64,000 bases of DNA, taken from the IMG/VR virus record IMGVR_UViG_3300008952_000004, positions 96,001 through 160,000 of that record; one strand, 5' to 3'. Position numbers and translations under genes: made by a program. Below are positions 1 through 64,000 of this stretch, piece after piece. Within the stretch, counting starts at the first letter, position 1. Every line of letters begins with the position of its first letter. Source of the stretch: a virus. The notes beneath the pieces were generated by a model. It saw nothing but the letters and a program-made list of their open reading frames with translations, was not told the origin of the DNA and searched no databases.

Positions 1-1686
1 CTTGACTCAACTACCGCTGGTACTTCTGCTGCATCCAAGGCGATGGTAACAGATGCTAGTGGTGACATCCTTATGCCAGACAGCGACAAGTTTGAGCTTG
101 GCGCTAGCAGTGATATGCAGTTATATCACGACGGTACCAACTCTTTTATTGCTAACAAGACTGGTGCATTAAAGATTGCCACAGAAACTTCTGGTATCGC
201 TGTAACGATCGGTCACAGCACTTCTGAGGTGACTGTTGCTGACAACCTGACTGTTTCTGGTAACTTGACTGTTACTGGTACAACGATCACGGACTCGGTA
301 GAAGTTATTTCTACATCGAGCGGTGTTCTGTTCGAGGGTGGCACTGACGACGGTCACGAGGGTACTTTGATTTCTGCTGTTGCAGGAGCCGATGTAACTT
401 ACACGTTGCCGAACTTGACTGGTCACATTCCTTTGTTGGCTGGCGCAGCCTCAAATGCCAATGTAACTGCTGCTGAATTCCATCTTCTTGATGGTGGCTC
501 AACCGTTGATAACAGTGTTACTGTTGCCGACGGCGACGGCGTACTCTTCAATGACGGTGGTACGATGAAGCAGGTCGACGTGCGTGCACTTGCAGGCTAC
601 TTTGATGACGAAATCACTGCAATGCCCAACTTGGTAACAGTTGGAACTATTGGTAGCGGTGTGTGGAACGCAGGCGCGGTTACTTCCTCTGGAAGAATCG
701 TATCTGACGACGCAACCGAGGCTACCTCAACAACTGACGGTTCTTTACAGACCGATGGTGGTTTGAGTGTTGCTAAGAGCGCGGTCATCGGTGATGACTT
801 GGATCTCTTGTCTGACGGCGCAATCTTGAATTTCGGCGCAGATAAAGAAGTTACACTGACTCACGTTCATAACGAGGGGCTCCTCTTAGCAGGTGGTAAC
901 CATGAACTTCAGTTCAGAGATTCCGATCTATACATTAGTGGTGAAAACGATGGTGTTTTGGAATTAGCTGCTGATACAAGCATTATGTTTGATACCGATA
1001 ACGTTCTCTTCACGAGTTCGACAAGTGATGCTCCAACGGTTGCAATCAAAAACACCAATGCTGATGCCAATCCCGGCACCTTGCTTTTCCAACACGACAG
1101 TGCTTCGCCTGCCGATGATGATGAGCTTGGCGAGGTTGTTTTCAATGGTGATGACGACGGTGGTAACGACACCATGTTCGCCAAGATTGTTGGTGTGTCC
1201 ACGGACGTATCCAATGGTTCCGAAGATGGAATGCTTGAGTTTAAATATCAGGGTGCCGGTGCCGTCAAAGAATGGCAGCTTGGTGGTGGAGCAGGACTTG
1301 TTGGTCCTAACGACAGCACCTACGGTACTGTTAAGGCTCACTCCTTCGTTACCTACTCCGATGAGAGCTTGAAGACCAACTTCAAAGCCCTTGACAATCC
1401 TCTTGAGATGGTCAAGAAGCTGAATGGTCTTAACTACACTTGGAAGTCTGATGGCTCCAAGGATATTGGTTTCATCGCTCAGGAAGTTGAGAAGGTTGTA
1501 CCCGAGGTTGTTTACAGTAACGGTGGCGAAGCCGGTAGTTATGGTATGGATTACTCCAGCTTGACTGCTCTTCTTACCGAGGCTATCAAACAACAAGACA
1601 GCGAAATTACTGCTCTTAAAGCCACTCTTTCTAAGGTTCTTTCTTCTCAGGAAGAGCTTCTCAAGAAACTTGGCGTTAAGTCCTAA
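1..1686 (+). CDS. Tail fibre/tailspike with C-terminal intramolecular chaperone (peptidase S74-like); 5'-truncated by window edge
   Basis: Frame is open from base 1 (LDSTTAGTSAASKAM...). Gly/Thr/Asp-rich beta-repeat body; C-terminal 'YSDESLKTNF...YTWK...IGFIAQEVEKVVPEVV...MDYSSLTALLTEAIK' plus coiled coil matches the endosialidase-chaperone pattern. Confidence 0.85.
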   Translation, partial: LDSTTAGTSAASKAMVTDASGDILMPDSDKFELGASSDMQLYHDGTNSFIANKTGALKIATETSGIAVTIGHSTSEVTVADNLTVSGNLTVTGTTITDSVEVISTSSGVLFEGGTDDGHEGTLISAVAGADVTYTLPNLTGHIPLLAGAASNANVTAAEFHLLDGGSTVDNSVTVADGDGVLFNDGGTMKQVDVRALAGYFDDEITAMPNLVTVGTIGSGVWNAGAVTSSGRIVSDDATEATSTTDGSLQTDGGLSVAKSAVIGDDLDLLSDGAILNFGADKEVTLTHVHNEGLLLAGGNHELQFRDSDLYISGENDGVLELAADTSIMFDTDNVLFTSSTSDAPTVAIKNTNADANPGTLLFQHDSASPADDDELGEVVFNGDDDGGNDTMFAKIVGVSTDVSNGSEDGMLEFKYQGAGAVKEWQLGGGAGLVGPNDSTYGTVKAHSFVTYSDESLKTNFKALDNPLEMVKKLNGLNYTWKSDGSKDIGFIAQEVEKVVPEVVYSNGGEAGSYGMDYSSLTALLTEAIKQQDSEITALKATLSKVLSSQEELLKKLGVKS

Positions 1687-1715
1687 GTTTAATTTTAAAA
1701 GTTATTAAAACTTTT

Positions 1716-1750
1716 GCCCGCTCAGTCTTCGGATTGGGCGGGCTTTTTAT
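1716..1750 (+). terminator. Rho-independent terminator
   Basis: GCCCGCTCAGTC-TTCG-GATTGGGCGGGC stem with cUUCGg loop, followed by TTTTTATTT, just after the tail fibre stop. Confidence 0.9.
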
Positions 1751-1770
1751 TTCTTTTTATGTGAAAATAT

Positions 1771-1777
1771 CTATTTA
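1771..1777 (+). promoter_or_regulatory. Putative late promoter box CTATTTA
   Basis: Recurring CTAWTTA motif, 30 nt upstream of the ATG at 1808. Confidence 0.6.
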
Positions 1778-1807
1778 TATAGTGTAAAATGTCTAAGAGG
1801 TGAAAAT

Positions 1808-2311
1808 ATGGCAATTGGCGACACAAGCCCAACAACTTATAGAACAGTATCGGGACTCGGACACGCTCCGGCATATCAAGTTTCCGGTCGACCATGGATG
1901 ACTGGATCACAGATAGAACCATCGGGAACTATTACTATAACTTTTCCGAGTGTTACAAAGAATTTTACTATTGTAAATACGAGGCACCATAGAGGTGTAT
2001 CAAATAATGATACTCATACCGGATCGTTAGCGATTTATTTTGGTCCGACCCCAGGTTCCGATTGGGACGGCTCGAATATAAAACAGATTTATCACAACCA
2101 TTACGTTATGCTAGATGGTCCAGATGATGCTTACACATTTGAAACAAAAGCTGATAAGGTTCATATCACTTGTTTGGGATATGGAAATTATTCTGCTGGA
2201 CTTCCGCAACACTTATCTGGCGTTTCTGGCTCCTTTCGCATCTTGGCAGAACTGACCGGAATCCCTACCGACAGTATGTATCCACTTACTGGTTCAGGAA
2301 TTGACGAATAA
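1808..2311 (+). CDS. Hypothetical virion protein (possible head accessory/decoration)
   Basis: Lies between tail fibre and scaffold genes behind a CTATTTA box; predicted beta-rich; no family recognised. Confidence 0.5.
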   Translation: MAIGDTSPTTYRTVSGLGHAPAYQVSGRPWMTGSQIEPSGTITITFPSVTKNFTIVNTRHHRGVSNNDTHTGSLAIYFGPTPGSDWDGSNIKQIYHNHYVMLDGPDDAYTFETKADKVHITCLGYGNYSAGLPQHLSGVSGSFRILAELTGIPTDSMYPLTGSGIDE

Positions 2312-2334
2312 AGGGTTTTTTGTGATAAAACATA

Positions 2335-2341
2335 CTATTTA
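2335..2341 (+). promoter_or_regulatory. Putative late promoter box CTATTTA
   Basis: 40 nt upstream of the scaffold ATG (2382), with AGGAG RBS in between. Confidence 0.65.
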
Positions 2342-2381
2342 TTTGTGATAAAAAGTAACTTTTATTTTTAGGAGTAATCAA

Positions 2382-3362
2382 ATGTCGAAAATGTTACAAG
2401 AGGCTATTGTTGATGCAGAGGCACTTCGCGAGGCATCCTTGCGAAACGCAGAACAGGCAGTCATAGAAAAGTATGAGTCCGAAATTAAAGCAGCAGTTAC
2501 CGCATTGCTGGAAGCCCCGGAAGATCTTGCCTTGGATGCAGACCCAATGGGCTTGGGAGATGAAGCTCCCGAAGGTGTGGAGACTCTTTCACAACAATTG
2601 CCAGATGCAGCAACTGACGGTGAAAATCTTTGCCCTTGCCCCGAAGAAGAAGAAGCAGTTGAATTAGACTTGGACGCACTTGTTGCCGCCGCTTCCGCCG
2701 AAGAGGAGCCTCCTGCGGGTCTTCCCGGCGATTTAGCTTTGGAAGAGGAGAAAGTGGATTTGAGCGAGGACCTTCTTTCTAAGCTTGTAGCTGATTTATC
2801 TGAAGAGCTAACTGTTGATGTTTCCCCTAAATCTGATGGTTGGGCAGGTGCCACAGCCGGTCAGGTGGAAGAGGCTGAAGAACAAGCAGTAGCAGAAGAA
2901 CAAGATACAGAGATTTCCGAGGAAAACGAGGAACTCAGAAAGAACATCAAAGACCTTGAAGAAAAGTTGGCAAGATCCAGCAAAAGATTCAAGGTTCTTA
3001 AAGAAGAAAAGAACAAAATTAAAAATATCACTCTGAAAATGCGTAATCATGTTGATAGCGTAAACCTTCAGAATGCCAAACTACTCTACACTAATCGTGT
3101 TTTGTCTAGCGCCTCCCTGAATGAGCGGCAAAAAATTAAAATTGCTGAAGCTATTTCAATTGCGAAATCCGTAGATGAAGCGAAGACCATCTTTGAGACT
3201 CTTCAAAACGCAGTGGGGACTTCTTCTAAAAAGAATCCTAAATCACTGAGTGAAGTAGTGGAACGACGGACTTCAACTCTGCCTCGGGCGACCAAGGTAG
3301 AAAAAGCATCCGATCCGGCAGCGGAGAGGATGAGAATTCTAGCAGGAATTTCTAAGAAATAA
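2382..3362 (+). CDS. Prohead core scaffolding protein (T4 gp22-like)
   Basis: Immediately upstream of the MCP; acidic coiled coil with many L/I-x-E sites; C-terminal 'ERMRILAGI'. Confidence 0.8.
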   Translation: MSKMLQEAIVDAEALREASLRNAEQAVIEKYESEIKAAVTALLEAPEDLALDADPMGLGDEAPEGVETLSQQLPDAATDGENLCPCPEEEEAVELDLDALVAAASAEEEPPAGLPGDLALEEEKVDLSEDLLSKLVADLSEELTVDVSPKSDGWAGATAGQVEEAEEQAVAEEQDTEISEENEELRKNIKDLEEKLARSSKRFKVLKEEKNKIKNITLKMRNHVDSVNLQNAKLLYTNRVLSSASLNERQKIKIAEAISIAKSVDEAKTIFETLQNAVGTSSKKNPKSLSEVVERRTSTLPRATKVEKASDPAAERMRILAGISKK

Positions 3363-3388
3363 AACAATTAATAAGGGAGGACAATAAA

Positions 3389-5221
3389 ATGTCTGTTTTA
3401 GAAAAACTCACAGAAGGTATTGTTAACCGTTCCCTCGCCAAAGATGGTCAGGCACTTCTCAATAAATGGGAAAATACTGGTCTTTTGGAGGGGTTAGGTA
3501 ACGACACTACCAAGAATAGTATGGCTTGTCTCCTAGAGAATCAAGCCAAGGAGCTTCTCCGAGAAGCTTCAGCCATGTCACAGGGTGACGTGGAAGGGTT
3601 CGCAGCAGTTGCGTTCCCAATCGTCCGTCGCGTATTCGGTGGACTTATTGCTAACGACCTCGTTAGCGTTCAGCCTATGAGCTTACCCTCTGGTCTGATC
3701 TTTTTCCTTGACTTCCAACACACTGATAGCCGGTTGCAGTTCTCTGCTGGGGACTCTATCTATGGTGGTGGAAAGGTAGCCAAGGGTATTGTCGATGGTG
3801 TTAGCACCACTGGCGGGTTCTATGATCTGTCTAACGGCTATGCTTCTCCGACTGGTTCTGTGCTGCTGGCCATCGCTGGTGGTGGTTCTGGTGACCCCGA
3901 CCCGGCAGATATGGCTGACAACGAGATCAATGATGGTGCGACTGCGGCGAACGCTTGCTTCACACAGGCGACTGGTCACACCATTGCTGCCCTCAACAAC
4001 GCTCAGAAGAAAGCGATTCGCTGGGATCCTGACGTGCTCGGCGATTCGGACACTACGAAGGAGGTTACCTCTGTAATTGTTAAGCTTGGAACGTCTGAAA
4101 TGGCAGAGCTAAACGCGGACCAGTTGACTTCTTGCGTGCTTCGCACCACGGCTGAAGGCTCAACCGTATCGGTTAATGGTCTTAGTGGCGATTCGTATTT
4201 GCGTCGACTGACCCATCTCGGTTATTACGACGTCAATGGCGATCTCGTCGCCGGTTCTAAGGATCAGTTCCTTTCGATGTACATTCTTTCGACGGCTGGT
4301 TCACTGGCGCTCTCGGGCGATCAGTTCCTGCACTTCGCTCGTAAGGATGCGTTTGCGGCTGGCGGCGCCACTGGTGCGGTCGTGGGCGCTGACGGTTGGG
4401 GTCTTGAGGGTCGCACCAACTCTCCGGCTTCTGATCTTTCCAGCGCCGATTTGAACACTCGTATCCCTGAGATCGACATCAAGGTAGACAGCATCGCTGT
4501 GACTGCCGTGACGAAGAAGCTCAAGGCTAAGTGGACTCCGGAGTTGGGACAGGATCTCAACGCCTATCACAACCTTGACGCTGAGGTTGAGTTGACTGGT
4601 ATTCTCTCCGAGCAGATTGCTCTTGAGATTGATCAGGAGATTCTCAACGATCTCGTTCAGGGAGCCACGGCTGGCACACTCTATTGGAGTCGCCGCCCCG
4701 GTCAGTTTGTAGATCCTGAGACTGGCGCAAGCATCACAAGTGCAACCGCACCTCCGGACTTCACCGGAACGGTTTCCGAGTGGTATGAGACGCTTGTTGA
4801 GACAATCAACGACGTTTCCGCTCGTATTCACCGCAAGACTCTTCGTGGTGGTGCCAACTTCCTTGTTTGTGGACCCGAGGTCGCAAACATCCTTGAGTTC
4901 ACCAGTGGTTTCCGCGCAAGCATTACCGCTGACGACGACAAAGGGACAGTTGGCGCTGTTAACGCTGGTTCAATCAGCAAGAAGTGGGATGTATGGGTTG
5001 ACCCTTACTTCCCGCGCAATGTGGTCCTTGTTGGACGTAAGGGTGGTAGCTTCCTTGAGAGTGGCTATGTGTATGCTCCTTATGTTCCTCTTCAGGTCAC
5101 ACCAACCATCTTTGGTGACGAAGATTTCCTTCCTCGTAAGGGAGTAATGACTCGTTATGCTAAGAAGATGGTTCGCCCCGACATGTATGGTCTTGTCGTG
5201 GTACGCGATCTGATTGGTTAA
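3389..5221 (+). CDS. gp23: Major capsid protein, T4 gp23-like
   Basis: Motifs 'KWENTGLLEGL', 'LLRE/A' propeptide end, 'FPIVRRVF...VSVQPM..PSGLIF', 'KLKAKWTPELGQDLNAYHNLDAEVEL', 'YAPYVPL', 'KGVMTRYA'. Confidence 0.97.
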   Translation: MSVLEKLTEGIVNRSLAKDGQALLNKWENTGLLEGLGNDTTKNSMACLLENQAKELLREASAMSQGDVEGFAAVAFPIVRRVFGGLIANDLVSVQPMSLPSGLIFFLDFQHTDSRLQFSAGDSIYGGGKVAKGIVDGVSTTGGFYDLSNGYASPTGSVLLAIAGGGSGDPDPADMADNEINDGATAANACFTQATGHTIAALNNAQKKAIRWDPDVLGDSDTTKEVTSVIVKLGTSEMAELNADQLTSCVLRTTAEGSTVSVNGLSGDSYLRRLTHLGYYDVNGDLVAGSKDQFLSMYILSTAGSLALSGDQFLHFARKDAFAAGGATGAVVGADGWGLEGRTNSPASDLSSADLNTRIPEIDIKVDSIAVTAVTKKLKAKWTPELGQDLNAYHNLDAEVELTGILSEQIALEIDQEILNDLVQGATAGTLYWSRRPGQFVDPETGASITSATAPPDFTGTVSEWYETLVETINDVSARIHRKTLRGGANFLVCGPEVANILEFTSGFRASITADDDKGTVGAVNAGSISKKWDVWVDPYFPRNVVLVGRKGGSFLESGYVYAPYVPLQVTPTIFGDEDFLPRKGVMTRYAKKMVRPDMYGLVVVRDLIG

Positions 5222-5248
5222 TAGCCTAAAGATAACGTTTTAGTTATG

Positions 5249-5288
5249 AAGCCCCGTGTTAGTTTTGCTGATGCGGGGCTTTTCTTTT
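5249..5288 (+). terminator. Rho-independent terminator after MCP
   Basis: AAGCCCCG...CGGGGCTT stem followed by a T-rich tract. Confidence 0.85.
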
Positions 5289-5297
5289 GTCCAAAAA

Positions 5298-5304
5298 CTA
5301 ATTA
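5298..5304 (+). promoter_or_regulatory. Putative late promoter box CTAATTA
   Basis: Directly after the terminator, 20 nt upstream of ATG 5325, with GGAGG RBS. Confidence 0.6.
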
Positions 5305-5324
5305 CACGTGGAGGAACTTAGCTT

Positions 5325-6599
5325 ATGGCAACACCCACTTTGACACCTGCTTCTACGGTTAGCGTTTCAAGATTATCTGTGACCGGCAGCACCGATGACG
5401 TCGCTGCGGAGTTACCACTTGGGATCTACGCCGCGTCGGCACCATTTATATCAGGCGCCTCTGATCAGGTCGCTTATGTATATAAAAAGCTAGGAGGCGA
5501 TGTACTCGATATTGAAATCACTAATGGTCAAGTATATTCAGCCTATGAAGAAGCCACATTAGAATATTCTTATCTGGTAAATATACATCAAGCAAAGAAC
5601 ATCCTTGGTAATGTCCTCGGAGGTACAACAGGTTCGTTTGATGAAGACGGTCAATTGACCAATGGTCATGCACTGGAAGGAAAAAATGTAAATTTGCGAC
5701 TCCCACGATTTGATTTCGCATATGCCCGCCGCGTTGCTGAAGGGATTTCTGCTGAAAAAGGCATGGGGGTTGCGACGATATATTCTGCCTCTTTCCCGTT
5801 AGAAGGCGGCGTGCAAGATTATGATTTACAACAGATTATTTATAGTGCCTCGGTGGATGCTGGCAACTCAGATTTTCCTTATTATAATAAGGTTGGGCTT
5901 AATAAGATATCAATTTCAAAAGTATATTTTAAAACGAATTCGGCTCATTGGAGATTTTTTGGATATTACGGTGGACTAAACACTGTTGGAAATTTAGGCA
6001 CATATGGTCAATATGCCGATGACTCGACATTTCAAGTGGTGCCCGCGTGGCAAAATAAAGCTCAAGCAATTGCATATGAGGATGCTCTTTACACACGAAA
6101 TTCTCACTGGTCATATGAATTGAGAAATAATAAGGTTCGAGTTTACCCAATTCCCCCCACTTCTGGAGGATACCCAGAGAAACTATGGATTGAGTTTTCC
6201 CCAACCGGCACGAACACTTGGGAAGAACAAGCCGATCGAAAAGAGGGAGTTGAGGGCATTAACAATATGAACACACTGCCGTTTGAAAATATACCATATG
6301 GAAGTATTAATGCAATTGGTAAGCAGTGGATTCGCCGGTTTGCGCTGGCTTTAAGCAAAGAGATGCTTGGACATGTCAGATCTAAGTTCGCTTCTATTCC
6401 GATTCCCGGCAACGATGTGTCGCTAAACGGCTCAGATTTAATAAGTCAAGCCAAAGAAGAACAAACAGCTTTACGCGACGAATTGAAGACAGTACTTGAT
6501 GAAACAGCTTATGGTGAGTTGATGAAGGGAGACGCGGATATTGTCGACGCTTCGAACAAGGTCCAACAAAATGTACCGACATTGATTTATAGTGGATAA
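5325..6599 (+). CDS. Neck/head-completion protein (T4 gp13-like)
   Basis: Position after the MCP; C-terminal 'WIRRFALALSKEMLGHVRSKFASIPIPG..VSLNG..LI' is typical of gp13-like adaptors. Confidence 0.75.
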   Translation: MATPTLTPASTVSVSRLSVTGSTDDVAAELPLGIYAASAPFISGASDQVAYVYKKLGGDVLDIEITNGQVYSAYEEATLEYSYLVNIHQAKNILGNVLGGTTGSFDEDGQLTNGHALEGKNVNLRLPRFDFAYARRVAEGISAEKGMGVATIYSASFPLEGGVQDYDLQQIIYSASVDAGNSDFPYYNKVGLNKISISKVYFKTNSAHWRFFGYYGGLNTVGNLGTYGQYADDSTFQVVPAWQNKAQAIAYEDALYTRNSHWSYELRNNKVRVYPIPPTSGGYPEKLWIEFSPTGTNTWEEQADRKEGVEGINNMNTLPFENIPYGSINAIGKQWIRRFALALSKEMLGHVRSKFASIPIPGNDVSLNGSDLISQAKEEQTALRDELKTVLDETAYGELMKGDADIVDASNKVQQNVPTLIYSG

Positions 6600-6613
6600 G
6601 GAGGTAATTTAAA

Positions 6614-7102
6614 ATGGCAGACGACAAATGGACACAGCCATCAGCCCCTCCGCCACCCCTGTTTGCAGGAGAAAAAGAGAGGAACTTGGTTAAGCAAGTG
6701 AACGACGAACTTATTGAGCGAGTCATTGGTCAGCAAATTGCTTATTATCCGATAAGCGTCGAGCATACAAATTATCATCCCCTATATGGAGAGGCAATCC
6801 GAAAAACGTTTTTGCCCCCTGTAAGGGTATATGCTTTAGTTGAGTGGGAGGGTAGTGACACCACAACATCCAACTTGGGAATCGACAGGAAGGGTTCTAT
6901 TGTTGTACACTTTCATAAAAAAAGATTGGTTGCCGACCAAAATTTATTCGTCAGAGAGGGCGACTTTGTGGCTTACGGCAGTAAGTTTTATGAAATTGTC
7001 ACGCTTGGCGAACCAAGAGAAATGTTTGGACAACCAGAAAACAAAGTTGAAATAGTTGCTAAATGTATTAGAGCGAGAGAGGGCTTGTTTAATGGCGAAT
7101 AA
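6614..7102 (+). CDS. Neck protein (T4 gp14-like head closure)
   Basis: Synteny; 'PLYGEA..K.F..PV', 'EGDFV.Y...FYEI' pattern. Confidence 0.65.
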   Translation: MADDKWTQPSAPPPPLFAGEKERNLVKQVNDELIERVIGQQIAYYPISVEHTNYHPLYGEAIRKTFLPPVRVYALVEWEGSDTTTSNLGIDRKGSIVVHFHKKRLVADQNLFVREGDFVAYGSKFYEIVTLGEPREMFGQPENKVEIVAKCIRAREGLFNGE

Positions 7103-7952
7103 AGATCCAAATACAACAGAAATACCATTTCAACCATCGACCATAGAAACCATTGACTATGCAATAACAAATTGGCTTAAAGACATGAATATTCATGCCA
7201 GTTCTAACAAGGGGTTTAGGTCTATACCAGTTCAATGGGTAACTCCAGAAAGAGCATACTCAGTTAAAAAGAACAAAGACATAAGAGATTCGGGCGGCGC
7301 CCTGATTTTGCCGATTTTATCAATTGAAAGAACGTCGATGGAAAAGAATCTTTCGAAAAAGGGCACTTGGTGGGCAAACATTCCCCCACACGGCGACTAT
7401 AAAGGTGGCTCTATAGTTATTGCACGAAACATAAATCAAAAAAAGACGTCAGAATTCGCTAGCGCAGATGCAAAATATAATAAAAAGCAATTCAACTATC
7501 CACGTAAAAATTCGAAAGTGGTGTATGAGACAATAACAATTCCAATGCCGGTATACGTTGATGTCACTTATAAAATTACTGCTCGTACAGAATATCAGCA
7601 GCAGATGAATGAAGTGATTCAGCCGTTTATAACAAAGTTTGGTAGCATTAATCATTTCACCGTCAAGCATGATGGGCACAAGTTTGAATCTTTTATGCAA
7701 GCAGACTTTGCTCAAGAGAGTAATATAGCGGAGATTGGAGAGGAAGAACAATATTATCAAACAGCGTTTGAAGTAAACGTTTTGGGTTATTTGGTTGGTG
7801 GAGGCACAAATCAGGACAGCCCAAAAATGGTTGTTAGAGAAAATGCAGTAGAAGTAAAAATCAGCAGGGAACGCACTTTACTTGGCGATGAACTTGAGGG
7901 TGCCGGTAGAAATAAAAATAAAGCCGGGATTGACGGGAAGTATCGTTCTTAA
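7092..7952 (+). CDS. Tail terminator/sheath stabiliser (gp15-like)
   Basis: Synteny before the sheath; 'LILPILSIERTSM', 'PVYVDVTYKIT.RTEYQQQMNEVI.PF'. Start moved to ATG 7092, overlapping the upstream gene. Confidence 0.65.
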   Translation: MANKDPNTTEIPFQPSTIETIDYAITNWLKDMNIHASSNKGFRSIPVQWVTPERAYSVKKNKDIRDSGGALILPILSIERTSMEKNLSKKGTWWANIPPHGDYKGGSIVIARNINQKKTSEFASADAKYNKKQFNYPRKNSKVVYETITIPMPVYVDVTYKITARTEYQQQMNEVIQPFITKFGSINHFTVKHDGHKFESFMQADFAQESNIAEIGEEEQYYQTAFEVNVLGYLVGGGTNQDSPKMVVRENAVEVKISRERTLLGDELEGAGRNKNKAGIDGKYRS

Positions 7953-7978
7953 AATAAGGTATTTGAGTTTCTATGCAA

Positions 7979-7985
7979 CTATTTA
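7979..7985 (+). promoter_or_regulatory. Putative late promoter box CTATTTA
   Basis: 35 nt upstream of the sheath ATG. Confidence 0.65.
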
Positions 7986-8020
7986 TTAGAGAAAATCTTT
8001 AGTTTAAGGAGATCATAAAC

Positions 8021-10891
8021 ATGTCAGTAAAGAGATTTAAATTTGTTTCGCCCGGAGTGTTTATTAATGAAATTGATAACTCTCAACTCCCGCGAACCCA
8101 AAACAAGTTAGGACCAGTTATTATTGGACGCACATTACGAGGACCAGCAATGCGTCCCGTAACAGTTGAGTCCCAGTCAGAATTCGTAGAGATGTTTGGA
8201 CAACCCCAGCCCGGTGGTGTTGCTAACGATGTTTGGCGTGAAGGTAATCTTCAATCACCAATGTACGCGACTTATGCTGCGATGTCATACCTAAGAAACA
8301 ATGGTCCTGTTACTATGGTCCGCTTGTTGGGTAACAACCATGAAGATGCGACCGGCGCAGGCGAAGCAGGTTGGTCAGTCGCGAAAGAGGCTTACGGACT
8401 CTTTCTTTGGGATTCCGGCGCCGCACACAATCCAGCGACTCCAGTAACTGGTACATTGGCGGCTGTTTTCTACAGCAAGCTAGGTGCGCCGGTACTTAAA
8501 GGTCCTGCGCGAAGTGGCTCCGCAGACAATATGACTCACGTTAGCGGTACCGGTGGTGCTATTAAAAGTGTTGGCGACGACCGAGAGTTTATGATGACGA
8601 TTTGGAATACAGCCGCAGGTTCTACTGCCGCTGTTAGTAAAGATATTACGACTTCATTCAACTTTAATAAAAGATCAAGCAAATTCATTAGAAAGGTGTT
8701 TAATACAAATCCGGCTCTTTTAGACGCAACTAGTATTGCAGCAGAGAACCGAAAAGATTATTTCTTGGGTCAAACCTTTGAGAATACCCTTGTTGATTAC
8801 CTAGGTAATTCAGATGCAGGCTCTGTTCTTGGAATAGTTGCTCCACTACGCGAAAAGTCTGGTGGCTCCAATAGAGCAGGTAATGATTTCCGTATGGCTG
8901 CAACTGCTGGAACCACTGGCTGGATCTTTTCTCAAGACTTGACCGCTGATTCTGGCTCTTTTGCGCCTGCCTTATCAGATGCCGGAGCCGTAACTGGTGG
9001 TGTAGATAAACTATTTAAAATTCATGCATTGAACAGCGGCGAGTGGGAATCTAAAAATCTTAAAGTTTCTATTCGCGACATCAAGTATGCACGAAACCCA
9101 GAAGAGAATCCGTATGGAACGTTCACCGTTGAGGTGCGTAGAGTACAAGATTCTGATATTTCACGTCAAGTTGTAGAATCATTTTCGAATTGCAATTTGA
9201 ATCCCTCTTCACCAAATTACATTAAAAGAAAGATTGGTGATCAATCACTAAGCTGGAATGAAACGGAACGCCGTTACACATATCAAGGGGATTACGAGAA
9301 TAATTCTCGTTTTATTCGTATTGAAAGCTCTGAAGATTTGGACGCCGCCGCGTTAGATCCCCAGTGCCTACCGTTCGGCTTCTTTGGTCCGCCGAAGTTG
9401 TCGTCTGTCAACCTTGCAGGTAACAACGACGTCACTTGTCCAGCGAATGTACTGTTCAATGTAACAACTTCTGATGTCGATTCACTGGCTCCAGCAGGAA
9501 ACAAGTTCAAAGCCTATGATGAAATCGAGTTGCAGCTTGATTTTCCTGAGTGCCCAATTCGAAAGAATAGTGCTTCTGGCTCCCTTTCTAACAGAAAGCA
9601 AGCCTATTGGGGAGCATATACACAAGAGCCAAGCAACGATAAGACAACTAACGCTTCTTGGGGCGACCACATGTATCCTCTCCCTGATTCACTTGGTACA
9701 GATAGTGATCTAGTAGAGGCATCCTGTTGGGCATTTTCGCTTGATGATATTAAGTTGAGCGGATCGAATAATGCCGATGCTCTCTGGGCAGCAGGTAACC
9801 GCAAGGCGAACGATTCTATCAGTGTGACCTCCAGTTGGAGCGGCACATTGGACCAGGGTTGTGATAAATTTACAATGCCGCTGTGGGGTGGTTTTGACGG
9901 TCATAACATTAATGTACTTGATCCGTATGCTCCAGATGTTGTAATGGCATCAGACTCCACAGACAAGACCGATTCTTCGTTCTACTCCATCAAGAAAGCA
10001 ATTGATGCTTGTTCTTCGCAGGAAGAGGTTGAATTTAATTTGATGGCAATGCCAGGAATCACACACCGAGTACTCAATCGCCACATGGTAGACGTTTGTG
10101 AATCCCGTGGTGATGCACTGGCAGTGTTGGACATCGCAGGGGGCTATAAACCCCGCGCTAACCGCTCTGCGGGTGACGCTTTTAGCTCATATGGCGGTAC
10201 GGTTGATGCTACTCTTGACGAGATTGATGAGCTACAAATTAATTCAAGTTATGCTTGTACTTATTATCCTTGGGTGCAAATTAAGGATTCCGCCACCGAC
10301 GCTGTTCTGTGGTCACCTCCTTCGGTTGTTGCACTTGGTACTTTCGCTAGTTCCGAGAGGAAATCAGATGTTTGGTTTGCCCCAGCCGGTTTCACTAGGG
10401 GTGGACTGACAGAAGGTTCAGCGGGCATGCCAGTACTTGGTGTTCGAGATCGCCTCACTGCAAAAGATCGTGACGATCTATATGCAGCTAGGGTCAATCC
10501 GATTGCCAGCTTCCCGGCAGAGGGTATTGTAATCTTTGGTCAAAAGACAATGCAGGTAACAGCTTCCGCTCTCGATAGGATTAATGTCCGTCGCTTGATG
10601 ATTTACGTCAAGAAAGAGATTTCGCGAATGGCTGCAACCACACTTTTCGAGCCGAACGTCCAAAGAACTTGGTTTAACTTTACTTCAAGAGTTGAGCCTT
10701 TCCTTCAGGGCGTCAAGGCAGGTCTAGGACTGGAAGACTTTAAGGTTGTGTTGGATGAAACCACAACCACACCAGACTTGGTTGATCGTAACATTATGTA
10801 TGCTAAGATCCTCCTGAAACCAACAAAAGCTATTGAATATATTGCGATTGACTTCGTGATTACAAATAGTGGAGCTTCTTTCGAAGATTAA
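8021..10891 (+). CDS. gp18: Contractile tail sheath protein (gp18-like)
   Basis: 'FVSPGVFINEIDNS' N-terminus; 'YYPWVQI', 'WFAPAGFTRG', 'VNPIASFP..GIVIFGQKT...SALDRINVRRL' C-terminus. Confidence 0.96.
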   Translation: MSVKRFKFVSPGVFINEIDNSQLPRTQNKLGPVIIGRTLRGPAMRPVTVESQSEFVEMFGQPQPGGVANDVWREGNLQSPMYATYAAMSYLRNNGPVTMVRLLGNNHEDATGAGEAGWSVAKEAYGLFLWDSGAAHNPATPVTGTLAAVFYSKLGAPVLKGPARSGSADNMTHVSGTGGAIKSVGDDREFMMTIWNTAAGSTAAVSKDITTSFNFNKRSSKFIRKVFNTNPALLDATSIAAENRKDYFLGQTFENTLVDYLGNSDAGSVLGIVAPLREKSGGSNRAGNDFRMAATAGTTGWIFSQDLTADSGSFAPALSDAGAVTGGVDKLFKIHALNSGEWESKNLKVSIRDIKYARNPEENPYGTFTVEVRRVQDSDISRQVVESFSNCNLNPSSPNYIKRKIGDQSLSWNETERRYTYQGDYENNSRFIRIESSEDLDAAALDPQCLPFGFFGPPKLSSVNLAGNNDVTCPANVLFNVTTSDVDSLAPAGNKFKAYDEIELQLDFPECPIRKNSASGSLSNRKQAYWGAYTQEPSNDKTTNASWGDHMYPLPDSLGTDSDLVEASCWAFSLDDIKLSGSNNADALWAAGNRKANDSISVTSSWSGTLDQGCDKFTMPLWGGFDGHNINVLDPYAPDVVMASDSTDKTDSSFYSIKKAIDACSSQEEVEFNLMAMPGITHRVLNRHMVDVCESRGDALAVLDIAGGYKPRANRSAGDAFSSYGGTVDATLDEIDELQINSSYACTYYPWVQIKDSATDAVLWSPPSVVALGTFASSERKSDVWFAPAGFTRGGLTEGSAGMPVLGVRDRLTAKDRDDLYAARVNPIASFPAEGIVIFGQKTMQVTASALDRINVRRLMIYVKKEISRMAATTLFEPNVQRTWFNFTSRVEPFLQGVKAGLGLEDFKVVLDETTTTPDLVDRNIMYAKILLKPTKAIEYIAIDFVITNSGASFED

Positions 10892-10925
10892 TAATAAAGG
10901 TTAAGGTGATATTAAGTCGCCTTAA

Positions 10926-10932
10926 CTATTTA
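10926..10932 (+). promoter_or_regulatory. Putative late promoter box CTATTTA
   Basis: 37 nt upstream of the tail tube ATG. Confidence 0.65.
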
Positions 10933-10969
10933 TTAATAACAAAACTGTTTATATAGGAGAAAAAAATAA

Positions 10970-11482
10970 ATGGCTGAAAAATTTTGGACAGACTCAACCG
11001 CCGAGCCAAAAAGAGCGTATCGATGGACAGTTCTTCTGGGAACGGATAGAAACAATCTAGCTCACTTTGTGGCGAAGAAGGTTACAAAGCCCAGTTTCAC
11101 GGTGACTGAAACCGCGCATTCATATCTAAATCACAAGTTTTACTATCCCGGTAGATTGGAGTGGAACACTGTTACGCTAACGTTGGCAGATGCGATATTC
11201 CCAAACTCCGCTGAGGTTGTACGAAATATGTTGGAAGATTCCGGTTACCACATTCCAGATCGTGGTAACTATGCTACAATTGGTAAAAACAAGTCCGTAG
11301 GTGCATTGGGAGTTGTACAAATCACCCAGCATGATTCAGACGGAAACCCAATTGAATATTGGAAGCTACATAATGCTTGGATAAAAGATGCTAAGTTTGG
11401 CGATCTCGACTATGAGTCTGATGATATGCTTGAAGTCGAGTTGGAAATTCGTTACGACTACGCTGAACTAGTTCAGGCTTAA
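10970..11482 (+). CDS. gp19: Tail tube protein (gp19-like)
   Basis: Follows the sheath; 'AEPKRAYRW', 'YYPGRLEWNTVTLT', 'W.LHNAW.....FGDLDYESDD...ELEIRYDYA'. Confidence 0.92.
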   Translation: MAEKFWTDSTAEPKRAYRWTVLLGTDRNNLAHFVAKKVTKPSFTVTETAHSYLNHKFYYPGRLEWNTVTLTLADAIFPNSAEVVRNMLEDSGYHIPDRGNYATIGKNKSVGALGVVQITQHDSDGNPIEYWKLHNAWIKDAKFGDLDYESDDMLEVELEIRYDYAELVQA

Positions 11483-11558
11483 ACTATTTTATTCTTAACA
11501 TTATTTAATAAATCTTCTATTATATAAACAAAGTTATTTCACAAAAAAGAGGTGATAA

Positions 11559-12419
11559 ATGTCAAGGAATAATGAAGCTCGCACTGGGGCAACCCCCGCA
11601 GCGGACACCCCACCAGAGCAAATGCTCTCCACAGCAGCCGAGGAGAGTCCCTCTCCAATGCAATTTACTACTCCAACCGAGTTTGTTGATTTACCGTCAA
11701 GAGGTCGTTTTTACTCCGAGGATAGTACACTCCATGGAAAAGAAAGTATTGAAATTCGCTATATGACGGCGAAGGATGAAGATATTTTAACATCAAAATC
11801 CCTGTTAAAGAAGGGACTAGCAATCGATCGACTCCTCCAGAACATTCTGGTTGACAAAACGATTCGTTTAAGCGATATGTTAATTGGCGATAAGAACGCT
11901 TTAGTGGTCGCTGCCAGAATCTCTGGCTACGGAAGTGAATACAACACTAAAGTAACTTGCCCTGCGTGCTCACTAGTGCAACAATATGAATTTGATCTAG
12001 ACGAGCAGGAGATTATTGAAGGTGGGGATAGTTTGAATGCCACTCCCACTGGCAATGGCACGTGGGTGGTAGACTGTCCTAAATCTGGTGTTAAGGTTGA
12101 AGTGCGACTTTTGACAGGAGCAGACGAGAAATGGTTAACCACAACACAGGCAAATCGAAAGAAGAATAAGCTTCCGGAATCGACCGCAACGGATCAACTT
12201 AAACTGATGATCAAATCAGTGAATGGTGATGAGAAACAGGCATCTATTAATAAATTTATTAATTCAATGCCCGCTCAGGATGCAAGATTTGTGCGATCCG
12301 CATACGAAGAACTAATGCCCGATATTGATCTGTCGCAGCATTTTGACTGTCAAGAGTGTGGATTTGACATGGACATGGAGGTTCCGTTCACAACGGACTT
12401 TTTTTGGCCTAAGCGATAA
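11559..12419 (+). CDS. Tail assembly chaperone / baseplate hub assembly protein (gp26-like, two CxxC motifs)
   Basis: Between tube and tape measure; 'V.LPSRG..Y', 'MTAKDEDIL', CPAC and CQEC; ends 'DFFWPKR' on a T7 run. Confidence 0.75.
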   Translation: MSRNNEARTGATPAADTPPEQMLSTAAEESPSPMQFTTPTEFVDLPSRGRFYSEDSTLHGKESIEIRYMTAKDEDILTSKSLLKKGLAIDRLLQNILVDKTIRLSDMLIGDKNALVVAARISGYGSEYNTKVTCPACSLVQQYEFDLDEQEIIEGGDSLNATPTGNGTWVVDCPKSGVKVEVRLLTGADEKWLTTTQANRKKNKLPESTATDQLKLMIKSVNGDEKQASINKFINSMPAQDARFVRSAYEELMPDIDLSQHFDCQECGFDMDMEVPFTTDFFWPKR

Positions 12420-12612
12420 GTACGTTGAAAGCGTATATGAACAGATTTTTCTCTTAAAGCACCACGGCGGCTGGAGCTTTGTTGAAGCATATAGTCTCCC
12501 AATACAGATTCGTCACTGGTTTGTTCGTCGTTTAAGTAAACAATTCGAGCAAGAAAAAGCAGAGATGGATAAGGCTAAAGCGAAAGCCCAGTCCCAAGCA
12601 AAGAGAAAATGA
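12399..12612 (+). CDS. Putative frameshift extension of the tail chaperone (entered by +1/-2 slip at TTTTTTT 12399-12405)
   Basis: Overlapping +1 frame FFGLSDKYVESVYEQIFLLKHHGGWSFVEAYSLPIQIRHWFVRRL... has no RBS or start of its own after the T run; a terminator follows its stop. Confidence 0.65.
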
Positions 12613-12615
12613 TAT

Positions 12616-12645
12616 AAGGGCGCTATCTGGCGCCCTTTTTTCTTT
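12616..12645 (+). terminator. Rho-independent terminator
   Basis: AAGGGCGC-TATCTG-GCGCCCTT followed by a T tract. Confidence 0.85.
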
Positions 12646-12654
12646 ATAAAAGAA

Positions 12655-12661
12655 CTATTTA
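12655..12661 (+). promoter_or_regulatory. Putative late promoter box CTATTTA
   Basis: 33 nt upstream of GTG 12695. Confidence 0.6.
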
Positions 12662-12694
12662 TATTTGCATTAATATATTATTGGAGGTTCCCTA

Positions 12695-13033
12695 GTGTCA
12701 GAAGAGCAAAAAGATTTAACCCCTATAGTAATTGACTTAAACGCTGCCAAATCTGGCGAGCTAAAAGAATTCAATCCGTTGGCTATGCTTAAACATGGCG
12801 TTGGAGCCCTATTATCTATGATGTTCGGAGGCTCCGCTGTGCCTGTGAAACTTAGAGGGTCAAAAAGCGATGTAAAAGCATTTGCCAAGGCTTTGGGGAA
12901 TGAGAAGAGATATATCGACGCCTATAGAAAGTATGGTCTTAATGACGCAAGAACATATAAAAACAAATATAAACTCAATAATGCTATTAAGGATTTCAAT
13001 AAAAAGACGGGCTTGAAATGGCCATTTAAATAA
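12695..13033 (+). CDS. Hypothetical protein upstream of the tape measure
   Basis: GGAGG RBS, GTG start, basic C-terminus; no family recognised. Confidence 0.6.
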   Translation: MSEEQKDLTPIVIDLNAAKSGELKEFNPLAMLKHGVGALLSMMFGGSAVPVKLRGSKSDVKAFAKALGNEKRYIDAYRKYGLNDARTYKNKYKLNNAIKDFNKKTGLKWPFK

Positions 13034-13051
13034 TTAGGGAAAGCTAAATGA

Positions 13052-15964
13052 ATGGCTGATGATCAAATTAAAAACGCGGAAAGACTCGCTGATTTACAAT
13101 CGCAGGAAGAAATTCGTTTAAAAAATATAACGAAAGCCGAAGAGGCGCGCTCCGTAGTACTTCAGAATCAAGTGGGAATGCTGAAAGAGATGGAGAAAGC
13201 TGTTATGGCGCTCCAAGCAGCGGGGGATGATGCTCTCAAAGCTGAGGAACAAGCAGTCGAAGCAGCCAATGGCAGACTCCAGACACTTTTGCAGATTGGT
13301 ACTGCAAGCAAGGAAGAGATTGAGTACGCACGAACCCTTTTAGGTGAAGCCGAAAATCAATTGACAGCGCGCCAAGAGCTTAGGGATGTTAGCTTAGATG
13401 CCATAACTGAAGAACGTACCGGCAGAGAAAAAATTTTAGAGAAGCATGAGAAAGAGCTTGAATTAAAAGACAAGTTAAATTCCAAGACACAACAGATTTT
13501 GTCGGCAATGACCGGTATCGATGATATGGCTAAGAACACGGTTATAGGACAGTTCTTTGCAACGGCACAGGCAATTGGGTTTGTTGGTGCCTTAGCACAG
13601 GTCGGCGCTGCCATGAAATCGGTCTTCACAATGACTAATATTTTAGGCTCCGCTGGCATCGGGCTTGCCTTTTATTTGATGAAAAACGCATATGCGGCAG
13701 AAGCGGCACGTGCTGAATTCAACGCAACTACTGCTGCTGCCGGAGCGTTCGACGCTCAGATTGTGAACAGCACAGCGCATATGAAGAGTCTTGGTATGGA
13801 TACGAAAGATTATGCCAATGCGCTGGGATCGCTGCGGAATAACATATCCTTTTTTGCCGACTTGCCCGATCACGGTGACGCATTAGCCAAACTAAATGCA
13901 CAAATGGGTAAACTTGGTGTTGATCAAGCTGCGCTAAATTCATTGCAGGAATTTGAGCATACGCTCGGCGGCGGCAATGTCGAAGAGTTCACTCTCAATC
14001 TCCTTGGCGCCTCAAAAGCTATTGGTATGGACTTGAATAAGGTTGTTGCTAATGCCTCGCAGCATATGAATAAATTTGCAGTTTATGGTGATCGAGCGAA
14101 AGAAGTTTTTATAGGAATGCAATCACATGCAAAGAAACTCGGCGCCGAAATCAGTGATTTAACAGACATAACAGATCAATATAACACGGTTAGTGGCTCG
14201 ATTGCTGCTGCCGCAAAATTAAATATGGCACTCGGCGGCGCTTATATCAATGCAAATAAAATGAGAGGTCTTTCGGACGAACAGAGAATTGTAGAAATCA
14301 AAAGGGCAATCGAAGCCTCCGGTCAAAGTATAGAGACAATGAGTGTTGAGTCAAAACGTCGTTTTATTCAACTATCGGGAATTAAAAATGAAGCTTTGGC
14401 ATTAAAAATGCTAGGCAAGACAAAGGCTGAAGAATTAAAAAAAGCGTCTGACGGCGCCATCGCCGCGACGGCATCCCAAGACGAACTAAACAAGGCGACG
14501 GAGAGTTCTCTAACGCCAATGCAAAAGCTGGCAACGTTGTTTTCTGACCTTCTTGCAGTCGTTAAACCAATCATCGATGGTTTGCACTGGGTCGCCGATG
14601 GAATGAAATCAATTTTTGGTGGTGGGTTCTGGGCGGGTCTTGGAACAATGGCTAGTCTATGGGCGGGTTATAAGCTTGCAGTTTGGGCTGTGGTAGCAGC
14701 AAAGACCGCATTTATGACTCGGATAATTGGGTTGTGGCCATGGCAGGTAAAATCCGCTGCCACAACAGCGCTAGACGCAGGAGCACAAAAGGATGGTGCC
14801 GTCTCTACAGAACTAAATAATGCAGCAAAATTGAAGGGTACTCCTATTACACAAGCATTCGGCGCCGCAGCCTCGATGAGCGCGGGACAGATTCTGGCAA
14901 TGGGCGCCGCTCTACTGTTTGCTGCGATCGGCATTGGGATCATTGTTGGTTCTTTAGCATTATTGGCTATGCAAATGAAAGAGATGTCTGTTGGTCAGAT
15001 GGCTATGTTTACAGGAGTCATTATAACTATTGGACTTGTTCTGAAAATGCTGATTCCTGTTTTCGCAGCTAACGCAGCAGCAGCATCAGCAGCAGCCGGT
15101 GCTTTTACACTACTGGCAATTGCTGCATCAATGGCAGCGCCGGGAGTCGTGGCACTGGGACTTGGTATGCTTTTATTCGCTATTGGATTCGCAGTGGTTA
15201 TGATATTAATGCCGATGTTTGCCATTTTTGTTGGACTGGTAGCGTCTTTGACAGTGCTCGCCCCACTCATGGTCGCAGCAGGGTCAATGGTTATGGTCGG
15301 CTTAATGATGATGAGTTTTGGGCTGCTATCCTTGGGGCTGGCACTCAAGTTCGTCTCCTCCAGAGATCTTGAGTCTCTTGGAAATATGATGATGGGACTC
15401 GGGATGGTTGCAGCCAATATGGGCGCAGGCATCAGTTCGGCTGTACCGACAGTTAGAGCGTTGATGAACACATTACGAGATCTAGGCACTGGTACAATAT
15501 ATGGAGCAGGGTTGGGAATGGAAGCTATCACTGACGCATTCCTTATGCTTGGTATGTCAGCATCTATAGCGTCTTGGGGGGTTGAGGAATTAGCTGATGC
15601 GATGGAGGCAATCCCTGAGTCAAAAGTAACAGCATTTACACAAATGTTTGAAACAGTAACAGATAATGCCCCCGCAGTGCAAGCACTAACACCTACCGCT
15701 ATTGGAAATGTAACTAAATTAGTTGACGAAGCGTTCAGATTTAATTCAGCACTTATGATCGGTGGTATGTTTGGCGGAGCTTCGGCGTTTGTTGAGGCTC
15801 TCGGCGCAACAACCGGCACTACGACGCCTACAAAGGGCGGCGGAGCCAGTTCAGCAGAAACCCCACCAGTTATTTTTGAGATTGATGGTCGAGAGATTGG
15901 TAAGGTGGTCGAGAAATATATTAATAAGAAGAATAAGCTGCCCACCAAAGTAAAATCAAAGTAA
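13052..15964 (+). CDS. Tail tape measure protein
   Basis: 970 aa, Ala/Gly-rich helical; N-terminal coiled coil; long hydrophobic Met/Ala/Gly segments; 'PVIFEIDGREIG' C-terminus; follows the chaperone. Confidence 0.88.
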   Translation: MADDQIKNAERLADLQSQEEIRLKNITKAEEARSVVLQNQVGMLKEMEKAVMALQAAGDDALKAEEQAVEAANGRLQTLLQIGTASKEEIEYARTLLGEAENQLTARQELRDVSLDAITEERTGREKILEKHEKELELKDKLNSKTQQILSAMTGIDDMAKNTVIGQFFATAQAIGFVGALAQVGAAMKSVFTMTNILGSAGIGLAFYLMKNAYAAEAARAEFNATTAAAGAFDAQIVNSTAHMKSLGMDTKDYANALGSLRNNISFFADLPDHGDALAKLNAQMGKLGVDQAALNSLQEFEHTLGGGNVEEFTLNLLGASKAIGMDLNKVVANASQHMNKFAVYGDRAKEVFIGMQSHAKKLGAEISDLTDITDQYNTVSGSIAAAAKLNMALGGAYINANKMRGLSDEQRIVEIKRAIEASGQSIETMSVESKRRFIQLSGIKNEALALKMLGKTKAEELKKASDGAIAATASQDELNKATESSLTPMQKLATLFSDLLAVVKPIIDGLHWVADGMKSIFGGGFWAGLGTMASLWAGYKLAVWAVVAAKTAFMTRIIGLWPWQVKSAATTALDAGAQKDGAVSTELNNAAKLKGTPITQAFGAAASMSAGQILAMGAALLFAAIGIGIIVGSLALLAMQMKEMSVGQMAMFTGVIITIGLVLKMLIPVFAANAAAASAAAGAFTLLAIAASMAAPGVVALGLGMLLFAIGFAVVMILMPMFAIFVGLVASLTVLAPLMVAAGSMVMVGLMMMSFGLLSLGLALKFVSSRDLESLGNMMMGLGMVAANMGAGISSAVPTVRALMNTLRDLGTGTIYGAGLGMEAITDAFLMLGMSASIASWGVEELADAMEAIPESKVTAFTQMFETVTDNAPAVQALTPTAIGNVTKLVDEAFRFNSALMIGGMFGGASAFVEALGATTGTTTPTKGGGASSAETPPVIFEIDGREIGKVVEKYINKKNKLPTKVKSK

Positions 15965-15999
15965 TAATTTTCTTCTTCGATTAGATTTTTGTTTATATT

Positions 16000-16006
16000 C
16001 TATTTA
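16000..16006 (+). promoter_or_regulatory. Putative late promoter box CTATTTA
   Basis: 23 nt upstream of ATG 16030. Confidence 0.55.
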
Positions 16007-16029
16007 CTGTATAAGGAGACATAAGTATA

Positions 16030-17031
16030 ATGTCCAAAGAACCTAAAGCGGCAGGCACACCTGGGTCCACCTCTACTAAAGCGGTGGATGCCACTAGATT
16101 TTATTCTGGTGCAAAAATACGTTTTTTTAGTATATCTCAGGGCACCAATGTGAGCTTCAAAGCATTTGTTAAAAGCTTTTCTGATAAATATGAATGTAAC
16201 TGGACTGAAACCCGTGCTTTCGGACGGATGGACCCTTTAACAACATATCAAGGTACGGGGAGAAAAATCTCAATTGAGTGGGATATTCCGTCATACAGTT
16301 TAGGAGAAGCAAGAAGAAATTTGAAGAATTGCTCAAAGTTGATTCAAGCGATGTATCCAAAATATTCTTCCACAGACGGCGCAGCTACATTGCAAACCCC
16401 GCCGTATTTTAAGGTCAAGTTTATGAATATGATAACAAATTCACGCTCATCCGGCGGCGGACAAGCTGCTACCAATGGCTTGTTCTGTACTATCGGTGGC
16501 TTTGAGTTTAATCCAGATTTTGAGGCAGGCGTATATGTGAAGGGGGGCAATATATATCCAAAAGTTATTAATGCGAGTGTTGAGATGACAATTCTACATG
16601 ACCACCTCTGTGGAGCCGGTGCGTCCAGCGGCTATAATTTTAGTTCTTTTCCGTATGGCAAGAGTAAAGCACCAATGACGCCAGAAGAGGCTCAGGAATT
16701 AGCATCAGCCACAATGCAGACGATGGCGACACTAGGTGGCGCAGGGGTTGCCGCCGACGCTGTTGCATATTCAGCCGGAACTGGTGGAGAGATCGACCCC
16801 GCCACAGCCAAAATGATGGCAGAAGCAGAGAAGGAATCAGAATCACTAGGCGCTATCGCTGCAAAAGGAGCAACGATGGGGCAGACGGAAGCACCGTTCT
16901 ATCAGAATGCACTCGATGCAATACCACAGACTAACAACGATTCCGTGGCGAAACAGGAACAAACAGCTAGCGCAGTGGAATCAGTTTTTGGTGCTGGCGG
17001 CGGTGGCGGCGCCGCCAAATATTTGGATTAG
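16030..17031 (+). CDS. Tail-tube-like baseplate/tube initiator protein
   Basis: After the TMP; 'FSDKY..NW.E..AFGR.DP..TYQGT.R.IS..W' tube-fold pattern, then a low-complexity Ala-rich tail. Confidence 0.65.
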   Translation: MSKEPKAAGTPGSTSTKAVDATRFYSGAKIRFFSISQGTNVSFKAFVKSFSDKYECNWTETRAFGRMDPLTTYQGTGRKISIEWDIPSYSLGEARRNLKNCSKLIQAMYPKYSSTDGAATLQTPPYFKVKFMNMITNSRSSGGGQAATNGLFCTIGGFEFNPDFEAGVYVKGGNIYPKVINASVEMTILHDHLCGAGASSGYNFSSFPYGKSKAPMTPEEAQELASATMQTMATLGGAGVAADAVAYSAGTGGEIDPATAKMMAEAEKESESLGAIAAKGATMGQTEAPFYQNALDAIPQTNNDSVAKQEQTASAVESVFGAGGGGGAAKYLD

Positions 17032-17041
17032 GAGAAAACAG

Positions 17042-17377
17042 ATGCGCTATAGATTAAGAGACATGAACAATTCCTTGCAGCCGTTTTATTACGACTACAG
17101 TCAGAAACACAATAGAAGCCAATATATAACTCATTATACAACACCGGCATTCCACGTACTTGAGAGAGAAATTATCTCCGAGTTTGAGCACGTTCGGCAT
17201 ACTTGGAAGACCGGCGATAGATTATATAAGCTCGCTGAATTGCATTATAGCGATGCTGCATCTTGGTGGTTAATTGCGCTTTATAACAATAAGCCAACAG
17301 AGGCACACATTAATAACGGCGATGTAATTTTAATTCCAAAACCTGTGGGTCAGGTCCTAGCTAGGTACGGGTATTAA
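17042..17377 (+). CDS. LysM-like baseplate wedge protein (gp53/tail X-like)
   Basis: 'HTWKTGDRLYKLAELHY.DA..WWLIA.YN..PT...I..GDVILIP'. Start moved to ATG 17042 behind GGAGA. Confidence 0.85.
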   Translation: MRYRLRDMNNSLQPFYYDYSQKHNRSQYITHYTTPAFHVLEREIISEFEHVRHTWKTGDRLYKLAELHYSDAASWWLIALYNNKPTEAHINNGDVILIPKPVGQVLARYGY

Positions 17378-17382
17378 AAGTC

Positions 17383-20300
17383 ATGAGTTTTGAAGACGGA
17401 ATGCTCGGCGCCGCCGAAACAGTAGAAGCACAAGCCCGAGAAGCCAAATCAGACGCCGCAGCGGCTGCAAAAGAACCCTCGCCTCTGACTGCCAGTCAGC
17501 AAGCGGTGGCAAACGAAAATACAGTTTACCTTGGCGGCGACGGGAATACCGCCGAGGACGGGCAAAAAATAGCAAGATTCAATCAGCAGTGTTTTTTGAT
17601 TGATTACATGGATATTTTTAAATATCAAGCGCCTAAAGAATATTCTCACCTCACTGTTTTTGCTGACGGCGATCCCAATAAACTCATTCGATATTTGACT
17701 GGTGAATCAGGTTTGAGAACATTTATGCATTTAACTCCAGTTCAAATTGCAGCATTGATACCGACTGTTAAAATCTGGATCGTAAAATCTTCAGGTGCTG
17801 GCAATGAAAACTTGTCAAAAGCTGCCGCCGTACCGTTATATTTTTCGACAAATTACGAAACATCTGGCGTAGAAGCTATATTAAAAGGCACGGCACCACG
17901 AGGCACCGGGGTGGTACTTGAAGAAGTATATTATTCTTTGGACGGGGCAAAGGCTGGCAGCGCAGCGCAAGTCAATGAAGATTATAAGGTCACTTTAAAA
18001 TTTAAGGCAGAATCAATGGCAGCGTTGGATCATAGACCGCAAGGACAAAATGCCACTTTGATGGATCTTTTGGCAGGCGAGCCACTGTCAGCACTTGGCA
18101 GTGCAAAAGCGGTAGGTCAACACACTCGCATTAGGGTTCAGATGGGCTGGGCGACCGGCGAAGCAGGCAAAAATAAATTAACAGGAATACAAAAAAGTGC
18201 CGTTCTCGGCACGTGCATTCGGTTACTTCTGTTCAAGGCAGCTATTCCCCAGATCGATTTGATGGAGGATGGCACTGTACAAGTTGTTCAAGAATTTTTT
18301 GCACAGACAGAGCCAGATCCAGAAAGAGATGCAGATATACTTGGCGGTCACGTTAAGGATCAGGACAATTCTAGGGTTAAAACTCATGTTGAAGAGCAGC
18401 GTGTCCATCGAGCCACTACCAACGCCGCTCTTGGTACTCTGAAGAAAGAACTCGAAGCCAACGGTATCGAGCCAGGAGCGATTTTTCAAAATCAAGGGGA
18501 TGATCTTTTCTCTCAAGCATTTGGCGACAATTCCGAAAAGCTAAATCCGGTTGACTGGCAAAAGAAGATTGCACAAGCTAAGGGGATCAATTACCCCAAG
18601 GACTGGCAGGGGCAGAAGATGGGACTCAGGAGTGCCACAACCGCAGTTGCAGAGCTTCAAGCGAAGTGGGCAGAGGCAAAAGCACAAGAAAATATACAAA
18701 CACAGAGCATACTTCATGCCCGCTACACGAAGATGTTTACGGATCTCTTGGATAACGAGGAGGTTATGTCCGTTCAAGTACCAAAATCGATGCTCGGGGT
18801 TGGTGGTACATCAAGCTCGATTTTAAACGAGAAGGGTCACAGAGTTACCACGGGTATTAAAGAACAGGTGGGCGTTGCTCTCAATAACATAAAAAACTAT
18901 TGGGGTGAAATGCTCACAGGCAAACCCGGCGTCACATTCGAAAACACATCAACACAACAGAAGTATGGCAATCGTGCCGAACTCAGTGCCGTTCATGAAT
19001 ACAGATTGAATAGGCTTAAATTGTTCACTGGCGGCTCCCATTCTGTGAAAGAGCTGGATGACGTGAAAAAGGGTATTTCCAAAATGTCTACCAAAGATGC
19101 AGATACGCAAAAAATCAGTCAAGACAACATCTTGCGATCGCTCGCCTCCAATAGAGATGGCAATAAGGAGCAAGCTGCCAAGGGCAATATCACCATACAG
19201 GGTGGACTCCAAATCAATCCAGGCTTTTTACCAATGGATCCTTCAGGTGAGACGGTGAAAGTACACTATACGTACTTCGGTGCTCTTGTCAATTCGGCTT
19301 TGCGATTAACGGGTCATGACAGTATCCCACCAAAAGCGCGTATTTTGTTGGGAACATATACGTGGTCCCGTCCCGGTTCTAAGAATGCCGAGACTTTTCC
19401 ATTGGCTGACTTTCCTGTTTCTATGGACCTTTTTCGAGCTTGGTTGGTTAAAACTGTGGTGGCACCCGCCAAGTCATCTCTCGCTCTTAAAGACTATTTG
19501 GAATCGATGATTGAAACTTTGGTGCATGGTATGTTACAGCAAGGTAATTCCGGGTGCTTTGGTGGGAACGATCCGGCAAACCGCACACATACAAAATGGG
19601 ATACGTTTGAGGCACCATCGTCTGCCAAGGGAAGAGATAGACTTCCAAGGGGCAGAGTTACTGTTGAAACTGTTTCCGGGCTTATGATGAAACCATTGCC
19701 GGTTGAAGCTGTTCATCATCCTGGCTACGGCTCACGAAATTATATTTTGTTGCATGCAACTAATGAAAAGGCAAGCGAACAGTTTGGTGTAAGCGAAGCG
19801 GCAGATGATAAGAAAGGGTGTTATTGGCTCAGCGTCGGGCTAGCCACTGGTCCAATTAAAGAATTTAAATTTGAAAGATTAGAAGAAACACGCGATGAAT
19901 ATTTCAACTATATGGAGTCTAAAGAAGGCGGTAACGTAAAAGTATCTGACGCAAGAAAAAACCTGCTTCAGCAGAAGGACCTTCAACAAATGTACAAGGC
20001 ACAGGTTCAAATACTAGGGAACTCAGTTCTTAAAATAAATGGCGATGTGTTTGTCAATATTAACGGTATTGGCGCAGCCAAGGATCACTCCATAGCAAGA
20101 GGCTTGGGCTTCGGCGGTACATATAAAGTAATTAAAAAAGAGGGAAAAATAGATTCTACTGGCTGGTGGGAGGACGTTGAGTGTTATCCCACTCCAATGC
20201 ATGAGGCGCATAATAGACAGAACAGACTTGAGTATTGGGGAAAGCGACGAAGCGTCTTTGAGAAAAAACCAGAGGATATGACCCCTGAAGAACTTGCAGC

Positions 20301-20757
20301 ATTTACCAAAGAAGAGATGGCGCGTGAAAAAGAACTAGAAGCAGCACAAAAAGGCGCTGGTGTTGCCAAAAGAGCAGCGGAACAGGCACTGCGAGCCAAT
20401 GAAGTCAAAGCTGCCGAGCTTCGCGATCGCAGAATAAAACTTTTCCATAGTGTATTGGAGATTCAAGGCATCGATATGCAATTGTCGGTATATCAAGAAG
20501 CAGAACAATGGTTTGCACAAGAAGGCAATAAATCGAAGCAGGATTGGGATGCATTTATGGCATATTTGCAGTCCCGAGATGAGAACATGTTCCCTTTCGA
20601 AGGTACCAGCTTGCTGTTGAAAGATGAATTCACCTATGGTGGTAAAATCAGTTTGTCTGCTTATTGGAATGAAACTGACTTGGCAGAAGCAGAAGAATTC
20701 ATGGCGTCAGATGCCATCACCGGCAACAACTGGATCCTCGCGACGCAGACATTTTAA
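17383..20757 (+). CDS. Large baseplate hub-like protein
   Basis: Follows the LysM gene; late segment 'Y.AQVQILGNSVLK..GDVFVN.....GFGGTYKVIK.EGKID..GW' resembles the hub C-terminal barrel; 1124 aa. Confidence 0.55.
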   Translation: MSFEDGMLGAAETVEAQAREAKSDAAAAAKEPSPLTASQQAVANENTVYLGGDGNTAEDGQKIARFNQQCFLIDYMDIFKYQAPKEYSHLTVFADGDPNKLIRYLTGESGLRTFMHLTPVQIAALIPTVKIWIVKSSGAGNENLSKAAAVPLYFSTNYETSGVEAILKGTAPRGTGVVLEEVYYSLDGAKAGSAAQVNEDYKVTLKFKAESMAALDHRPQGQNATLMDLLAGEPLSALGSAKAVGQHTRIRVQMGWATGEAGKNKLTGIQKSAVLGTCIRLLLFKAAIPQIDLMEDGTVQVVQEFFAQTEPDPERDADILGGHVKDQDNSRVKTHVEEQRVHRATTNAALGTLKKELEANGIEPGAIFQNQGDDLFSQAFGDNSEKLNPVDWQKKIAQAKGINYPKDWQGQKMGLRSATTAVAELQAKWAEAKAQENIQTQSILHARYTKMFTDLLDNEEVMSVQVPKSMLGVGGTSSSILNEKGHRVTTGIKEQVGVALNNIKNYWGEMLTGKPGVTFENTSTQQKYGNRAELSAVHEYRLNRLKLFTGGSHSVKELDDVKKGISKMSTKDADTQKISQDNILRSLASNRDGNKEQAAKGNITIQGGLQINPGFLPMDPSGETVKVHYTYFGALVNSALRLTGHDSIPPKARILLGTYTWSRPGSKNAETFPLADFPVSMDLFRAWLVKTVVAPAKSSLALKDYLESMIETLVHGMLQQGNSGCFGGNDPANRTHTKWDTFEAPSSAKGRDRLPRGRVTVETVSGLMMKPLPVEAVHHPGYGSRNYILLHATNEKASEQFGVSEAADDKKGCYWLSVGLATGPIKEFKFERLEETRDEYFNYMESKEGGNVKVSDARKNLLQQKDLQQMYKAQVQILGNSVLKINGDVFVNINGIGAAKDHSIARGLGFGGTYKVIKKEGKIDSTGWWEDVECYPTPMHEAHNRQNRLEYWGKRRSVFEKKPEDMTPEELAAFTKEEMAREKELEAAQKGAGVAKRAAEQALRANEVKAAELRDRRIKLFHSVLEIQGIDMQLSVYQEAEQWFAQEGNKSKQDWDAFMAYLQSRDENMFPFEGTSLLLKDEFTYGGKISLSAYWNETDLAEAEEFMASDAITGNNWILATQTF

Positions 20758-20784
20758 AGAGATATCACTTGAAAGGAGTAAGAA

Positions 20785-21996
20785 ATGTCAGATATCGGTG
20801 ATTTAATAAAACAATATGCAACAGCAACCAACGCGGGTAATCATAACACTCTTGAAACATTTCTCAAGCGCGATTTTTGGGCAGCAGTTGTACCCCAATT
20901 GGGCGCACCCCTAGAACAGACTATAAATTATTGGACCCAAACCGGTGCCCTTCACGGCAAAACCTCTCCAATTGGGGATTTGTGTTATTTGTCAGAAACG
21001 AACCTGAAGCAGTTTTCCTCTCCACTCCACAAATCACAGGAAGTTGTTATGGGGGTCGATTTTGTCGTCGATGCTTTTTTAGAACTTCAGACACATTTTA
21101 TGAAAGCCCATGGACTTAAAAAGCTTAACCCCAAAGGTATATCAGCGATTCGCAATCTGGTGCCCAAAGTGGGGTGGACAAGTTTCATTAAGGGACACAA
21201 CGAACATTTAGTCTCTTTATATGATATATTTGTTACAAAACGACTCAAGGTCGATCGAAGGCATCATAAAATAAAAAATTTAGATACCTACATAAAAGAA
21301 CTCTTAGAATTTTTAATACGTTCAAGAGGATTATCTTTTATGACTATGAGTGCATATGCAACATCAAAAATTTGCCCAAACGATGTTGGCGGGTTAAAGG
21401 TGGAAATAGCAAAACTTCCAAAATATGCCGACGCTATAAAGGTAGAATGGCTACAGGATCCAAATTATAATTTTTATAAGTCTTCAGCTCAAAATCATGG
21501 GTTTATGATAGATTATAACGCTCCCTGGAGTTTAACAGCAGACATTAGGCACCCTGTAATGAGAAAACATATGGAAACTTATGGAATCATTCCGGAAACT
21601 CTTTTTGAAGAATATTACCACAACACTTCTGGATTTAATGACTTTGCAAATCTGAAAGAGTTTATTATGAGTTCATATAATGTTTATATAGAATCTTACC
21701 CAACATACCAAGAATATGAGTTATGTGCCCGTGGTGAAAATCAGAAAAGAACGATAGTAAAAAATACGTACCGCCAGCGTTTAGATCTTTTTCACCCCAA
21801 TCAGATGTATGATGACGCATACTGGTTAGAATTATATTATTTTGTGAGGCTAACTGAGATGCAGGTTAAAAAAAGCAATGCGACGTTTAATAACGATGTA
21901 AAGAAAATAATGCAAATTTATAACTATAAAGGGCTTGACAATGCTTTAAAATATGTTACTATGATACTAAAGAACACTAGAACAAAGACGTTATAG
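20785..21996 (+). CDS. Hypothetical protein at the end of the tail operon
   Basis: 403-aa ORF, Tyr/Phe-rich; no motif recognised. Confidence 0.6.
   Translation: MSDIGDLIKQYATATNAGNHNTLETFLKRDFWAAVVPQLGAPLEQTINYWTQTGALHGKTSPIGDLCYLSETNLKQFSSPLHKSQEVVMGVDFVVDAFLELQTHFMKAHGLKKLNPKGISAIRNLVPKVGWTSFIKGHNEHLVSLYDIFVTKRLKVDRRHHKIKNLDTYIKELLEFLIRSRGLSFMTMSAYATSKICPNDVGGLKVEIAKLPKYADAIKVEWLQDPNYNFYKSSAQNHGFMIDYNAPWSLTADIRHPVMRKHMETYGIIPETLFEEYYHNTSGFNDFANLKEFIMSSYNVYIESYPTYQEYELCARGENQKRTIVKNTYRQRLDLFHPNQMYDDAYWLELYYFVRLTEMQVKKSNATFNNDVKKIMQIYNYKGLDNALKYVTMILKNTRTKTL
21935..21962 (+). promoter_or_regulatory. sigma70-type promoter
   Basis: TTGACA-N16-TACTAT with extended -10 TG, upstream of the polA-like gene. 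Confidence 0.7.
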
Positions 21997-22003
21997 AGGT
22001 AAT

Positions 22004-23197
22004 TTGTTTTTTCAACCGTTAGATACTAAAAAAGAGTGCGCTGGTATATATGCCGATGGTAAAATACACAATGACAGCATACCTGTAGGCTTGACCGCAA
22101 CGTGGAAATATAGTTCTCATCTCGATTTGCCTTCTGTGGAGTATGCCAACTTGTATTGCGGCGGCAAATCAATAGCAGAAGTAGTACCAGATTCAAAGAG
22201 GGACAATTGGGAGCTTTTGAACAATAAGTTGCAGGCATACCTCCGAGCTTGCAATACCGCAAAGGTTGATTTAGAAGAAAACTGTTTTTTTGACATTGTG
22301 CCTGAAAAATTCTTATTGCAATATTGTGAAATGAGGAATGACGTTACTAAACACGTTATATTGAACAACAAGAAGCCCGCGAATTATGATTTCTTGTTAG
22401 AGTTAGTTAAGTTTTTATCAAAACTTAGGCACCAACACCTTAAACTTGATCTTACACCGCTCTCAAAGCTCGTGGCGCTGCCCCGTACACGCATTTTATA
22501 TAAGCGCCTTATGAAAAGATCGAGTCACTATATTGAATACGACCCGTTCAAATCTAAGACCGGTCGACTTACAACAACAAAATTAAGTTTTCCTATATTG
22601 ACATTAGATAGGAATTATCGCTCTATAATAAAACCACAGAATGATTTTTTTGTTGAGTTGGATTTTAATGCCGCAGAGCTTCGCACACTGCTGGCGCTCT
22701 CTGGCAGAGAACAACCAAAAACGGATATTCATGATTGGAACGCAAAAAATATATACCGTTCAAGCGTCCTGTCACGTGACGCTGCCAAGAAAAGAATATT
22801 TGCTTGGTTATACAATCCAAACTCTAAGGATTTCCTTCCTTCAGACGTATATGATCGAGAGAAAGTCTTGGTAAAATACTTTGACGGTAGTACAGTGACC
22901 ACTGTATTTGATAGAAACATTCCAGCCGACAATCATCATGCCTTAAATTATATTATTCAGAGTACTACAAGCGATTTGTTCTTAAAAAGAGCGCTAGAAA
23001 TTGATAAAATACTATGTAGTCAAAGCTCAAATATAGCTTTTTTACTGCACGACTCGTTGGTAATTGATTTTGCAAAGAAAGATATGGGTTTATTGAACAA
23101 CATTATAAACACGTTTAGTGACACGGATTTAGGCTCATATGTTACAAATGTTTCAGTGGGTCGCGATTATGGGAATATGAAGAGGTATAATAAATGA
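22004..23197 (+). CDS. polA: Minimal family A DNA polymerase domain (no exonuclease domains recognisable)
   Basis: 'KTGRLT', motif A 'ELDFNAAELR', motif B 'RDAAKKRIFAWLY', 'LNYIIQSTTSDL', motif C 'LLHDSLV'; TTG start. Confidence 0.8.
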   Translation: MFFQPLDTKKECAGIYADGKIHNDSIPVGLTATWKYSSHLDLPSVEYANLYCGGKSIAEVVPDSKRDNWELLNNKLQAYLRACNTAKVDLEENCFFDIVPEKFLLQYCEMRNDVTKHVILNNKKPANYDFLLELVKFLSKLRHQHLKLDLTPLSKLVALPRTRILYKRLMKRSSHYIEYDPFKSKTGRLTTTKLSFPILTLDRNYRSIIKPQNDFFVELDFNAAELRTLLALSGREQPKTDIHDWNAKNIYRSSVLSRDAAKKRIFAWLYNPNSKDFLPSDVYDREKVLVKYFDGSTVTTVFDRNIPADNHHALNYIIQSTTSDLFLKRALEIDKILCSQSSNIAFLLHDSLVIDFAKKDMGLLNNIINTFSDTDLGSYVTNVSVGRDYGNMKRYNK

Positions 23198-24030
23198 GCG
23201 GTGTCATAGGCTTAGGATCATTTGCTTGTGAATTAGCGAATGAGTTTAAAAAATATCCCCAATATGAGGTATATAATATCTTGGTTGGAACAAAAAAAAT
23301 ATATAGAAAGCGGGCACATATCCCTCCACAGTCAACACCGGAAAAATATGAAGAAAATTGCCCGTCTTTTAAAAAACTTTTTAAAACAAATCTTCCGGAA
23401 GAAGTATTGTTTGTTGTCGACGGCACCGAGCTTGTTTCGGCAGCATCTTTAAGAATCTTATCGGAAATCAAAGACCATAAAATAACTGTTTTATATCTCA
23501 ATTCGGCATCGCGAGCACTTTCAGAAGAACAAATTTTGAATGCCCGCGCTATTCGTGGGATACTTCAAGAGTATGCAAGGTCAGGGGTTTTTGAAAAAAT
23601 AATATTTGTTGACCTTGAACTGGTTGGTACCATATTACCAGAGACAACAATTAAAAGTTATTATTCTAAGATTCGTGAAATGGTTGTATCGACGTTGCAC
23701 ATGATCGAGGTGCTTTCGAGATCAAAAAGTGTGTTGGGAAATTTATCACCACCTCACGAGACATCTCGGGTGGTGACGATAGGAATAAAAGATTTCGAAA
23801 CTGGCAAAGAAAATATGTTTTTTCCGCTTGACTTTCCGAGAGAAAAGTGTTATTTTTATGCAATCGGGAAAGAAAAGATAGAAACCGACACAACGCTTAT
23901 GAAGAAGATTAAGGAACAAGCAGAGCAAGAAAAGACCACTCAGGTGAAACGCTCATATGGTGTCTATTCTACAGACTATGAAGATGATTACGTTTATGTT
24001 GTATATCGAGCTTCGGCTATACAAAAATAA
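23194..24030 (+). CDS. Divergent tubulin/FtsZ-like protein
   Basis: N-terminal 'VIGLGSFACELA' resembles the tubulin T1 loop; alternating beta/alpha Rossmann pattern; 'IIFVD'; no GGGTGSG signature. ATGA overlap with polA. Confidence 0.5.
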   Translation: MSGVIGLGSFACELANEFKKYPQYEVYNILVGTKKIYRKRAHIPPQSTPEKYEENCPSFKKLFKTNLPEEVLFVVDGTELVSAASLRILSEIKDHKITVLYLNSASRALSEEQILNARAIRGILQEYARSGVFEKIIFVDLELVGTILPETTIKSYYSKIREMVVSTLHMIEVLSRSKSVLGNLSPPHETSRVVTIGIKDFETGKENMFFPLDFPREKCYFYAIGKEKIETDTTLMKKIKEQAEQEKTTQVKRSYGVYSTDYEDDYVYVVYRASAIQK

Positions 24031-24038
24031 AAAAAAGC

Positions 24039-24067
24039 TTGACAAAGAGAATTTACTGTGTTACAGT
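24039..24067 (+). promoter_or_regulatory. sigma70-type promoter
   Basis: TTGACA-N17-TACAGT with extended -10 TG, upstream of the SSB gene. Confidence 0.75.
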
Positions 24068-24125
24068 ATGGATTAGAAACTTAGAAGATTAGCTGAGTTT
24101 ACTTTAACAATTAGGAGAAAAGTTA

Positions 24126-24896
24126 ATGGCAATTGATTTAAAAAAGATTCAAGAAAGAAAGTTCGCTCTTGAAAATCGAGGCGGCTCAAAACAAAAAAAT
24201 GGGTTTTGGAAGCCGCAAGATGGCGAACAAACAATTCGGATTATTCCGACGGCAGACGGGGATCCGTTTAAGGATTATTGGTTCCACTATAACGTGGGCA
24301 AGAATTCTGGTTTCCTTTGTCCGAAAAAAAACTACGGAGAGGACTGTCCTGTCTGTGAATTTGCTAGCAATCTATGGCGTGAAGGCGACGATGGAAGCAA
24401 GAAGATGGCTAAATCCCTCTTTGCGCGACAACGTTTCTTCTCTCCTGTGATGGTCCGAGGAGAAGAAGCTCAGGGGGTCCGAGTCTGGGGCTATGGAAAG
24501 ATGGCGTATGAGACGCTGCTTAACCTAGTGTTAAACCCGGAGTATGGGGATATTACCGATACTGAAGCTGGGACAGATTTGGTCATGACATATGGCAAAC
24601 CTCCCGGTGGGCAATTTCCATTAACAAAGCTCACACCAAAGCGCTCAACTTCGCAATTTTGCGAGGATGTGACACCTGAACGTTGCAAAGAAATTTTGGA
24701 TGCTATTCCAAACTTTGAAGACTTGTTTGATCGCAAGACTACTTCAGACGTTCAGGCTCTATTGGATGAATTCCTGCTTTCTGATGACGATGCCGAGTCG
24801 GCATCAACTGAGACAGTAAAATATTCTTCCACAAGCGATACAGCTTCGGAAGCGAACACTGTTTCGGATGCTTTTGATGAGCTATTAGGTAGCTAG
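24126..24896 (+). CDS. Single-stranded DNA-binding protein (T4 gp32-like)
   Basis: 'FWKPQDGEQTIRIIP', Zn ligands 'FHY...CPKK..GEDCPVC', 'W.YGK..YE.LL', 'DITD...G.D', acidic C-tail 'AFDELLGS'. Confidence 0.85.
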   Translation: MAIDLKKIQERKFALENRGGSKQKNGFWKPQDGEQTIRIIPTADGDPFKDYWFHYNVGKNSGFLCPKKNYGEDCPVCEFASNLWREGDDGSKKMAKSLFARQRFFSPVMVRGEEAQGVRVWGYGKMAYETLLNLVLNPEYGDITDTEAGTDLVMTYGKPPGGQFPLTKLTPKRSTSQFCEDVTPERCKEILDAIPNFEDLFDRKTTSDVQALLDEFLLSDDDAESASTETVKYSSTSDTASEANTVSDAFDELLGS

Positions 24897-24902
24897 TTTA
24901 TT

Positions 24903-24940
24903 ATCCCACAGGGGGGCACAGGGTTATCAGGTGTCTCGAA
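24903..24940 (+). other. Structured intergenic motif, copy 1
   Basis: ATCCCACAGGGGGGCACAGGGTTATCAGGTGTCTC; hairpin GGGGCAC/GTGTCTC with G-U pairs. Confidence 0.6.
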
Positions 24941-24965
24941 CCAATTTTATTTAAAGAGGAAAAAA

Positions 24966-25391
24966 ATGAGCAAAGCTAAAAATGGAAATAATGTCAAAGT
25001 ACATTATAAAGGAACTCTTAATGATGGTACTGTGTTCGATAGCAGTCATGACCGGGGGCAAACCTTGGATTTTGAATTGGGTTCAAAAACCCTTTTGCCT
25101 GACTTTGAGAAAGCTGTCGTAGGTATGACAGTAGGTGCCAAGAAATCTTTTAAGATTACAGAAGGTTACGGAGTATATGATCCAACAGCAGTTGTGAAAG
25201 TATCTAAAGAGGTTTTTCCGTCTGACTTCGTTTTCGAAGTTGGCACATCTGTGCAGGGAACTAGCCCAAATGGTCAAGTAGCAGTTGCTAAAATCAACTC
25301 AGTTACAGACACCGAGGTCGAATTGGATCATAACCATCCACTCGCAGGGCAAGACCTTAATTTTGAAGTTGAGTTAGTCGACATCGGTTAA
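24966..25391 (+). CDS. slyD: FKBP-type peptidyl-prolyl isomerase (SlyD/FkpB-like)
   Basis: 'VKVHYKGTL.DGTVFDSS', 'LP.FEKAVVGM.VG.KK', 'LD.NHPLAGQDLNFEVELVDI'. Confidence 0.95.
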   Translation: MSKAKNGNNVKVHYKGTLNDGTVFDSSHDRGQTLDFELGSKTLLPDFEKAVVGMTVGAKKSFKITEGYGVYDPTAVVKVSKEVFPSDFVFEVGTSVQGTSPNGQVAVAKINSVTDTEVELDHNHPLAGQDLNFEVELVDIG

Positions 25392-25396
25392 CTTTA

Positions 25397-25432
25397 ATCC
25401 CGCAGGGAGGCATGGGTTTATAGATGCCTCAA
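25397..25432 (+). other. Structured intergenic motif, copy 2
   Basis: ATCCCGCAGGGAGGCATGGGTTTATAGATGCCTC; hairpin GAGGCA/TGCCTC. Confidence 0.6.
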
Positions 25433-25454
25433 TTTACATTCATGGGAGAAGAAT

Positions 25455-26582
25455 ATGGCAAGACCGAAGTCAGGAAAAAAAACAAAAGTTGGTAAGCTGA
25501 GCATCGCTGATATGCGCTCTCTTATTAATAAGAAGGCGGGAATTAACGTTGCACACAACCTAGCAGAGAAGAACCCGACAGAGGTGAGCGATTGGATCCC
25601 TACAGGATCTCGATGGCTAGATTCTATTATTTGTCGTGGTCATCTGGCAGGGATACCAGTAGGCAAAATCACAGAAATCGCCGGATTAGAGTCGACAGGA
25701 AAATCTTTTTTAGCAGCACAGGTTGCCGCGAACGCTCAAAAAATGGGAATCGACGTAATATATTTCGATTCAGAATCAGCGATTGATCCAGAGTTTTTGG
25801 CTCGTGGTGGCTGTGATGTTGATCGAGTATTATACGTTCAGGCTCAATCAGTGGAGTTTGTATTAGAAACCATTGAAGATCTTTTGGAGACAAATGAGAA
25901 CCGGATGCTCTTTATATGGGACTCTTTAGCGCTTACACCATCCACAACAGATGTAGAGGGGGACTTCAACCCTTTGTCATCGATGGCAGTAAAGCCAAGA
26001 ATCTTATCAAAGGGAATGTCAAAGTTGACTGTTCCAATCGCGAACAGCCAATCAACATTTCTGGTTCTTAATCAGCTTAAAACAAATATCACAAGCAACA
26101 TTGCGGAAGCGCTTACGACGCCATATTTTACGCCCGGTGGAAAGGCAATGCATTATGCGTATTCACTTCGCATTTGGCTCACGGGGCGCAAGGCGAAAAA
26201 TGCATTTGTCACGGATGAGCGCGGCTTCCGTATCGGATCTGAAGTTAAAGCCAAGATTCAAAAGTCGCGCTTTGGGACGCAAGGTCGCCAAAGTGCTTTT
26301 AAAATCCTTTGGGGTGAAGAGGTCGGAGTCCAAGACGAAGAAAGTTGGCTCGAAGCAATCAAGGGATCGGATAATTTAAAAAATGCTGGTGCTTGGTATC
26401 AGTTGGTTTATGAAGACGGCTCTGTGGATAAATTTCAAAGTGCTCATTGGCTTGATAAGCTTAAAAATGAAAAATTTAAAAATAGGGTCTTACAAATAAT
26501 GGACGAAGAAGTTATACTCAAGTTTGATAAACGCACAGGAGATGCCACAGACTTTTATGGAGATGATGAAGATGAAAAATAA
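25455..26582 (+). CDS. recA: RecA/UvsX recombinase
   Basis: 'WIPTGS..LD', Walker A 'GLESTGKS', 'YFDSESAID', 'IWDSLA', 'NQL', 'TPGGKAM', 'K.K..KSRF'. Confidence 0.96.
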   Translation: MARPKSGKKTKVGKLSIADMRSLINKKAGINVAHNLAEKNPTEVSDWIPTGSRWLDSIICRGHLAGIPVGKITEIAGLESTGKSFLAAQVAANAQKMGIDVIYFDSESAIDPEFLARGGCDVDRVLYVQAQSVEFVLETIEDLLETNENRMLFIWDSLALTPSTTDVEGDFNPLSSMAVKPRILSKGMSKLTVPIANSQSTFLVLNQLKTNITSNIAEALTTPYFTPGGKAMHYAYSLRIWLTGRKAKNAFVTDERGFRIGSEVKAKIQKSRFGTQGRQSAFKILWGEEVGVQDEESWLEAIKGSDNLKNAGAWYQLVYEDGSVDKFQSAHWLDKLKNEKFKNRVLQIMDEEVILKFDKRTGDATDFYGDDEDEK

Positions 26583-27240
26583 AATTGTTTTATTATTAGG
26601 TGGTATCCTTTTAACAATGGCAAGCTTTTCGCAAGCACATGCCAGACGATGCGTTCGAACACCAGATCCTATTGTTTTGCAGAAAAGTTCGGCTGGAGAA
26701 TACGTGGCTGTCTGGGATACATTTGATCGCAATCCGAGAATTTATTATAGTGACATTGCTCAGTACTATAATTCACCGAATGTACAGTTTTTTGATGTTG
26801 GATATGTGATAGCCGAATTCGATTCAGAATCAAATATTTGGTTATTTTATGGATGGGTTGGTGATAATTTAATCAAGCGCACGCATCGCCACTGGCGCAA
26901 ACATCGACGCTCTTATCGGCGATGTTTGGGCTATGCTGGACATTATCATTATAAGCCATATTATCCACATTATACATATGATTGGTTTTCCTCAAGTCTT
27001 CAATATCACCACCGACTATATCGGAAGCGATATTATGGAGACGGCACGAAACGCCGACTCCATCGTTATTACAAGCCTAGGCATGGTTATCGAAGTCATA
27101 ATCACACCCGTCGCCCTCGTCATTATCAGCCACGGAGAAAATACAGAAGACCGCAGGTTACGCAGCCGCATAAGCAACGCAGAAAACCACACCATAAAAA
27201 AAGAAACAAGAAACAAAAACGTCGCAATCAACGCCGATAA
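26572..27240 (+). CDS. Putative secreted protein with His/Tyr/Arg-rich basic C-terminus
   Basis: Signal peptide 'MKNKIVLLLGGILLTMASFSQAHA'; low-complexity YYH/RRH C-terminal half; GGAG RBS before ATG 26572. Confidence 0.7.
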   Translation: MKNKIVLLLGGILLTMASFSQAHARRCVRTPDPIVLQKSSAGEYVAVWDTFDRNPRIYYSDIAQYYNSPNVQFFDVGYVIAEFDSESNIWLFYGWVGDNLIKRTHRHWRKHRRSYRRCLGYAGHYHYKPYYPHYTYDWFSSSLQYHHRLYRKRYYGDGTKRRLHRYYKPRHGYRSHNHTRRPRHYQPRRKYRRPQVTQPHKQRRKPHHKKRNKKQKRRNQRR

Positions 27241-27254
27241 GATTAGGTGCTTTA

Positions 27255-28229
27255 ATGACTCCAAGAATATTAATCATCGATGCTCTTAATATGTATTTCA
27301 GAGCATATATTGTAGATCCGAGCCTATCGACCAACGGTCAGCCAATCGGCGGCACTAAGGGTTTCTTGAAAATTTTGCAAAAACTGGTGCGTGAGACGAA
27401 GCCGGATCAGGTTGTTATTGCTTGGGATGGCGCTGGTGGTTCCCAAAAACGAAAGAGTATTGATAAAAATTATAAAGAGGGGCGCAAGCCCATTCGTCTC
27501 AATCGCGAGATTCGTAATCTCTCCGAGAACGAAGAGATGGAAAATAAGATTTGGCAGCAGACTCGACTGGTAGAATATTTAAATTGCATGCCAGTATGCC
27601 AGATAATGCTGCCAGCAATTGAGGCGGATGATGTGATTGCTTATGTTGTGAGTATGTCATCTTTAAAGGGCTGGCAAAAGGTTATTGTGTCAAGTGACAA
27701 AGATTTTTATCAACTGTGCGATGGCGAAACTGTGCTGCACCGACCCATTCAAAAGGCAACTTTGAACAAACATCGTATTATAGAAGAACATGGAATTCAT
27801 CCTTTAAACTTTGCTCTCGCACGCGCCGTCTGTGGCGACAAAAGTGATAATCTTAAAGGTGTTGGGGGCGTGGGCTTGGCTACGATGTCCAAGCGGTTTC
27901 CGTTTTTGGCAGAAGAGAAGTCCTATACAATTGACGAGCTAGTTGATTATTGCGACGATTGTGAAAACAAATTAAAAGTACACCATAACATTCTCGACGG
28001 ACGTGGTATAATAGAAAAGAACTATAGATTAATGCAACTTTACTCACCGAGTATTTCACCTCAATCTAAAAAGATTATTAAACACACGGTTGAGGAGACG
28101 ACTCTGGAGTTTAATAAGACAGAGGTACTGAAGATGATGAACACAGATGGGTTTGGAGTGTTTGACTGGACAAGTCTATTTCAGACGATGCGGCGAATTG
28201 TGGCTGCGGAGGTAGCGAATGGCACTTAA
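27255..28229 (+). CDS. 5'-3' exonuclease/flap endonuclease (PolI N-terminal / T4 RNase H-like)
   Basis: 'LIIDALNMYFRAY', 'AWDG', 'YKEGRK', 'EADDVIA', 'SSDKDFYQL', 'GDKSDNL.GV.GVG'. Confidence 0.95.
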   Translation: MTPRILIIDALNMYFRAYIVDPSLSTNGQPIGGTKGFLKILQKLVRETKPDQVVIAWDGAGGSQKRKSIDKNYKEGRKPIRLNREIRNLSENEEMENKIWQQTRLVEYLNCMPVCQIMLPAIEADDVIAYVVSMSSLKGWQKVIVSSDKDFYQLCDGETVLHRPIQKATLNKHRIIEEHGIHPLNFALARAVCGDKSDNLKGVGGVGLATMSKRFPFLAEEKSYTIDELVDYCDDCENKLKVHHNILDGRGIIEKNYRLMQLYSPSISPQSKKIIKHTVEETTLEFNKTEVLKMMNTDGFGVFDWTSLFQTMRRIVAAEVANGT

Positions 28230-29586
28230 CAGAAACGTAGATTTTTCAAAATTTGGAAAAGCCTTTCAAGAGGGGCTAGCCCAACTTATCATGGAGGACC
28301 GCCCCTTCGCAGATCAAATTCAGGAGGTTCTGTCAATAGACTTTTTTGAATTAAAATATTTGCAAGCCTTTACCAAAAAGGTTTTTGATTTTAAGATCAA
28401 GTACGATGTGCACCCATCAAAGGATGCCATGCTGTCAGTGCTCCGTGCAGAGCTTGATGACGAAAGCCCAGCTACCCAAAAACAAACCCGAGATTTCTTT
28501 GCAAGAATTTATAAATCTGAGATAGAAGTTGGCGGCGAAGAATATATTAAAGAGACAGCCCTTGACTTCTGCCGAAAGCAGAAACTAAAAGAGGCTATGA
28601 TCAAGTCTGTTGGGTTACTTGAGGCGTCATCGTTTGATGAGATCAGTTCGCTGATCAATGATGCTCTGAAGCTTGGCTCTAATACTGACTTTGGTTATGA
28701 CTACATGGCGGACTTTGAAGAGCGATTTAAAATCAAAGCGCGTAACCCTATCAGTACAGGCTGGCAGATTATCGATAGTCACTGCAAGGGCGGTCTTGGT
28801 GTTGGAGAACTGGGTGTTGTTATCGCTCCAACTGGCGCCGGAAAATCAATGGTGCTGGTACATCTGGGAGCAGAAGCGTTAAAGCAGGGTAAGACGGTTG
28901 TGCATTATACTTTGGAATTAGCACCAACCGTAATTGCGGGTCGCTACGATAGTTGTATTACTGGTATACCTCTTCCACAACTTTTCGGTTGCAAGGAGGG
29001 CATTTATGAGACGGTAAAAGACTTAGAGGGTCAATTAATAATCAAAGAATACCCAACCAAGACAGCCTCTCCAAACGTTATTCGTAATCATATGGAAAGA
29101 CTTCGGCAGCGGGATATCAAGCCGGATTTAATCATTGTGGATTATGCAGATTTATTGCGACCAAATGTGGTTCGAAAAGAAAAAAGACACGAACTGGAGA
29201 CTATTTACGAAGATCTTCGCGGCATAGCGCAGGAGCATAAATGCCCGTGTTATACCGCATCGCAAACTAATAGGTCTGGATTGAACGCAGAAGTAATCAC
29301 AATGGAATCCATTTCCGAAGCCTTTAACAAGTGTTTTGTGGCAGATTTTATATTTTCCGTGTCTAGAACAGTTGAAGATAAAAATACAAATGGCGGACGA
29401 GTGTTTTTAGCAAAAAATAGGAATGGACCTGATGGAATCATTTATCCTATTTTTATGGACACTGCGCGGGTTAAAATAAAAGTTCTCCCACAAGATGGTA
29501 CTACCGTTGAACAGATCGTTGCACAATCGACAGCCCAACAAGGTAAACAGTTGCGTGAGAAATACAAAGAATACAGAAAAAAATAA
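28219..29586 (+). CDS. dnaB: Replicative DNA helicase (DnaB/gp41-like)
   Basis: Walker A 'APTGAGKS', 'HYTLEL', 'IKEYPT', 'IIVDYADLL', 'TASQTNR', 'KNRNGPDG'. Confidence 0.95.
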   Translation: MALNRNVDFSKFGKAFQEGLAQLIMEDRPFADQIQEVLSIDFFELKYLQAFTKKVFDFKIKYDVHPSKDAMLSVLRAELDDESPATQKQTRDFFARIYKSEIEVGGEEYIKETALDFCRKQKLKEAMIKSVGLLEASSFDEISSLINDALKLGSNTDFGYDYMADFEERFKIKARNPISTGWQIIDSHCKGGLGVGELGVVIAPTGAGKSMVLVHLGAEALKQGKTVVHYTLELAPTVIAGRYDSCITGIPLPQLFGCKEGIYETVKDLEGQLIIKEYPTKTASPNVIRNHMERLRQRDIKPDLIIVDYADLLRPNVVRKEKRHELETIYEDLRGIAQEHKCPCYTASQTNRSGLNAEVITMESISEAFNKCFVADFIFSVSRTVEDKNTNGGRVFLAKNRNGPDGIIYPIFMDTARVKIKVLPQDGTTVEQIVAQSTAQQGKQLREKYKEYRKK

Positions 29587-29596
29587 GGGGATAAAC

Positions 29597-32038
29597 ATGA
29601 CACTCGACACAGCACGAGAAAAGAGCTTAAAATATTTTAATGGAGACGAGTTGGCGGCAAACGTGTTTCTGACCAAATATGCTCTTAAAGATAAAGCGGG
29701 AAAAATATTAGAAGACACGCCAAGCGCGATGCACGACCGCCTAGCAGAAGAATTTTCAAGAATTGAGGAGAAGTTCGGCGGCAAGCGACAGCTTTCTTAT
29801 GATGAGATTCGCGATTCATTTGAAAATTTTCAATATATTGTGCCGCAAGGTTCGGTTATGTTTGGTTGTGGGAACGCCCATGTACATGCCTCTCTTTCGA
29901 ATTGTGTTGTTGTATCACCTCCGGAAGACAATATGTCCTCTATTATAGAGTCGGGTAAAGATTTAGCTAACCTGTTCAAGCGACGTTGTGGAGTAGGAAT
30001 CGACATCTCAGGGCTTCGTCCGGAAAACACGCCGGTTAATAATTCTGCTGGCACGACTACCGGTGCGTGGTCTTTCGCAGATTTTTATTCTTATGTGTGT
30101 CGAATGGTTGGTCAGAATGGTCGACGCGGGGCTTTGATGATCTCGATGGATGTTAGACATCCTGATATTGAGCAATTTGTTACAATGAAACAAGATCTGT
30201 CAAAGGTGACCGGCGCGAATGTATCGATAAAATTGAGCGATGATTTTATGCATGCAGTTGATTCAGACGCTGATTTTCTTTTACGGTATCCGGTAGACTC
30301 AGAACCTGATGAGGCAGTGAGTTATACGAAGACAATTCGCGCACGAGATTTGTGGACAAAGATCGTTGAGAGTGCAGCAAAGACGGCAGAGCCAGGGCTG
30401 CTGATGTGGGATAATATTAGAAAAAATCTTCCAGCGGAGTGTTATGCTGATGTCGGATTTCAGACTGTTTCAACCAATCCTTGTGCAGAAATTCCCCTGT
30501 CTTCTCATGATAGTTGTCGTTTGATTTCTGTTAATTTAAAAAACTTTGTAAAGAAACCATTTACTAAAGACGCCTACTTTGATTATGAACATTTCGGTAA
30601 GACAATTACTATGGCTATGCGACTGTCTGATGACTTGGTTGAGCTTGAAGCAGAGCAACTCTCAAAAATAATTAAAATTGCTGATACTAAAGATGAAAAG
30701 AAGTTGTGGACAAAATTACGAAAGGCTTGTCTTCAAGGACGCCGAACGGGATTAGGAACTCACGGTCTGGCAGACGCTATAGCACGCATGTGCCTGCGAT
30801 ATGATTCAACCCAAAGTGTTTCTGAAATCGATAAAATTTATAGCACTCTGAGAGACAAGGCATATGAGGAAAGCGCTCGCTTGGCTCAAGAAAGAGGCTC
30901 CTTTCCGGTGTTTGATTGGGCGAAGGAAAAAGATAATTTATTTATTAAGCGACTCCCCTCTCGCATTCAAAAAATGATTGCAGATTCCGGTCGACGAAAT
31001 ATATCTATCCTAACTAACGCTCCAACTGGAAGTGTGTCCATCCTCTCTCAAACCAGTTCAGGGCTGGAGCCTGTCTTTCGAAATTCTTATGTTCGGCGCC
31101 GGAAGATAAATCACAATGAGCAGAACATTGAGCCGGATTTCGTCGACGACTTAGGTGATCGCTGGGTGGAATATACGGTGTTTCATCACAACGTCAATGA
31201 CTGGATTAAACTTAACGCGAAGAAACCGGATTGTGAGTTGCCTGGGTTTTTCGTAGAAAGCAACCAGATCGATTGGTTGCGTCGTGTTGAAATACAGGCA
31301 ACTATTCAAGAGAATATCGATCACGCTATTAGTTCCACCATTAATCTTCCGGAAAATACTTCACCTTCGGTTGTTGGTGAACTTTATATGAAGGGTTGGA
31401 AAGATGGTCTGAAAGGGATCACTGTTTATGTGGATGGCAGTCGAACTGGGGTGTTGATAACGAAACAGGACGAGGGAAAGGGAGAACCATTTCCTCAAAA
31501 CGGCGCCCCACTCAGACCGGAAGTGGTTGACTGTGATATCCACCACACAACCATTAAAGGTGAAAAGTGGACCATCCTTGTTGGTCTGTATGAGGGTCGA
31601 CCTTATGAGGTGCTTGGCGGGTTATCTAATTTAATTGAAATTCCCAAGCGGCACACTAAAGGGCGCCTTACCAAGCACCGCTTTAAAACAAAAGCTAATA
31701 GGTATGACTTAACGTTTGGCGTTGATGATGACACAACGGTTGTGAGAGATATTGTGCGAGTGTTCGACAATCCGAACGAATCGGCTTTCACTCGAATGAT
31801 CTCTCTAACCCTGCGCCATGGCGCTCCACCTCGCCTCTTGGTAGAACAGCTACAAAAAGATAAGGATAGCGATATGTTTAGTTTCGCTAGGTGTATCGCC
31901 AGAATCCTCAAAAATTATATTCAAGATGGCGAGCCAGCAGGGGATAAATCTTGTCCTGAATGTGGTGCCGAAGAAGGGCTAGTGTATCAGGATGGTTGCC
32001 AGTCTTGTAATCAGTGCGGTTACGCAAAATGTGGATAA
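29597..32038 (+). CDS. nrdJ: Class II (adenosylcobalamin-dependent) ribonucleotide reductase with C-terminal TSCPD-like domain and Zn ribbon
   Basis: 'SLSNCVV', 'GRRGALM', 'TNPCAEIPL', 'GLGTHGL', 'NAPTGSVS', 'ISSTINLP', 'KGITVY.DGSR', C-terminal 'CPECG...YQDGC..C..CGY.KC'. Start moved to ATG 29597. Confidence 0.93.
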   Translation: MTLDTAREKSLKYFNGDELAANVFLTKYALKDKAGKILEDTPSAMHDRLAEEFSRIEEKFGGKRQLSYDEIRDSFENFQYIVPQGSVMFGCGNAHVHASLSNCVVVSPPEDNMSSIIESGKDLANLFKRRCGVGIDISGLRPENTPVNNSAGTTTGAWSFADFYSYVCRMVGQNGRRGALMISMDVRHPDIEQFVTMKQDLSKVTGANVSIKLSDDFMHAVDSDADFLLRYPVDSEPDEAVSYTKTIRARDLWTKIVESAAKTAEPGLLMWDNIRKNLPAECYADVGFQTVSTNPCAEIPLSSHDSCRLISVNLKNFVKKPFTKDAYFDYEHFGKTITMAMRLSDDLVELEAEQLSKIIKIADTKDEKKLWTKLRKACLQGRRTGLGTHGLADAIARMCLRYDSTQSVSEIDKIYSTLRDKAYEESARLAQERGSFPVFDWAKEKDNLFIKRLPSRIQKMIADSGRRNISILTNAPTGSVSILSQTSSGLEPVFRNSYVRRRKINHNEQNIEPDFVDDLGDRWVEYTVFHHNVNDWIKLNAKKPDCELPGFFVESNQIDWLRRVEIQATIQENIDHAISSTINLPENTSPSVVGELYMKGWKDGLKGITVYVDGSRTGVLITKQDEGKGEPFPQNGAPLRPEVVDCDIHHTTIKGEKWTILVGLYEGRPYEVLGGLSNLIEIPKRHTKGRLTKHRFKTKANRYDLTFGVDDDTTVVRDIVRVFDNPNESAFTRMISLTLRHGAPPRLLVEQLQKDKDSDMFSFARCIARILKNYIQDGEPAGDKSCPECGAEEGLVYQDGCQSCNQCGYAKCG

Positions 32039-32046
32039 AAAAATAC

Positions 32047-32075
32047 TTGACAAAAGTATAAATAGAGTGTATATT
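32047..32075 (+). promoter_or_regulatory. sigma70-type promoter
   Basis: TTGACA-N17-TATATT upstream of 32107. Confidence 0.75.
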
Positions 32076-32106
32076 ATATATAACTTTTCAATTAAAGGAG
32101 AACTTA

Positions 32107-32367
32107 ATGTCTGATTCAGCAACTAATGAATATCAAGAAAAAGAAAATAAAATTACTAATTACATCAAGTCTTTAAGAACGATTGAAGATGCGATGGAGC
32201 CCTATAAAGATCAGAAAAGGGCACTGAAAAGTAATTATGTTGAGAATGGCTGGCTTTCGAAAGAAGAGATCAGTGTAGCTGTTAAAGCCTATCGTATGGT
32301 AAAAGAAGATACTGATATTGATCAACTAATGGACTTTTACAACCACGTGAGGAAGACTTGCAAATGA
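32107..32367 (+). CDS. Small helical protein, possibly T4 DsbA/GapR-like DNA-binding
   Basis: 'YIKSL..IEDAMEPYKDQKRALK..Y..NG....EI..AVKAYRM' helical pattern. Confidence 0.45.
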   Translation: MSDSATNEYQEKENKITNYIKSLRTIEDAMEPYKDQKRALKSNYVENGWLSKEEISVAVKAYRMVKEDTDIDQLMDFYNHVRKTCK

Positions 32368-32651
32368 TGCTTGTTCCAAAAAATAGACACCTTCTGATCG
32401 AAATCGTTGAGGATAAGGAGGAATCCTCCTCAACGATTTTAGTACCAGAAGATTATAGGGCGGCTTCACTTAAACAATATCAAACGGTGAACATTCTAGC
32501 CACTTCCCCACACTCTCTTGACTATGATCCCGGTCAACAGGCAATTGTTGAGGGTCACATGATCAAGACAGTGAGTGTTGCGGGCACAACTTATCAGTTG
32601 GTATTGGAAAATGCTGTACTGGCTTTGTTAGGTGATGAAAAAGAACTGTGA
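32364..32651 (+). CDS. groES: GroES/Cpn10-like co-chaperonin
   Basis: 'LVPKNRHLLIE', 'ILVPE', 'PGQQAIV', 'V.G.TY.LV.ENAVLA'; about 95 aa; ATGA overlap with the upstream gene. Confidence 0.75.
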   Translation: MMLVPKNRHLLIEIVEDKEESSSTILVPEDYRAASLKQYQTVNILATSPHSLDYDPGQQAIVEGHMIKTVSVAGTTYQLVLENAVLALLGDEKEL

Positions 32652-33543
32652 TCATTTAGTTATAGGATCGGGGTTGGCGGCTATTGTTTATGCATATTTA
32701 AATGACGCTTTATATATTAACAATGATCCTGAATATTCCCCTTTCCTGTTTGACTATTTCGATCCAGAGTTTCCGCTCGAAGCCTTCGGTATTGAACCAG
32801 CATCTCGTGTCTTGAAAACAGATCTTAAAGATAGAACGGTCGGGCATCCAAAGGTCGATTTGTGGCAACGGATTTCATTTGTTTTGTCTTTAGGCGGCAA
32901 CGCTCCATTTGGAGACAAGGTAGCCAGCCTAAGAATAAACCCAGAAGAAAAAACTGCCCGGATTATCACAACAGGAAACGCCGCACTTGAGTATGAATAT
33001 AATAATGCGGTTATTTTTAATCCTGAGAACATTCATGGGATAGTTCCTGTACCGAATGACCGAGAAGAAATATTTAGAGTGGAAGATTGGTTTGATGTAC
33101 GTACTGGTGGCAAACATCAATATGATTATGTGTTGACCGAAGACGAATTTATTAACGAAATCTACTTTTATCCATCGCCGCGAATGTCGACGCAGAACTC
33201 CAAAATCAAGGACTTAGTGGCTGTTTCTTATGCGACAAGAGAACAATTAAATAATATAGACTACTCGGATGTGGCAGCTAGATTTAAAATTTTAAGTATA
33301 TTAAAGGGGATGGGTCTTCGTGGCGCTCGCAATGGTCGCGACCCTAAAAATCCCGACCTTTATAAATATTATGCAATAAAAATTGAGGCTAGGCGAAGAG
33401 AGGTCTTTCCAAAGACAAAACAAGTATATAAGGATATGAATGGTATCCGCTTCGATACAAGAAGCGCAGAAGAGATTATTTTATGCCACTCCTTAAAAGA
33501 AAATAAGCCATATAATGTACTCAAAGGGCTATTTACTTTATAA
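32632..33543 (+). CDS. Hypothetical protein with N-terminal Rossmann-like 'LVIGSGLAA' motif
   Basis: GxGxx[GA] dinucleotide-binding start; the remainder is unrecognised. Confidence 0.5.
   Translation: MMKKNCDHLVIGSGLAAIVYAYLNDALYINNDPEYSPFLFDYFDPEFPLEAFGIEPASRVLKTDLKDRTVGHPKVDLWQRISFVLSLGGNAPFGDKVASLRINPEEKTARIITTGNAALEYEYNNAVIFNPENIHGIVPVPNDREEIFRVEDWFDVRTGGKHQYDYVLTEDEFINEIYFYPSPRMSTQNSKIKDLVAVSYATREQLNNIDYSDVAARFKILSILKGMGLRGARNGRDPKNPDLYKYYAIKIEARRREVFPKTKQVYKDMNGIRFDTRSAEEIILCHSLKENKPYNVLKGLFTL
33529..33535 (+). promoter_or_regulatory. Putative late promoter box CTATTTA
   Basis: 33 nt upstream of ATG 33569, with AGGAGG RBS. Confidence 0.5.
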
Positions 33544-33568
33544 TGCAGGAAGCATTAAGGAGGTGAGT

Positions 33569-34003
33569 ATGAGTGGTGCAGGAGGTGCCGGTGGAGCCGG
33601 AGCAGCAGGTGGCGGTGGCGCAGCAGCTACGGCAGGAGGAACAATGGCTGGAGGCGCCGCAGTTTCTAGCGGAGGCGAAGGTGGAGGCTCTGCTCTCGGA
33701 GCAGCAGAAGGAGCAAATGTGGGTTCGACAGATAGCGTGGGGAACACCGCCCAAGAATTAGCCACATCGGATCCAAAACAGAATCTTAATGACGATATTG
33801 CAGCGCAGGTTATGCAGCCACATCAGTGCAACAATCAGTCTTATATTAATATGTCAACACAGCAATTTATAAATGTGCAGAACACATCGATTGAACAATA
33901 TCAGTGTACACCAGAACGCATGTCAGAACAAGAGTTTGATTTAAAGAAGATGCTGGAAATGATGATTGCGTTAAAACTTTTAGAAGCGATGAACGAAAAA
34001 TAA
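33569..34003 (+). CDS. Hypothetical Gly/Ala-rich protein
   Basis: AGGAGGTG RBS before ATG 33569; GA-rich N-terminus; helical C-terminus. Confidence 0.6.
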   Translation: MSGAGGAGGAGAAGGGGAAATAGGTMAGGAAVSSGGEGGGSALGAAEGANVGSTDSVGNTAQELATSDPKQNLNDDIAAQVMQPHQCNNQSYINMSTQQFINVQNTSIEQYQCTPERMSEQEFDLKKMLEMMIALKLLEAMNEK

Positions 34004-34254
34004 TGAAAGTAGAAAAAATAAGCGGAATACAATCCTTATATCCTATTCCAATAGAGCACCATCGGTGGGCTGGCTTCGACAAAGCCACGCCTGAGAAAGA
34101 GACTCTAGTAGTAGAAGTAGAAGCGAACCCTGTTGACGAGAAAGAGTCTGAGTTTAATTTATATGTTGAAGATCTTGCAGAAGATCCTGGCTTATATAAT
34201 CGTTGGGGTAAAATAAAGAAAAATAATTTGCCAAAATTAATAAAAATTATTTGA
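34003..34254 (+). CDS. Hypothetical protein
   Basis: TAATG stop/start coupling; 83 aa. Confidence 0.5.
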   Translation: MKVEKISGIQSLYPIPIEHHRWAGFDKATPEKETLVVEVEANPVDEKESEFNLYVEDLAEDPGLYNRWGKIKKNNLPKLIKII

Positions 34255-34279
34255 CTTATTGAAACAAGTTTGGTAATAT
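34251..34279 (+). promoter_or_regulatory. sigma70-type promoter
   Basis: TTGACT-N17-TAATAT upstream of the 34286-dnaE operon. Confidence 0.6.
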
Positions 34280-34285
34280 ATCTTT

Positions 34286-35188
34286 ATGTCTTTGCACAAG
34301 AGTTCAATTAGTGAAAAATCATTTCATCTGGCTGGGATTGTCCCGGTGGCTGGGCAGAAGTTAGACTTTAATTGTCCGTGGCATGATTCTTTAATGCCGA
34401 TTGCGCCAGACTATCTAGCCGTTGAAAGAGCGGTACTTGAGTGTGCTTGGGCAGGCTGTGAAACGATCTGGATCGTGTGTAACGACGACGTTCAACCTTT
34501 AATCAGGTATCGATTGGGCGATTATATATACGATCCTGTAAATCTACGCAGGCAATATAGAATTAAACCAGTGGATGAAAAGAAACCGATAACAATATAT
34601 TATGTTCCAGTACACCCTAATGATAGAGACAAACGAGACTGCTTGGGGTGGAGTGTTTTATATGGAGCAAAGACCTCTTTCGAGGTTTCAAAACAAATAA
34701 GCACTTGGGTTGCACCAGACCGCTATTATGTGGCGTTCCCGTATGGTGTATACAGTCCAGAAGTTCTACGTCCACATCGTTTGGAAATTTCCAGCCGCCG
34801 TGGTTTTTTCTTGAGTCACTTGGACGAGACTGTAAGAGAAGGCAAATATCTTGGCTTTACTTTCGATGCTAGTGATTTTTCTGAATTTGTAGGTGTGATC
34901 CGTACAGGTACGGGTGAAAAGATACCCGGTCAATCTATATCTGACGGAATCCCTAAAGAAAAATTGCCGTTACATAAAAGATGGTCAGCACGGTTTTTTT
35001 CACTTGACAAAATATTTCAATCTGCTAAAGTAGAGGGAGCATTAGTTCAAGAAGTTGACTGGTATTATAATATTGATAGTTGGGAAAATTATAGCAATTA
35101 TTTGTCGTGCGGCATTGATTTAAAAAAGCCAGCAAAGTGTATTTTGGCATATAGAGAGTGGAATTCGATGGGAGTTAATAATGAGTGA
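34286..35188 (+). CDS. Nucleotidyltransferase-like (NTP_transferase/GT-A fold), divergent
   Basis: 'LAGIVPVAG', 'LMPIA...AVE..V.E...AGCETIWIV', 'G.SV.YGA', 'YYVAFP.G', 'YYNIDSWENY'; lacks the G.GTR.. K loop. Confidence 0.6.
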   Translation: MSLHKSSISEKSFHLAGIVPVAGQKLDFNCPWHDSLMPIAPDYLAVERAVLECAWAGCETIWIVCNDDVQPLIRYRLGDYIYDPVNLRRQYRIKPVDEKKPITIYYVPVHPNDRDKRDCLGWSVLYGAKTSFEVSKQISTWVAPDRYYVAFPYGVYSPEVLRPHRLEISSRRGFFLSHLDETVREGKYLGFTFDASDFSEFVGVIRTGTGEKIPGQSISDGIPKEKLPLHKRWSARFFSLDKIFQSAKVEGALVQEVDWYYNIDSWENYSNYLSCGIDLKKPAKCILAYREWNSMGVNNE

Positions 35189-38100
35189 GCAAATACAATC
35201 TAGTATTCCTTTTGTGGGGCTACATGCCCACAGTGGATTATCGTTATTTGATGGTTTGGGGTATCCGCAGGATCATATGGATTTTGCATACAAGAACGGC
35301 TGTGACGCATTGGCTCTTACCGATCATGGGCACATGAATGGATTGTCATATCAAGTCCTTCATGCAAAAAAAATGAAAGCTGCCGGAAAAGATTTTAAGC
35401 CTATCTTTGGTGTCGAGGCATATTTTCTCCCGTCTGTCTCTAAGTGGAAAGCTGCATATGAAGAATCAAAAGAGGCAAAAAAGAAACAGAAGAAGGGCGG
35501 CTTGGTCATCGAGGACGAGAACGCAAGCAAGAGCGCTAAGAGTTTACTGAATAAAAGAAACCATCTTATTTTGTTGGCAATGAACCAAACAGGTTTGAAC
35601 AACATATTTAGGCTCATATCGGAGAGCTATGATGGGACAAATTTTTATAGGTATCCTCGCGTTGATTATGATATGCTTGCTGTTCATAGTGAGGGTGTTA
35701 TTGCCACGTCTGCTTGTCTTGGCGGTGTGTACGCTGGTAATTATTGGGATAATAAGAATGATGGTCCTGATGCTATTATGGATGCAATGAGGTTGACCAC
35801 CGAGAAGATGCAATCTATCTTTGGAGATCGGTGGTACGGAGAACTTCAGTGGAACAACATTCCAGAACAACACGAACTAAACAAATATATTATTCAAGTC
35901 GCAACCGAATACGGACTGGAACTAGTTTCTACAGCCGATAGCCATTATCCAACTCCTGATGCTTGGCGTGACCGAGAACTGTACAAGCGTCTAGGATGGC
36001 TGGGCAAGGGAGGCATGCCCGACTGGATGAGTTCAGAGCTTCCCGAAGGAATTGAGGAGATTGGCTACGAACTATATCCTAAGAACGGCGATGAAATGTG
36101 GGCAGCGTATAAAAAGTATTCATCCGGACTCAATCAACAATACGACGATGACTTGGTGATGGCTTCGATCACTCGCACACACAATATTGCACATAAGCGA
36201 ATTGAGTCTTTTATGCCGGATGATACTGTTCGGCTACCTGATTTCGTTGTACCAGAGGGTAAGACAGCAGAGCGTGCATTGAGAGAATCTTGTGTAGCTG
36301 GGCTCCGCGAGTACATCGATGCGAATGACCCTAAGTTGTCTGAATACATCGAGCGTATTAAGTATGAGTTGGATGTTATCGAGGATCGTGGCTTCACAAA
36401 ATATTTTTTGACAATGAAGACCATCGCGGATAAAGCCCTAGAGCGACAGCTTGTAGGTGTAGGCAGAGGCTCGGCTGCTGGCTCACTAGTGTCTTTTTTA
36501 ATTGGTATTACACAAGTTGATCCGCTTAAATATAATCTACTCTTTGAGCGCTTTATGCGTAAGGATCAGACTGATTATCCAGATATTGATTATGATGTCT
36601 CTGACCCGATGATACTTAAAGAGCGACTTATCGAGGAGTGGGGTGACGGAACAGTTGTACCAATTTCAAATTTTAATACTTTAAAGTTGCGGTCTTTGAT
36701 TAAAGATATTGCAAAGTTATATGAGGTACCATTTACAGAAGTTAACTATGTCACTTCGCGAATGATTAATGAAGCTACGCCCGAAGCCAAGAAAAAACAT
36801 GGCATCAAAGCCGGTGTTTATGTTCCAACGTTCGATGAGGTGGTGGAGTTTTCGCCCACACTTCAGAAATTCTTTGATAAGTACCCGGACATCAAGACAC
36901 ATATCGAGGCTTTGCACGGGCAGGTTCGCAGTGTCAGTCGCCACGCTGGTGGCGTTGTTGTCGGGGAAAATCTTGACAAATGGATGCCGTTGATTAACAG
37001 CGGAGGCATCCGACAAACCCCGTGGTCGGAGGGGCAGAACGTCCGACACTTGGAACCACTCGGGTTCATTAAGTTTGATATTCTTGGACTGGCTTCTCTG
37101 CGGATGATGGAAGGAGCTATTAAGCACATTCTCCGTCGCCACAAGGGCATCGCAGAACCAACTTTCGCACAGGTCAAAGAATATTATGACGAACATCTTC
37201 ACCCGGATAAGATTAATTTTGATGACCAAGTGATCTATGAAAATATTTTCCATAAGGGGAAATGGGCTGGAGTCTTTCAGTTTACAGAGAAAGGTGCACA
37301 GACATTTTGCCAGAAAGCCAAGCCGACAAGCATCATTGATATCTCAGCTATCACATCGATCTATCGTCCCGGTCCTCTGAGCGCCAACGTGCACGAGTTG
37401 TATGTGGAGGCAAAAACTAATCCAGACGAAGTTTCCTATGGGCACGACCTAATCAGGGAAGTAACTGAGGAGACTTATGGGTTCCTAATCTTCCAAGAGC
37501 AGATTGCACTACTAGCACACAAGCTGGGCAAGGATCTGACGCTGGACGAAGGGAACATGCTTCGTAAACTTCTAACTAAAAAGGGAACAGGTTCTACTGA
37601 TGCCAAGAAAATTAAAATCTACAACAAGTTCATCGAAGGTTGTACCGATAAAGGACTATCAAAAAGCTTCGCCGAAGGACTGTGGGAGAAATTCGAATAC
37701 TTCTCGGGGTATGGTTTTAATAAGTCCCACGCTGTTAGCTACAGTATTCTTAGTTATCAGTGTGCCTATCTTCTGCATCATTTCCCTTCAGAGTGGATGG
37801 CGGCGTTTCTGGACAAAGAGCCCGAAGCCAGAAAAGAAGCGGCAATCAATGTAGCCAAGTCACAAGGCTTTACAATTGCCCCGCTAGACATCAACACATC
37901 TGGAACTGTGTGGGAGATTTCAGATGATGGTAATACTCTAATTCAACCGCTGACATCCGTCAAGGGTCTGGGTGACGCAGCTATTGAACAGATTATTAAT
38001 CATCGTCCGTTTGGAGCTATCGAAGAACTATTATTTAATGAAGAAATTGTTTACTCTAAATTAAATAAAAAAGCTCTTGATGTGCTTGCAAGAGCGCAGG

Positions 38101-38606
38101 CATTAAACGATCTGGTTGACAAAAGATTTACCGGACTTAAACATTTTTGGTCCGCAGCGGTTGTTGATCGTCCTAAAACCCGGAAGAAGTTACACGAAAA
38201 CATTGAACTGTATGAACCCGAAGGTGACTTTACTGATGAAGAGAAGATTGAATACTTGGTCAACCTAACCGGTGTCTTTCCCTTTGCGTTGGTGATGGAC
38301 GATTACATTGAGGAACAGTTGGCTGACCACTGTGTCCCGCCGCTAGGAGACTGGGATCAGGACCTCGGCGTGGCGTGGTTCATTCCGCGTGAGGTGATTG
38401 AAAAGAAAACCCGGAAGGGTCGTACATATTGGCTAGTAAAGGTTGTCGACTCAACCAGTAAAAATACTACTATTAAATGCTGGGCGGTCGACCCAAAGAA
38501 GGATGTTGTCCACCTTAATCGACCATACATGGCACGATTGGACTATAGCGATGACTGGGGATTTAGTACACGTTCAGTAAGATATAATTTTAAACTTTTA
38601 GGATAG
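35181..38606 (+). CDS. dnaE: DNA polymerase III alpha subunit (family C, DnaE) with PHP domain
   Basis: 'LHAHS..S..DG', 'LTDHG', 'ADSHY', 'GRGSAAGSLV', 'LLFERF', 'YPDIDYD', 'KFDILGL', 'FQEQ', 'YGFNKSH', C-terminal OB fold. Confidence 0.98.
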   Translation: MSEQIQSSIPFVGLHAHSGLSLFDGLGYPQDHMDFAYKNGCDALALTDHGHMNGLSYQVLHAKKMKAAGKDFKPIFGVEAYFLPSVSKWKAAYEESKEAKKKQKKGGLVIEDENASKSAKSLLNKRNHLILLAMNQTGLNNIFRLISESYDGTNFYRYPRVDYDMLAVHSEGVIATSACLGGVYAGNYWDNKNDGPDAIMDAMRLTTEKMQSIFGDRWYGELQWNNIPEQHELNKYIIQVATEYGLELVSTADSHYPTPDAWRDRELYKRLGWLGKGGMPDWMSSELPEGIEEIGYELYPKNGDEMWAAYKKYSSGLNQQYDDDLVMASITRTHNIAHKRIESFMPDDTVRLPDFVVPEGKTAERALRESCVAGLREYIDANDPKLSEYIERIKYELDVIEDRGFTKYFLTMKTIADKALERQLVGVGRGSAAGSLVSFLIGITQVDPLKYNLLFERFMRKDQTDYPDIDYDVSDPMILKERLIEEWGDGTVVPISNFNTLKLRSLIKDIAKLYEVPFTEVNYVTSRMINEATPEAKKKHGIKAGVYVPTFDEVVEFSPTLQKFFDKYPDIKTHIEALHGQVRSVSRHAGGVVVGENLDKWMPLINSGGIRQTPWSEGQNVRHLEPLGFIKFDILGLASLRMMEGAIKHILRRHKGIAEPTFAQVKEYYDEHLHPDKINFDDQVIYENIFHKGKWAGVFQFTEKGAQTFCQKAKPTSIIDISAITSIYRPGPLSANVHELYVEAKTNPDEVSYGHDLIREVTEETYGFLIFQEQIALLAHKLGKDLTLDEGNMLRKLLTKKGTGSTDAKKIKIYNKFIEGCTDKGLSKSFAEGLWEKFEYFSGYGFNKSHAVSYSILSYQCAYLLHHFPSEWMAAFLDKEPEARKEAAINVAKSQGFTIAPLDINTSGTVWEISDDGNTLIQPLTSVKGLGDAAIEQIINHRPFGAIEELLFNEEIVYSKLNKKALDVLARAQALNDLVDKRFTGLKHFWSAAVVDRPKTRKKLHENIELYEPEGDFTDEEKIEYLVNLTGVFPFALVMDDYIEEQLADHCVPPLGDWDQDLGVAWFIPREVIEKKTRKGRTYWLVKVVDSTSKNTTIKCWAVDPKKDVVHLNRPYMARLDYSDDWGFSTRSVRYNFKLLG

Positions 38607-38657
38607 TATAGTAAAATGAATAAAGAAAAAGAAATGTATATGATTGGGGAAGAGTAA

Positions 38658-39128
38658 ATGAATTTAAAGGTTAAATTGTTACGAGAAGGCGCTAAACCAC
38701 CTCTCAGAACTTATCCGACCGATGCGGGTGCTGATGTTTTTTATTGCAGAAATCCGCAAGAAAGAAACCACTGCATCGGAGAAGAAAATGAATATTGGAT
38801 TGGTCCAAAAGATTCTTGTGTTATTCCAACTGGGATCAAAGTAGAAATACCAGAAGGGTATATGCTTGAGGTAAAAAACAAATCCGGTATTGCTTCGAAG
38901 CGAAGGCTGGTCGTGGGTGCTTGTGTTATAGATTCAGGTTATGATGGAGAAGTATTTATTAACTTACACAACCTTGGTCCGACCACACAAAAGGTCTACC
39001 CAGGAGATAAATTGGCTCAGGTAGTCTTGGTACCAATTAACACATGTGGCTTTGAAATCGTCAATGGCGAGATAAACCAAAATAGCACTCGTGGTTCTGG
39101 AGGTTTTGGTTCAACGGGGGACAGATGA
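38658..39128 (+). CDS. dut: Trimeric dUTPase
   Basis: 'DAGADV', 'NKSG', 'VIDSGYDGE', 'GDKLAQ', 'RGSGGFGSTG'. Confidence 0.96.
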   Translation: MNLKVKLLREGAKPPLRTYPTDAGADVFYCRNPQERNHCIGEENEYWIGPKDSCVIPTGIKVEIPEGYMLEVKNKSGIASKRRLVVGACVIDSGYDGEVFINLHNLGPTTQKVYPGDKLAQVVLVPINTCGFEIVNGEINQNSTRGSGGFGSTGDR

Positions 39129-39388
39129 GTTTTAAGAGAAAAATAAAAAGAAAGCAGGAAAAGGAAGCCAACAAACAACTTAAAAAAGATATTGCACAGA
39201 AGGTGAATATGTTTGATAAATTACCAGATGAGTGCAGTGCCTGTCAAAAGGGATTTGATAAAAAGGATCGTGAAATGGTTATGAGTTGGAACGTGGTGGT
39301 TAGAGAACAAGAGAAAATTGTTAGATTATATTGCCCAGAGTGTTGGGGAAAAGCAAAAAGTATTATTAAGGAGTTACAAGATGCATGA
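39125..39388 (+). CDS. Hypothetical Zn-finger protein
   Basis: CSAC...CPEC; ATGA-coupled to dut. Confidence 0.65.
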   Translation: MSFKRKIKRKQEKEANKQLKKDIAQKVNMFDKLPDECSACQKGFDKKDREMVMSWNVVVREQEKIVRLYCPECWGKAKSIIKELQDA

Positions 39389-40400
39389 GGCTTTGACATA
39401 TGATGATGTATTGTTGGTACCTCAATATTCCGATATTGAGAGCCGAAAGGAAGTTGACTTATCAAATTATTTAGAGGCAGACCTCAAACTGAATATGCCT
39501 ATTATTTCTAGTCCCATGGACACCGTTACAGAGGTGGATATGGCACGTGCAATGGGGATGTCAGGCGGTTTAGGGATCGTACATCGCTATAATAATATTG
39601 GAAAGCAGTCTGAAATGGTTTTTCATTCTGCCGACGAAGGCTGGACCGTAGGAGCCGCTATTGGCATGACGGGGGATTATCTAAAGCGAGCAGAGTCGCT
39701 TGTTGAGCACGGTGCACGAATTCTATGTGTTGACGTTGCTCACGGGCACCATGCCATGATGGAACGTTGCCTTAAAACTTTAAAAGACCGGTTTGGTGAA
39801 GACGTTCATATTATGGCGGGAAATGTCGCCACGAGGGTTGGCTACGAGGCATTAGCTTCTTGGGGCGCTGACTCGGTGCGTTGTAATATTGGCGGAGGTT
39901 CTATTTGCTCAACTAGAATCCAGACAGGGCACGGCATTCCTGGTTTGCAAACTATTTTTGAATGTGCTTCTGCCGGATTGGACGTGCCCATCATCGCTGA
40001 CGGAGGAATTAAAAACTCGGGAGATATAGCTAAGGCTCTTGGCGCGGGTGCTGACTTCGTTATGTTAGGCTCCCTTCTTGCGGGCACAGACGAGTCGCCT
40101 GGAATGCTGCTTGTCGATTCTTCTGGAAAGAAGCAAAAAATTTATAGAGGTATGGCTAGTCACGAAGCACAAAAGGACTGGCGAGGTAAAATGACGTCAG
40201 CACCAGAAGGTGTAACCACATCAATCCCATACAAGGGGTCTGTCTTATCCGTGCTGGGAGATCTCGCTATGGGTGTCCGCAGTGGCTTTTCCTATACCGG
40301 GGCGCGTACAGTTTTAGAATTTCAGACTAAGGCTAAATTCATTAGGCAGACTGGAGCATCTCAAGTGGAGAGCGCTGCTCATATTTATAAGAGAACATAA
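39381..40400 (+). CDS. guaB: IMP dehydrogenase/GMP reductase family protein without CBS domains
   Basis: 'LTYDDVLLVP', 'SSPMDTVT', 'VDVAHG', 'AGNVAT', catalytic 'GGGSICSTR', 'IADGG', 'YRGMAS', 'EGV'. Start moved to ATG 39381. Confidence 0.92.
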   Translation: MHEALTYDDVLLVPQYSDIESRKEVDLSNYLEADLKLNMPIISSPMDTVTEVDMARAMGMSGGLGIVHRYNNIGKQSEMVFHSADEGWTVGAAIGMTGDYLKRAESLVEHGARILCVDVAHGHHAMMERCLKTLKDRFGEDVHIMAGNVATRVGYEALASWGADSVRCNIGGGSICSTRIQTGHGIPGLQTIFECASAGLDVPIIADGGIKNSGDIAKALGAGADFVMLGSLLAGTDESPGMLLVDSSGKKQKIYRGMASHEAQKDWRGKMTSAPEGVTTSIPYKGSVLSVLGDLAMGVRSGFSYTGARTVLEFQTKAKFIRQTGASQVESAAHIYKRT

Positions 40401-40403
40401 AGT

Positions 40404-40733
40404 ATGGCAGAATATGGGCATAACAGAAAGAAGATCGTCTTTTATTCAACCGACAAGATCCACGCCGATATGAAAATACGGCTGAAATATGACGGCTTGA
40501 CTCAAAGTAAATTTTTCCGGAGTCTCGTGGAAGGATATATTAATAAAGATCCTGCGATAAATGATTTTATTGATCGTCTCAAGACAGAAGAGGAAACTCA
40601 AAGCGTTGCTAAGCGGAAAAAAACACGAAAGATGCTAGCAGACGGCGAGAAAACCGCTGCCCTATTTGGCTTAAACGAGCAAGACCTTGAAAACATATTT
40701 GATATTATCGAAAAGGAACACCCAGAACTATGA
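40404..40733 (+). CDS. Hypothetical protein, possibly DNA-binding
   Basis: 109 aa; ATGA-coupled to the next gene. Confidence 0.6.
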   Translation: MAEYGHNRKKIVFYSTDKIHADMKIRLKYDGLTQSKFFRSLVEGYINKDPAINDFIDRLKTEEETQSVAKRKKTRKMLADGEKTAALFGLNEQDLENIFDIIEKEHPEL

Positions 40734-41056
40734 GTAACAGAAAAATATTTAAAGATAAAGGGATACCCGAATGCTCGCGCCGCTGCCTTGAGCTTGGCGT
40801 GTCTTGTCCCATTAAAGACTGCAAAGAGTGGATTGACTATGCCGAGGATGCAAATTGTACTTCAATAGCAATTGCTAAGAATGGTGGTATGACCTTGCGC
40901 GAGGTTGCTGACCGATTACATGTAAGTTTTGTTAGAATTAAGCAGATAGAGGACAAAACAATGGACAAAATCCACCGAGCTTTAGCAAGACGCTTCAACA
41001 TTAATCGGAAAGAGTTAGCCAAATTCGTTTTAGAATGTTTTAATGAACGAGAATAG
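40730..41056 (+). CDS. Stand-alone sigma70 region-4-like HTH protein with Cys-rich N-terminus
   Basis: 'MTLREVADRLHVSFVRIKQIEDK.M.KI' matches the sigma r4.2 'TL.EVG....VTRERIRQIE.KAL.KL' pattern; five Cys upstream. Confidence 0.75.
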   Translation: MSNRKIFKDKGIPECSRRCLELGVSCPIKDCKEWIDYAEDANCTSIAIAKNGGMTLREVADRLHVSFVRIKQIEDKTMDKIHRALARRFNINRKELAKFVLECFNERE

Positions 41057-41099
41057 TGAAAAAAAATATTGTTGACGAGCGTTTAAACCCCGCAACAGA

Positions 41100-41106
41100 C
41101 TATTTA
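41100..41106 (+). promoter_or_regulatory. Putative late promoter box CTATTTA
   Basis: 37 nt upstream of ATG 41144. Confidence 0.6.
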
Positions 41107-41143
41107 TTTGAGAAACACTCTATTATTCTAAGGAGAAAAAGTA

Positions 41144-41725
41144 ATGAGTAAAAACAGACTTGATGAGAGTACGATTCGTCGTTTTATGGGTTTGGCGGGT
41201 ATCCAACCGCTGGGCGAGAATTTTCTTGATAGACTTCAAGAGGAAGAGCCAGAAGAGGTTCCAATGGATGATATGGCAGCAGAAGAGCCTCCAATGGACG
41301 CCGAACCAGCACCAGAGATGGACGCTGAGCCAGCCCCGGAAGCTGGCGAAGCAGCAGCAGAGATCGCACAAGACGTGGCATCAGCAGTAGCCGACGCGAT
41401 GACTCAGGCGCTCAGCAAGCACGGCGTAACAGTTGATGCTGGCGAGGGTGGCGAAGAAATGGCTCCGGTTGAGGAACCCGCGCCGGAGATGGAGCCTCCA
41501 ATGGACGCCGAACCAGCACCAGAGATGGACGCCGAGGAGCCTGCCCTAGAGGAAACCGCCAATACTACAGAGGCTGAAGAAGAAACTCTTGAGGAAAACA
41601 CACCCGAGGATGATGCTCTGACTCAGCTTGAGACAGTCACTAACGACTTGGAAGAAAAAGAAGAAGTGGTTCAAGAAGTTGCACGTCGTGTAGTTAAGCG
41701 TCTTTTAGACACCATTCAAAAATAA
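41144..41725 (+). CDS. Acidic prohead-core-like/internal head protein
   Basis: 'LDESTIRRFMGLAGI' N-terminus; E/P-rich; many L-x-E sites; late box upstream. Confidence 0.65.
   Translation: MSKNRLDESTIRRFMGLAGIQPLGENFLDRLQEEEPEEVPMDDMAAEEPPMDAEPAPEMDAEPAPEAGEAAAEIAQDVASAVADAMTQALSKHGVTVDAGEGGEEMAPVEEPAPEMEPPMDAEPAPEMDAEEPALEETANTTEAEEETLEENTPEDDALTQLETVTNDLEEKEEVVQEVARRVVKRLLDTIQK
41285..41532 (+). repeat. 41-bp exact direct repeat (41285-41325 and 41492-41532) encoding EPPMDAEPAPEMDA
   Basis: GAGCCTCCAATGGACGCCGAACCAGCACCAGAGATGGACGC occurs twice. Confidence 0.9.
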
Positions 41726-41806
41726 TTAAGAGAGGTTGGTTTGAGCAGCGCAAGCACTGCCAGAACTAAACATATCTATGCCCACCATAGCATAAAGAGA
41801 ATCTAT

Positions 41807-41851
41807 ATAAGCGCAAGTTATATGCCGCATGGTTGTATAACTTGCGCTTAT
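41807..41851. repeat. 16-bp perfect inverted repeat in a structured intergenic region
   Basis: ATAAGCGCAAGTTATA-13 nt-TATAACTTGCGCTTAT. Confidence 0.9.
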
Positions 41852-41957
41852 TTGTGTTTAAAGTGCTGAAACACAGCGAGACTTGAAAAGTGCAAATTAT
41901 AAAATTTTTGTCGCTTAGGATTTTTGAGATTTTGGTTTTTTAAAAAGGAGAACAAAA

Positions 41958-42323
41958 ATGGAAGCATTATGGTTTTTTGGAGGAGCACTCACTTTTCAAT
42001 TGTTAGCAAGGCTCTTCAGAGCAGGGCAGTTGGTACATTTGTCGGTTGAGGTCGGAGCGCGACTTCTCGTTCTGATCCAGCATACTGATTCTTTATTAGA
42101 TGACATTCAGGAGATGAGATATAAAAAAATGTTGGAAAGCGGATGGGATTCTGAAGATTTGAAACTAATTAAAGAGATGGATAAAAAGACTGTCGAAGCT
42201 TGGCGAGAGAGTTTAATCTTCAGTTTCAGGAACTCCCTGCCCGCCCCAATGAGAAATGTTTATAAATTTGATAATTGGGATGATGCAATGAGATTCTTAA
42301 ACAAGCACGTAAAAAGAGGGTAG
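41958..42323 (+). CDS. Hypothetical protein, possible N-terminal membrane anchor
   Basis: AAGGAG RBS; hydrophobic N-terminus. Confidence 0.6.
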   Translation: MEALWFFGGALTFQLLARLFRAGQLVHLSVEVGARLLVLIQHTDSLLDDIQEMRYKKMLESGWDSEDLKLIKEMDKKTVEAWRESLIFSFRNSLPAPMRNVYKFDNWDDAMRFLNKHVKRG

Positions 42324-42335
42324 GGGCTTATAACA

Positions 42336-43481
42336 ATGCAAATAACAAGGGAAAACTTAAAGAAAATGATTATGGAGTCGATGAAGGCAACAAAGCACTC
42401 ATCTTTATTGGAAGCTCCAGAAATGCTTGATGAAAAAAGCATTTTAAAGAACAAATATCCATTTAAGGCAATTTATATTTTTGGACCGGCAGGCTCCGGA
42501 AAATCATATATTAGTTCGAACCTTTTAGGAATTCCTAAAGATTTTGTTGTTTCCAACCCTGACGAGCGAATTGAAGAGGTATTCCCCGCATTCGGAATTA
42601 GCATGAAATTTGCAAATTCAGAAACAGGTGGGGATGCAGACTTGGAAGCATTACAACAAAAATCTCGTGTTATTTTGCAAAATGCCAGCAGAGCGCACAC
42701 AGCCAATCTAATTGGTATTGCAAACCCCATCATCTTTGATACCACCGGAGAGGAAGTTCCTAAAATGGTTAAACGCATCGAGGGGTTAACTAAGTTGGGG
42801 TATGACGTGGCTGTATTTATGGTCAACGTACCGACACAAGCATCTGTTGACCGCGATGCGCGACGACAGCGAACTGTGGGTACTAATCGGACCTCAGCCA
42901 TCTCTGTACAATACCAAAAAGAAGTGGTGCAAGGGCAGGGTTACCTTAAAGCACTAGCATCAAATAAAAATGTGACAGTATTGTCTGACGTGTATAATAA
43001 CATATTTGATTTGAATACAGGCGAGCTTTTAACGAAACCTACAAAAATCGCACCAGAGATGCTTCCAGATGAACTAAATCCTGAGAAAAACCCTGAAGCA
43101 TTTGCAAATGAAAAAGCCAAAATGGAACAGGCTATTAGCAGACTGCAACAATGGGTCAGCACTCCTGTCGAGAATCCGGCAGGACAGGTGGTTCTCAAGG
43201 GCATGCGTATGCTGGTTAAAAAATCCGGAGGCAAGCTGGGGCAGAATTTGAACGATTTGGTGGTGGCTACTGCCAACAAGGAATTTCAGGATTCCGAGAT
43301 CGTTGCAGCCGCCGAGCACCTTAGTTTACTCGGCGGAGGAGAAAAGGCAGTGTCTGGTACTATCCGAGGTCAGAAACCTTCCAGCGCTGATACAATTCGT
43401 GGAATGACACAGAACGAAAATTTAGACTATGATGGGCTTTTAACAAAAGTTCGTGATATCATTTATAATAGACATGAATAA
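42336..43481 (+). CDS. P-loop kinase (AAA_33/zeta-toxin-like) with leader peptide
   Basis: Leader 'MQITRENLKKMIMES...LLE..LDE'; 'KAIYIFGPAGSGKS', 'NPDE', 'IIFDTTG', 'RDARRQR'. Confidence 0.75.
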   Translation: MQITRENLKKMIMESMKATKHSSLLEAPEMLDEKSILKNKYPFKAIYIFGPAGSGKSYISSNLLGIPKDFVVSNPDERIEEVFPAFGISMKFANSETGGDADLEALQQKSRVILQNASRAHTANLIGIANPIIFDTTGEEVPKMVKRIEGLTKLGYDVAVFMVNVPTQASVDRDARRQRTVGTNRTSAISVQYQKEVVQGQGYLKALASNKNVTVLSDVYNNIFDLNTGELLTKPTKIAPEMLPDELNPEKNPEAFANEKAKMEQAISRLQQWVSTPVENPAGQVVLKGMRMLVKKSGGKLGQNLNDLVVATANKEFQDSEIVAAAEHLSLLGGGEKAVSGTIRGQKPSSADTIRGMTQNENLDYDGLLTKVRDIIYNRHE

Positions 43482-43755
43482 AAGTGGTGGATATAATAGA
43501 CTTTCTGCTCGAAAAGCGCTTTTAAGAGCCTTTCTCGACAAGGAAAAACTTTTCGAAAAAGAGGATAACATACTCTATGGCGGCAAAAAAGTTTTTGTCA
43601 TTAATTCGATATTGGCTCATTCTTTAGATTTGCGCGCAAAAAAAATAATTTCCTTGACAGAGGTACAATATTATGTTAATCTGATTCAGCAATACATAGA
43701 CGATCAAGTCGATCTGTGTTGGAAAGATAACAAATTGATGATTAAAATTAAATAG
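43474..43755 (+). CDS. Hypothetical protein
   Basis: Overlaps the upstream stop; ATG 43474 preferred. Confidence 0.5.
   Translation: MNKSGGYNRLSARKALLRAFLDKEKLFEKEDNILYGGKKVFVINSILAHSLDLRAKKIISLTEVQYYVNLIQQYIDDQVDLCWKDNKLMIKIK
43654..43682 (+). promoter_or_regulatory. sigma70-type promoter
   Basis: TTGACA-N17-TAATCT with extended -10 TG. Confidence 0.55.
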
Positions 43756-43778
43756 TCTATTTAAGAGAGAGGTGTTTT

Positions 43779-44099
43779 ATGGAAGCTACAGCTTGGAAAG
43801 AACAATATTGTGGACCAAACGAATACTTGTATAGATTGCAAATTAATAATGTGTGTGGAAGATCTGAAAAGAAAATTCAAAAAATTGTAGAAGATTGGAG
43901 CAATTCTGGTCGAGGCTACAACCCAGGAAACCAGACGAGAATGCTTTTGTTTTCAAAAGTATTTGAATCAGAACAAGAATGGTTAAAATGGGCTAAACAA
44001 TTTCCTTACAAGCTGATAGAATTAAACAGCAAGGGAAACCCAAAGAGGACAAAACTGGGCATCGATGCAATTAGCAAAAGTAAGAAGAAGGGCTCATAA
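43779..44099 (+). CDS. Hypothetical protein
   Basis: GAGGTG RBS; CTATTTA at 43757-43763. Confidence 0.6.
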   Translation: MEATAWKEQYCGPNEYLYRLQINNVCGRSEKKIQKIVEDWSNSGRGYNPGNQTRMLLFSKVFESEQEWLKWAKQFPYKLIELNSKGNPKRTKLGIDAISKSKKKGS

Positions 44100-44100
44100 T

Positions 44101-44784
44101 TTGAAATTTGCAACAAAAAAAACAAAAGAAAAAAAAGAGAAGAAAGAAGAAGTTGTTGAAGAAAGCGACTCTTCTAACCTGCTTGAGTCTATCTTAATTG
44201 CGGCGCAGGATGAGAAGCCCAAACCTCAGTTGATTAACCTATATGGTGAAATAGATGAAGAGAAAATTGGTGATGTGACTTTTGCACTTCGTGTTATTAG
44301 TGGTCTTAATGTTCACGGTAGAGCAGTGCATGAGTCTTCTGGGAAAGATAGTGAATTTGAATCTACCCCGATTGAATTAATCGTTTCGAGCCACGGCGGC
44401 TCTGCCGCAGATATGTTTTCGCTATATGATACCATAAGGTTTTGCAAAGAACACGACCGGACAGAAATTGCGACTACGGGCTTAGGTAAGGTTATGTCTG
44501 CTGGAGTACTTCTGCTAGCTGCTGGTACTAAGGGCAGGCGCCGCATTGGAGAGAACTGTCGTGTTATGCTGCACGGTGTTGCATCCGGTCACGTTGGTCA
44601 AATCCACAATTTAGAAAATGAATTGGATGAAGCCAAATGGACGCAAGATCGTTATGTGAAAGCTCTTGTCCGAGAAACGAATATGACTGCTCGATATATT
44701 AAAAAGCTTTTTGACCGTCGGCAGAATGTTTATCTTACTGCCGAACAAGCCGTTGAGTTAGGCATTGCCGATGTGGTGTTTTAA
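44101..44784 (+). CDS. clpP: ClpP-like protease
   Basis: 'INLYGEID', 'SHGGS', 'GLGKVMSAG', 'R..GENCRVMLH', 'YLTAEQAVELGIAD'; TTG start inferred. Confidence 0.92.
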   Translation: MKFATKKTKEKKEKKEEVVEESDSSNLLESILIAAQDEKPKPQLINLYGEIDEEKIGDVTFALRVISGLNVHGRAVHESSGKDSEFESTPIELIVSSHGGSAADMFSLYDTIRFCKEHDRTEIATTGLGKVMSAGVLLLAAGTKGRRRIGENCRVMLHGVASGHVGQIHNLENELDEAKWTQDRYVKALVRETNMTARYIKKLFDRRQNVYLTAEQAVELGIADVVF

Positions 44785-44796
44785 TCGCAGAAATAA

Positions 44797-44803
44797 CTAA
44801 TTA
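44797..44803 (+). promoter_or_regulatory. Putative late promoter box CTAATTA
   Basis: 23 nt upstream of ATG 44827. Confidence 0.55.
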
Positions 44804-44826
44804 CATTTGATCAAGAGGGTTAACTT

Positions 44827-46281
44827 ATGACGAAAAAGATTAGTGTGTTCCGCGAGCACGATGCGAAATATTTTAAAGATTATCTTGCTGGTATCATTCG
44901 AGAAGTGATTCGCGAACAGGAGCCGGACACTGCGTCCATTGAGCAGATTGCGTCCGACGCTACAGCAGCAGTTGGAAAAGCAGTTGAAGACTTGCAGATG
45001 GGCGAGTTCGACGAATCAGCCGTTGATATTAGCGGCAATAATGTTACAATTAGCGTGCCAACCAATAAAGGCAGGGCTGAACTGGCTGAGTATATTAAAG
45101 CAGCCCTTGAGAAACATGCGTCTGGGGCGCCCGTGACCCCTTTAAAAGGCTCCAGCGGCTTTCCGATTGGGTATCGGATTAAAGGCGGAGTGTCCGTACA
45201 AATGAAGCCCCAGAAAGGAGCAGGCGTGCGCAACAAAGGCGACGTCGCGGAGGGCATCTTGGGCGCCGCAGTCGCCGCTAGTTTTCTTAGCGGAGATCAG
45301 CAGGTTTCAGCAGCGGAGGCTGAGGCACTGCTGGAAGAACTGGCAACACAGCCGGATACCAACGACAGCGAACGACAGACCTCAAAGGCTCTAACTAAAA
45401 GAGTGGAGCGCGATGACGGTACCGTTGATGAGATTACTTTAGATATCCGATTGGGGAAAGTAAACTTTGACGATTTGATGGACCCGAGAAAGCGCGGTGA
45501 GTTAGTCTCACTTTTTAAATCTTCGGCAGCATATGCCAACTCTGGCGAGGTATTAGAAGCTTCGCAAGCAATCGCAGTTGATAATAACTCAAGCAAGATC
45601 ACTGTTCTATCGGATGGCGTCGGCGACCAAAAGGGCACGAAGGTCGATGTTCGTATTTTTATGGACGGTAAGGAAATTCCCATAGGTAAAATCTCTTTGA
45701 AAGCTGGTTCAACAAAACAGTTGGGGCAGATTGGAAAAACTTGGGAAGCCATGGCAGGCGACAAGGGTATGTTTAATGTGATGTTTGGTGTCCAACCCGA
45801 TCCGTCGCTGGAAGAAGAGTGGGTCAAGGTTTCTACCGACCCAGCATTAAGAAATACAGAAAACATCAAGACAGTGGCATACAAAATATATGAAGACGCC
45901 GCCAAAAAAATAAAATCATATCTGGCTGGGGACGACCCCGAGCAAGAGTTAGAGTTTTTTGAAACCCTAGCGCGAGGCGTTCGGTATCAGGCTGTTTTAG
46001 AAGAGCAGGGTGTTAGGCTCATTCAGCTATCAAAAGGTACATTTAAAGTTTTAGATTTTGATAAATTGGAAGAAGTGTTAACAAATATTGATTTAGATGT
46101 TAGACTACAGAAAGAAAGTTCTAAGGGGGCAATATCTCCGAAGATTATTATTTTTGATAAAACGTCGGGCGGAAGTCTCGTCTCGATGCGAGTTAAGGTT
46201 GAAGGCGGCGGCAAGACGATACGACATTATATTGAAAAGGAAGACGGCTTGGTTGAGTTAATCAACGTCGCAAAAAAATAA
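44827..46281 (+). CDS. Putative PD-(D/E)xK-fold nuclease-like protein with leader
   Basis: Leader 'YLAGIIREVIREQE'; 'NKGDVAEGIL', 'TKVDV', 'ISLKAG'. Confidence 0.45.
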   Translation: MTKKISVFREHDAKYFKDYLAGIIREVIREQEPDTASIEQIASDATAAVGKAVEDLQMGEFDESAVDISGNNVTISVPTNKGRAELAEYIKAALEKHASGAPVTPLKGSSGFPIGYRIKGGVSVQMKPQKGAGVRNKGDVAEGILGAAVAASFLSGDQQVSAAEAEALLEELATQPDTNDSERQTSKALTKRVERDDGTVDEITLDIRLGKVNFDDLMDPRKRGELVSLFKSSAAYANSGEVLEASQAIAVDNNSSKITVLSDGVGDQKGTKVDVRIFMDGKEIPIGKISLKAGSTKQLGQIGKTWEAMAGDKGMFNVMFGVQPDPSLEEEWVKVSTDPALRNTENIKTVAYKIYEDAAKKIKSYLAGDDPEQELEFFETLARGVRYQAVLEEQGVRLIQLSKGTFKVLDFDKLEEVLTNIDLDVRLQKESSKGAISPKIIIFDKTSGGSLVSMRVKVEGGGKTIRHYIEKEDGLVELINVAKK

Positions 46282-46292
46282 AAGAGGTTCAA

Positions 46293-47879
46293 TTGAGTAA
46301 GGTTTATAGTTCGAATAAAGTTCTTCAAGAGAAGATTTTAAAAGGTATTAATAAGTTGGCAGACAACGTTGCCAGCACCCTTGGTCCCAAGGGAAGAAAC
46401 GTTATCCTTCATCAGAAGGGCAAGCGACCAATCATCACAAAGGATGGTGTGACTGTAGCGGAGTTTGTGGATTTGAAGGATCCGGTTGAAAATGCTACTG
46501 CACAAATTTTAAAGCAAGCCTCGGCACAAACAAACTCGGTTGCGGGCGATGGCACCACAACAGCTACAGTTTTGGCACGTGCAATATATACTGAAGCTTA
46601 TAAATATTTGTCTTCTGATACCAGCCCAGTTGAATTAAAGAGGGGAATCGACAAAGCAGTTGAAGAGTTAGTTTTGAAACTAAAAGAAATTTCCATTCCA
46701 ATCTCTAGTGTCGAGGATATTGAAAATATTGCTCGAATTTCTGCCAATGGAGATACAGCTATTGGAAAAATGATTGCCACGGCAGTTGATCAAGTTGGTA
46801 AAAATGGCGCAATCACTGTAGAGGAGGCTCGCTCCCTAGATTCTAGCTTGGAGGTTGAAGAGGGTTTTCGATTCGACGGTGGCTTCTTTTCAACTCAGTT
46901 TATGACTGACGAGCGACGTGGTGTGGGTTCTTATAACGATGCACTAGTACTTGTCACTGATCAAAAACTGTCAACGGTTGATGAGCTAATGCCGGCACTA
47001 GAGCTAACTGCTCGCGAGTCGCGCCCTTTGATTATTGTTGCAGAAGAGGTTGAAGGGCAAGCATTGGCGGCATTAATCATGAATGCAGTGCGTGGCACTT
47101 TAAAAGTGATGGCTGTTAAAGCTCCAAGATACGGCGAAGAGCGAAGAAACATTTTAAAAGATTTGGCTCTGTCAATTGGTGCTTCGTTCGTGAGCAGAGA
47201 ATCTGGAAAAAAGCTTCGTGATGCACAATTAAATGATTTAGGTCAGGTGAAAACTGTGGAGGCTTCAAAATATAATACAACTTTTGTTGGCGGTAGCGGC
47301 GAAAGAGCCAAGATAGAAGAAAAAATTGAGTTGCTAAAAGAAGAAATTAAACAAACAGAAAATATTCATGAATGTGAACGTCTTCAAGAGCGTGTCACAA
47401 GGTTGGCAAGCGGAGTAGCCGTGATTAGAGTTGGCGCTGCAACAGAGGTGGAGATGATTGAGAAAAAGCACAGGGTCGAGGATGCTCTAGAGGCTGTACG
47501 AGCCGCCCGAATGGATGGTATTGTACCGGGTGGCGGCTGCGCGCTACTAGCAGCGCGAGAGTTGGCGCAGATCACAATTGAACACCCAGAACAAGCCCAC
47601 GGAGCCCAAGCAGTGCTTGAGGCGGTGTCTGCTCCTATATGTCAAATGGCAGAAAATGCAGGTTTGTCACCAGATTTGACATTGGCTAGGGTTATGGAAA
47701 TACAAAAAAAGAACTCCTCAGCCACGATTGGCTTCAACTTTCGTACTGGAAAGATGGAAAGCCTTCAGGAATCTGGAATCATTGATCCTGTGCTCGTGAC
47801 CATATCTGCGCTTCAAAACGCTGCTTCGGTTGCTTCAACTCTTTTAACCACAAATTATGCAATCATAGAAGAGGAATGA
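46293..47879 (+). CDS. groEL: Chaperonin GroEL/Cpn60
   Basis: 'TLGPKGRNV', 'ITKDGVTVA', 'AGDGTTTATVLA', 'KAPRYGE.R', 'G.VPGGG', 'GIIDP'; TTG start; no GGM tail. Confidence 0.97.
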   Translation: MSKVYSSNKVLQEKILKGINKLADNVASTLGPKGRNVILHQKGKRPIITKDGVTVAEFVDLKDPVENATAQILKQASAQTNSVAGDGTTTATVLARAIYTEAYKYLSSDTSPVELKRGIDKAVEELVLKLKEISIPISSVEDIENIARISANGDTAIGKMIATAVDQVGKNGAITVEEARSLDSSLEVEEGFRFDGGFFSTQFMTDERRGVGSYNDALVLVTDQKLSTVDELMPALELTARESRPLIIVAEEVEGQALAALIMNAVRGTLKVMAVKAPRYGEERRNILKDLALSIGASFVSRESGKKLRDAQLNDLGQVKTVEASKYNTTFVGGSGERAKIEEKIELLKEEIKQTENIHECERLQERVTRLASGVAVIRVGAATEVEMIEKKHRVEDALEAVRAARMDGIVPGGGCALLAARELAQITIEHPEQAHGAQAVLEAVSAPICQMAENAGLSPDLTLARVMEIQKKNSSATIGFNFRTGKMESLQESGIIDPVLVTISALQNAASVASTLLTTNYAIIEEE

Positions 47880-47891
47880 TATCACCTCTCA

Positions 47892-47898
47892 CTATTTA
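47892..47898 (+). promoter_or_regulatory. Putative late promoter box CTATTTA
   Basis: 34 nt upstream of ATG 47933. Confidence 0.55.
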
Positions 47899-47932
47899 GT
47901 ATGTCTTACATAACGCAAGGGGTGTACGCTAT

Positions 47933-48268
47933 ATGTCTGATGAAAAAACGCCAAATATAAAAAAGAAACTTGATCCGACGATCACCGCTCATATACTGGA
48001 TCTTACTAATAAAATTGATCTACTCATAGAGTCACACAAAACTCTAGTCATGTCGGTTGAAAAAATAAATGATGCAATTTACCATCCAGATAAGGGAATT
48101 TATTCTAGAATTCGAGAGCTTGAACGAGAAGTGATCAAAGAAGGCGATGTACGTATTTCAAAACTGGAAGAAACGGTCGAAGGTATCAAAAAGCTTCAAT
48201 GGATGGTGATCGGCTCCGGCGTGGCTGCTGTTGTCAGTGTGCTTATCCGAACATTCGTGATACCTTAA
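47933..48268 (+). CDS. Coiled-coil protein with C-terminal TM helix (XhlA-like holin candidate)
   Basis: Heptad coiled coil followed by 'WMVIGSGVAAVVSVLI'; late box upstream. Confidence 0.45.
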   Translation: MSDEKTPNIKKKLDPTITAHILDLTNKIDLLIESHKTLVMSVEKINDAIYHPDKGIYSRIRELEREVIKEGDVRISKLEETVEGIKKLQWMVIGSGVAAVVSVLIRTFVIP

Positions 48269-48296
48269 CTTTTTTTAATTATTTTTCATTTTTTCC

Positions 48297-48325
48297 TTGA
48301 CAAAGTGAACAAATGCTGTTATTCT
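48297..48325 (+). promoter_or_regulatory. sigma70-type promoter
   Basis: TTGACA-N17-TATTCT with extended -10 TG. Confidence 0.75.
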
Positions 48326-48358
48326 ACATGTGTTCTTGAGAGATAAGGAAGAAAATTA

Positions 48359-49009
48359 ATGGGTTATTATTACAATCGTCGCTATTCCGCCCCTGAGAAA
48401 GTTGAGAATGAAACTATCACACCTCGCCTCAAGGCACTCCTTGAGAATACCACTGTCCCTGCGAATACCATTTCTTTTTTGCAGTCCTTGTTAGAGGCTA
48501 ATGAGAAATATAAGGGTTTAACCGTCAATCAATACGGCGCCTTGGAAAAGGTTGAGGCTAGATTCTCTGCTGAAGCTGTGGCTAAACGATTGGCTTGGTC
48601 TGATCAATACGGTCCTGAGCAGAAGAAGATAGCTAAAATTTGCGCGGCGTATTACTTGGCTAACCCTCCATACTTCAGGGACATAGCCCAAAAGATTATA
48701 GCCGATCCTCAATTCGTTCCCACCGAACGACAGTATCGTTCATTGTGTGAAAATAAATATGCCAAAAAAGTTTTAAGCGCTTCGTTGTCGGAGCCTAAGT
48801 TTGTTGTGGGTTCCATGGTTTCAGGTCGTGCGACTGCTCACCCCAGTCTCCAGAATAAACTGCTAGTAGTGATTGAAGCTGACGCTAAGCCGGTTGAACG
48901 CGCAGCGAAAGGTTCCAAGATCTATCGTGTTCTTCCTGTCGGTAGTGCCCAGGTACTCTTTTGTGAAGAGCGAAATCTTAAAAAGGCTAAGGGAATTAAA
49001 CAGGTATAA
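48359..49009 (+). CDS. Hypothetical protein (helical N-terminus, SH3-like C-terminus)
   Basis: First gene after the sigma70 promoter; 'PKFVVGSMV' SH3-like start. Confidence 0.6.
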   Translation: MGYYYNRRYSAPEKVENETITPRLKALLENTTVPANTISFLQSLLEANEKYKGLTVNQYGALEKVEARFSAEAVAKRLAWSDQYGPEQKKIAKICAAYYLANPPYFRDIAQKIIADPQFVPTERQYRSLCENKYAKKVLSASLSEPKFVVGSMVSGRATAHPSLQNKLLVVIEADAKPVERAAKGSKIYRVLPVGSAQVLFCEERNLKKAKGIKQV

Positions 49010-49011
49010 AG

Positions 49012-49323
49012 TTGTCTGATAAAAGAGTAAATATTACTTATGCGGTAGATTTAGATGAAGTGCCATCTAGGGTGGCTCATCTTTTAAGAGAGGCTCTAGA
49101 ACAATTTGAAAATGTGTGCAATGATATACACAATGCTACCAATCGTTTAGATTCGGGTCAATCTACTGTGAAGACCTGTCGTTCTATAGACGAAGTTCGC
49201 CAGCGCCTAATGAAACTGGACGTTCGACTAGAGGATTGCCAAGCACTATTAGCAGGTTACCAAAAGACCGTATCAGAATTGAGTCAGCCATTGGTGGTTG
49301 AAAAATTAGAAGAAGAGGAGTAA
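49012..49323 (+). CDS. Hypothetical coiled-coil protein
   Basis: TTG start; heptad pattern. Confidence 0.55.
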   Translation: MSDKRVNITYAVDLDEVPSRVAHLLREALEQFENVCNDIHNATNRLDSGQSTVKTCRSIDEVRQRLMKLDVRLEDCQALLAGYQKTVSELSQPLVVEKLEEEE

Positions 49324-49351
49324 CAGTTAATCAACACTGTAGATAAAGAAA

Positions 49352-49591
49352 ATGATTAATAACCATTCTAAAGGAGATCTCGTTTGCTTACCAGCGGGTG
49401 TCAGACTATTGCAGTTTCACCCATTGAAAACGAGTCCACACTCCAGTGTAAAAAAATATAAAGATGTGAAAAAGCCAACTAACGTTTTACTTATTAATAG
49501 AGGCTCATTATATAATGAGGTCATTTATCAGGGCGAGCGCTGGCACGTAGAACGTCATGACGTTTACCCGAAGAGGTTAAAAAATGAATAG
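49352..49591 (+). CDS. Hypothetical SH3-like protein
   Basis: 'KGDLVCLP...W.VER.DVYP'. Confidence 0.5.
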   Translation: MINNHSKGDLVCLPAGVRLLQFHPLKTSPHSSVKKYKDVKKPTNVLLINRGSLYNEVIYQGERWHVERHDVYPKRLKNE

Positions 49592-49916
49592 TATTAAATT
49601 GGTGGAAGTAGTTCCACAGAGAAATTTAACTAACGAGGGGACGTCTGAGAGACGTCAGGCATATACCTTGAGAGAAGTGTTTGTAAACCCAGAGCATGTG
49701 GTCTGTATGCGCCCAGACGAATCGATGAGACAAAAACTTGCCGATAGTATGCTACCAGATGATATGGATTCTAGGCAGGAATTCACAAAGATTTACATTA
49801 ATCGAGGTCAGACCGGCTTAGATATAACAGTCGTTGGCTCGCCCGCGATGGTTGAAAAGAAGATCCGTGAAAAACAAAATAAAATAAGAAAACAACTGTT
49901 AAGGGGGAACACATAG
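49584..49916 (+). CDS. Hypothetical protein
   Basis: Overlap-coupled ORF; 'EVFVNPEHVV'. Confidence 0.6.
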   Translation: MNSIKLVEVVPQRNLTNEGTSERRQAYTLREVFVNPEHVVCMRPDESMRQKLADSMLPDDMDSRQEFTKIYINRGQTGLDITVVGSPAMVEKKIREKQNKIRKQLLRGNT

Positions 49917-49920
49917 TAAA

Positions 49921-50238
49921 ATGTATTATCAAGTTTTTGGAAAACGTCGTTGCAAATTTTGTACAAAGGCAGCGAAATTGCTAGAGTCAAAAAAGATTGA
50001 ATATGTTATAACCTATTTTGACAAGGCACCCAATGTTCTTAAAGATTTAAAAGATAATTTGGAATGGGAAACAGTACCGATGGTCCTTGAGGTTAGTGGA
50101 CCACGATCAACTTTTTTGGGTGGATATACAGAATTGGAGGAGTATCTAAATGGCACGAAAACAGAAGAAAAAACAGGTCGCGGCGAAGGTGTCGACGTCG
50201 ATGCAGCCCATACCGTGCAAGCTGAGGGAACTAACTGA
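49921..50238 (+). CDS. grx: Glutaredoxin
   Basis: 'CKFC', 'TVPMV', 'FLGGYTEL'. Confidence 0.9.
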   Translation: MYYQVFGKRRCKFCTKAAKLLESKKIEYVITYFDKAPNVLKDLKDNLEWETVPMVLEVSGPRSTFLGGYTELEEYLNGTKTEEKTGRGEGVDVDAAHTVQAEGTN

Positions 50239-50608
50239 GTATGGCAAAGTATTGCCAACGTGGAATCCCGACAAGAAGCGCAAAGGCAGATACACTTCCA
50301 GTTGCTATGGAAAAATTGGCAAAAAGAACTATTGTATTATAGTGGTTGTTGACGGAGACTTCGAGCGCTGGGTCAACGAAGGTCACAGTGATGAAGAAAT
50401 TCTTTTGGGGTGTATTAACTTTTTAAACACTCCACCTCCTAGAAAAAAATATGCTAAAAAAACACCCCAGCCGTTGTACGGCGACCTAGCCCTTATAAAG
50501 CACCAGCGGAAAGAAGATTCAGAACATGGGCTTTATTATGTGGCTGTGCTCAAGACGAATCAGAAGAAAAATAAAAACTTTTGGGGAGTTGGGTACGAAA
50601 CAAAGTGA
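50150..50608 (+). CDS. Hypothetical basic protein
   Basis: GGAGGAG RBS inside the glutaredoxin gene; 89-nt overlap. Confidence 0.6.
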   Translation: MARKQKKKQVAAKVSTSMQPIPCKLRELTEYGKVLPTWNPDKKRKGRYTSSCYGKIGKKNYCIIVVVDGDFERWVNEGHSDEEILLGCINFLNTPPPRKKYAKKTPQPLYGDLALIKHQRKEDSEHGLYYVAVLKTNQKKNKNFWGVGYETK

Positions 50609-50958
50609 ATCAGGTAAACAAAGGACTTTTATTTGAAAAAGAGAGGGTTTTAAATCTTCTTAGGGATAACTCACGCCGAAAGACGCTAGTCAAGTGCCAC
50701 ATAGGTGAACAAGCATCAATATGGAACGACATCGATGCCGTTTTGCAAACTTTGTGTGAATTATATATTTCGATCTGTGCACTAGATAAAATTCTTAAAA
50801 AGGTAATCGAAAATAATCAGACGGAAGAGTATAATGGTAAGGAGAACTATGTAGTATCAGAGCAAGAGGGCATGATAATGCAGAGTCTCTTGATTCCAGC
50901 GATATTAGATCTTAAACTTCAGACAGAGGCTTATGGTTTAAGCCTTGCAATCAACTAA
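50605..50958 (+). CDS. Hypothetical protein
   Basis: GTGA coupling with the upstream stop. Confidence 0.5.
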   Translation: MNQVNKGLLFEKERVLNLLRDNSRRKTLVKCHIGEQASIWNDIDAVLQTLCELYISICALDKILKKVIENNQTEEYNGKENYVVSEQEGMIMQSLLIPAILDLKLQTEAYGLSLAIN

Positions 50959-50972
50959 CGGGGTTAAATATA

Positions 50973-51191
50973 ATGAAAGATGATTATCAACCAAAATACT
51001 CTGTTGGGTATAGCTATAGAATCGGTAATGTATTATACATAATTGAGAAAATTAAAGATGGGATGTATTATGAAAGAAGCTCGAATTTTATTGGCTATAG
51101 TTGTGTTCGTTGTGATGTGTTTGATTCCAATCACGGTTCTAGCGTAGCAGTATCTAGGGGCATCGGGCTACCATCCCATCCGGAGGCTTAA
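50973..51191 (+). CDS. Hypothetical SH3-like protein
   Basis: 'PKYSVG' start; TAATG coupling to the next gene. Confidence 0.45.
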   Translation: MKDDYQPKYSVGYSYRIGNVLYIIEKIKDGMYYERSSNFIGYSCVRCDVFDSNHGSSVAVSRGIGLPSHPEA

Positions 51192-52108
51192 TGGTGGATC
51201 CACACCAGAGGTTTAAGTCTTACAGAGGTACGAAATGCTGGCAGGCTCATATCTCAGAGATTAATCGCGAAGATGATCTAAGGATCGCAAATCTTACGGA
51301 AGAAAACGTGGCAAAATTACGAATTAGCGATTTTGAATTTTCCTATGTTCCAAGTAATCAGAAGAACCTGTGCAGAGAAATTAAAGAGTTCATTGAGCGG
51401 CACGAGTGGCTTGCAAAACTTCCGAATCGACCAACACATAGATTCACAGTGAGGTTAAAAAAGAGTGGGGTTCTGGCAGGTACTATTATTATGGCTACAC
51501 CCAATGCATTTTCAAACTTATTGGGAAAAGAAAATCGGGACAAAGAAAAATTAATTTCCCGAGGTGCCTGTATTTCTTGGGGTCCAAAAAACCTTGGTTC
51601 TTGGCTGATCATGCAGTCCATTAGATGGATGGTTCAAAACACCAACTTTCGCTACTTTACAGCATATTCCGATCCGGAGGCTAAAGAGCTTGGTACCATA
51701 TACCAAGCATGTAATTTTCATTATCTAGGGCAGACAAGCGGAACAACTTTTCAATACTTAGACCCAGATCACCCTGAGAAGGGTTGGTTTAGTGATAGGG
51801 AATTTCGCAAGAAATCAAAATATTATCGTTATGCCGCAGCTATTGGAATCGATAAAGAAACTTGGAAAAGTTGTATGAAAAAATATTCTCCAAACTGGGA
51901 TGTTATTCCTCCGAATGTAAAAGTTAAAATTAAAGCAGAGGAGGCAAAATATAGAGACAGTTGTATAAAACGCTCTGTACCCGCTAAACACAAATATTGC
52001 TATATTCTGGGTAAGGGAAAGAAAGAAACCAAAACCTTGCTTGAGAATTTCGCTAAAAATAGTCCAGGTAAACAAAACTTATCTTACCCGAAAAACAGGG
52101 GGAGTTAG
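51191..52108 (+). CDS. mom: Mom-family (GNAT-fold) DNA adenine modification enzyme candidate
   Basis: 'IKEFIERHEWL', 'LISRGAC...PKNLGSWLI', 'TAYSDPE...GTIYQACNFHYLG' pattern typical of Mu Mom-like proteins. Confidence 0.65.
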   Translation: MVDPHQRFKSYRGTKCWQAHISEINREDDLRIANLTEENVAKLRISDFEFSYVPSNQKNLCREIKEFIERHEWLAKLPNRPTHRFTVRLKKSGVLAGTIIMATPNAFSNLLGKENRDKEKLISRGACISWGPKNLGSWLIMQSIRWMVQNTNFRYFTAYSDPEAKELGTIYQACNFHYLGQTSGTTFQYLDPDHPEKGWFSDREFRKKSKYYRYAAAIGIDKETWKSCMKKYSPNWDVIPPNVKVKIKAEEAKYRDSCIKRSVPAKHKYCYILGKGKKETKTLLENFAKNSPGKQNLSYPKNRGS

Positions 52109-52142
52109 TAAGTTACTATTGGTACTTTTTATAAAAAAAAAC

Positions 52143-52170
52143 TTGACATTCCGCGCCAGATGCTTATAAT
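52143..52170 (+). promoter_or_regulatory. Consensus sigma70 promoter
   Basis: TTGACA-N16-TATAAT upstream of hsp20. Confidence 0.85.
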
Positions 52171-52241
52171 ATAGATAAGCCATCAACACCGCTATTAGGG
52201 TGTAATGGCTTTTGTAACTTGCTTTAAAAGGAGAAAACAAA

Positions 52242-52694
52242 ATGACAAATGCAGCACTTACAACCTATTTCAATAGACGACCGAGCCTTGTTGGCGAGAA
52301 TGTCTTTAATGAGTTTTTTAACGGAATGTTTCAAGACATTCCAACTTTGGTCAAGCAGACCACACAGGGATACCCCGTCACTGATATCTATGAGGACGAG
52401 ACTGGTAACACAGTCTTAGAATTCGCCTTAGCTGGCTTTCAAAAGGAGAATGTGCATGTCACAGTAAATCCAGAGAAAAATAGAATTGACGTCAGTTCTG
52501 ATAGTCATGGTGATGAGGACAGTTCAGCGCTGAAAACTCGTAGGATTGCTCGGAGAGCTTTTCATAAGACGTTTGTAAATTATAATAATAATTTGGATTT
52601 AGCAAAGGTATCTGCGTCGTTCGAGAATGGGTTGTTGCGCGTTACAGTGCCGGTACGCCCGGAAGCTGAACCGTTAGTTGTTAAAATTAAATAA
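52242..52694 (+). CDS. Small heat shock protein Hsp20/IbpA-like
   Basis: 'YPVTDI', 'LEFALAGF.KE', 'IARRAF...F', 'ASFENGLLRVTVP'. Confidence 0.93.
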   Translation: MTNAALTTYFNRRPSLVGENVFNEFFNGMFQDIPTLVKQTTQGYPVTDIYEDETGNTVLEFALAGFQKENVHVTVNPEKNRIDVSSDSHGDEDSSALKTRRIARRAFHKTFVNYNNNLDLAKVSASFENGLLRVTVPVRPEAEPLVVKIK

Positions 52695-52720
52695 AATTAT
52701 TACAACTTTTATATTATAAT

Positions 52721-52750
52721 AAAGGGGGACGGAATCCGTCCCCCTTTTGT
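52721..52750 (+). terminator. Terminator hairpin (possibly bidirectional)
   Basis: AAAGGGGGACGG-AAT-CCGTCCCCCTTT. Confidence 0.85.
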
Positions 52751-52770
52751 GTTTTTACCTTTCGAAAGAA

Positions 52771-52777
52771 CTAATTA
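52771..52777 (+). promoter_or_regulatory. Putative late promoter box CTAATTA heading the cargo cassette
   Basis: Immediately after the terminator, about 25 nt before the 52802/52805 start. Confidence 0.6.
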
Positions 52778-52801
52778 TTAAAGTTAGTAACAGGAGCCCA
52801 C

Positions 52802-53065
52802 GTGATGATAATAACAAAACAAGTCTTAAAAGAGATGATAGTCGAAGAGATACAAAAAAGTCTTCTAAGCGAAGAGATAGCCGAAGAGGCAGATCCCGCT
52901 CAGGCATATGTTGATTGGATCGTTGCGATTCAAGAAGCTGCTACTGAAGCTTTAAAAGAAGTTGAGAGCGGCACCGAACCTTATGAAGCTGCATTTAGCT
53001 CTCGACTAAACCAATTGGCGTTCGGCTTAACTGGTGAAGATTTTTACCACCACTACTTTAGCTAG
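52802..53065 (+). CDS. Small leader-bearing protein (class B leader)
   Basis: 'MIITKQVLKEMIVEEIQKSLLSEE'. Confidence 0.65.
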   Translation: MMIITKQVLKEMIVEEIQKSLLSEEIAEEADPAQAYVDWIVAIQEAATEALKEVESGTEPYEAAFSSRLNQLAFGLTGEDFYHHYFS

Positions 53066-53076
53066 GAGAATAAATA

Positions 53077-54009
53077 ATGGGAAAGAAAAGACTTACAGAA
53101 ATTGCAGTTAGGGAGTGGGCTCAGTATTTGCGCGAGGCAGAATCTGCCACTGCTGCTGCCAGTGAGGCAGAAGTCACTGCGACTACTGATTTATCTGATT
53201 TGCATAAAAAAGCAAAAGATGCTCACAAAAATCGGGGTAAGGCTCTACAGGACCTAGCCTCTGCTGCTGAAGTTGAGAAAAAGGTTGCAACTGACGCCCA
53301 GGCAATTGAGGGCGATCGCGCTAATGCCTATAAAGCTGCCATTACGGCAAGGGACACCTCCAGTGATTTGCGTGATCAAAACAGCAAAGCAAACAAGAAA
53401 AAAGAAGATATTTTAAAAAGGTCAGCCGATGCACAAGAAAAGAAGGCGAAGGCTGATGAACTTAGCGCCAAAGCCGCAGAAGCAATTGCAAAATCGGCTG
53501 AAGAAGTGGCTGATCTTGAAAACACAATGGCGAAAATTAACTCTCAATTTGAAAAAGCAAATCAAGAATTAAATAAAGCATCTGAAATGTTTGCAGATCT
53601 GGATAATCAAGCCGCAGACATATCAAAGCAGAAAGCCGCTGCTGCTGAGCAGCGCAAATCTGCTCAAGAGCAAGCAGCGACCGCTGCTGAGGAAGCAAGC
53701 AAGTTGAGCGATGAGTTCCAAAAGGCACATCAAGCATCTGCTGACGCTGCCGAAGATACAGCAACAGCTATAGAGGATGATGAAGAAGCCGAAGAAGCGG
53801 AAGAAGAAGCCGAAGAAGAGGAAGAAGAAGAGGAAGAAGAAGAGAAAGAAGATGAGGAGCAAGAGAGGGAAGAAAAAGAAGCAGATCGGCAAGCGGCAGA
53901 CGAAGAAGCTGCGGAAGAAGCCGAGGAAGAAGCTGCGGAAGAAGCCGAGGAAGAAGCTGAGGAGCCTGATCTAAAGGATATTAAGGAGATATTTAAGAGA
54001 TATCTATAG
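53077..54009 (+). CDS. Ala/Lys/Glu coiled-coil protein with poly-Glu tail and leader
   Basis: 'RLTE..VREWAQYLRE/A' N-terminus; long coiled coil; EEEEEEEE and EEAAEEAE repeats. Confidence 0.7.
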   Translation: MGKKRLTEIAVREWAQYLREAESATAAASEAEVTATTDLSDLHKKAKDAHKNRGKALQDLASAAEVEKKVATDAQAIEGDRANAYKAAITARDTSSDLRDQNSKANKKKEDILKRSADAQEKKAKADELSAKAAEAIAKSAEEVADLENTMAKINSQFEKANQELNKASEMFADLDNQAADISKQKAAAAEQRKSAQEQAATAAEEASKLSDEFQKAHQASADAAEDTATAIEDDEEAEEAEEEAEEEEEEEEEEEKEDEEQEREEKEADRQAADEEAAEEAEEEAAEEAEEEAEEPDLKDIKEIFKRYL

Positions 54010-54015
54010 AGGTGA

Positions 54016-54324
54016 TTGATGCGACGTCGTGCAACAAACCAATATAAAAATTTAAAATATTTAGTATATTTTTTACTCATGGTTGCATTTTGGACAATGC
54101 TATTGTGTGGTCCAATGGTCGCTAATGGAAAAACCGCACCGCCAAATTCTGCCAGATCTAAATTTTATGACTTTAGTGAGCAGTTGATCGACGGTGAAAT
54201 AAAAAAGCCAACTGCTCTATATACAGACGCCCGCGCCCGCGCAAAATTCGAACGACTTTTAAGACTCAAGAGATCATTTATGAGAGAATTATTCAATACA
54301 GCAAAAGAAAAAGTTTTTAAGTAA
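54016..54324 (+). CDS. cglF: CglF/GltF-like secreted gliding-motility protein homolog
   Basis: Signal-peptide-like N-terminus, then 'YDFSEQLIDGEIKKP...Y...R...FERLLRLKRSF..EL', matching the DF..xx[IV][DE]GE[IL].KP...F..L[IL].[LV]R..F..EL pattern I recall for myxobacterial CglF. Confidence 0.65.
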   Translation: MMRRRATNQYKNLKYLVYFLLMVAFWTMLLCGPMVANGKTAPPNSARSKFYDFSEQLIDGEIKKPTALYTDARARAKFERLLRLKRSFMRELFNTAKEKVFK

Positions 54325-54464
54325 CGCAAGGAGATAATAAATGTCTAAATATGACGATTTGATGCATAGTTATACTGTTGCCAAAGCGGCTGAAAATATT
54401 GATTGGTCCTCTGAATCTGGCACCACCAAGTTAATCGCTTGCACTTATCACGCGGGGTAGAAAA

Positions 54465-54641
54465 ATGAAATTGCCTGACATGAAACAAGTTTTAATCGCC
54501 TGCGTGGGTATCAATGTTGCCCTCCTTGCCGGAGGTTTAGCCTTGGAGGACTACCAACTCGTAACACTGGCAGTGCTTTCAGGAGCTTCTTGCTTGCTGG
54601 GCATCCGTGTTAGAAGGCAGATCGACGAGGAGCAGGAATGA
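54465..54641 (+). CDS. Small two-TM membrane protein (58 aa, not in ORF track)
   Basis: MKLPDMKQVLIACVGINVALLAGGLALEDYQLVTLAVLSGASCLLGIRVRRQIDEEQE; ATGA-coupled to 54638. Confidence 0.55.
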   Translation: MKLPDMKQVLIACVGINVALLAGGLALEDYQLVTLAVLSGASCLLGIRVRRQIDEEQE

Positions 54642-55243
54642 AACTTATAATGGAAAGCTTCAGGAAGTTTATTAACGAGGCTCCAATGGAGTTGTCTAAA
54701 ACGACAGGTCTTTATGTGGAAGATTCTTTTATCGCTGTTTATGATTATTATGCGATGAGGGCATCAATTAAAAGATCTTTGGGCAGCGAAGAGCACATGG
54801 AGAAAGTAGGTAAAGCGATTCTCGGTGCTATGCGCTTGGGCTTTCGCTCTGGAAATATGGTTGTTGAAGAAGTATGGGCACAGAAAGGCTACGGACCACT
54901 CCTGTACAGGCTTGCTCTTGAACAGTCTTCGCAGCACGGGTTAGCCCCATCCAGAGTCAAAGGCGAGGTTTCCGATGCTGCGTCAAGCGTGTGGAAGGAA
55001 TTCTATGACGGCAAGGGTGCCGAGTACGCAAAACACAAACCGGCAGAAGAACAAATCCACGGGATAGAGTGGCTGGATGCTGTTTATTATCCCACCAGTA
55101 CAGTTCAAGGTAAGGACACATCCGTTGCTTTGAATAAAAAAGTTTTTAACAGAACCTCTGATCCTTACGAGGAGTTGGAAACGAATTTTCTTGAGATTGC
55201 CCACTCAAAGTTGCGAGACGAAATGTCAAAGGTGGGGTACTGA
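54638..55243 (+). CDS. Leader-bearing GNAT-fold protein
   Basis: 'MKLIMESFRKFINE/A'; 'VEEVWAQKGYGPLLYRLAL' acetyl-CoA-binding-like motif. Confidence 0.55.
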   Translation: MKLIMESFRKFINEAPMELSKTTGLYVEDSFIAVYDYYAMRASIKRSLGSEEHMEKVGKAILGAMRLGFRSGNMVVEEVWAQKGYGPLLYRLALEQSSQHGLAPSRVKGEVSDAASSVWKEFYDGKGAEYAKHKPAEEQIHGIEWLDAVYYPTSTVQGKDTSVALNKKVFNRTSDPYEELETNFLEIAHSKLRDEMSKVGY

Positions 55244-56307
55244 TGAAGCTAATAATGGAAAACTGGCGCAGGCACTTGAATGAGATTACCTCTGTTCCGC
55301 AGGAGCATATGCAAGCTTTTAAGGATGCTATAGCCGATTCCAAATTTTGGACGCTCCCACACACTGAAGATGAAATAGACATAGGACCAGCAGAAGAGCT
55401 TACCACCCCCGCTGTTGAGGCTTTGGCTAATTCTTTAAACGATGTTGCCGAAGCCTTGGGAACAGAAATATATTTTCTTTTTACCACGATAAGCGAAGAG
55501 GAATATGCGTTGGGACCGGATAGTCCATATCCCGGCTACCCAAACAACTGGCTGATGCAGGGTGCATATCAGGGACCACAAAAGGGAAAGCATGTGGTTT
55601 GGTTTCAATTTCGACCGCTAGCTGAAGACTTCGAGATGGCTAAGCTTAATTCCGAGGCTCTGGTTAAGGTGTTATCTCAAACTTTAAATCATGAGCTTGT
55701 GCACTATTATCAGCTTAAAAAGCAAGCTGCAAACAAAGGGATCAGCGACGAAGAAGCATGGGCTGAGCTTGAAAAGGATCCAAAGCAATTGCCACAAGAC
55801 GGCGAGGAGCAGACTTACCTTGGCTTGCACAACGAGATAGATGCATATGCCCATGAAGCAGCAGAGCAACTGTTGGACAAACACTCGCCAGAAGAGGCGC
55901 TGGATATAATCCGAAAGCTGTCGGCAGATAACTTAGAAAAATATCCAGAAATATCTTCGGTTGTTAAAAGATATGTGGAAGTCTTCAAGAGTGATCCAAA
56001 AACACTGGACAAATTCCGAAAGAAGCTGGTTAAACAGATTGAAAGCCAGTCGGGTATGCAGGAAATATTTAATAATTGGCGAGGGTATTTAAAAGAAATG
56101 ATTGATTTGGACATTGAAGTAGGGGATGTGATCCTCGGTGGGAAATATAAAAATAAAAGAATGATCGTCAAGGACATCGGCGAAGATGAGTTGGGGCAGC
56201 CAACCGTAAATGGGAAACCAATTTTAAAATTCAGGATTGAGAAATTTTTGCCCGACGAAAAAAAGAGCAAGAAGACACTTGATGCGGAGAAGGAGAAAGA
56301 CGAATGA
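55243..56307 (+). CDS. Leader-bearing HExxH metallopeptidase-like protein with second internal leader and SH3-like module
   Basis: 'MKLIMENWRRHLNE/I'; 'LNHELVHYYQ...Y...HNEIDAYA'; internal 'MQEIFNNWRGYLKE/M'. Confidence 0.65.
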   Translation: MKLIMENWRRHLNEITSVPQEHMQAFKDAIADSKFWTLPHTEDEIDIGPAEELTTPAVEALANSLNDVAEALGTEIYFLFTTISEEEYALGPDSPYPGYPNNWLMQGAYQGPQKGKHVVWFQFRPLAEDFEMAKLNSEALVKVLSQTLNHELVHYYQLKKQAANKGISDEEAWAELEKDPKQLPQDGEEQTYLGLHNEIDAYAHEAAEQLLDKHSPEEALDIIRKLSADNLEKYPEISSVVKRYVEVFKSDPKTLDKFRKKLVKQIESQSGMQEIFNNWRGYLKEMIDLDIEVGDVILGGKYKNKRMIVKDIGEDELGQPTVNGKPILKFRIEKFLPDEKKSKKTLDAEKEKDE

Positions 56308-56594
56308 AATTTCTAATGGAAAGATGGAAAAGGTTTGTGAACGAGAACGAAGTCTACGACCAGAAGAGCTACGACTTGGGCTTGTCCAACGAAGACGGCA
56401 CCAGAACTCAATCCGGCAAGCTTCTAGGGAATATCGCAAAGAGAGGACGAGAAGGTTATACCCCATCTGCGGGGCAAAAAACGATTCTTTCCATTCTCAG
56501 TGATGAAGGCTTGATCAGTTATGGACTTCACCCTATGGGCGGCTCAAGAGCAGTCATCACTGATAAAGGACTAGACGCATTGTCTGGTATATAG
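56304..56594 (+). CDS. Leader-bearing small winged-helix-like protein
   Basis: 'MKFLMERWKRFVNE/N'; 'ILSILSDEGLI.......AVITDKGLDAL'. Confidence 0.55.
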   Translation: MKFLMERWKRFVNENEVYDQKSYDLGLSNEDGTRTQSGKLLGNIAKRGREGYTPSAGQKTILSILSDEGLISYGLHPMGGSRAVITDKGLDALSGI

Positions 56595-56611
56595 AAGAAG
56601 GAAAAAGAAGA

Positions 56612-57064
56612 ATGAAACTTATAATGGAAAACTTTAGGAAATTTATTAAAGAGGCACAATGGGGAGGCTTTACTGGAGGCGCCGCGCCATTAGATGAACC
56701 AGCACCAGACAGCGGAGTTGTCCCTCCCGAACAGCTAAGAAAGATGTGGGAGATCTATATTGAAATGGGTATGAGCCCCGAAGAGATTTTACAAACCCCA
56801 GAGTTTGTTGAAGCTGGGATTACCGATCCCGAGCAATTGCAAGAAGCAATCACTCTTGATATTGAAGTCGGAGATATTGTTCTCGGCGGCAAGTATAAAA
56901 ATAAAAGAATCGAGGTCAAAGAGATTGGCACAGATGATATTGGTCAGCCGACCATCAATGGCAAATCGCTTTTAAAATTTAGAATTGAGAAACAACTACC
57001 AGACAGCAAAAAGAGCAAAAAAACGCTTGATGCGGAAAAAAAGGAAGAGGGGTCAAAAGAATGA
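56612..57064 (+). CDS. Leader-bearing protein with SH3-like module
   Basis: 'MKLIMENFRKFIKE/A'; C-terminal module near-identical to that of 55243. Confidence 0.7.
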   Translation: MKLIMENFRKFIKEAQWGGFTGGAAPLDEPAPDSGVVPPEQLRKMWEIYIEMGMSPEEILQTPEFVEAGITDPEQLQEAITLDIEVGDIVLGGKYKNKRIEVKEIGTDDIGQPTINGKSLLKFRIEKQLPDSKKSKKTLDAEKKEEGSKE

Positions 57065-57642
57065 AGAAAATACTAACAGAGTGGCGTAAATATGCCATGA
57101 AAGAAGCTTACTATGGGGGCGTACCGGGCGAACCAGAAACGCCAGCAGGGTATGGAGGTGCGCTTGACGCAGCGAAGGCTCAGCAACACTTGAGCGATGA
57201 GATCGATGACCTAGTTCGTTTGGGCAAGATAGATATTAATGACTTGTCCGTTGAAACCCTCAGAGCAAATCAAGAAATCCCGTGGGATAAATTTCAAGCC
57301 ATTGACGATGAAGTTTTAGGAGATATCATTCGAGACTATCAGAGGAAAAAGAAATTTTATAGAGAGAGTTTGCAAGAAGAACCGCGTGGAGTCTCAGACT
57401 TACTTAAGTCGGCAGAGATGATCCGGTGGCACCTTGGAGCGCTTACAAATGATGCGGGGGACTTGGCTATGCTCACGCAACAACATCAAGAAACCATTGA
57501 TGAGCTTTTAGCAGGGCAGAATTTTGAAGAAGCTGTCAAAGCCCTTGAACCCTATATTGAAAAGCTGGGACCATTGGCTCAGGACATCGCGACTGCCCAT
57601 AAAGATCTTCAGCTTTTGAAAGACTCACTCAAGGACGGCTAG
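57061..57642 (+). CDS. Leader-bearing hypothetical protein
   Basis: 'MKKILTEWRKYAMKE/A'; internal 'SLQE/E'. Confidence 0.65.
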   Translation: MKKILTEWRKYAMKEAYYGGVPGEPETPAGYGGALDAAKAQQHLSDEIDDLVRLGKIDINDLSVETLRANQEIPWDKFQAIDDEVLGDIIRDYQRKKKFYRESLQEEPRGVSDLLKSAEMIRWHLGALTNDAGDLAMLTQQHQETIDELLAGQNFEEAVKALEPYIEKLGPLAQDIATAHKDLQLLKDSLKDG

Positions 57643-57645
57643 CCC

Positions 57646-58305
57646 ATGAAAGATATAATGGAACAATGGAGAGAGTACTCCAGCGGAGACGCGACACAAA
57701 CCCAATTAGATGAAGGGTTGATCGACGACGCCATGTCATGGGTCAAAGAGAAGGGCGCCGCAGCTAAAGAGGCGACCATAGATTTCTTTCAGAAGCTCAA
57801 GGTTGAGCTTGGTGAAACTAAGGAAGGCGCGCTTTTATTGGCTAAAATGGTGCGAGGCGAACAGCTAACGCCAGAAGAAGAACAAGCACTCACAACACAG
57901 GCTCAGGACATCGGCAAGGGTCTTCCACTGTTGGCAATATTTGTCTTGCCGGGAGGTGGCATAGCTGCTGCAGCGTTGGTGAAGTTAGCAAAGAAGTTTG
58001 GCGTCGACTTGATGCCCACAGCATTTGCTGATGAGACGAATGAAAGCCCTATAAAAGAACGAGCAGTCAACGTGGGACCTATCTGGCGAAAATTTAAACC
58101 AGAGTTGCAAGCTGCCATGGCTGAGTTCATGACGTCATACCTCGCAAACCAGAATGAGGTGGAAGGCTTAGAAGATCTCAATCAAGAGCGTCTGGTCACG
58201 GCTATGACAACGGCTGCTACGTCTGAAGTGTCCAAGGTGTGTCTGGTCGTGAAAGCAACGCCAACCAAACACGGGATTCTGAACGCTGGGAAACAAAATA
58301 AGTGA
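57646..58305 (+). CDS. Leader-bearing protein with LETM1-like hydrophobic hairpin
   Basis: 'MKDIMEQWREY...QLDE/G'; 'ETKE...L.K...G..LT.EE......Q..D..K.LPLLAIFVLPGG'. Confidence 0.55.
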   Translation: MKDIMEQWREYSSGDATQTQLDEGLIDDAMSWVKEKGAAAKEATIDFFQKLKVELGETKEGALLLAKMVRGEQLTPEEEQALTTQAQDIGKGLPLLAIFVLPGGGIAAAALVKLAKKFGVDLMPTAFADETNESPIKERAVNVGPIWRKFKPELQAAMAEFMTSYLANQNEVEGLEDLNQERLVTAMTTAATSEVSKVCLVVKATPTKHGILNAGKQNK

Positions 58306-58868
58306 AATTAATAATGGAAAGTTGGCGAGGCTTCTTGAACGAGGGATCCAAAGAAACCATTGTAGCATTTTTCGGTTCCTCTGGCTCTGGTAAGAGTCAC
58401 GCTAAGAAATACTTTGTAGATCAAGGCTGGCGCGAGATTAGAACCAACTCCACCCGCCCGCCAAGAGGGGCGGAGGATAAAGAATATAATTTCTGGTCCG
58501 AAGAAGAGTTCAAAGAACTCATGGACGCTGGCAAGCTCGTTAATACGAATGAATATCAAGGAAACTGGTATGGTACTCACGTTGATGATCTTAACGAGCC
58601 GGGTTCAGCCGTGATGCTTACAGACACAACCAGCTTGGACAAGCTCAAGCAGGTAGCCGGGGATCGCCTTACCCTTGTGTACACCGCCCCACCTTCAGAC
58701 GCAGAGATGGAAAAGAGACACAAGGATCGTGGCACACCAGAACGACTGGCAGTTGCAGCCGCTGAGAAGGAACGGGATACTGCCGAACTCGCGGATCGCG
58801 GCGACGTACTGACCGTCAACAACCAACAAGAAATTGAAGATTTAGAGCAGCAATTGCGGGCTTTTTAG
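58302..58868 (+). CDS. gmk: Leader-bearing guanylate kinase-like protein
   Basis: GTG start; 'KLIMESWRGFLNE/G'; P-loop 'GSSGSGKS', 'STRPPRGAE', 'Y.F.S.EEF', 'YQGNWYGT'. Confidence 0.8.
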   Translation: MKLIMESWRGFLNEGSKETIVAFFGSSGSGKSHAKKYFVDQGWREIRTNSTRPPRGAEDKEYNFWSEEEFKELMDAGKLVNTNEYQGNWYGTHVDDLNEPGSAVMLTDTTSLDKLKQVAGDRLTLVYTAPPSDAEMEKRHKDRGTPERLAVAAAEKERDTAELADRGDVLTVNNQQEIEDLEQQLRAF

Positions 58869-58925
58869 GCACTGACGCTCTACTTAGACCAACGCCAGAA
58901 GTGGCTGCAAAATAGGAGGTAGAAC

Positions 58926-59060
58926 GTGGAATACTTTATTGTTTCCCCCAATCATCAGGAGCTATACGAACAGATCAAAAAGATCGTGGTTGACTGGAAT
59001 ATGGATCACCGAATCAAAGTCGTTAAAAGTGCTCAAGGCTCTCTTTGCGAAAAAAAATAA
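58926..59060 (+). CDS. Small hypothetical protein (44 aa, not in ORF track)
   Basis: GGAGGT RBS then GTG; MEYFIVSPNHQELYEQIKKIVVDWNMDHRIKVVKSAQGSLCEKK. Confidence 0.4.
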   Translation: MEYFIVSPNHQELYEQIKKIVVDWNMDHRIKVVKSAQGSLCEKK

Positions 59061-59182
59061 TTATTTTTACCTTAAAACCTCTTTTAGAAGTTTCAGCACT
59101 TAATTAATAACAGGTGTGTAAGACTATTCGCACCGCCTAATCCAATGAATTAGACTTTAAATTAATAGGAGAGCGACTATAA

Positions 59183-59806
59183 GTGGCACTAAAGGTCAAG
59201 GCTAAATACATATTATCTTGGTTGTTAGCTACCAGCTTTATGTATTTCCTTGTACAGTTTGTCGTTACTGATGATTACTCTTTCATGATTCCTGCTGATC
59301 ACGTGGTACCTTTCATTCCGGAATTTATATGGATATATCATACGCTTATGCCGGTTATTGTGATTAGTACTATCTTTTCAATGGAGCGCCGGGATGTGTT
59401 TTTTAATACTTTGCTGGCGTTAACGTTTTCTGTAATAATTTTAACTGCTTTTCATATTCTCTTTCCATCGTTTTATCCACGACAAGAAATAGAAGCTGAC
59501 TCATTATCTCTGATGCTGGTGGAGTTTACGAGATTGGTGGATGCTTCCTGTAACACTTTTCCGTCCGGTCATGTAACGTTTGCTTGGATCCTGTACTTTT
59601 GTATTAGAGACGCAAATTGTTTAAAAAGAACAAAGGTTCTCCATCTAGCCTACTTACTATGGGCTATATTAATAGCCGTGTCTACAATTGTACTAAAGCA
59701 GCATTATTTATTCGATGTTGCCGCCGGGGTTTTATTGGCTTGGTGCAGCGTGGTTGTGGCAAAGAGAACAAGAGGCGGCTTTATAGGTGGAAAACGACAC
59801 TCCTGA
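59183..59806 (+). CDS. PAP2-superfamily membrane lipid phosphatase/phosphotransferase (IPC-synthase-like)
   Basis: Multiple TM helices; 'NTFPSGHV' and 'ST...KQHY..DV..G' catalytic motifs. Confidence 0.88.
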   Translation: MALKVKAKYILSWLLATSFMYFLVQFVVTDDYSFMIPADHVVPFIPEFIWIYHTLMPVIVISTIFSMERRDVFFNTLLALTFSVIILTAFHILFPSFYPRQEIEADSLSLMLVEFTRLVDASCNTFPSGHVTFAWILYFCIRDANCLKRTKVLHLAYLLWAILIAVSTIVLKQHYLFDVAAGVLLAWCSVVVAKRTRGGFIGGKRHS

Positions 59807-60413
59807 AGATTATCAGCGTCAAAAAAATCTGACAATAATTTGTGAGATTTTGCAGACTGATTATGTTTCTCTCTCGTTTAAAGAGTCAACCATAATGGAG
59901 AGCGAGGGCAAATCAACACATATTGAGTGCGTCATTAAAGAATCGTCAGGCGCTGAAAGACTTATCAGCGGCACCGGTCTTGGCGCGGTAGATGCTTTGT
60001 TTAATGCATTAATTAAAACATATATGTCGACCTGCATCACATTGGAAGACATAGTTGTGCAAGAATTTCATATTTTTGTCGACCGGACAGATTTAAGGAG
60101 ACGTCATAGAACAGGGCATCTTGGCGCCGATGCGCTAGTTAATACTTGCTTGGTGATCAATAACGGTCTTGGTCCTATCGTCCCGTTTCGCAGTCAAAAT
60201 ACGTCAGCAGTACGTGCAATGCTAGATGTAGTTTTGTCAGCGATTGAATTTTATATAAATTCCGAACAAGCTGTACGGCGATTAAGGGAATATATAGAGG
60301 ACGCAAGAAGCCGACGACGCCAAGACTTAGTGGAATTTTATACTTCAAGGATGGTCGACTTGGTTAAAAATGTGTCATACGAAAGAGTGTTACGAGGTGT
60401 TGATGAAAATTAG
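59787..60413 (+). CDS. Stand-alone LeuA (2-isopropylmalate synthase) C-terminal regulatory-domain-like protein
   Basis: 'ISGTGLGAVDALFNAL', 'V.EFHI', 'A.V...L', 'S...SAVRAML..I'. Confidence 0.6.
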   Translation: MENDTPEDYQRQKNLTIICEILQTDYVSLSFKESTIMESEGKSTHIECVIKESSGAERLISGTGLGAVDALFNALIKTYMSTCITLEDIVVQEFHIFVDRTDLRRRHRTGHLGADALVNTCLVINNGLGPIVPFRSQNTSAVRAMLDVVLSAIEFYINSEQAVRRLREYIEDARSRRRQDLVEFYTSRMVDLVKNVSYERVLRGVDEN

Positions 60414-60747
60414 TTCTAAAATAAAGAAGGCAACTGACGATGCTTGTCGACAGCTAACGCAAGGAGCTTTAATAAGATACCTCGATATTTATAGTGTCGC
60501 CATCGAGGATACGCTTAAAACTCAATATGACCTTTCAGCATTACCGAAAGATTGTGTTGGAATGGTGGTTGATGTGTTCGCGGCTTCTTCTTGGGATCCA
60601 ACAACTAATCAAGAAGAGGTTTTTTGGAATTATGAAATATACAGGACCGAAGGCTTTAGAGAAGTGATAACGAGTGAAGATATTTCTTGGCTCTTGAAAG
60701 AGGGGCACTTCGAAATACTTTGGTCACCGGAGAAAAACAATGAGTGA
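60403..60747 (+). CDS. Hypothetical protein (SH3-like)
   Basis: ATG 60403 overlaps the upstream gene end. Confidence 0.5.
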   Translation: MKISSKIKKATDDACRQLTQGALIRYLDIYSVAIEDTLKTQYDLSALPKDCVGMVVDVFAASSWDPTTNQEEVFWNYEIYRTEGFREVITSEDISWLLKEGHFEILWSPEKNNE

Positions 60748-61183
60748 AATAGTTATGGACCGGACCAAACTTAAAATACCTTGCGAGCCGGTTACTAGTT
60801 TAGAAGAGGGCATGGAAATCGCAAACCGCCTTATTCAGATTCTTGATAGACAATCTAATGCTGTTGGGTTGGCAGCGAATCAGGCGGGTATAAACAAACA
60901 GGTGTGTGTTATCAGGGTCGATCGCACGCTAATTTTAATAAATCCTGAAATAGTTGATGTGTCTGGAGAGATTTCTTATACTGAGGGGTGCTTATCGTTT
61001 CCGAATGAACAAGTCGCGACAAAAAGATTTTTTTCAATTTCTGTTAAAGCCGATAATTATAAAGAAATTCAGAGTTTTATACCAAACGGTCCAAACAGTC
61101 TGTTGGAATGTGTTTGTATACAACATGAAGTTGATCACCTGATGGGGTTGACGATGCACGATCGCGCAAGGGAGGATGTGTAG
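60740..61183 (+). CDS. def: Peptide deformylase
   Basis: 'VGLAANQ', 'EGCLS', 'QHEVDHL.G'. Confidence 0.95.
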   Translation: MSEIVMDRTKLKIPCEPVTSLEEGMEIANRLIQILDRQSNAVGLAANQAGINKQVCVIRVDRTLILINPEIVDVSGEISYTEGCLSFPNEQVATKRFFSISVKADNYKEIQSFIPNGPNSLLECVCIQHEVDHLMGLTMHDRAREDV

Positions 61184-61186
61184 CTT

Positions 61187-61381
61187 ATGTCTAGGATGCT
61201 TATAAAAAAAATAATTACTCTATTAGAAGAGAGAATAGATGAACATGAGCCCTTTCTTGCTGATGACGAGGGTTATCACGAGGGATATATTGACGCCTGC
61301 CGCTGGCTCGAAAACAAAGTAGAAGACATGGTTTTAGACTATAACGAGTTAGACGAGGATGAAAACGATCAACAATGGTAA
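61187..61381 (+). CDS. Small acidic hypothetical protein
   Basis: GGAGG RBS; 64 aa. Confidence 0.45.
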   Translation: MSRMLIKKIITLLEERIDEHEPFLADDEGYHEGYIDACRWLENKVEDMVLDYNELDEDENDQQW

Positions 61382-61602
61382 AAAAAGAAAATTATAATGA
61401 ATTTAAAGTTGGTGACATGATAAGAATAACAAAAGCGCAAGATTGTGTTGGGTTTATTTTAGAATTATCGGATACGTGGACACCCAGCCAAAAACACCAC
61501 GCTAAGGTTTTCTGGATTGCGGGGGACTATGCTGAAACTTCATCTGCGCCAACTTGGATGCCTGTAAACTTATTAGAATGTATATCAAAAAATAAAAATT
61601 GA
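61375..61602 (+). CDS. Small SH3/KOW-like protein
   Basis: 'FKVGDMIRI...GFILE...AKVFW...W.PVNLLE'. Confidence 0.55.
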   Translation: MVKKENYNEFKVGDMIRITKAQDCVGFILELSDTWTPSQKHHAKVFWIAGDYAETSSAPTWMPVNLLECISKNKN

Positions 61603-61624
61603 AAAGCCAAAAAGAGAGTGCGTC

Positions 61625-61900
61625 TTGACAGATATAAAAATTATTAAATATCAGTATCAGGTGGGTGATTTAATCACGTTCAGACGCTACAACGCAACAG
61701 CAATTCGCCGGGAAGAAGTGGTTGCTCTTGTCGTAAAGAGAAATGTGCTGAGTTCATTTTGGTATGAAGAAGCAGAAAGAAAAGTTTTTCAAACGGGGCA
61801 AGATTTTCTGATCTACGATGTTGTGGTTTGTGACAGCGGTCAGCGATTTTCTATTAAAGAAGGAGATATTATAAGAGTTATTTCAACAAAGGATGATTAA
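61625..61900 (+). CDS. Small SH3/KOW-like protein
   Basis: 'YQVGDLITF...ALVVKR...YDVV'. Confidence 0.5.
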   Translation: MTDIKIIKYQYQVGDLITFRRYNATAIRREEVVALVVKRNVLSSFWYEEAERKVFQTGQDFLIYDVVVCDSGQRFSIKEGDIIRVISTKDD

Positions 61901-61932
61901 CATTTATCTTTATTTGTATTATTATTGTTACT

Positions 61933-62886
61933 ATGGAAAACATAAATACTATCTTTAGAGATCGTGGTGGATACGTTGGATTGGTGGATCGCGTTGGCAG
62001 CGACTTAACCATACTTAACAATCCCCATTCGTCTCCCGACAAAAAACTTGAAATAACCGATGCAGACCATTATAAAATTGAGCGTTTGATCGATCGAGAG
62101 CGTGATGACGTGCTAGCTGGTTGCAGTGCGATGTTTAAGATTCGCGCCCCGCTCTTTGTTGCTCGCGAACATACGTCTTTAGCTGATTGGAATTGCACCG
62201 AACTAGACAAATATCTTGCAACTCCAAACACAAAGTTTTACGAACCCGGTGCTTATAGAGCGCAGGTTCGACATGGGTTCGATGAAGAAGTAATTAATCC
62301 CGTCTTGCAAGATAAAGTTAGACTAGCTAGATTTCGAGTCTATCGCACCACTCGTGCATTAAGTATGCATCACGAAATGTCGTTGCAGCTATACAAAAAT
62401 ATGGTACAAGCGGGCATATGCCAAGAACAGGCTATGGCAACGTTGCCGCAAAACGTCTATGTCGAATATTACGCTGCTGCTAGTTTAGACAATATTTTAA
62501 AGTTTACAAACTTAATCACTGATGAAAAATCTTTACCAGAATTGAGAGAGATCGCGAAAGCCGTACTAAATATAATTAGAGAAGAGTTTCCTGTGACTAC
62601 ACACAAATGGGAAAGCTCTGTTCGTAGAAAAAAAGCTGAAGTCGCTCAAAGATTTAATAAACTAAGTCAATTGATTGATGCTAGTGAGAAACTGCACCAA
62701 GCACAAGTTGAACAAATTATAAAAATTAAAGAGCGCTTCCTTCATGGCGAGGAGAAAAATAAAGATGAAAATGCCGAAAATAACATATCAAAAGGGCAGC
62801 AAGGGTCAGGAAGTTCGGAGGCTCCAAAAAGCACTGGGCGTAAAGCCCGATGGAGTTTTTGGAAAAAGAACAGGAGAAGCGGTTAA
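61933..62886 (+). CDS. thyX: ThyX-fold protein with degenerate catalytic motifs
   Basis: Scaffold motifs 'GYV.LVD..GSDL.I.N', 'F.I.APLFVAR', 'FY.P...R.Q', 'G.C.EQA...LPQN.Y.EY', 'LREIA..V..II...FP.T' are kept; RHRx7S and HxSPFE are absent. Confidence 0.7.
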   Translation: MENINTIFRDRGGYVGLVDRVGSDLTILNNPHSSPDKKLEITDADHYKIERLIDRERDDVLAGCSAMFKIRAPLFVAREHTSLADWNCTELDKYLATPNTKFYEPGAYRAQVRHGFDEEVINPVLQDKVRLARFRVYRTTRALSMHHEMSLQLYKNMVQAGICQEQAMATLPQNVYVEYYAAASLDNILKFTNLITDEKSLPELREIAKAVLNIIREEFPVTTHKWESSVRRKKAEVAQRFNKLSQLIDASEKLHQAQVEQIIKIKERFLHGEEKNKDENAENNISKGQQGSGSSEAPKSTGRKARWSFWKKNRRSG

Positions 62887-63604
62887 GCTTTATCAGTTCG
62901 ATAATCAACTGAGCACGGATGGCATTGTTGGACCTTTGACCTTAGCTTCCTTGGGACTTGAACATTCCCATGGCATTGATGTTAGTCGTTGGAATGGCAA
63001 TATCCGCTGGGGCAATATTGATTTAGACAATTGTCAATACGCTTGGGTTAAATGTTCACAAGGTGTTGATTGGTATGATAAGAAGAGGGAGCATAATTTC
63101 CAAGGCGCCCGATCAATGAACATCCCAGTTGGTGGATATCATTTTCCGTCGCCCCACATCGGCAACTCTCAAGATCCAAAGAAAGAGGTGCAGCAATTCC
63201 TTCGGGCGCTGGGAACCATTCAGTCTGGTGATATGTTACCAGTGCTGGACCTAGAAGCGGGGGTTAAAGGTGACCCCGAGCACAATAGACAGTGGGCTTT
63301 GGAATTCTTAAAAGAATTTGAAGCCGAAACTGGAATCCGTTGTGCAGTTTATACTGCTAGATGGTATGTGGGTTCGTACCTTAAAGGGAAGATTGGCGAT
63401 CTTAAAAATTATCCGCTATGGGTTGCGGACTATACCAACAGCAGAACAGAACCAGATTCTCTATGCGGCTGGGATGAATGGTCTATTTGGCAATGGACAG
63501 GTAGTGGCTATGTCGCAGGGCTGGACGAAACAGGCATACGCAGGGTGGACCGAAATATTATCCCCGGTGGAAAAGCTGGCTTTGATAAGCTAAGGGTAAA
63601 ATAA
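62765..63604 (+). CDS. Endolysin: peptidoglycan-binding domain + GH25 muramidase
   Basis: 'GSKG.EVRRLQKALG...DG.FG..T..AVK.YQ....L..DGIVGP.T' PG-binding domain; 'GIDVS.W.G', 'GGYHF', 'LDLE', 'LWVADY', 'WQWT..G'. Confidence 0.93.
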   Translation: MKMPKITYQKGSKGQEVRRLQKALGVKPDGVFGKRTGEAVKLYQFDNQLSTDGIVGPLTLASLGLEHSHGIDVSRWNGNIRWGNIDLDNCQYAWVKCSQGVDWYDKKREHNFQGARSMNIPVGGYHFPSPHIGNSQDPKKEVQQFLRALGTIQSGDMLPVLDLEAGVKGDPEHNRQWALEFLKEFEAETGIRCAVYTARWYVGSYLKGKIGDLKNYPLWVADYTNSRTEPDSLCGWDEWSIWQWTGSGYVAGLDETGIRRVDRNIIPGGKAGFDKLRVK

Positions 63605-63605
63605 T

Positions 63606-63776
63606 ATGTATAGAATTAAAATGGTCTGGGCTGCTATTAAGCACAAGTTGGGTCTTGGAAAACATATGACTCGACTTGACGCAGCTAAATTAATCCTTGC
63701 TTGGGCAATTATTAATAAATTTTTATTTTAAATTGCGATTCAACTGTTTAATCCCCTAATTAAAATAAGGACATAA
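63606..63776 (+). CDS. Small membrane protein (56 aa, not in ORF track)
   Basis: MYRIKMVWAAIKHKLGLGKHMTRLDAAKLILAWAIINKFLFLIAIQLFNPLIKIRT directly after the endolysin. Confidence 0.4.
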
Positions 63777-63802
63777 GGAGGCAGTCGAATTTACAGCATG
63801 GG

Positions 63803-64000
63803 ATAACTTGGCAAATAGGACTAGCGCTCTTCGTCGCCAACTTCTATGAGTGGGTAGTTCACAAATATGTTTTACACAATTTAGGTAAAAAATATAAGTT
63901 CTTACGCTTTCACTGGTCCCATCATCAATCAACTCGAAAAACAGATGGTTATGACTTTGACTACAAAACTTTATTTCCATTATCAAAAGAAGCAATCTCG
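63803..64000 (+). CDS. Fatty acid hydroxylase/sterol desaturase-family protein, 3'-truncated; no in-frame ATG
   Basis: Frame reads ITWQIGLALFVANFYEWVVHKYVLH...FHWSHH, with His boxes HxxxxH and HxxHH. Confidence 0.6.
   Translation, partial: MTWQIGLALFVANFYEWVVHKYVLHNLGKKYKFLRFHWSHHQSTRKTDGYDFDYKTLFPLSKEAIS

Follow-up and report, generated by a model that had tools for sequence, protein, structure and literature searches.

The internal proteins of phage T4 are diverse and have only their capsid-targeting sequence (CTS) in common, of which ten residues suffice for targeting, and cleavage follows the motif L/I-x-E (PMC9026906, PMC3012670, PMC5694885). The CTS is found on IPI, IPII, IPIII and the Alt propeptide, and is cut by gp21. 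CTS-like leaders mark also variable small basic proteins encoded at the hypervariable loci of T-even phages, according to the passages on these loci in PMC9026906 (citing its reference 69) and PMC3012670. In the giant phages phiKZ and SPN3US, ejection or inner-body proteins are processed by a protease, and the paralogues gp53 and gp54 have identical 15-residue N-termini containing cut motifs (PMC5694885).

The leader peptide described here was found in a 189,713-bp phage genome (IMG/VR record IMGVR_UViG_3300008952_000004). The window is a stretch of 64,000 nucleotides, positions 96,001 to 160,000 of this record, to which all coordinates refer. As the CTS, the leader is a short N-terminal tag on unrelated proteins, starts with Met-Lys, features spaced hydrophobic residues and ends with L/I-x-E; neither peptide is long enough for homology to be assessed statistically. 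T4 and this phage both encode a gp21-family protease and a gp23-family capsid protein, the gene of which is adjoined by a scaffold gene, and in both the tagged genes form clusters that are polymorphic among relatives (PMC9026906, PMC3012670). As at the T-even hypervariable internal-protein loci, gene content differs between close relatives and the leader is kept. Differences are also evident. The leader measures 14 residues rather than 10, and comes in two seemingly interchangeable classes. IPI-III are basic, whereas the cargo here is larger, mostly acidic and often enzyme-like. Unlike in T4, leader copies reside also within fusion proteins. The function of the CTS has been shown experimentally, whereas that of the leader is predicted from sequence. 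The T-even hypervariable loci differ in scale and lineage, at least 106 cargo clusters being found here. Giant-phage proteins similarly carry common N-terminal propeptides ending in x-x-Glu, there on diverged head proteins and with a gp21-related protease, but are paralogues with long propeptides ending in A/S-x-E, whereas here unrelated cargo follows a 14-residue tag ending in [LIV]-x-E. Tagging of internal proteins in the T4 style is already known, and the version proposed for this lineage would be a new form of it.

The phage and its head genes

The genome encodes a capsid protein of the T4 gp23 type (PF07068, 6.1e-71, profile match) and a prohead protease of the gp21 type (PF03420, 4.3e-37; T4 gp21 structure 5jbl, 6.2e-21), in line with the head machinery presumed in an earlier sequence-only reading of the window. 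The capsid protein retains a T4-like N-terminal propeptide region, with an L-R-E end, immediately after which the alignment with mature gp23 begins. Of five related records searched for a gp21-type protease, four have it, and the remaining one is a 37% complete fragment. Best hits to the capsid protein in the phage collection show 33–52% identity over 55–64% of its length, identity to the nearest cultured phage is 48%, and no record in the collection covers 80% or more of the protein. By sequence, the phage belongs to a lineage of uncultured marine phages whose kinship to the T-even phages is only distant. The scaffold protein of this phage group has >3,400 metagenomic homologues. Genes for GroEL and Hsp20 are found near the cassette in this phage.

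Organization of the cassette

Signals and genes are listed below in order; all are on the + strand.

52721..52747, +: intrinsic terminator ending the upstream hsp20 unit (12-bp stem with 8 G-C pairs, 3-nt loop, T run)
52770..52777, +: promoter-like box ACTAATTA of the ACTAWTTA family, 32 nt before the first cassette gene
52802..53065, +: class-2 leader protein, 87 aa, acidic (pI 4.2), with seven [LIV]-x-E sites vs 3 expected
53077..54009, +: very acidic Ala/Glu-rich protein, 310 aa, net charge -47, conserved in the related locus L002
54016..54324, +: basic protein, 102 aa, with a hydrophobic segment at its N-terminus; 4 related loci have homologues
54465..54641, +: hydrophobic membrane-like protein, 58 aa, immediately before the first leader gene
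54638..55243, +: leader and cargo tentatively read as GNAT-like, 201 aa; its cargo cluster is the largest, with 18 members
55243..56307, +: leader, HExxH zincin-like domain, internal leader and small C-terminal module, 354 aa; two-unit fusion
56056..56097, +: internal leader at the domain joint of the preceding gene, ending in L-K-E (HMM E 2.8e-7; matrix score 22.2)
56304..56594, +: leader and cargo, 96 aa, no family match
56612..57064, +: leader and cargo, 150 aa; the C-terminal module repeats the C-terminus of the 55243 product
57061..57642, +: leader (shifted by one residue) and helical acidic cargo, 193 aa, no family at its cut-off
57646..58305, +: leader and cargo, 219 aa, including a hydrophobic segment rich in Gly; the next L-x-E is found at residue 23
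58302..58868, +: leader (GTG start) and guanylate-kinase-like P-loop kinase, 188 aa (PF00625)

As noticed in the sequence-only reading, the cassette begins after a terminator, at a box. This type of box is found also before scaffold, neck, sheath, tube and fibre genes. The ACTAWTTA family numbers 30 members on the + strand of the genome vs 2 on the - strand (265 vs 17 in relatives). Most of the + strand boxes (21/30) are intergenic, intergenic DNA making up 7.4% of the genome, and the replication module of the genome has none. Solely from the identity of the genes downstream, we infer that the box is a late promoter.

Seven consecutive genes (54638-58868) open with the class-1 leader MKLIMENWRxFLxE, at the positions and with the peptides originally quoted. 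A position matrix was derived from the seven leaders, and all six frames of the whole genome were scanned, with 20 shuffles as control. The scan recovered the seven training leaders and a single untrained copy, located at 56056 inside the 55243 gene, which scored well above the shuffle maximum of 16.5 (n=20). A leader HMM found the identical eight copies in the genome, and no others at E<0.005. Both scans confine the leader to one cluster, and the tag had been wrongly called genome-wide.

Leader DNA (42 bases) is 68% identical between genes vs 26–31% in the flanks; identity is 31% in the 30 nt upstream, which are unconserved. One third of the identical degenerate residues are encoded by different codons, and the conserved unit is therefore the peptide. 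Some leader pairs are almost identical at the DNA level. Mostly overlapping genes had been reported, and in 5 of the 7 leader-gene junctions the genes do overlap, sharing 1 or 4 bases; an ATGA or GTGA sequence is used in four, and leaves no choice for the first two codons. Leader ends deviate in 2 of the 7 genes, 57061 (M-K-E) and 57646 (position 14 is not Glu). In the confident AF2 model of the 55243 product (pLDDT 91), the leader is predicted as a detached helix of low confidence, followed by coil.

The leader in related phages

Relatives in IMG/VR hold 221 leader copies in 133 loci, fused to at least 106 unrelated cargo families (195 proteins sorted by blastp into 106 clusters). The modularity of leader and unrelated cargo is thus far larger than envisaged. 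Among 188 distinct leaders from the 133 loci, Met is found in position 1 in 97%, F/Y in position 11 in 87%, L/I/V in position 12 in 81%, and Glu in position 14 in 78%; positions 11, 12 and 14 had been left free by the search pattern. Conservation drops sharply at position 15, just past the [LIV]-x-E of positions 12–14. This ending, in line with the sequence-only reading, is the gp21 cut motif, and is counted in favour of a capsid-targeting role.

A second class of leaders, of the MKITKxQLxxIIxEE type, also ends in [LI]-x-E. The HExxH cargo is preceded by a class-1 leader in 70 homologues and by a class-2 leader in about 19, the joint being identical; 18 of these 19 class-2 leaders have [LI]-x-E as their last residues, with the cargo following immediately. 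On this cargo the two classes behave as interchangeable. The first gene of the cassette, at 52802, carries a class-2 leader (class-2 HMM score 22.6, E 1.5e-5). Internal leader copies mark the domain joints of fusion proteins at window position 56056, in L002 (position 9416), and in P0004, P0101 and P0118. In a further locus (L003), the module which follows the internal leader of the 55243 gene forms a separate gene of 88 aa, which has a leader of its own.

The 133 loci were selected by the leader alone, not by head genes. About a third lie in the head-gene module: terminase or portal genes are present in 40–45 of the 133, the prohead protease gene in 27. The leader gene either precedes the protease gene by 1.2–1.9 kb or follows it directly (examples are L055, L049 and L076), and in many relatives occupies slots within the head-gene module itself. 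Homologues of the 54638 gene in L011-L015 similarly belong to the head module, where they precede the protease gene. All leader-bearing phages form one lineage, and therefore the co-occurrence of leader and protease is not independent evidence. In 596 Gb of prokaryote genomes the leader is virtually absent, only one of 120 pattern matches being a true leader. It is also absent from the nearest cultured relatives, and no cultured phage with the tag was found.

Gene content of the locus varies strongly among relatives. The 58-aa gene at 54465 directly precedes the first or a nearby leader gene also in L002 and L003. In relatives, cargo measures up to about 850 aa and includes, according to Pfam, kinases, GNATs, Peptidase_M23, Zeta_toxin, HD, 2H phosphoesterase and other families; some clusters show weak tail or tape-measure-like PHROG matches.

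Function of the leader

The 14-residue leader is probably the counterpart, in this lineage, of the T4 capsid-targeting sequence, set on polymorphic cargo. This is suggested by the presence of a T4-type capsid protein and protease, by cargo that is unrelated behind a leader conserved up to [LIV]-x-E, by two leader classes that meet the cargo at the same joint and both end with the cut motif, and by internal copies at fusion joints. The association of leader loci with terminase, portal and protease genes, the box common to cassette and structural genes, the detached helix followed by coil in the AF2 model, and the virtual absence of the leader from prokaryote genomes point the same way, as does the T4 precedent, which the sequence-only reading had given correctly (PMC9026906, PMC3012670). 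The cassette would be transcribed late, from a promoter type common with structural genes, and the N-terminal amphipathic helix would dock each product to the scaffold core while the prohead assembles. The gp21-type protease would then cut the leader off after [LIV]-x-E in positions 12–14, with a second cut probably at I-M-E in positions 4–6; internal copies in fusion proteins would probably be cut too. Freed cargo would be retained in the head, available for delivery with the DNA, and new cargo may be acquired by fusing either leader class to a gene. Against capsid targeting stand the lack of detectable sequence homology between leader and T4 CTS, the mostly acidic cargo, several members of which resemble ordinary cytoplasmic enzymes (guanylate kinase, GNAT), and the deviant ends of the 57061 and 57646 leaders.

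Acidic, enzyme-like cargo, unlike the basic T4 internal proteins, would suit also a docking helix for a partner other than the prohead, such as a cytoplasmic hub, the phage GroEL, the membrane, or another virion part, for example the tail. The leader would then gather enzymes without packaging them. A short amphipathic helix predicted as detached from the fold, GroEL and Hsp20 encoded nearby, and the tail-like matches of some cargo clusters agree with this scheme, which is nevertheless rather unlikely, as it leaves unexplained the near-universal [LIV]-x-E ending of two different leader classes at the same joint, the internal copies, and the preferred place beside the protease gene. The match of the leader ending to a cut motif, and the presence of enzyme-like cargo (zincin-like, Zeta-toxin-like, M23) that could be harmful if prematurely active, may alternatively denote a propeptide that has no address role, and is removed by a phage or host protease to activate or time enzymes which remain unpackaged. 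This is improbable: prohead proteases of the T4 family work inside the prohead, on substrates bound to the core (PMC5694885, PMC9026906), so that cleavage by such a protease implies that the cargo enters the prohead, and a detached 14-residue helix is unlikely to inhibit >100 different folds.

It is very improbable that the leader has no function as a peptide, and is a DNA or RNA module travelling with the cassettes, as a translation-coupling start or a microhomology for shuffling. The overlapping junctions, with two codons fixed in four of them, the nearly identical DNA of some leader pairs, and the variable gene content of the locus would fit such a module. Different codons at one third of the identical degenerate residues and the unconserved DNA upstream are at odds with it, as are the in-frame motifs at internal positions, which have no need of a translation start, and the conservation of amino acids by position across 188 distinct copies.

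If capsid targeting holds, a 14-residue motif marks, by its sequence, proteins carried in the heads of abundant uncultured marine phages. Cargo recruitment by leader fusion would operate at a far larger scale than in T-even phages, and new tag-protease pairs would become available with which to load foreign proteins into phage capsids. The cargo would be a catalogue of candidate injected effectors, mostly without known fold, including a confident HExxH domain without clear match to a solved structure. If the leader is not a capsid tag, a lineage-wide, sharply bounded, interchangeable N-terminal module needs another explanation. More tentatively, and with some doubt, the lineage may load >100 enzyme families into the capsid via two cleavable tags, to be injected as first-strike effectors of host takeover or anti-defence, partly as polyproteins cut at internal tags. 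Such cargo would include zincin-like and GNAT-like proteins, P-loop and Zeta-toxin-like kinases, M23 peptidase and 2H phosphoesterases. The tag would then be a sequence-only marker of the injected proteome.

Cargo of the cassette

Leader cargo in the window measures 96–354 aa and is mostly acidic (pI 4.8–6.0, one at 8.0). Guesses previously made on its nature fared differently. The guanylate kinase at 58302 matches PF00625 (E 1.7e-13; 51.1 bits vs a cut-off of 25.2) and phrog_1815 (3e-24), as predicted; the P-loop G-x-x-G-x-G-K-S is visible in the translation, and the orthologue in L002 is 96% identical. The HExxH motif proposed in the 55243 product was confirmed, H150-E151-x-x-H154, H196, E198 and E208 being invariant in 60 homologues. 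The zincin-like domain has no clear fold match in PDB: whole-domain matches are weak (DUF885, the ChlB HExxH domain, an aminopeptidase; Z 4.2–4.8), and BFVD returned weak viral zincin, IrrE and peptidase rows. The GNAT-like assignment of the 54638 product holds weakly. All top Foldseek hits are GNATs, at E 0.035–0.25 and TM 0.2–0.33 (AF2 pLDDT 60.6), and a G-x-G-like motif is seen in the family alignment; no Pfam hit was obtained. Pfam does assign two further leader cargoes to GNAT families. The LETM1 likeness of the 57646 product fell below the Pfam threshold (LETM1_RBD, 15.9 bits vs 25.3), and its Atlas score of 0.79 is a lead only. The 53077 product matches no Pfam family at its cut-off; its supposed relatedness to the leader, perceived by eye only, was lost, the leader HMM being silent even at E<=10. 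The C-terminal module of the 56612 product is found, leaderless, in Pelagibacter phage HTVC008M.

A leader peptide shared by adjacent genes

Seven adjacent ORFs (54638, 55243, 56304, 56612, 57061, 57646 and 58302, named by their start in the window) begin with variants of the 14-residue peptide MKLIMENWRxFLxE, as the sequence-only reading had noticed. In the cassette that they form, overlaps of 1 or 4 bases occur at 5 of 7 junctions. Scanned across the whole genome in all six frames, a position matrix and an HMM of the leader retrieved the seven leaders and a single copy on which they had not been trained, located at 56056 inside ORF 55243 (matrix score 22.2 vs a shuffle maximum of 16.5; HMM E 2.8e-7). 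This leader (class 1) is therefore restricted to one cluster, and the notion of a genome-wide tag had to be dropped. DNA identity between genes is 68% in the leader and 26–31% in the flanks. One third of the identical degenerate residues of the leaders are encoded by different codons, which points to selection on the peptide.

The motif of ORF 53077, previously viewed as related to the leader, goes undetected by the HMM at a cut-off as loose as E<=10. The ORF (window 53077-54009) encodes a 310-aa protein with a net charge of -47 and long Glu/Ala runs, and its C-terminus (...IKEIFKRYL) resembles by eye the leader start; it may be a protein of scaffold or core type, or else what is left of a fusion. 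Conserved in this phage (window 54465-54641) and in two relatives (L002:7825-8004; L003:5403-5582) is a hydrophobic protein of 58–59 aa, whose gene immediately precedes a leader gene.

Leaders in related phages

Two relatives also have leader genes in clusters, and part of their cargo (the protein part behind the leader) differs. The first, 79% identical over ORF 55243, has six leader genes; the second, a complete 184-kb genome with 50% identity, has ten strong copies. All 5 large related genomes examined carry leader copies, 3–10 each, both clustered and single. Pattern scans of IMG/VR yielded 521 matches to the peptide pattern and at least 120 stretches matching the DNA pattern, and in 133 fetched loci the HMM identified 221 leaders, 188 of them distinct. 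In the latter, Met is found at position 1 in 97%. Positions 11, 12 and 14, left free by the search pattern, are F/Y (87%), L/I/V (81%) and Glu (78%), respectively. Conservation is lost from position 15 on. The 195 cargo proteins fall into 106 blastp clusters, including 75 singletons. Pfam matches are few, and comprise guanylate kinase, GNATs, PGDYG, Peptidase_M23, Zeta_toxin/AAA_33, LRV repeats, HD, cytidylyltransferase and 2H phosphoesterase.

In prokaryote genomes (596 Gb), the same DNA pattern gave matches at chance level. Only 1 of 120 among the matches listed is a true leader, found on a 3.4-kb MAG contig (L231), and no host is thus indicated. Leader copies are absent from Flavobacterium phage immuto, Microcystis phage Mel-JY01 and Rhodothermus phage RM378, the closest cultured phages by capsid protein (41–48% identity). 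The cassette region had no blastn match in the phage collection. No cultured homologues of the leader proteins, or of the head-module neighbours p140, p105 and the 245-aa protein of L014, were detected by tblastn, so that the tag cannot be linked to any phage with virion proteomics. No description of it was found in the limited collection of literature searched (leader string; capsid targeting, marine/cyanophage).

A second leader class and fused genes

Metagenomes contain >200 homologues of the HExxH cargo found in ORF 55243. Where the cargo anchor is present, the leader is of class 1 in 70 homologues and in about 19 a peptide of the MKITKxQLxxIIxEE type (class 2), attached at the same cargo residue. 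In 18 of the 19, the cargo follows immediately on an [LI]-x-E that closes the class-2 leader. The two unrelated peptides are thus interchangeable, and share only position and ending.

Class-2 leaders in this genome mark the following genes:
Window 52802-53065: first gene of the cassette
Genome 86610-86927 (L263:611-928): gene of 105 aa, immediately ahead of that for the large terminase
Genome 186326-188665 (26.3–28.7 kb past the window end, near the right genome end; L262): five tandem genes, with an ACTAWTTA box ahead of them at genome 186286
Window 42336: start of a 381-aa ORF, a weak candidate

Fused leader genes retain the internal leader at the joint. ORF 55243 is made of the HExxH domain, the internal leader and a small module, which in L003 forms a leader gene of its own. 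Three more fusions, each independent, are P0004, P0101 and P0118. The small module occurs also in Pelagibacter phage HTVC008M, where it has no leader. At least four modules that related phages encode as individual leader-tagged genes (blastp clusters c3, c14, c47 and c87) are joined in a 1038-aa ORF (genome 9175-12291; L261:176-3292). The ORF has matches to phrog_2859 and to DUF3008-like families, all of unknown function.

Cargo proteins of the cassette

The guanylate kinase assignment held: ORF 58302 is a guanylate-kinase-like P-loop kinase, with a Pfam match above the cut-off. The HExxH motif of ORF 55243 was likewise found to be invariant, and is followed by downstream His/Glu residues. The HExxH domain (window 55243-56085) is modelled with confidence by AlphaFold (pLDDT 91), the leader appearing as a detached low-confidence helix followed by coil. 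Searched against PDB sequences, the family profile had no match below E 0.08, and Foldseek found nothing in the PDB with the domain model. VIA-align gave partial helical matches only (Z up to 6.3). Zincin-like matches are weak, and there is no clear relative among solved structures. Good structural neighbours are all uncharacterised phage proteins (Atlas TM 0.77–0.79; BFVD E 1e-4). The domain looks like a phage-restricted zincin-like family.

The GNAT-like nature proposed for ORF 54638 is tentative only. For ORF 57646, a LETM1_RBD match below the cut-off was all that turned up; Atlas look-ups with this ORF and the small module gave nothing beyond clusters of viral hypothetical proteins or LETM1 leads under the threshold. 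No family was assigned to the following:
ORF 56304
ORF 57061
Small C-terminal module of ORF 55243, repeated at the C-terminus of ORF 56612

Leader genes and the head module

The source record measures 189,713 bp, and is complete according to CheckV; the window spans its bases 96001-160000. All genes reside on the + strand. Tail sheath, tail tube and baseplate hub are encoded, along with two head proteins:
Window 3389-5221, + strand: major capsid protein, T4 gp23 family (PF07068, 6e-71)
Genome 92210-92815, just upstream of the window, + strand: gp21-family prohead protease (PF03420, 4e-37; T4 gp21 structure 5jbl, 6e-21)

Genes of the protease module are ordered as terminase, portal, two unknown genes, a small membrane-like gene and protease. 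The capsid protein retains a T4-like N-terminal propeptide. An L-R-E triplet sits 2 residues ahead of the stretch aligning with the mature T4 protein, and we infer that this is the cut site. In this 610-aa protein, the gp23 family is matched in two separate stretches, with an insertion of ~230 residues between them. In marine metagenomes this lineage is abundant. Its scaffold-like protein, encoded by window 2382-3362 upstream of the capsid gene, has >3,400 metagenomic homologues, of which many come from Tara Oceans.

The 133 loci had been picked by the leader alone. Terminase, portal or neighbouring head genes are found in 40–45 of them, and a protease gene in 27. The leader gene precedes the protease gene by 1.2–1.9 kb; the slot holds different cargo clusters in different phages, and is taken by the ORF 54638 cargo family in L011–L015. 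In other loci a leader gene is immediately downstream of the protease gene. At L055:5508-6494, L049:501-1466 and L076:3557-4420, the gene immediately 3' of protease encodes a leader-tagged protein of 288–329 aa with a phrog_2859-like domain. In T4 this place is occupied by the scaffold gene, in several of these relatives by a leader-tagged gene. Pfam and PHROG scans of head-module neighbours and class-2 proteins gave no informative family. When the scaffold (A5) and the ORF 54638 family (A3) were modelled as a complex, the outcome was 'no answer' (score 0.00), which counts neither way.

Similarity to T4 capsid targeting

In T4, the first 10 residues of IPIII are enough to bring a protein, even a foreign one, to the scaffolding core, and the peptide is then removed by gp21. 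Cleavage by T4-family proteases occurs after the Glu of a short motif, and the T4 sites on record include ITE-6, LTE-619 and LIE-9. T-even internal proteins are diverse, and only the targeting sequence is conserved (PMC9026906, PMC3012670, PMC5694885). The T4 protease consensus closes the leader described here, and a protease of that family is encoded by the phage. At the sequence level the T4 logic is matched feature for feature, and on this ground the cassette is classed as a system that probably works like T4 capsid targeting. The two are not identical. The leader measures 14 residues, and has no detectable homology to the T4 sequence. Replacing the T4 residue equivalent to its Glu at position 14 by Asp stops processing and leaves targeting intact. 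Unlike T4, this lineage features two leader classes, polyprotein-like fusions, many enzyme-sized cargo proteins and a far larger cargo repertoire. Cassette cargo is mostly acidic (pI 4.8–6.0; one 8.0), T4 internal proteins are basic.

The leader helix would also be accounted for if the tag docked its cargo onto something else than the prohead, which we regard as unlikely, or if it were an activation propeptide and no cargo were packaged, which seems improbable. Both leave unexplained why two leader classes have a cut-motif ending in common, why leaders are retained internally, and why leader genes adjoin the protease gene. A module acting purely at the nucleic-acid level is contradicted by the synonymous variation in the leaders, by the lack of conservation in the upstream DNA and by the in-frame internal copies, and is very improbable.

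Transcription signals

A strong terminator (52721-52747) closes the hsp20 gene, and the cassette starts after it, as had been pointed out, at a ACTAATTA box. Boxes of the ACTAWTTA family number 30 on the + strand and 2 on the - strand of the genome. Intergenic DNA makes up 7.4% of the genome, and hosts 21 of the 30 + strand boxes. They precede scaffold, neck, sheath, tube and fibre genes, 8–74 nt upstream of structural genes, and the replication module has none. The same strand bias is seen in relatives (265 vs 17), where a box is found within 80 nt upstream of 37 of 183 leader genes. ACTAWTTA is a candidate late promoter of the lineage, differing in sequence from the T4 late promoter TATAAATA.

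Signals in the window include:
2334, 5297, 7978, 10925, 12654, 41099, 44796, 47891 and 52770, among others: ACTAWTTA boxes
52143-52170: perfect sigma-70-type promoter (TTGACA, 16 nt, TATAAT) ahead of hsp20 (52242-52694)

The latter suggests that hsp20 may be transcribed by unmodified host RNA polymerase, unlike the cassette directly downstream. Just upstream of hsp20, window 51191-52108 encodes a Mom-family protein (PF25680, 1.4e-12), with a possible function in DNA modification.
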